This document shows, in pieces, positions 1 through 64,000 of a DNA stretch of 64,000 bases. Location of the stretch: assembly GCA_964016885.1 (NCBI GenBank), contig OZ024741.1, forward strand, positions 14,322,001-14,386,000, in the 5' to 3' direction. The first letter of the stretch is position 1, and every line of letters begins with the position of its first letter. The notes below the pieces were generated by a model that ran no database searches, was not told where the DNA came from, and saw nothing but the letters and a program-made list of their open reading frames with translations. The position numbers were made by a program, and so were the translations under genes. This DNA comes from Eledone cirrhosa (taxonomy: Eukaryota).

Positions 1-12829: not shown

Positions 12830-13039
12830 CTCGTATACGAGAGACGTGTGTTGACGTGTGTGAACAAGCTCGGCTACCGAGTCGGATTTACTTACTCAAA
12901 AGTGAGTTTTGATTAATTTTTTAAAACTGTAATATACGTTAACCCCTTGCCTGGGTCGTCAAACTTTGAGTTTATTTATTTTCGCCCCTTTTGGGGGCGA
13001 ATTTTCCAGTTAAAAACTTATTACGGCAAACTAATAGAA

Positions 13040-14812
13040 ATGGACGGAACTTTCACATCTCATCCTAACGTGAAAGCCACGCCCCCTAAGAAAGGTGACA
13101 CAGAGAAGCTAGAAGCACAAGGCTCTAAGTCTTCCCTCCTCACTTCTGCAAAAGAAACATGGAACACGGAATTAAAAGAAAAATTTGTAAAAATGGGTGA
13201 AAACCCAGAAAGTCACATAAACGCAGACAAAAACAACAACGACAATAACAGCAATAGTCACAACACCAACCAAGGAAAAAATAACGATAACACCAAACAA
13301 AGCGAACCCACTACTGGTGCCTCCTTTGCACAGGCGGTCCGGAAAACACAAACCTGCAAGCAACTGGACATTACAACTCTGAGAGAAAAGATGAAGGAAG
13401 CGAAACAGTATGTAACTTTCAAAGAAGGAGGAGACTTCACAATCACCTCCCCACAAGAAATCAAAAGAGACACGACGCTAAGAACGATATCTTTCAGAAC
13501 AATTTCCAACATAACAAGGAAACCAGCTCAATTATCCCAAAAAGAGATTGAGCTGGTCCTAAAAAATGTGTGGAGTGATATATCGTTCATACAAAAAGGG
13601 CCACTCTATGGGAATATAACGGTCCTAATGAAGGATCAATTGACGGCCAGGAAATACTCTGTGGCGCCAATTGTTTCCAAGCTACATACATTTTTCCCCA
13701 CATATTTAGGGAAAAGAACGCAGAAAATAAGGGTCTCCGGAATCCGGCCAAATGCATGCATTTCCTGGGTACTAACAGGATTTTTAGAAGACGAGGACGG
13801 AATCCTCTCAGTAGGAGAAGTCACCACAGACGTTTTCGGCGGTTTGAGCGTGGAGGTTCTGGTCCAAATGAGACCAGAACGAATAGCTAGAATACGACAG
13901 AGGGTCTCCCTCGATGGAGAAACATTTATATACATTTCAGCCGAGGGTAGGAGGCCCATATGTTACTACTGTTCAAGCAGGGGTCATCTAAGGGCTGCTT
14001 GTCCTCAATTGACAAAAAAAAAGGCTCTTTTGCCTACACCCCACACACCACCACCGCCACCACCACCACCACCACCACCACCACCACCTCCACCACCACC
14101 ACCACCACCACAACAACAACAAAAACAACACGGAAAAATAACACAAGACACGGCCCCACCCAAAACAACTCCCAAAACACACACAAATACAACAAAACCC
14201 CAAAATACACCACTACCCGACAGCACGGACGAGGACCCAGCTGAAACGGCACCTAGTGACGAAGAGGGGGAACCCTTCCAACCTGTAAAAAGGAAAAAAA
14301 GAAAGCACCACTCGAACATAAACGAAACAAACACACAACCACCAACAAAAACAAAACAAACAGAACAAACAAAATCCTCCCCACCCCAAAACATAACACA
14401 TACAACAAAACGTAAGCACACACAAGAACAACAAACAAACACAACACAAATAAAACAGTATACATACATTAACACAAATAACAAAGAACTAGTAAAAACA
14501 ATACACAAAGACCCTTCGGTGGAAACTGAAGGGCAATTCTTTGCAAACGCGGCCAACAAACCGCATTTAAAAATGATAATACTCCCAATGGACACCTATG
14601 CAAAACTAAGAGAGAACTTTCCTGAGGACGTGGGGAAAACATGTACTCGACCCTATAACCGCGTCCTCTTGAAACGTTTCCCCACCCACACCTCACCAAA
14701 ACCCCCACTCCACCACAGAACAACACCCCACCAAACAACCCCTCCAATACGCCCATGGATATTGTGCAACCTGCTCCTCAGGAGCCGAACAGGTAGGTCC
14801 TTCCTCTTTTAA
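13040..14812 (+). CDS. Tx1-like ORF1 (gag-like, one CCHC zinc knuckle)
   Basis: CYYCSSRGHLRAAC, Pro/Thr-rich region, KRKKRK; homologous to ORF1 of copies B and D. The C-terminus is probably frameshifted (homologous stop at 14794-14796). Confidence 0.8.
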   Translation: MDGTFTSHPNVKATPPKKGDTEKLEAQGSKSSLLTSAKETWNTELKEKFVKMGENPESHINADKNNNDNNSNSHNTNQGKNNDNTKQSEPTTGASFAQAVRKTQTCKQLDITTLREKMKEAKQYVTFKEGGDFTITSPQEIKRDTTLRTISFRTISNITRKPAQLSQKEIELVLKNVWSDISFIQKGPLYGNITVLMKDQLTARKYSVAPIVSKLHTFFPTYLGKRTQKIRVSGIRPNACISWVLTGFLEDEDGILSVGEVTTDVFGGLSVEVLVQMRPERIARIRQRVSLDGETFIYISAEGRRPICYYCSSRGHLRAACPQLTKKKALLPTPHTPPPPPPPPPPPPPPPPPPPPPQQQQKQHGKITQDTAPPKTTPKTHTNTTKPQNTPLPDSTDEDPAETAPSDEEGEPFQPVKRKKRKHHSNINETNTQPPTKTKQTEQTKSSPPQNITHTTKRKHTQEQQTNTTQIKQYTYINTNNKELVKTIHKDPSVETEGQFFANAANKPHLKMIILPMDTYAKLRENFPEDVGKTCTRPYNRVLLKRFPTHTSPKPPLHHRTTPHQTTPPIRPWILCNLLLRSRTGRSFLF

Positions 14813-14817
14813 CCAAC

Positions 14818-17800
14818 ATGGCTGATATAAGAGTTGGGTGTCTGAATGTACGCGGCCTGGGACTGTCTTGGAAACAAGGCAAACTTTTAAACGATCTCAG
14901 GTCGCATAGAATGGATGTAATGGCTATTTGCGAGTCCAGGATCAGCAGCGAGCACCAACTGGCGCCCCTCTTCGACGACTTTGAGATCTTCGCATCTCTC
15001 TGTCAACCGGGGGGGGGGGGTGGAGTTGTCGTTCTGCTGCGAAAACACCTGGGCCTCGCCATACAGAAGGTGCACCTGGACCCGGAGGGTCGACTGGTGG
15101 TTTTAGACGTCGGCAGTAGTGAAAGTGGAGCCCTTAGACTAATAGCTGTGTACGCCCCTTTTTGGGCAGCGCGGCCGGAATACTTCCAACGTCTGGAAAC
15201 TTTTCTGGGAACGTCCCGCTCCTTGCTTTTAGTGGGGGACTGGAATGGTATCCTGGATGCACGATGGGACTATGTAGGGGCATGTGCCAATAGAGGGGGG
15301 TGTAAAAGCCTCAAAAGGTTAATCGGCCGATTTGACCTGGCCGATAGATATCGACTAGATTTTCCGACTGTACCACTATGGACGTGGACCAATCGTAGCG
15401 GAACATCTAGGTCGTACCTAAATAGGGTCCTAGTTAGAGAGAAGGATAGGGACACATTTAGCTGTCCAAAAATGTTCATGGTTGACTATTCGGATCACAA
15501 GTTAGTGACCTGCATAGCCAACCTTGATAGAACCTATAGACAGGGACCCGGTTACTGGAAGCTGAACTTGTCCTTACCGAGAAGCAAAGCTTACAATAAA
15601 CGGATTAGCACGTTAGTTAAGCAGAGTTTGACAGGGGCAATTGTCAACAACAGGTGGTGGAGCTCTCTTAAGAGAGCAATTAGAATAGAATCGATAGGTT
15701 TTAGTCAGGAATTAGCAAGGGATAGGAACAAGACGGAAAGGGAATTAGTAGATAGAGTAGAAGAGGCGATTAGGAGTGGCAATGTAGCCGGCGTGCTGGC
15801 ATCAAGAATGGCCTTAGACCAGTTCTTTGAGGTGAAGCATGAAGGCTGCGTTGTCAGGAGTAAAATACGTGCTCTGTGTAATGAGGGAGCCAAAGCTGTG
15901 AGCTGGGCCCGAGTGACAGAGGCAAAAAGTGGGAACAAGTCCACGATTCGGTCTTTGAAGGACCAGGATGGGTGTGTGATCCTTGAACCTGGGCAGATGT
16001 GTGCGGCCTTTCAGCGGCACTTTGCACGACTGTTCGAGAGGGGCGGCGCGCCGGGTGAGACTATGGATTTCAATCCATACCTCGACGGTATGCCACGCCT
16101 CTCGGACGCGGAGGCGAAGTCCTGCGAAAGGACGATTTCAGCTGCTGAGATAGGGGCGGCGCTGAGCCAATGCGGCAAACGCAAATCCCCGGGTCTCGAT
16201 GGTCTACCATACGAGCTATATGTAGCGATGCCGGACTTGTTCTCTGATATCCTCGAAGCGGTCTACTGCAACTGGCAGCAGAACGGGAGAATTCCCAGTT
16301 CTGTGACCAAGGGCGTAGTTACGCTGGTGAGGAAGGATGAGAACAAGGGGGATGACATAAGTAACTTCAGGCCCATAACTCTGCTAAATACAGAGTTAAA
16401 GATTTTGGCCAAGGTGTTAGCGAAGAGGTTGGCGCTTGTCGTTGGAAACCTGGTGGGAGAAGCGCAGACATGCGCAATCCCGTCCAGGTCCATTCCCGAC
16501 AATCTCCACCTTATGCGATACATAATAGAGAGGGTAGGGAATGAACCCGGCTTTGGTGGGGCCCTGATCAACTTGGATCAATCTAAAGCTTTCGATAGGG
16601 TTGACCATCGTTACCTGGATGCGGTGCTCGCGGTGGCAGGCTTCGGACCCGTTTTCAGGGGTTGGATTGCTGCGATGCTAAGCAGCAACGTCTGCTCAAG
16701 GGTCAAGGCGAACGGCCACCTCTCGGAGCCGTTCCAAATCATGCGATCCATCCGACAGGGATGCCCTCTATCCTCCCTTCTGTATGTGCTGGCTCTTGAG
16801 CCACTACTGCGGAAGTTGGAGCGGTTGCAGGGCATCCCTTTGGAACCAGAATTGCAGAAAGCAGCGTCGGCCTACGTCGATGACGTGACAGTAATGGTGT
16901 CGAGAACCTTGCAAATCGGTGAGATCGGCACCTTACTGGAGGAATATGAAAGGTTTACAGGAGCCAAGCTGCACCGGGACAAGTTCGTCGGTTTGCAACT
17001 CGGAACATGGAGAGGAAAACCGATGCCCTCCAACGACGTCGTCGGACGCTGGACGGAGGGCCGGGTGAAGCTGCTTGGGGTCTGGTTCGAACCAGACCTC
17101 CAGGTGGAGAAAAACTGGAACGAGGTAACGGCCAGGGTGTTTGCACTCGCCCAGAAGTGGGCCCAGTGCAAACTATCCCCGAAAGGTCGAGCGGAGGTGG
17201 CGAACGTTTATATAGCATCCGACATCTACTACCGCTTGACCAGTGAAAAGACTCGTCAAAATGGAGTGCGCGCTGTTCCAATTTCTTTGGAACAAGTGGA
17301 CCCTTTTGGTGAGGAGATCCATCTGCTGTCAACACCCTTCGAAAGGAGGGCTGGGGATGCCGTGGCTACAGATGCGGAAACACGCATTAAGGCTAGGGCA
17401 CCTCCAGGTATTCCTCACCGGTCAACCGGTGTGGGCCCCGTTTGTGAGGCGAGCCTTTCCCAGACTCGTCTCGCTCACCGAGCTGCAATCCTGGGTCAAG
17501 CAAAGACCGAGAAAAGTGGGCGACTGGCACATTGAATGTGCCCAGGCGCTCACGGCCCTCTGGAAAGCGGACCCGGCAATCAGTGGAGACTCCACCTCGA
17601 CATTCTATAGAGGGTTGGTACGCAGCAGGTGCGACGATGCTCTCGGAGAAGCTCTAGGCATGGAGGAAGATGAACTGGCCAGTCTGTTCGGTAGGACGTT
17701 TGGCCCTGGACCGATGGACAACTTCCAAAAGTCCCTGGCTTGGCAGTGCTACCGAGGGGCTCTACCCGTTCGAGACAGGCTCAACAGGCATGGGAGCCTG

Positions 17801-18241
17801 GGTAGGGATCCTTTGAATAAGATCTGTCCGAGATGCGTGCATGACGACGAAACTGTTGCGCACGCATTCGTACACTGCCCAGGCATTGCTGACCTGTGGG
17901 GCTATGTGGAACGACTACTGTCGAGGGTGGGACCAATCCGGTTGACCACCGAGTCCATCGTCACGATCAAACCGCCTCCCCCTTTTAAAAACGAAGGAGA
18001 GGCGGTTTTTCTCTGTGTGATAGCCATGGCTAAAGAAGTTGTATGGTGAACGAGGCTGAAAGGGCTGAGGTCAGACACCTTTCTCTCCGGCCAACAACTG
18101 GTCCCCTTTTTCAAATACCATTTTAAAAGAAGGATCAGAATGGAGAGAGAGGTGCTTTACCCCAGCAAGTTTTATGAAAGGTGGGTGAAAGTAGGGAGAA
18201 TAGTCAGAGTGAATGGGTCTTCTCTCTATATCAGCCTGTAG
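14818..18241 (+). pseudogene. Tx1-like ORF2 (APE endonuclease, RT, C-terminal zinc finger)
   Basis: CLNVRGL, CESR, VYAP, GDWN, SDH; KSPGLDG, FRPITLLN, LDQSKAFDRVDH, RQGCPLS, YVDD; CPRC..H..C. Frameshift at ~17243, TGA at 18047, and SYLD changed to SYLN. Confidence 0.92.
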
Positions 18242-18478
18242 GTGAAAGAAGAGGAAAAAGAGGAGACGAGGGAAGCACCTACTGTTTGTGCTCCTGAGGA
18301 GAAGGGTTGCACATTTTTTCCGGGGTGTGTGCGACCCATGTTAATGCCCCCTCCCTATTGAGGACTTCGTTTGTTGTTGTTATTTCATTGTCATATTTTT
18401 GTACTCGTTAATTATATGTAAACTTCCCCCCTTGTATCTGTCCATACCTTTTGTGCCCTAGTGGCAAATAAAGAAATC

Positions 18479-19016
18479 ACTCTATATATACTATTGTATT
18501 TTCACAGTAAAATCTTCACCTCACAAAATATCTCACATAACATTTACATTACTCTATATATACTATTGTATTTTTACAGTAAAGGCTTCACCTCACATAA
18601 TATCTCACATAACATTTACATTACTCTATATATACTATTGTATTTTCACAGTAAAGGCTTTACCTCACATAATATCTCACATAACCTTTATATTACTCTA
18701 TATATACTATTGTATTTTCGCAGTAAAGGCTTTACCTCACATAATATCTCACATAACATTTACATTACTCTATATATGCTATTATATTTTCACAGTAAAG
18801 GCTTTACCTCACATAATATCTCACATAACATTTACATTACTCTATATATACTATTGTATTTTCGCAGTAAAGGCTTTACCTCACATAATATCTCACATAA
18901 CATTTACATTACTCTATATATACTATTGTATTTTTACAGTACAGGCTTTACCTCACATAATATCTCACATAACATTTACATTACTCTATATATACTATTG
19001 TATTTTCACAGTAAAT
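18479..19016. repeat. 72-bp minisatellite, right arm (~7.5 units)
   Basis: Same unit, mostly the AAAGGCTTT variant. Confidence 0.95.
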
Positions 19017-19359
19017 CTAACATAATTATCTCATATAAAATCGAATCTATGAGATTTTTTTGTTATTTATTTTGAGAACAATACCTTAACATCAATATAA
19101 GCTGCCAGTTTCAACTGGTTTGAACAGAATGAGGTGAGACATTTCTAGCCGGATACGGTCGGTTTCAATGCTAAAGGGTTAAGCAAGGAAGAAAAGAACA
19201 GCACCCATGACTATTTTGAGGGTCCCAGATGATGGTGGGAAGGTGGGAGCTAGTGAGATATCCTTAAATCGATGACCTTGTCCTGTTGTAGCAATTCTTA
19301 GTAACAGCAGCCTTTACTGCATATATCGATATGTATGTGTGTGTATATATATATATATA

Positions 19360-20862
19360 TAGAAGTGGTTACACAACAGTTAGGTCACCATACTGAGAAA
19401 ACATTTGTTTCACCTTAGCGGATCCTCAGCTCGTAATGTACATGGTTATAGGGAACCAGAAGGACAACCGTACGAACGCGCATGCGCAGAAACGATCACT
19501 TCACACAGGCAATACTAAATTGCGTGCGAGAGGTGAAAGGGAGATAACTGCGAAAGTCCGAAAGTTTGTAGTTGATAAGAAAATTAGGATGTTGTTGTAA
19601 TTCAATCCGGAGCTTTGTAGTTATGTAAGAGGTGTTTCCAGACGTGTGGACAACGTGTGAAGAATTCACTTCTCGTGTTTAGGCAATCACTATTGCGTAA
19701 TCTCTTTAGAATATTTATTCGTTTATCAATACATAGTCCACACAACGGATTGCCCCTTGCGTATGGCTTGGAGTAGTCTATACTTGAGTCTTTGAGGGAC
19801 CATACGTGGCTCGCGAGTTTCTTGGATGAAGTCTGTTCGGGTACCTAAAGGTCGACTGGCGGTTCAGGAAGGTGTTCCTTAAATCTGCCCTCCACCATAC
19901 CCACATAGGATTTGACTTCCTGTGGTTGATTTGGTCGGTTGGAAGTGACCACAGCTTCATAAACTACAGCGGGGGTGTTGCATTGCTGTCGAAGAGGACA
20001 AGCTTCGGCCTACGGCAGGAGCACCCTGGTGGGTGTTGTTCTTAGGGCTGTTGGTGATGTGGGCCTCATGTTCTTAGCGCAGATGTATCCTAGATTTACG
20101 TTGTGTCGGTTAAAGATGGAGCGGTATTTATGACCTATGGGAAAGTGTCTATCTAAGAGGGCTAGAAATTGTTTGCCTACATTGGTTTTAACGTTGAGTG
20201 AGAAGGGAGGAGAGAACCAGATAGTTTGTCTATTGTTACGCTTTCTTTTCTTATTGCTTTTGTTGTTAGTAGGAGAGTAAGGGATAGGTTGCGAGAAGCC
20301 GCTGTTATCTAATGCCGTGTTATAGTGGGGTGCCGCCCTGTCAAAGATAGCCTTATTAGAGGAGAGATTTGAAATTCTAGTACTGATATTATTTACGAAG
20401 TTTCTAAAATCAGTGGGAGGGTGGCAGGAGTCCTTGTGAATGTAATTGAGTTTTTCGTTTAGCTTATGGAAGGGTCTGTGCGTGTGTGTGTGCGAAAGTC
20501 TAAATTAATGTCTAAGAAATCTACGCTAGATAGGTTGGTGGCTACTGTTATCCTAAGGCCTAACTCATTGAAGGTAGAAGCTAAGTCTTTTTTAAACCGG
20601 TCGAGGTCGTGACCACTTTTATGGCTCGATAAGGTCAGTCCATCGTCGCGGTATATTCCCGTGTGGAAGTCCGGGAATCTAACACGTAATATGTATAAAA
20701 TAAAAAGGCCAACCAAGTCACATACGTCAGCACTGTCAAACGATCCCATGGAGACGTCGAACAGGTGTGAAGATGTAGACTTCTTTGCCCAGGCTACTCC
20801 GTCGTTGAAGAGGAGGGTTTTCCGGCAGTGAGCGATGATTTCCCTGTCTAAACCATCGACGT
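19360..20862 (-). mobile_element. Penelope-like element, Naiad-type RT and GIY-YIG (5'-truncated, degraded)
   Basis: RT: MGSFDSADVCDLVGLFIL, GIYRDDGL, VDFLDINL, S.HPP, IWFSPPFSLNVKTNVG. EN: CSC..CPL...C, VVYEAVV...SYVGM, CGLC, LNTRSEFFTRCPH. Several frameshifts. Confidence 0.85.
19393..19433 (-). ncRNA. Hammerhead-like motif in the 3' pLTR of the Naiad-type PLE
   Basis: Minus strand reads CGAG-CTGAGGA-TCCGCTAAGGT-GAAA-CAAATG-TT-TTCTC; core intact, stems short. Confidence 0.5.
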
Positions 20863-20913
20863 CCCATGGACTGAACGCTCTACCACTACGGATATTACCT
20901 TCCACTGTTCTAC

Positions 20914-20967
<54 letters not shown>

Positions 20968-21171
20968 TTTTGTTAACCTGTTTAGCTTGCTTCGTTTTGG
21001 GGGGTTGGGGCTCAGGTGGCTGATTGCTCACGTCCACCGTTTTCATATTGTCTGGCCTCTATAATGTATGTTAATTGTTCTGGTCTTCTTTTAGTCCATT
21101 GAGCGTTTGCCGCATATCTCCAAATTTGCGTTCCGCTTGGTTTTGGCCACTGCCGAAATACGATCTCGCTG

Positions 21172-21245
<74 letters not shown>

Positions 21246-21253
<8 letters not shown>

Positions 21254-21385
21254 TAACAGATTAAAGGGTGAAAGCAGCGATTCTTTGCTTAAACTTTAAT
21301 CTGTTATTTTAATAAATATTTACTCTACGGTTCTTATATATTTGATATATATTTATCCTTATCGAGCCCTCTTTGGATTTTAGTC
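21246..21385 (+). mobile_element. Fold-back pLTR-like element with the 3' half of a hammerhead
   Basis: 21-bp inverted arms (21246-21266 / 21294-21314) around GGT-GAAA-GCAG..TTGC-TT-AAA; same family as 29533-29745; follows (TA)n. Confidence 0.55.
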
Positions 21386-21524
21386 TTCAAATTTATTAAT
21401 ATTACTATATATATAAATATACAGTTGTGTGTGTGAGTATGTATTTGTATGTATGAGTGTATGTATACGTACACACATACATACATACATATATATAGAG
21501 AGAGAGAGGGAGGAAGAGATAGAG

Positions 21525-21800
21525 AGAGGTGATATCCAAGTTGAAGAAAAGGCGAGAAGGGCCAAGAAAGAATGAGAAGGAGTTTAAAATTGGAAGATCA
21601 TGATTGGTGTAGGGGATGGGAGAGGCAGGACCGGTGACTAAGAGTGCGAAGAAGGTGTCTGCGTATTAAGAGATTATTTCTGTGGGGGCAGTTGGCAACG
21701 GAAATGATAGGACGGCCAGGATTACCGGGCTTATATATTTTGGAGAGGAAGTAGACTGTATGACCACGAAGTGTGCATACTATAGGATTTGTGACAATGG
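21525..21800 (-). mobile_element. Penelope-like RT fragment (Neptune-like, degraded)
   Basis: YFLSKIYKPGNPGRPIISVANCP...TEIIS...TNH...LFFNLDITSL matches PLE RT motifs 1-3. Confidence 0.75.
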
Positions 21801-21837
21801 TGGTGGTGGGGGGTAATAATAGAGAGATGATTACGGT

Positions 21838-21986
21838 CTGAGTTCAAATCCCGCCGAGGTTAGCTTTACATTTCATCCTTACGGGGTCGATAATGTAAAG
21901 CATTAGTAATGTACCTGAGGCGATTTAATCGACTTTCCACTCCCCTAAAATTGTTGGCCTTGTGTCAAAGTCAGAACACATTATTG
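21838..21986 (+). mobile_element. tRNA SINE (Nin-like), 5'-truncated
   Basis: B-box, central domain and tail match 2030-2226. Confidence 0.8.
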
Positions 21987-22064
21987 GTATCTAGACTATC
22001 GCCAGGCGTTCACAGTATTTTACCTGATGAAAGACACAATAAAAGACCAGTAAACAACACCTGT

Positions 22065-22650
22065 ATTCTGTCGAGCTTTAGTGGAAGGTATGTGTGGTGG
22101 TGGCCTGGAAGTGGCTCTGAGAATTACCAAGGAAAATCTGAGCTGTCTATTCCGGAGGACATTCACGTCGGGGATTAGAGACAATTTGTAAGAGCCATTA
22201 CGATGGCATAGCTACAGAGGGACACTACCAGTTCGAGACAAGCCCCACAGGTTCTATAGTGACTGCAGACGGAACTGTCCGAGATACACGCACAGTGACG
22301 AAACTGCCCTCATTCTATTATCATTGTAACGTTGTGGGCTCGTTTTGGACAGATCCAGCTGGGCCTATGTTGAACCTGTGGGGCGTCATATGTAAGACAG
22401 ATCCAGCTGGACCTGTGTTGAACCTGTGGTGTGTCACGTGTTGAACAGATCCAGCTGGGCCTATGTCGAATCTGTCGGGTGTCACGTGTAGGATAAATCC
22501 AACTACCAGACGAGTCTAAAGTGTAAATTGAACCACCACCTTTTTTTTCATGAAAGGTAGGTGACGTCTTCCTCTGTTTGGTAGCTATGGTGAAGGGCGT
22601 TGTATGATGGACTAATCTTAAAGGTTTTGAGGACGACGGATACTTACAAT
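22065..22650 (+). mobile_element. Old Tx1 ORF2 3' fragment with an internal 48-bp triplication
   Basis: Degenerate RALVEG...LFRRTF...YRGTLPVRDK...FLCLVAMVKGVV*WT; CAGATCCAGCTGG units at 22350, 22398 and 22446. Confidence 0.75.
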
Positions 22651-22671
22651 CCACCGCCCTTCTAGAAACCA

Positions 22672-23545
22672 ATAATAATGGTTCCTGATTTAGGCACAAG
22701 GCCCTGGAATTCGGGGAAGGGGAAAATCGATTAAATCGACTCCAGTGCATTACTGGTGCTTTATTTTATCAACCCCGTGAGGATGAAAGGCTACGCTAAC
22801 TTCGGTGGGATTTAATCCAAGGCTGAAAAGGGCCGTAACTCTATGTCACAAAGCATGGTGTCTGACGCTCTGCTGATACTGCCAAGGTAAGGCACAGATA
22901 TCCACTGATCCTTGGTTGTACTGCTGCTGACTCTTAGGTAATAGTTAGGATTAACTAAATAGTTAGGATTAACTATTTTGATACCAAATCGCCCGAAACT
23001 ACCTTTCGTTTTACAATGCACAATTGTTTATTTTAAGGGGTTTATAGTTATCAAAAAACTACCTTTCATAATACCTTATGTTGTGAAGTTATGATTCAAA
23101 CAGAGGGTTAACAATTGTTTCTAATATAGGTGTATGTGAGGAGGGTGGATCGATTAAATCGACCCACGTACTTCAATTGTGTTTTATTGCCTTCGGAAGG
23201 ATAACATTCGAAGAAGAGATCTGTGGGATTTAAACTTAAGATGTAAAGGGATGTAACTAAACACTACAAGGTATTTTGAATGACACTCTAACGTATTGTC
23301 AATCCACAGCCCTTACAAAACCTGTGATTTGAAAATCTTAGGCAATGTTTGTACATAACAATAATTCTTTCTACTTTTGGCACAAGGCCAGCAATTACTC
23401 AGTGCATTACTGGTATTTTATTCTATTGACCCAGTAAGGATGAAAGGCAAAGTTAACCTCAGCGGGATTTGAACTCAGATCGTAAAGGGCCGTAACTCTA
23501 TGCTGCAAAGCATGGTGTCCGACCCTCTTCCGATACTGCCAATTT
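22672..23545 (-). mobile_element. Three Nin-like SINE copies (22672-22885, 23110-23312 degraded, 23358-23545)
   Basis: Reverse-complement matches to 2030-2226. Confidence 0.75.
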
Positions 23546-23936
23546 ACATAACAATAATGGCAACGAAAGGTTTAAATCACGAATTTTAATCACTCCAACA
23601 TCGGAAGGCAAGTTATGAAAGGAATTTCGTTAACTAAAACTTAAAGAAAAAAAGAGGAAATACCTACTTTGTATATTAATCGGTTAATACCATTATTGGA
23701 ACATAAAAGATATGTCTATAAAAAGCCAGACATTTTGTGTCCGCCGATCCCAAAACTGGCTGCTTCTTATCACAACATTCTTAGTTTCTACAGATCGCTA
23801 AATCCGACATGCGTGCAGTTTATTGCTATTGCTTCATACACACTAACGAGCATATGTGCATACATACACATACAGACAGACTCATATGTACACAGATATG
23901 CATTATATATATATATATATATAGATAGATATATGC

Positions 23937-24000
<64 letters not shown>

Positions 24001-24261
24001 TAAATACCCACATATAAAACCAAATATAAACAAACACATATATATGCATGCAGAAACATACACCCATGTAAGCACGTATATATATATATTTTTTAATTGT
24101 TTTTATATATGCACATACCTACATAGATACATACACACACACACATACATACATACATACACACACACATACAAACATACATAAATCAATCCTTAGATTT
24201 GCTTTTCCGCATTCACACTAACAATCTAACAATCTATCTATATATAGGTAAGGATGCATAA

Positions 24262-24362
<101 letters not shown>

Positions 24363-24818
24363 AAGTCCATAGAATCATTAGATAAAATATATACAGTATT
24401 TCTTCTCCCAATCAGCATAAATCAACCTCATAAAAATCATTTAAACGAGGTTATAAGTTTAAAATATACTTATGAAGAAATAATAGACAAATTATGTAGC
24501 TTCTTCTACGCGACTTACAGCTACACAAAATTTACCTAGTATTTCTGATAGCCCGTAGAAATTGACTAGACATATAGTTAACCATACACAATTAGGTACA
24601 AAATCAAAGTTAGAAGAAAAAAATGTACATAAACATACCCAAATCATCAAAATATTTCTACCCCCGGCGGTTTCATTCCATTTTTGGATATATCCGATCT
24701 TGGAAAAAATCAACGAGGTTTGGAAATATTTTTCAACCATGATACTCGACAAATATTTTTCAACCATGATACTCGCCAGAAACGAATTCAATACACACCA
24801 CACATACATATGCATATG

Positions 24819-24932
<114 letters not shown>

Positions 24933-24974
24933 ACGAAACATAAGTCAATTGCATGAACTCATAATCCTTTATTT

Positions 24975-25029
24975 ACTGCATACATATTTCGATGGTAGCC
25001 ATTGAATGGCTATGACCTCATCAGGCAGT
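24975..25029 (-). ncRNA. Type I hammerhead ribozyme-like motif
   Basis: Minus strand reads ACTGC-CTGATGA-GGTCATAGCCATTCAATGGCTACCATC-GAAA-TATGTA-T-GCAGT. Stem I is ACTGC/GCAGT, stem II is long, stem III is near-palindromic; the cleavage-site register is imperfect. Confidence 0.6.
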
Positions 25030-25288
25030 TACTAAGTTCTTAGATATGCTAGCTCTGTGTTTATGGTGTTGATGGTATCAGAGCCTTGGGAGATATGTAT
25101 ATATACATCGCTCTAGAGTGATGTACTTGATAGACATTTTATATATCGACCCCGGTACTTGATAGATATTTTATTTTAGCAGTTCCGGGAAAGATGAAAA
25201 CATTAACTATGGCAGGATTTGTAATCAGAACGTAGTCAGATGAAATAGTAACAACACTGATAGATAAATGAGAGAGAAAAGACGAAGG

Positions 25289-26570
25289 TAACAACAACAA
25301 CAGTAACATCATCAACAATACCACCACCAACAACAACTACGATAACAGTCACACCATCAACAATACCTCCAACAACAACATCAACAATAACTCCAACAAC
25401 AACAACAACATCAACAATACCTCCAACAACAACAACAACATCAAAAATACCTCCAACAATAACAACATCAACAATAACACCAACAACAACAACAACAACA
25501 TCAACAATATCTCCAACAACAACAACAACATCAACAATACATCCAACAACAAAAACAACATCAACAATACCTCCAACAACAACAACAACAGTAACAACAT
25601 CAACAATACCTCCAACAACAACAACAACAACATCAACAATACCTCCAACAACAACAACATCAACAATACCTCCAACAACAACAACAACAACATCAACAAT
25701 AACACCAACAACAACAACAACAACATCAACAATATCTCCAACAACAACAACAACATCAACAATACATCCAACAACAAAAACAACATCAACAATACCTCCA
25801 ACAACAACAACAACAGTAACAACATCAACAATACCTCCAACAACAACAACAACAACATCAACAATACCTCCAACAACAACAACATCAACAATACCTCCAA
25901 CAACAACATCAACAACAACAACAACAATACCTCCAACAACAACATAAACAATACCTCCAACAACAACAACATAAACAATACATCCAACAACAACAACATA
26001 AACAATACCTCCAACAACAACAACAATACCTCCAACAACAACAACAACAACAACAACAATACCTCCAACAACAACATCAACAATACCTCCAACAACAACA
26101 ACAATAATACCTCCAACAACAACAACAACAACATCAACAATACCTCCAACAACAACAACAACAACAACAACAATACCTCCAACAACAACATCAACAATAC
26201 CTCCAACAACAACAACATAAACAATACCTCCAACAACAACAACAACAATACCTCAAACAACAACAACAACAACATCAATAATACCGCCAACAACAACAAC
26301 TACAACAACAATAATACCTCCAACAACGACAACAACAACATAAACAATACCTCCAACAACAACAACAACAATACCTCAAACAACAACAACAACATAAACA
26401 ATACCTCCAACAACAACAACAACAATACCTCAAACAACAACAACAACAACAACAATACCTCCAACAACAACAACATAAACAATACCTCCAACAACAACAA
26501 CAACAATACCTCAAACAACAACAACAACATCAACAATACCTCCAACAACAACAACATCAACAATACCTCC

Positions 26571-26601
<31 letters not shown>

Positions 26602-27425
26602 TCAACAATACCTCCAACAACAACAACATCAACAATACATCCAACAACAACAACAACAATACCTCCAACAACAACATCAACAATACCTCCAACAACAACA
26701 ACATCAACCTTACCTCCAACAACATCAACAATACCTCCAACAACAACAACATCAACAATACCTCCAACAACAACATCAACAATACCTCCAACAACAACAA
26801 TACCTCCAACAACAACAACATCAACAATACCTCCATAACAACAACAACATCAACAATACCTCCAACAACAACAACAACAATACCTCCAACAACAACATCA
26901 ACAATACCTCCAACAACATCAACATCAACAATACCTCCAACAACAACAACATCAACAATACCTCCAACAACAACATCAACAATACCTCCAACAACATCAA
27001 CAATACCTCCAACAACAACAACATCAACAATACCTCCAACAACAACAACAACAATACCTCCAACAACAACATCAACAATACCTCCAACAACAACATCAAC
27101 AATACCTCCAACAACAACAACAACAACATCAACAATACCTCCAACAACAACAACAACATCAACAATACCTCCAACAACAACAACATCAACAATACCTCCA
27201 ACAACAACAACAATACCTCCAACAACAACATCAACAATACCTCCAACAACAACAACATCAACAATACCTCCAACAACAACATCAACAATACCTCCAACAA
27301 CAACAACATCAACAATACCTCCAACAACAACAACAACAACATCAACAATACCTCCAACAACAACAACACCATCAACAATAACTCCAACAACAACAACAAC
27401 ATCAACAATACCTCCAACAACAACA
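25289..27425. repeat. (AAC)n-derived minisatellite, AACATCAACAATACCTCC(AAC)n
   Basis: Read directly; explains the poly-Leu ORFs. Confidence 0.95.
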
Positions 27426-28359
27426 AGTTTAGATAAGAAAGAATGAGAGTAGAAATAGCAGATGTGACAAGACGGAGTGAAGTTTGTATTGACATAAGAC
27501 AGAGCTGGGAATAGGGTCGTTTAGTACAAAACAATTGATTATCTGGACATAAGACAGCATTGGTAGTACTACTAGTAGTAGTGGTGGTGATGGTGGTGGT
27601 AGTAGTAGAGGAAGCACTGCAGTAACACTATATATAAATATATGTACATACGTAATACATACATACACGCTCATACACACACATTCACAAATATGAGTGT
27701 GTGTGTTTGTGTGGGTGTGTGCGTGTGTGTGCGTATGTGTGCATAGTGAAATTTGGTAGATGGAAGCTATACGAAAGCCCAGCGAATGAACTCTACCTGC
27801 AACAAGATGCTCCAACCTAGTCCCTCAATATGTCACGCTAAATCACGTTTAGTATACACGTGTCTGTGGAATTCTTGCTATTTACACTCATTCTTGGAAT
27901 CGGAAGTGGTTTGTTACATTTTCTGTGAGATTATTTCAATGTTAACTTCACTGAGTTGTTCCTTGTATGTATGGTCCCGTAACTCCCGAGGTAATCGTAG
28001 AGTCAGCGTACAGAGATGTGGCGTTTCTAGCACCTCTTTAAACCTAGCAGAGCCCATATCCCCTCTCTATGTCGGAATACAGCAGATTTCTTCCAAAGAA
28101 GGATAGAGATAGTTAGAGAATAGAAGTGAGAAAGAAATATAGAGGAAGAATTGCCCCCTGTACTACACTGCTACTTTTGATCGACCTCGAATGGATAAAA
28201 GGCAACATTGACCTTGATGGAGATTGTACTCAGCAGAAAGCTGCAAAACATTCTATCCGACTAATTACTGTTAATTTGCTACCGAGCTGTTTTTCTGAAT
28301 TCTTCCCACAGGGGAAGCTTTTGGAAAAGTCGCTGTGAAAGGTTTTACTTATTATAGTA

Positions 28360-28551
28360 CATAATTGTTTCTATTTTAGGCACAAGGACAGCAATTACCC
28401 AGTACATTACTGGTACTTTATTTTATCGACCCCGTAAGGATGAAAGGCAAAGTTAACCTCGGCGGGATTTGAACTCAGATCATAAAGGACCGTAACTCTA
28501 TGCTGAAAAGCAGGGCATCCGAACCTCCACCGATACTGCCAATCCATTGCC
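28360..28551 (-). mobile_element. Nin-like tRNA SINE
   Basis: Full-length match to the family. Confidence 0.85.
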
Positions 28552-28691
28552 CTTCTATAAAATAATAAAAGAATATACTTGCATATTTAAGAGCGCATGC
28601 GCACGCGCGCACAAACACACTTTATATATAAGCGTGAACCTAATACCTAACACCTTTCATAACTGTCCTCCTTGTTCTTGTTATTTACTTT

Positions 28692-28747
<56 letters not shown>

Positions 28748-28869
28748 GTAGAACACTGGAAGGTAATATCCGTAGTGGTAGAGCACTCAGTCCATGGGAC
28801 GAGTTTGGTAGAAGTAGTAACACGACAGTTAATTCACCCTACTTACGTATATACATATCTATCTATCTA

Positions 28870-28945
28870 TACACCTTTTTATTGTATGTAAACTCCCCCC
28901 TTTGTAATTGTCCCCTTCTTTTGTGCCTCTGTGGCTAATAAAGAA
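28870..28945 (+). mobile_element. Extremely 5'-truncated Tx1 (3' UTR only)
   Basis: TATGTAAACTCCCCCCTTTGTA..TTGTCCC..AATAAAGAAA matches the 3' ends of copies A and B; TSD-like ACATATCTATCTAT at 28853 and 28946. Confidence 0.75.
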
Positions 28946-28977
28946 ACATATCTATCTATTATATATATATATAAGTT

Positions 28978-29223
28978 TATCCAGGGTTTAATCGGGGGTA
29001 ACCACAGTAAGTAACATACTCAATACAAAGCAGAGTATAAATATTTAATATAGAAAGCTTTCTACAGGACTAGAACTGTTTCATTCGCGAGAAATCATCG
29101 GCTTCCTGATGATTTCTCCCGAATGAAACAGTTCTAGTCCTGTAGAAGCTATTTCTATATTAAACATTTATATTCTGCTATGTATTGAGTACCTTACTGT
29201 GGTTACCCCCGATGGAACCCGGG

Positions 29224-29226
<3 letters not shown>
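28978..29226. mobile_element. Palindromic PLE pLTR-like element with head-to-head hammerheads
   Basis: ~120-bp imperfect inverted arms centred at ~29103; flanked by (TA)n and (CA)n. Confidence 0.8.
29100..29150 (+). ncRNA. Type I hammerhead ribozyme
   Basis: GGCTTC-CTGATGA-TTTC-TCCC-GAAT-GAAA-CAG-TTCTAGTC-CTG-TA-GAAGCT; stems I, II and III all pair; GUA site. Confidence 0.8.
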
Positions 29227-29295
<69 letters not shown>

Positions 29296-29376
29296 GTTAT
29301 TCCGGGTTGAATCGGAGGTAACCACAGTAAGTAAGGTACTCAATACATAGCAGAGTATAACATTTTTAATATAGAT

Positions 29377-29429
29377 GAGATTCTACAGGACTAGAACTGT
29401 TTCATTCTTTAGAAATCATCAGGAATCTC
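29377..29429 (-). ncRNA. Type I hammerhead ribozyme
   Basis: Minus strand reads GAGATTC-CTGATGA-TTTC-TAAA-GAAT-GAAA-CAG-TTCTAGTC-CTG-TA-GAATCTC; perfect 7-bp stem I. Confidence 0.85.
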
Positions 29430-29432
29430 TGA

Positions 29433-29485
29433 GGGATTCCTGATGATTTCTAAAGAATGAAACAGTTCTAGTCCTGTAGAATCTC
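29433..29485 (+). ncRNA. Type I hammerhead ribozyme
   Basis: GGGATTC-CTGATGA-TTTC-TAAA-GAAT-GAAA-CAG-TTCTAGTC-CTG-TA-GAATCTC; mirror arm of 29377-29429. Confidence 0.85.
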
Positions 29486-29486
29486 A

Positions 29487-29531
<45 letters not shown>

Positions 29532-29532
29532 C

Positions 29533-29745
29533 ATTAGTGCAGATTAAAAGTTTGAGCAATAAACTACTGCTTTCACCCTAATCAGGCTGTGCTGAAACTG
29601 AGTTTCAGGTGAAAAGCAGTAATTTAGGGTGAAAGCAGTAATTTATTGCTTAAACTTTTAATCTGTACCAATAATAAATATTTGCTGAATGGGTTTATAT
29701 ATACTTATTTATATAGAATCACTATCGAGTCCTCTCTTATTGTTA
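29533..29745. mobile_element. Second-family fold-back pLTR-like element with variant-core hammerhead topology
   Basis: Inverted arms centred at 29600. Minus strand 29549-29599 reads AGTTT-CAGCACA-GCCTGATTAGGGT-GAAA-GCAGTAGTTTATTGC-TC-AAACT. Confidence 0.6.
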
Positions 29746-29931
29746 ATACACACTCACACACACACACAGATATATATATTACTCTTTTACCTGTTTCAGC
29801 CATCCGGCTGAGGCCATGCTGGGGCACCGCCTACATATATATATATATGTAACAAAGTTTTGTTGTTTTTACACTACTAATGTATTGAGTACCTTATGTG
29901 CTGTAGTTACACCCGATATTTCCCCGGGATC

Positions 29932-30000
<69 letters not shown>

Positions 30001-30254
30001 GTTATGTAAGAGTGTGTATGTGCTTGTAAGTACGAAGCTGTGAGCAAAAGTATGTTAATATAAGGGAGTGTGTGTGTGTATGTATACAGAGATGTGTGTG
30101 CGTATTTTTTTGGTCTGTATCAGCTGTGAGAGTGTATTTCTGACGTAAGAGAGCCATAGGAATCTAGGGGTGACTCTACAAGTGCGTGTATGATAACGGA
30201 CGGGCAAAGGGTAGAGAAGTAAACACGAACGTATGGTATAATATTTAAGAAATT

Positions 30255-30900
30255 GGGGAGGGGAGTTGAGTCCATGAGGGAAACCAGACCCAGGGCGGTA
30301 AATCAGACTCTGTTCAGTCCTGGTGACGAGGCCTGTGATCCGTGATGTAAAGGACACCAAGTACTGAGACTTGTAGGGAAGAGTGACCTGAGGAACGGAA
30401 ATGACAGGGCGACGGCATCATTCAGAGCGAGTCGTATGTCCCCCCAAAACGGTTCAGCACAAAAGTCCACCAAACGGCGTCCCGTTTGTCCGATGTATAA
30501 GGACCTGCAAAGGGAACACCGGAGGGCATAGACAACGTGGATGTATAAGGACCTGCAAAGGGAACACCGGAGGGCATAGACAACGTGGATGTATAAGGAC
30601 CTGCAAAGGGAACACCGGAGGGCATAGACAACGTGGATGTATAAGGACCTGCAAAGGGAACACCGGAGGGCATAGACAACGTGGATGTATAAGGACTTGC
30701 AAAGGGAACACCGGAGGGCATAGACAACGTGGATGTATAAGGACTTGCAAAGGGAACACCGGAGGGCATAGACAACGTGGATGTATAAGGACCTGCAAAG
30801 GGAACACCGGAGGGCATAGACAACGTGGGTAGAGATGCAAGTGAAGGAGTGGCGGATACGGAATAAAGCGTTGGGGCCTGTGAGGGCGGTGTAGACCCGC
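30255..30900 (-). mobile_element. Penelope-like GIY-YIG endonuclease 3' fragment (Neptune-like)
   Basis: HSFTCISTHVVYALRCSLCRSLYIGQTGRRL...DIRL...AVA, and C-terminal EQSLIYR.GS..PHGLN. Confidence 0.85.
30492..30827. repeat. 48-bp tandem repeat x7 encoding HVVYALRCSLC(R/K)SLYI on the - strand
   Basis: 336 bp = 7 x 48, in frame. Confidence 0.97.
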
Positions 30901-31059
30901 TCCATCATTCACATTTCTAAAAAAATATATCATACACAAAACGCCAGCATCAACAGTTTTCCAAGAGATGACAACATGAATAGACCTGTTATTTTTCTCT
31001 AAAAACATATTTTTTATTCCGCCCTGCCCGTCCTTTCAATCTTTCTAATTTTTCATTCT

Positions 31060-31098
31060 TTCTTCTGATGAAGGACTAGCGTCCGAAACGTTAACAGG
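31060..31098 (+). ncRNA. Minimal PLE-type hammerhead motif
   Basis: CTGATGA-A-GGAC-TAGC-GTCC-GAAA-CG-TT with palindromic AACGTT stem III; stem I is weak. Confidence 0.6.
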
Positions 31099-31365
31099 TT
31101 CTTTCTGCTATTTCAAGCCGTTAACCTAATATATCCCTTCCATATACTGTACCGATTGTGTTGTTATTTCTGTTTACGTTTTACACACTCTCACACACAC
31201 ACACTCACACTCACACACCCACACACACACACACACACATCTATATATATACATATATAGAGGGATTTACGTTGGTATATATATATATATATATCTGTGT
31301 GTGTGTATTTGTGTATGTGTGTAAGTATACATATATATATATATATAAACATATGTACACATACG

Positions 31366-31401
<36 letters not shown>

Positions 31402-31629
31402 GGTATGTGGGTATGTGGGTGTATGTGAGAATGTGTGTGTAATGTTTAAATAAATGCCTACATATCCATAGGATCTTACAACCAAATACAAGAAGCCGCA
31501 CCTTCACCCCCCCCCTACCAACACACACATACTGGCACACATAATCACACACACACACATTCACACTGACACATGCAGATTATTAAGGGATGATTGCCGC
31601 TAGTTTATCCTACTTAAGTAGAAGTAGAC

Positions 31630-31725
31630 AAGTGTGACGTCCATTAGTATGTGGTACAGCAATGGTTCTTTAGACACAGCCGCCATTTTGTGAATGACTT
31701 ATGAATGTAAAACAGGAAGTCATTG
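31630..31725. promoter_or_regulatory. Candidate cis-regulatory cluster (CRE-like, YY1, ETS)
   Basis: TGACGTC at 31635, GCCGCCATTTTG at 31679 and ACAGGAAGT at 31712, in a non-repetitive island. Confidence 0.35.
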
Positions 31726-31893
31726 ATCTATTGTGGTGACGGTCTTATCTTCAGACGGGTTCATTCAGTGCAAACAACCTAAACTTTGTTTGTCAATCGA
31801 TTAAATAGATTTTCACGATTATCGCCGATGCTGCTGCTAGTGTTGTTGTTGAAGTAGTTGTTGCTGTTGTCATCATTATTGTCGTCGTCGTCG

Positions 31894-31925
<32 letters not shown>

Positions 31926-31944
31926 AACAATGATTTCTACTGTT

Positions 31945-32515
31945 AATAATTGTTTCTACTTTTGGCACAAGGTCAGCAATTACCCCAGTGTATTACTGGT
32001 ACTTTATTTTATCGACCGCGTAAAGATGAAAAGCACATTTAACCTCGGCGGGATTTGAACTTAGAACGTAAAGGGCCATAACTCCATGCTTTTGCAGCAT
32101 GGAGTCTGACGCTCTACCTATACTACCAAACAATAATAATTGTTTCTACTTTTGGCACAAGGCCAGTAATTATCCCAGTGTATTACTGGTACTTTATTTT
32201 ATCGACCCCGTTAGGGTGAAAGACCAAGTTAACCTCGGCGGGATTTGAACTCAAAATGGCAAGGGTCGTAACTCTATGCGTCAAATCATAGCGTCCCACC
32301 CTCTACCGATACTGCCAATCCACCGCCCTACTGCCAATAATTGTTTCTACTTTTGGCACAAGGCCAGCAATTACCTCAGTGTATTACTGGTACTTTATTT
32401 CATCGACTCCGTAAGGATGAAAGGTAAAGTTAACTTCGGCGCGAATTGAACACAGAATGTAAAGGGCCATGACTCTATGCTGCAAAGCATGGAGTCTGAC
32501 GCTCTACCTATACCG
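31945..32515 (-). mobile_element. Three head-to-tail Nin-like SINEs
   Basis: Units start AATAATTGTTTCTAC at ~31946, ~32135 and ~32336. Confidence 0.88.
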
Positions 32516-32768
32516 CTATATATATATCATTTTAGATAATCTAGCTGTCGTCTGTTCGACAGCGTAGACGTAATTCACTTCGCGCAGAAGTTTTGTTCCA
32601 ATTTATTGCGGAAATTTTGTAAGTTTAATTTTAATTTTAATACTATTGTGTAGCTTGACCCCCCGTCTGAACTGTTAGGCGGTGGGTCAGCTGATCTTCG
32701 CCCCTCCCAGGGGTGAAAAACCTGTTTTTATAAATTTTGTGGCATAAAATTTCAATCGTCTGGCAGAA

Positions 32769-34679
32769 ATGTTAAACGAAGCTAACGAAAATAGTGGTGG
32801 GGGGACAGCGGTAAGAGTTGTAAGCTCGCACGCTTTAGCCCCCCCCCCCTTCCTTCCCAACTAACGTCATAGAGAAGGAAAGAAAAAATAAAAGAAAAAC
32901 AGACGAATGTGCGGAGAAAAATGACGAAAACACAAATCTGGAGATTGATTCCAACAACAAAAAAAATTTGAAAGAATTGCATGACAATATTAATACCACA
33001 AACAAAGAAACAACAAACACAAAAATAACATTTGAAAACAACAGCATAACAGAAAGCAAAACAGACGACAAAGTCAACACCAATAATATCTCATTTGCAC
33101 AAACACCAAAAAAATCTTTAACATATATACCTGAAAATATTTCAGATGTGGCACAAAGAATAAAAAACGCCAAACAATATATAACTCAAGGGGAAAATGG
33201 AACCTTATCGGTAAAAATGCCCCAAGAACTCACCAAAGATATTGAAAGTCGGACGGTCGTTTTCCGTACCATCAACAACATCTCAAAAAAACCTCAACAA
33301 CCAACACAAGCAGAAATTAAAGCAGTACTTACAGAAGTACTTAATGAAGCCACTTTCATAAGAAGAGACAGACTGTATGGAAGCCTAGCCATTATTATGA
33401 AGAACGAATCAGCGGGAAAAAAATATGCTTTGTCGCCGATTCGTTCGACAAATTTTACCTTTTATCCATCTTATATGGGTAAAAGAACTCAGCGCATATG
33501 GCTGGATGCGATGATGCCAGATGTGGACTACTGCTGGCTCATAGCTGGCTTCATCGATCCAGCGAATGACAACGGGATTTCCATTGGGAAAACCACAGGC
33601 AATGCGTTCAGTGGAACAGGTATAGAACTTGTAGTGCAAATGAAGCCTGAACACATTGCCTAAATACCCGACAGCATCCTATTAGAGGCCCACGGGTATA
33701 TAAACATTCGCGTGGAGGGGAGAAGGCCGTCCTGTCATATCTGTGCAGGCAGAGGGCACCTGAAGGTGGCTTGTCCCCAACTCAACAAGAAGAAAACCCT
33801 GCTACCAACACCAGCTCCACCACCACCACAACCGATAAACAAACAACAAAACTCAGTCCCACCCAACCCATCCCTCAGTAAAACTACACCACCACCACAG
33901 CACAAACAGACACAACACATTACCCCAAAACAAAACACAGTCCCACCCAACCCCTCACTCAATAAAACAACACAACTACCGCAGCCACAACACACAACAC
34001 AGTCTAACATAGTGACATCCATCTCCCCCACAAAGAAAACTAACACGGAAACATTACCAGCAAACATACCTCTTCCCTCCAACACTGAAGATAACCCAAC
34101 GAATTCGGAGGAAGAAACGGAGTCCTTCAGACAGATTAAAAGGAAAAAAAGAAAACATGTGCAAAACACACAAGGCCAAACAGCGCCTACCCAAATGTCA
34201 ACACAATCCAACAAAACACAAAACACCCCTCCAGTAACAAACAAAACCAAACCTGCCCCTCCCCTCTTCGAAACACTCACGCCATCCGAAAAAAAAAGAC
34301 ATTACACTATACTTACATCAACAGAAACAATAATAAATTAAATGAACTCATAAACAATAACCCTTCGGTACAAACCGAAGGGGTAAACTTTGTTTCTTCA
34401 GAAAACTACCCACATTTAAAATTAATAAAGATCCCAATGAACCTCTACCAAAAATTAAAAAAGGATTTTAAGGAGGACGTAGGACCACCCTCTGTCAAAC
34501 CCATAAACCGCGTCCTCCTAAAAAGCTTTCCTCCTCCCCTTCCCCTCCCCAACACAACTTCAAACACCCCAACCCCACCACACACAGACGACCCCACACC
34601 ACCACAAGACACCCCTTCACCCAACACCCCCGACCCCATGGAAGTCGTGCGACCCGAAACCCGGGAAGCAGAAAGGTAG
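32769..34679 (+). pseudogene. Tx1 ORF1 (disrupted)
   Basis: CHICAGRGHLKVAC knuckle; stop at 33661 and frameshifts. Confidence 0.8.
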
Positions 34680-34712
34680 GTCTCTACACTCTCCTTTGGC
34701 TCTGCCGCCCAC

Positions 34713-37534
34713 ATGGATGTGTTAAGAGTAGGATGTTTGAATGCACTTGGCCTGGGCTCAACTTGGAAGCAAGCAAAGCTTCTAAATGACCTCAGGTCAC
34801 ATGGTATAAATGTAATGGTTATCTGTGAGACTCGGATCAGCGTCGTGCGGCAGCTGGCCCCTACCTTCGATGACTTTGAGGTGCACGCATCTCTCTGTCA
34901 ACCTGGAGGTGGGGGTGGGGTTCTCGTACTGCTGGAAAAACACCTGGGTCTCGCCGTACAGGTTGTTCACTCGGACCCGGAAGGTCGTTTGTTGGTGCTA
35001 GACGTTAGCAGTAGTGGAGGTGCGGCTTTGAGACTGCTCGCCGTCTACTCCCCTTTCGGAGATGAACGACCCGACTTCTTCCAGCGTCTGGAGACTTTTC
35101 TGGGAACGTCGCTTTCCTTGCTTCTAGCGGGGGACTGGAATGACATCCTAGATGCACGTTGGGACTATGCAGGAGCATGTCCTAATAGAGGGGGGTGTAA
35201 CAGCCTCAAGGGGTTATTCGACCGTTTTAACTTGGTCGATAGATATCGACTAGATTTTCCAACTGTGCCTACCTGGACTTGGACGAACCACACTGGCCAA
35301 TCTAGATCGTACTTAGATAGATTCTTAGTTAGAAGTAAGGATAGGGACATATTAAGCTGTCCAGAAATGCTCACGGTTGGCTATACAGATCACAAATTAG
35401 TGACCTGCGTAGTCAACCTTGAGAGAACACATAGACAGGGTCCCGGTTACTGGAAACTTAATTTGTCTTTACCGGCAAAAGAGGCTTACAGAGACCGAAT
35501 TAGCAGATTAGTTAAGGAGAGGTTGACGGGTGCAATCGTCAACAACCGATGGTGGGCATCTCTCAAAAGAGAGATTAGAACAGAATCAATAAGTTATAGA
35601 AAGATGTTAGCTGCCGATAGGAATAGGAACGAGAAAGAATTAACAGGTAAATTAGAAGAGGCAATCAAGAGCGAAGATGTGGCCAGAGTGCTGGCATCGA
35701 GGACGGCCTTGAGCCAGTTTTTCGATGTAAAGCACGAAGGCTGCGTCATTCGAAGTAAAATAGTGCTCTAGGTAATGAGGGGGCCAAAGCCGTTGGCTGG
35801 GCCCGCGTGACAGAAGTTAAGAGTGGAAATCGATCCACCATCCGGTCTTTGCAAGACGAGGATGGACGGGTGATCCGGGAGCCTAAGCAGATGTGCGAGG
35901 CCTTTCAAAGGCACTTTGCCCGATTGTTCGGGGGAGGCGGGGGTCCGGGCGGGGACGTGGATTTCGGTCCATAACTCGACGGCCTGCCGCGTCTCTCGAG
36001 CGAAGAAGCAGAGTCCTGCGAGCGACCAATCTCGGCTGATGAGATCGGGGATGCGCTGAGCCAATGCAGCAGACGCAAATCTCCAGGTCTCGATGGTATA
36101 CCTTACGAACTTTATTTGGCAATGCCGGTCTTCTTCTCCGAACTCCTCGAAGTAGTCTACTGCAATTGGCAGCAGAACGGGAGAATTCCTTGTTCTGTAG
36201 CCAAGGGCGTAGTCTCGCTGGTGAGGAAGGACGAGAACAAGGGGGATAGTATAAATAATTTTTGGCCCATAACCCTGCTAAACACAGAGTTAAAGATTTT
36301 GGCCAAGGTGTTAGCAAAGAGGTTGGCACTTGTCGTGGGTAGCCTGGTGGGAGATGCGCAGACATGTGCTATCCCATCCAGGTCCATTCACGACAACCTC
36401 CACCTCATGCGATACATTATAGAGAGGGTTGACAACAAACCCGGCTTCGGTGGGGCTCTGATCAACTTGGATCACTCTAAGGCATTCGATAGGGTCGACC
36501 ATGGTTACCTGGATGCGGTGCTAGCGGCGGCAGGGTTCGGTCCTGTTTTCAGAGGCTGGATCACTGCCCTTCAATTTCTTTGGAAAAAGCGCCCTCCTAT
36601 GGTGAGAAGATCCATGTGCTGCCAACAACCTTCGAAAGGAGGGCTGGGGATGCCGTGGTTGATGATGCGTAGGCACGTATTAAGGCTACGGCACCTACAG
36701 GTATTCCTCACTGGTCAACCGGTGTGGGCTCCGTTCGTGAGACGAGCCTTTCCGAGACTCGTCTCGCTCACCGAGCTGCAGTCCTGGGTCAAGCAAAGAT
36801 CCGGAAAACTGGGCGACTGGCACACCGAGTGTGCCCAGGTGCTCAGGACTCTCTGGCAAGTGGACCCGGCTATCGGTGGAGAATCCACCTCGTCATTCTA
36901 TAGAGGGCTGGTGGCTAGCAGGGGCGATGACACCCTTGGAGAGTCGCTGGACATGGAAGAGGACGAACTGGCCAGCCTGATCGGTAGGACTTTCGGCCCG
37001 GGACCAATGGACAACTTCCAGAAGTCACTGGCCTGGCAGTGCTACCGGGGGGCTCTACCCGTTAGAGAAAAGCTCTACAGACACGGGCGCCCGGGCAGGG
37101 ATCCCTCGAAAAAGATTTGCCCTAGATGCGTGCGTCACGGGGAAACCGTTGCGCACGCATTGGTGCAATGTCTGGGCGTGGCTGATCTGTGGGGCTACGC
37201 CGAACGACTGCTGTTGTGGGTGGCGCCGATTCGATTGACCGCCGAGTCCGTGATGACAATCAAGCCGCCTCCCCTCTTCACAAAGGAAGCAAAGGCGGTT
37301 TTTCTGTGCGTAATAGCCATGTTGAAAGAGGTTGTTTGGTGGACACGATTGAAAGGTCTGAGGTCAGGCAACTTCCTCTCTGGCCATAGTCTGGTCTACT
37401 TCTTCCGATATCACTTCGGAAGAAGGATAAGAATGGAGAGAGAGGTGCTTGGCCACAGGCAGTTTTATGAAAGGTGGGTGATAGTGGCGAGAATGGCTCG
37501 TGTAAATGGGCCTTCTCTGTATACCATCCTGTAG
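34713..37534 (+). pseudogene. Tx1 ORF2 (disrupted, internal RT deletion)
   Basis: APE motifs, then GWITA fused directly to LQFLW at ~36569; QGCPLS and YxDD are absent. Confidence 0.9.

Positions 37535-64000: not shown

What the first reader, a model, noticed from the sequence alone, without database searches (positions are those of the whole stretch)
28978..29492. Head-to-head type I hammerhead ribozymes in adjacent palindromic mini-elements, with stem covariation
Seen: two adjacent fold-back elements, each with mirror-image hammerheads. Three have an intact core (29100-29150 +, 29377-29429 -, 29433-29485 +) and a fourth has CCGATGA. All share CTGATGA / TTC-loop-GAA / GAAA-CAG-TTCTAGTC-CTG-TA. 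Stem I covaries between elements (GCTTC/GAAGC versus GATTC/GAATC) while loop II varies freely (TCCC, TCGC, TAAA). The first stem II pair is an unusual U-U. Known: Penelope-like elements carry type I hammerheads in their pLTRs and often insert as partial inverted repeats. Inference: an ORF-less PLE-derived or retrozyme-like family whose transcript from either strand has a ribozyme competing with a long dsRNA hairpin.
Basis: partly seen in the sequence, partly recalled or inferred. Interest (0 to 1): 0.75.

Follow-up and report, generated by a model that had tools for sequence, protein, structure and literature searches.

The report
Fold-back stubs of a Hydra retroelement
The two mirror-image ribozyme repeats are short end-pieces of an abundant protein-coding Penelope-like jumping gene, a known kind of genomic debris, and their fixed ends likely record how that gene's uncut RNA is copied into both strands of a TA repeat.

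Summary
In detail: three intact type I hammerhead cores and one broken one, in two fold-backs. They are not an ORF-less family. Element 2's long arm matches the pLTR of a full-length Penelope-like element at 132 of 135 nt; that element has an intact 713-aa RT/GIY-YIG frame with Hydra-clade motifs. Element 1 comes from an older sister subfamily. One 24-mer of the ribozyme occurs 30,797 times in the genome. The stem I covariation is two compensatory changes between the two subfamilies. The U-U pair is common in Hydra ribozymes (14 of 25 published families). The CCGATGA core is a junction artefact. In an unbiased sample, 31 of 34 fold-backs have one long and one short arm, and 59 of 68 arms start near the ribozyme's 5' edge, about 30 nt below a TATA box. 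This likely reflects two cDNAs running off an uncut, capped RNA (no RNA data). Inverted pLTRs with hammerheads are published, and this scan already noted the same pattern many times, here and in other genomes. Element 1 is unusual in having two long arms.

The parts
28974..29099 (-). Element 1, left arm: older-subfamily (A) pLTR end with tail ('long' end); hammerhead cut inside the core at the junction, so predicted dead
   Evidence: 117 of 126 nt to subfamily-A copy L069
29100..29226 (+). Element 1, right arm: subfamily A pLTR end with tail ('long' end)
   Evidence: 120 of 127 nt to L069; 109 of 117 to the left arm
29100..29150 (+). Type I hammerhead motif: stem I GGCTTC/GAAGCT, core 29106, stem II TTC/GAA with U-U base, stem III ACAG/CTGT with 8-nt loop; predicted cut after 29144
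29227..29294 (.). (CA)n(TA)n microsatellite between the two elements; TA runs also flank them at 28958-28973 and 29494-29529
29295..29429 (-). Element 2, left arm: young-subfamily (B) pLTR end with tail ('long' end); intact hammerhead core 29422-29384; begins with one G that is not in the parent
   Evidence: 132 of 135 nt to the 5' pLTR of full-length L174
29430..29432 (.). Three-base junction insert (TGA) between the two arms of element 2
29433..29493 (+). Element 2, right arm: subfamily B, 'short' end at about +54; intact hammerhead core 29440-29478; predicted cut after 29478
   Evidence: 59 of 59 nt to the left arm, 58 of 59 to L174
29866..29917 (+). Decayed tail fragment of the same family, no ribozyme
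   Evidence: 77-84% over 38-52 nt

Best explanation
Both fold-backs are short insertions of the pLTR-plus-tail end of a Hydra-type Penelope-like retrotransposon, and each was likely made by two reverse-transcription events on an uncut element RNA, one per strand of a TA repeat, whose products were then likely joined head to head. Shown: the parent element, the two subfamilies, the TA target, two fixed 3' ends (about +54 to +67 and about +130 to +137 from the core C), and 5' ends clustered about 30 nt below a TATA box. Inferred: the element's endonuclease nicks both strands; its RT starts at the short site on one strand and the long site on the other; both copies run off the capped RNA start, which lies at stem I of the ribozyme; the two ends are joined by microhomology or a few added bases. 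The stubs lack the TATA box and are likely dead. The ribozyme is likely under selection only in the parent, and likely silenced in the fold-back by its own complement.
For: Parent: L174 has pLTR, tail, a 758-codon open frame (713 aa from the first Met), a 3-kb TA/TG-rich 3' region and a second pLTR. Motifs RWR, DKT, YRDD, CxCX5C, C-terminal VY...YIG, CxxC and CxH match the Hydra description in PMC8557442 section 11. 20 of 40 listed hits are identical over 201 nt of the ORF start; 14 of 30 fetched are open over the 551 codons held. Subfamily A also runs into a decayed copy of this ORF (L134). Architecture, from the places of the first 100 hits (99 fetched): 105 arms, 34 head-to-head pairs; 31 of 34 long+short, 3 short+short; 33 of 34 same subfamily; rare loop II variants shared by both arms in several pairs; 59 of 68 5' ends within -12..+8. 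In 201 other loci, 51 of 56 pairs were long+short. TATAAATA starts 36 nt above the core C in both subfamilies. Genome-wide, G precedes AGATTCC 1,868 times and A or T 416 times, where the parent has C (5,879 with CCC). In vitro, a PLE protein nicks and extends both strands, starts RT at two internal sites that define the tail, and uses uncut RNA (PMC11167929).
Against: Element 1 itself is long+long, seen in 0 of 34 and 0 of 56 other pairs, so it does not follow the rule. The transcription start and cap are inferred from DNA only. About half of the 30 extra-G junctions inspected can be explained by the partner arm or the flank (judged by eye), and fold-back copying on stem I would also add a G. 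In subfamily A, most of the 11 of 17 extra-G cases are similarly ambiguous. The 5' cluster also coincides with stem I, so RT stalling there is not excluded. The in vitro work is on a Poseidon-clade element, not Hydra. Pfam gives only a weak GIY-YIG hit (E 0.019, below cut-off). The end-mapping sample comes from one end of one chromosome and was picked by an exact 24-mer.
Confidence: 0.7

Rival explanations
1. Same parent element, but one cDNA only: RT stalls at stem I, the cDNA end snaps back on itself or on the target, and the second arm is copied from the first (ordinary 5' truncation with inversion).
For: Arms of young pairs are nearly identical (for example 59 of 59 in element 2; 231 of 231 and 66 of 66). 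5' ends coincide with stem I. Several junctions read ATG before AGATTC, which is what copying the other strand of stem I would add. PMC8557442 calls such arms 'inverted 5'-truncated' copies.
Against: It does not explain why the second arm ends at one fixed site that also ends single and full-length copies (L174's downstream pLTR), nor the TATA box at a fixed 30 nt in two subfamilies, nor arms with one or two G's directly after a TA flank (L257, L258).
Confidence: 0.2
2. The stubs are copied from a non-coding, retrozyme-like derivative (tandem units holding promoter, ribozyme and tail) that borrows the Hydra enzyme.
For: An ORF-less array with units of about 1.07 kb made of this pLTR, tail and 3' region exists (L281; 7 ribozymes at 1065-1097 nt spacing). 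Subfamily A copies did not continue past the tail in 30 loci chosen for a non-TA end. Retrozymes are reported to derive from pLTRs (10.64898/2026.07.22.740005).
Against: The stubs hold only sequence shared with the coding element, which is abundant and young. Only one such array was inspected. Subfamily A does join the ORF in L134. The mechanism of insertion would be the same.
Confidence: 0.08
3. The palindrome is itself the mobile or functional unit, with ribozymes on both strands competing with a hairpin.
For: Both cores are intact in element 2 and in 12 of 34 sampled pairs; fold-backs are the commonest form (68 of 105 arms).
Against: Junctions vary between copies; 22 of 34 pairs have at least one broken core; arms mirror the parent's subfamily variants. 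A neighbouring family with no evident ribozyme forms the same kind of fold-back (29540-29666). The hairpin is over 100 kcal/mol more stable than the ribozyme fold.
Confidence: 0.02

Closest known systems
Hydra clade of C-terminal-endonuclease Penelope-like elements (Craig et al. 2021, PMC8557442; seen: passages, section 11, supplement search and part 2 of 59)
   Same: RT then GIY-YIG; RW[K/R], DKT, CxCX5C, CxxC and CxH motifs; (TA)n target; hammerhead in the pLTR; inverted copy and one-sided tail; U-U at the base of stem II in 14 of 25 listed Hydra families (counted from File S2).
   Different: Not the listed family Hydra-1_Obim: different ribozyme, and my 16-nt and 7-aa motifs have 0 hits in the supplement text held, in which long sequence runs are cut. 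Longer element (about 6 kb in L174 against under 3 kb), tail about 70 nt against 30-40, loop III 8 nt against 1-3, RWR for RWK.
[quoted passage not shown]
   Same: Type I topology, extra nucleotide at the 5' end of helix II, palindromic loop III, most copies solitary or truncated, and pairs on opposite strands 100-700 bp apart already reported.
   Different: No G10.1-C11.1 pair; stem II only 3 bp; stem III of 4 bp could close as a monomer; arms directly abut.
PAc Poseidon element in vitro (Frangieh et al. 2024, PMC11167929; seen: passages and section 3 part 2)
   Same: Two internal RT start sites flanking the tail, AT-rich target, both strands extended, ribozyme cleavage not needed, ribozyme at the start of the open frame.
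   Different: Different clade; that paper does not, in the parts I read, link the two sites to one long and one short arm of an inverted insertion or to a capped start.
Animal non-LTR retrozymes (Li, Clavereau and Pollet 2026, 10.64898/2026.07.22.740005; seen: part 1 of 5, supplements not seen)
   Same: Non-coding, type I hammerhead, derived from pLTRs; the array L281 fits this.
   Different: Defined as head-to-tail tandem units; the window's elements are head-to-head, promoter-less and about 60-135 nt per arm.

Membership tests
EN+ Penelope-like element | Single ORF with RT and GIY-YIG endonuclease linked to this pLTR | tested here: met
   L174 frame of 758 codons begins inside the pLTR; YRDD at 392, VY...YIG at 631; Pfam GIY-YIG only E 0.019; 1,403 homologues at E<=1e-20, top hits 38-54% identical
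EN+ Penelope-like element | pLTRs in partial tandem or inverted, hammerhead inside, one-sided tail | tested here: met
   L174 has two pLTRs; 23 of 30 ORF-bearing copies show an upstream TATA-bearing pLTR (by eye); 31 of 34 fold-backs have the tail on one side
Hydra clade | DKT in place of DKG | tested here: met
   DKT at 161
Hydra clade | RWK motif | tested here: inconclusive
   RWR at 83, a conservative change
Hydra clade | CxCX5C linker; CxxC and CxH near the C-terminus | tested here: met
   CNCLNKEAC at 611, CDLC at 711, CMH at 739
Hydra clade | No CCHH motif in the endonuclease | tested here: inconclusive
   No CxxC between VY and YIG, but two cysteines 9 apart lie there; not aligned to reference elements
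Hydra clade | (TA)n insertion preference | tested here: met
   window flanks and most loci printed; not counted against a background
Hydra clade | Groups with Hydra elements in an RT phylogeny | not tested
   Only compared by eye with the Hydra-1_Obim and Hydra alignment text shown
Type I hammerhead ribozyme | Core CUGANGA, GAAA, NUH and three stems | tested here: met
   three arms; 98.2% of cells paired in a 9-sequence hand-picked alignment
Type I hammerhead ribozyme | G10.1-C11.1 pair | tested here: not met
   U-U instead; same in 14 of 25 listed Hydra families
Type I hammerhead ribozyme | Self-cleavage | not testable with these tools
   Predicted share of the hammerhead fold in single arms is 0.07-2%
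Non-LTR retrozyme | Head-to-tail tandem units each with a hammerhead | tested here: not met
   window elements are head-to-head; met only by array L281 elsewhere
Non-LTR retrozyme | Circular RNA of unit length | not testable with these tools
   no RNA data laid

The most novel reading that the evidence does not exclude
Thousands of such fold-backs are a genomic record of the Penelope insertion reaction: an enzyme dimer primes both target strands at two different fixed RNA sites, copies uncut capped RNA up to and including the cap, and joins the two cDNA ends. The element's RNA start and both RT start sites could then be read straight from the genome, and the ribozyme would be shown to play no part in making them.
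Probability: 0.55. Interest if true: 0.5.

Novelty: new member of a known kind. Interest (0 to 1): 0.28.

Why it matters
How Penelope-like elements build inverted pLTRs and one-sided tails is named as an open question in PMC8557442. A young family with intact open frames and two sharp end sites gives exact predictions for an in vitro assay like that of PMC11167929. It also warns that head-to-head hammerheads in such genomes are retroelement debris, not ambisense ribozyme RNAs, and that Rfam misses them. The architecture is published, and this scan has noted the long/short rule and the TATA-linked start before, so this locus adds one more family and a genome-wide count of the extra G.

Tried and rejected
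Rfam: no hammerhead hit. Looking for a shared sequence after the tail in 30 subfamily-A loci with non-TA ends found none; the link to the ORF came from same-strand ribozyme pairs and L134. Walking upstream through L071 led into a different, LINE-like 3' end: 29 other loci held no same-strand ribozyme downstream; rejected as part of this family. Rows dropped before the pair count: 8 copies of one ribozyme fragment carried inside another repeat, 5 short decayed tandem bits in L038/L039, one edge-cut arm, and duplicates from overlapping loci; 1 of the 100 listed places was not fetched. column counts contain some misaligned rows, mostly in the 18 subfamily-B rows, and were used only for majority letters. 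Sequencing runs: no RNA holder listed; nothing was laid. Gap patterns to count pairs genome-wide were not accepted, so the share of fold-backs rests on the sample. Lunse et al. 2017 on dimeric PLE hammerheads is not held; I know it only through a review passage (PMC6765202). Literature searches listed no paper on this family or on a capped-start origin of the fold-backs; the library lacks most subscription papers, so this is weak. Covariation test on 9 hand-picked arms: one pair changed on both sides, reached by 423 of 500 shuffles; it reflects two lineages, not many events. Twin-hairpin idea from earlier notes: small hairpins do follow both ends (-3.6 to -7.6 kcal/mol), but I ran no control.

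Full report
Observation. The stretch 28974-29493 holds two fold-back elements in TA-rich microsatellite. Hammerhead cores lie at 29106-29144 (+), 29440-29478 (+) and 29422-29384 (-); a fourth arm reads CCGATGA. A relaxed scan of the 64-kb window finds only the three intact ones and none in 20 shuffles. The fourth arm is cut inside the core, and its CC is the complement of the first two bases of the other arm, so it is a junction artefact. Rfam has no matching hammerhead model.

Copy number. A 24-mer from the ribozyme's 3' half has 30,797 exact matches in the 3.0-Gb genome, with 0 for the reversed control. Not all are independent: 8 of the first 100 are one fragment carried in another repeat, and at least one tandem array exists.

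Parent element. Two same-strand ribozymes 6 kb apart on contig C1 flank an open frame of 758 codons, 713 aa from the first Met (L174). The frame starts inside the pLTR, and the 'tail' of the window's arms runs straight into it. The protein has RWR, DKT, YRDD, CxCX5C, a C-terminal VY...YIG, CxxC and CxH, the marks given for the Hydra clade in PMC8557442; the lack of CCHH and the phylogeny were not settled. It has 1,403 homologues at E<=1e-20. The family is young: 20 of 40 listed hits are identical over 201 nt, 14 of 30 are open over the 551 codons held, and 23 of 30 have an upstream TATA-bearing pLTR (by eye). It is not the published Hydra-1_Obim, whose ribozyme differs.

Two subfamilies. Element 2's long arm matches the L174 pLTR at 132 of 135 nt, and its arms match each other at 59 of 59. 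Element 1's arms match the older subfamily A at 117 of 126 and 120 of 127, which joins a decayed copy of the same ORF in L134. The majority letters of A and B differ at 7 of 51 ribozyme positions: two compensatory pairs in stem I (C-G to A-U, G-C to A-U) and three loop II bases; the other 35 positions from the core C to the cut site are unchanged. Flanks are about 74% identical upstream and 86% downstream. This points to selection on the ribozyme in the parent lineage, but it is two events between two lineages; a shuffle control on 9 arms was not decisive.

The U-U pair. File S2 of PMC8557442 shows T after CTGANGA and T before GAA in 14 of 25 Hydra families (my count), so it is ordinary for the clade. 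What differs is an 8-nt loop III with a central CTAG; two copies are predicted to pair at -12.8 kcal/mol against -1.4 for the monomer hairpin, which fits the dimer model of PMC4209133. The hammerhead fold is a minor state in single arms (0.07-2%). Activity is untested.

Architecture. In loci taken from the first 100 hits (99 fetched; dropped rows listed under Tried and rejected), 68 of 105 arms form 34 head-to-head pairs. 31 of 34 have one long and one short arm, 33 of 34 are from one subfamily, both cores are intact in 12 of 34, and junctions mostly differ, with repeats only where microhomology explains them. In 201 further loci, 51 of 56 pairs are long+short. Young-subfamily ends pile up at +54, +61 and +130. 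59 of 68 5' ends lie within -12..+8 of the core C. TATAAATA begins 36 nt above that C in both subfamilies, which puts AGATTC 30 nt below the TATA box. Genome-wide, AGATTCC is preceded by G 1,868 times and by A or T 416 times, while the parent has C. About half of 30 such junctions inspected are explained by the partner arm or flank, so a copied cap is suggested, not shown.

Mechanism. PMC11167929 shows a PLE protein that nicks and extends both strands of AT-rich DNA, starts RT at two internal sites that bound the tail, and uses uncut RNA. Applied here (inference): one strand is primed at the short site and the other at the long site, both copies run to the RNA start at stem I, and the ends are joined. 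Whole ribozymes in both arms show directly that the template was not cut at GUA. The stubs lack the TATA box; a Drosophila Penelope has an internal TATA-less promoter (PMC2377424), so residual transcription is not excluded. In read-through RNA the sense ribozyme always follows its complement, and the hairpin is worth -111 to -174 kcal/mol.

What does not fit. Element 1 has two long arms that differ at 8 of 117 aligned positions plus indels; 0 of 90 other pairs were long+long. It may be a rare event with both starts at the long site, two templates, or later repair; unexplained. An ORF-less array of about 1.07-kb units of the young pLTR exists (L281), so a non-coding donor for some stubs cannot be excluded.

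Known and new. Hammerheads in pLTRs, opposite-strand pairs, inverted copies, tails and TA targeting are published (PMC4209133, PMC8557442). My four searches listed nothing on this family or on a capped-start origin, but the library is incomplete and one key paper was not held. Earlier notes of this scan report Penelope ends in this genome, the long/short rule and, in other genomes, the TATA-linked start. One search gave me the word Hydra and the hint of an end rule before I tested them; I read after my own end and TATA analysis. Verdict: a real feature, a new family of a known kind, interest 0.28.

Noticed in passing
window 29540-29666: A third fold-back from another repeat family directly beside element 2, with no evident hammerhead; sister copies (L024, L042, L003) also look long on one side and short on the other.
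   Followed up: partly
window 19644-20848 (-): Remnant of a different Hydra-like ORF, 35-48% identical to the L174 protein.
   Followed up: partly
L281 (G000:C1:83677500-83687000): ORF-less tandem array of about 1.07-kb units made of the young pLTR, ribozyme, tail and TA/TG 3' region: a retrozyme-like derivative. The strand imbalance (4,244 against 1,635) hints at larger arrays.
   Followed up: partly
L174:1800-4960 (-): The parent's 3' region carries about 3 kb of mixed (TA)/(TG) repeats that are part of the element, so it spreads its own target-like sequence.
   Followed up: no
L031, L035, L036, L037, L043, L052, L212, L250: One ribozyme fragment captured inside another multi-copy repeat: 8 of the first 100 hits share both flanks.
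   Followed up: partly
window 28871-28950: End of yet another repeat that also abuts a ribozyme arm in L019 (94% over 80 nt): several elements stack in the same microsatellite.
   Followed up: no
window 12917-18046, 32839-37531, 53868-57186: Three copies of a two-ORF LINE-like element with endonuclease and RT frames; a further RT frame at 5304-7775 (-).
   Followed up: no
window 30444-30876 and about 24000-27500: A near-perfect 48-bp tandem repeat, and a long 9-15-bp-period CA-rich array.
   Followed up: no
L179 (G000:C1:19366000-19375900, -): An alpha-tubulin-like open frame of 388 codons (recognised from recalled motifs) lies between two ribozyme stubs.
   Followed up: no
L174 pLTR and L134: Small hairpins follow both end sites (GCAC/GTGC after the long end in both subfamilies, with different loops).
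   Followed up: partly
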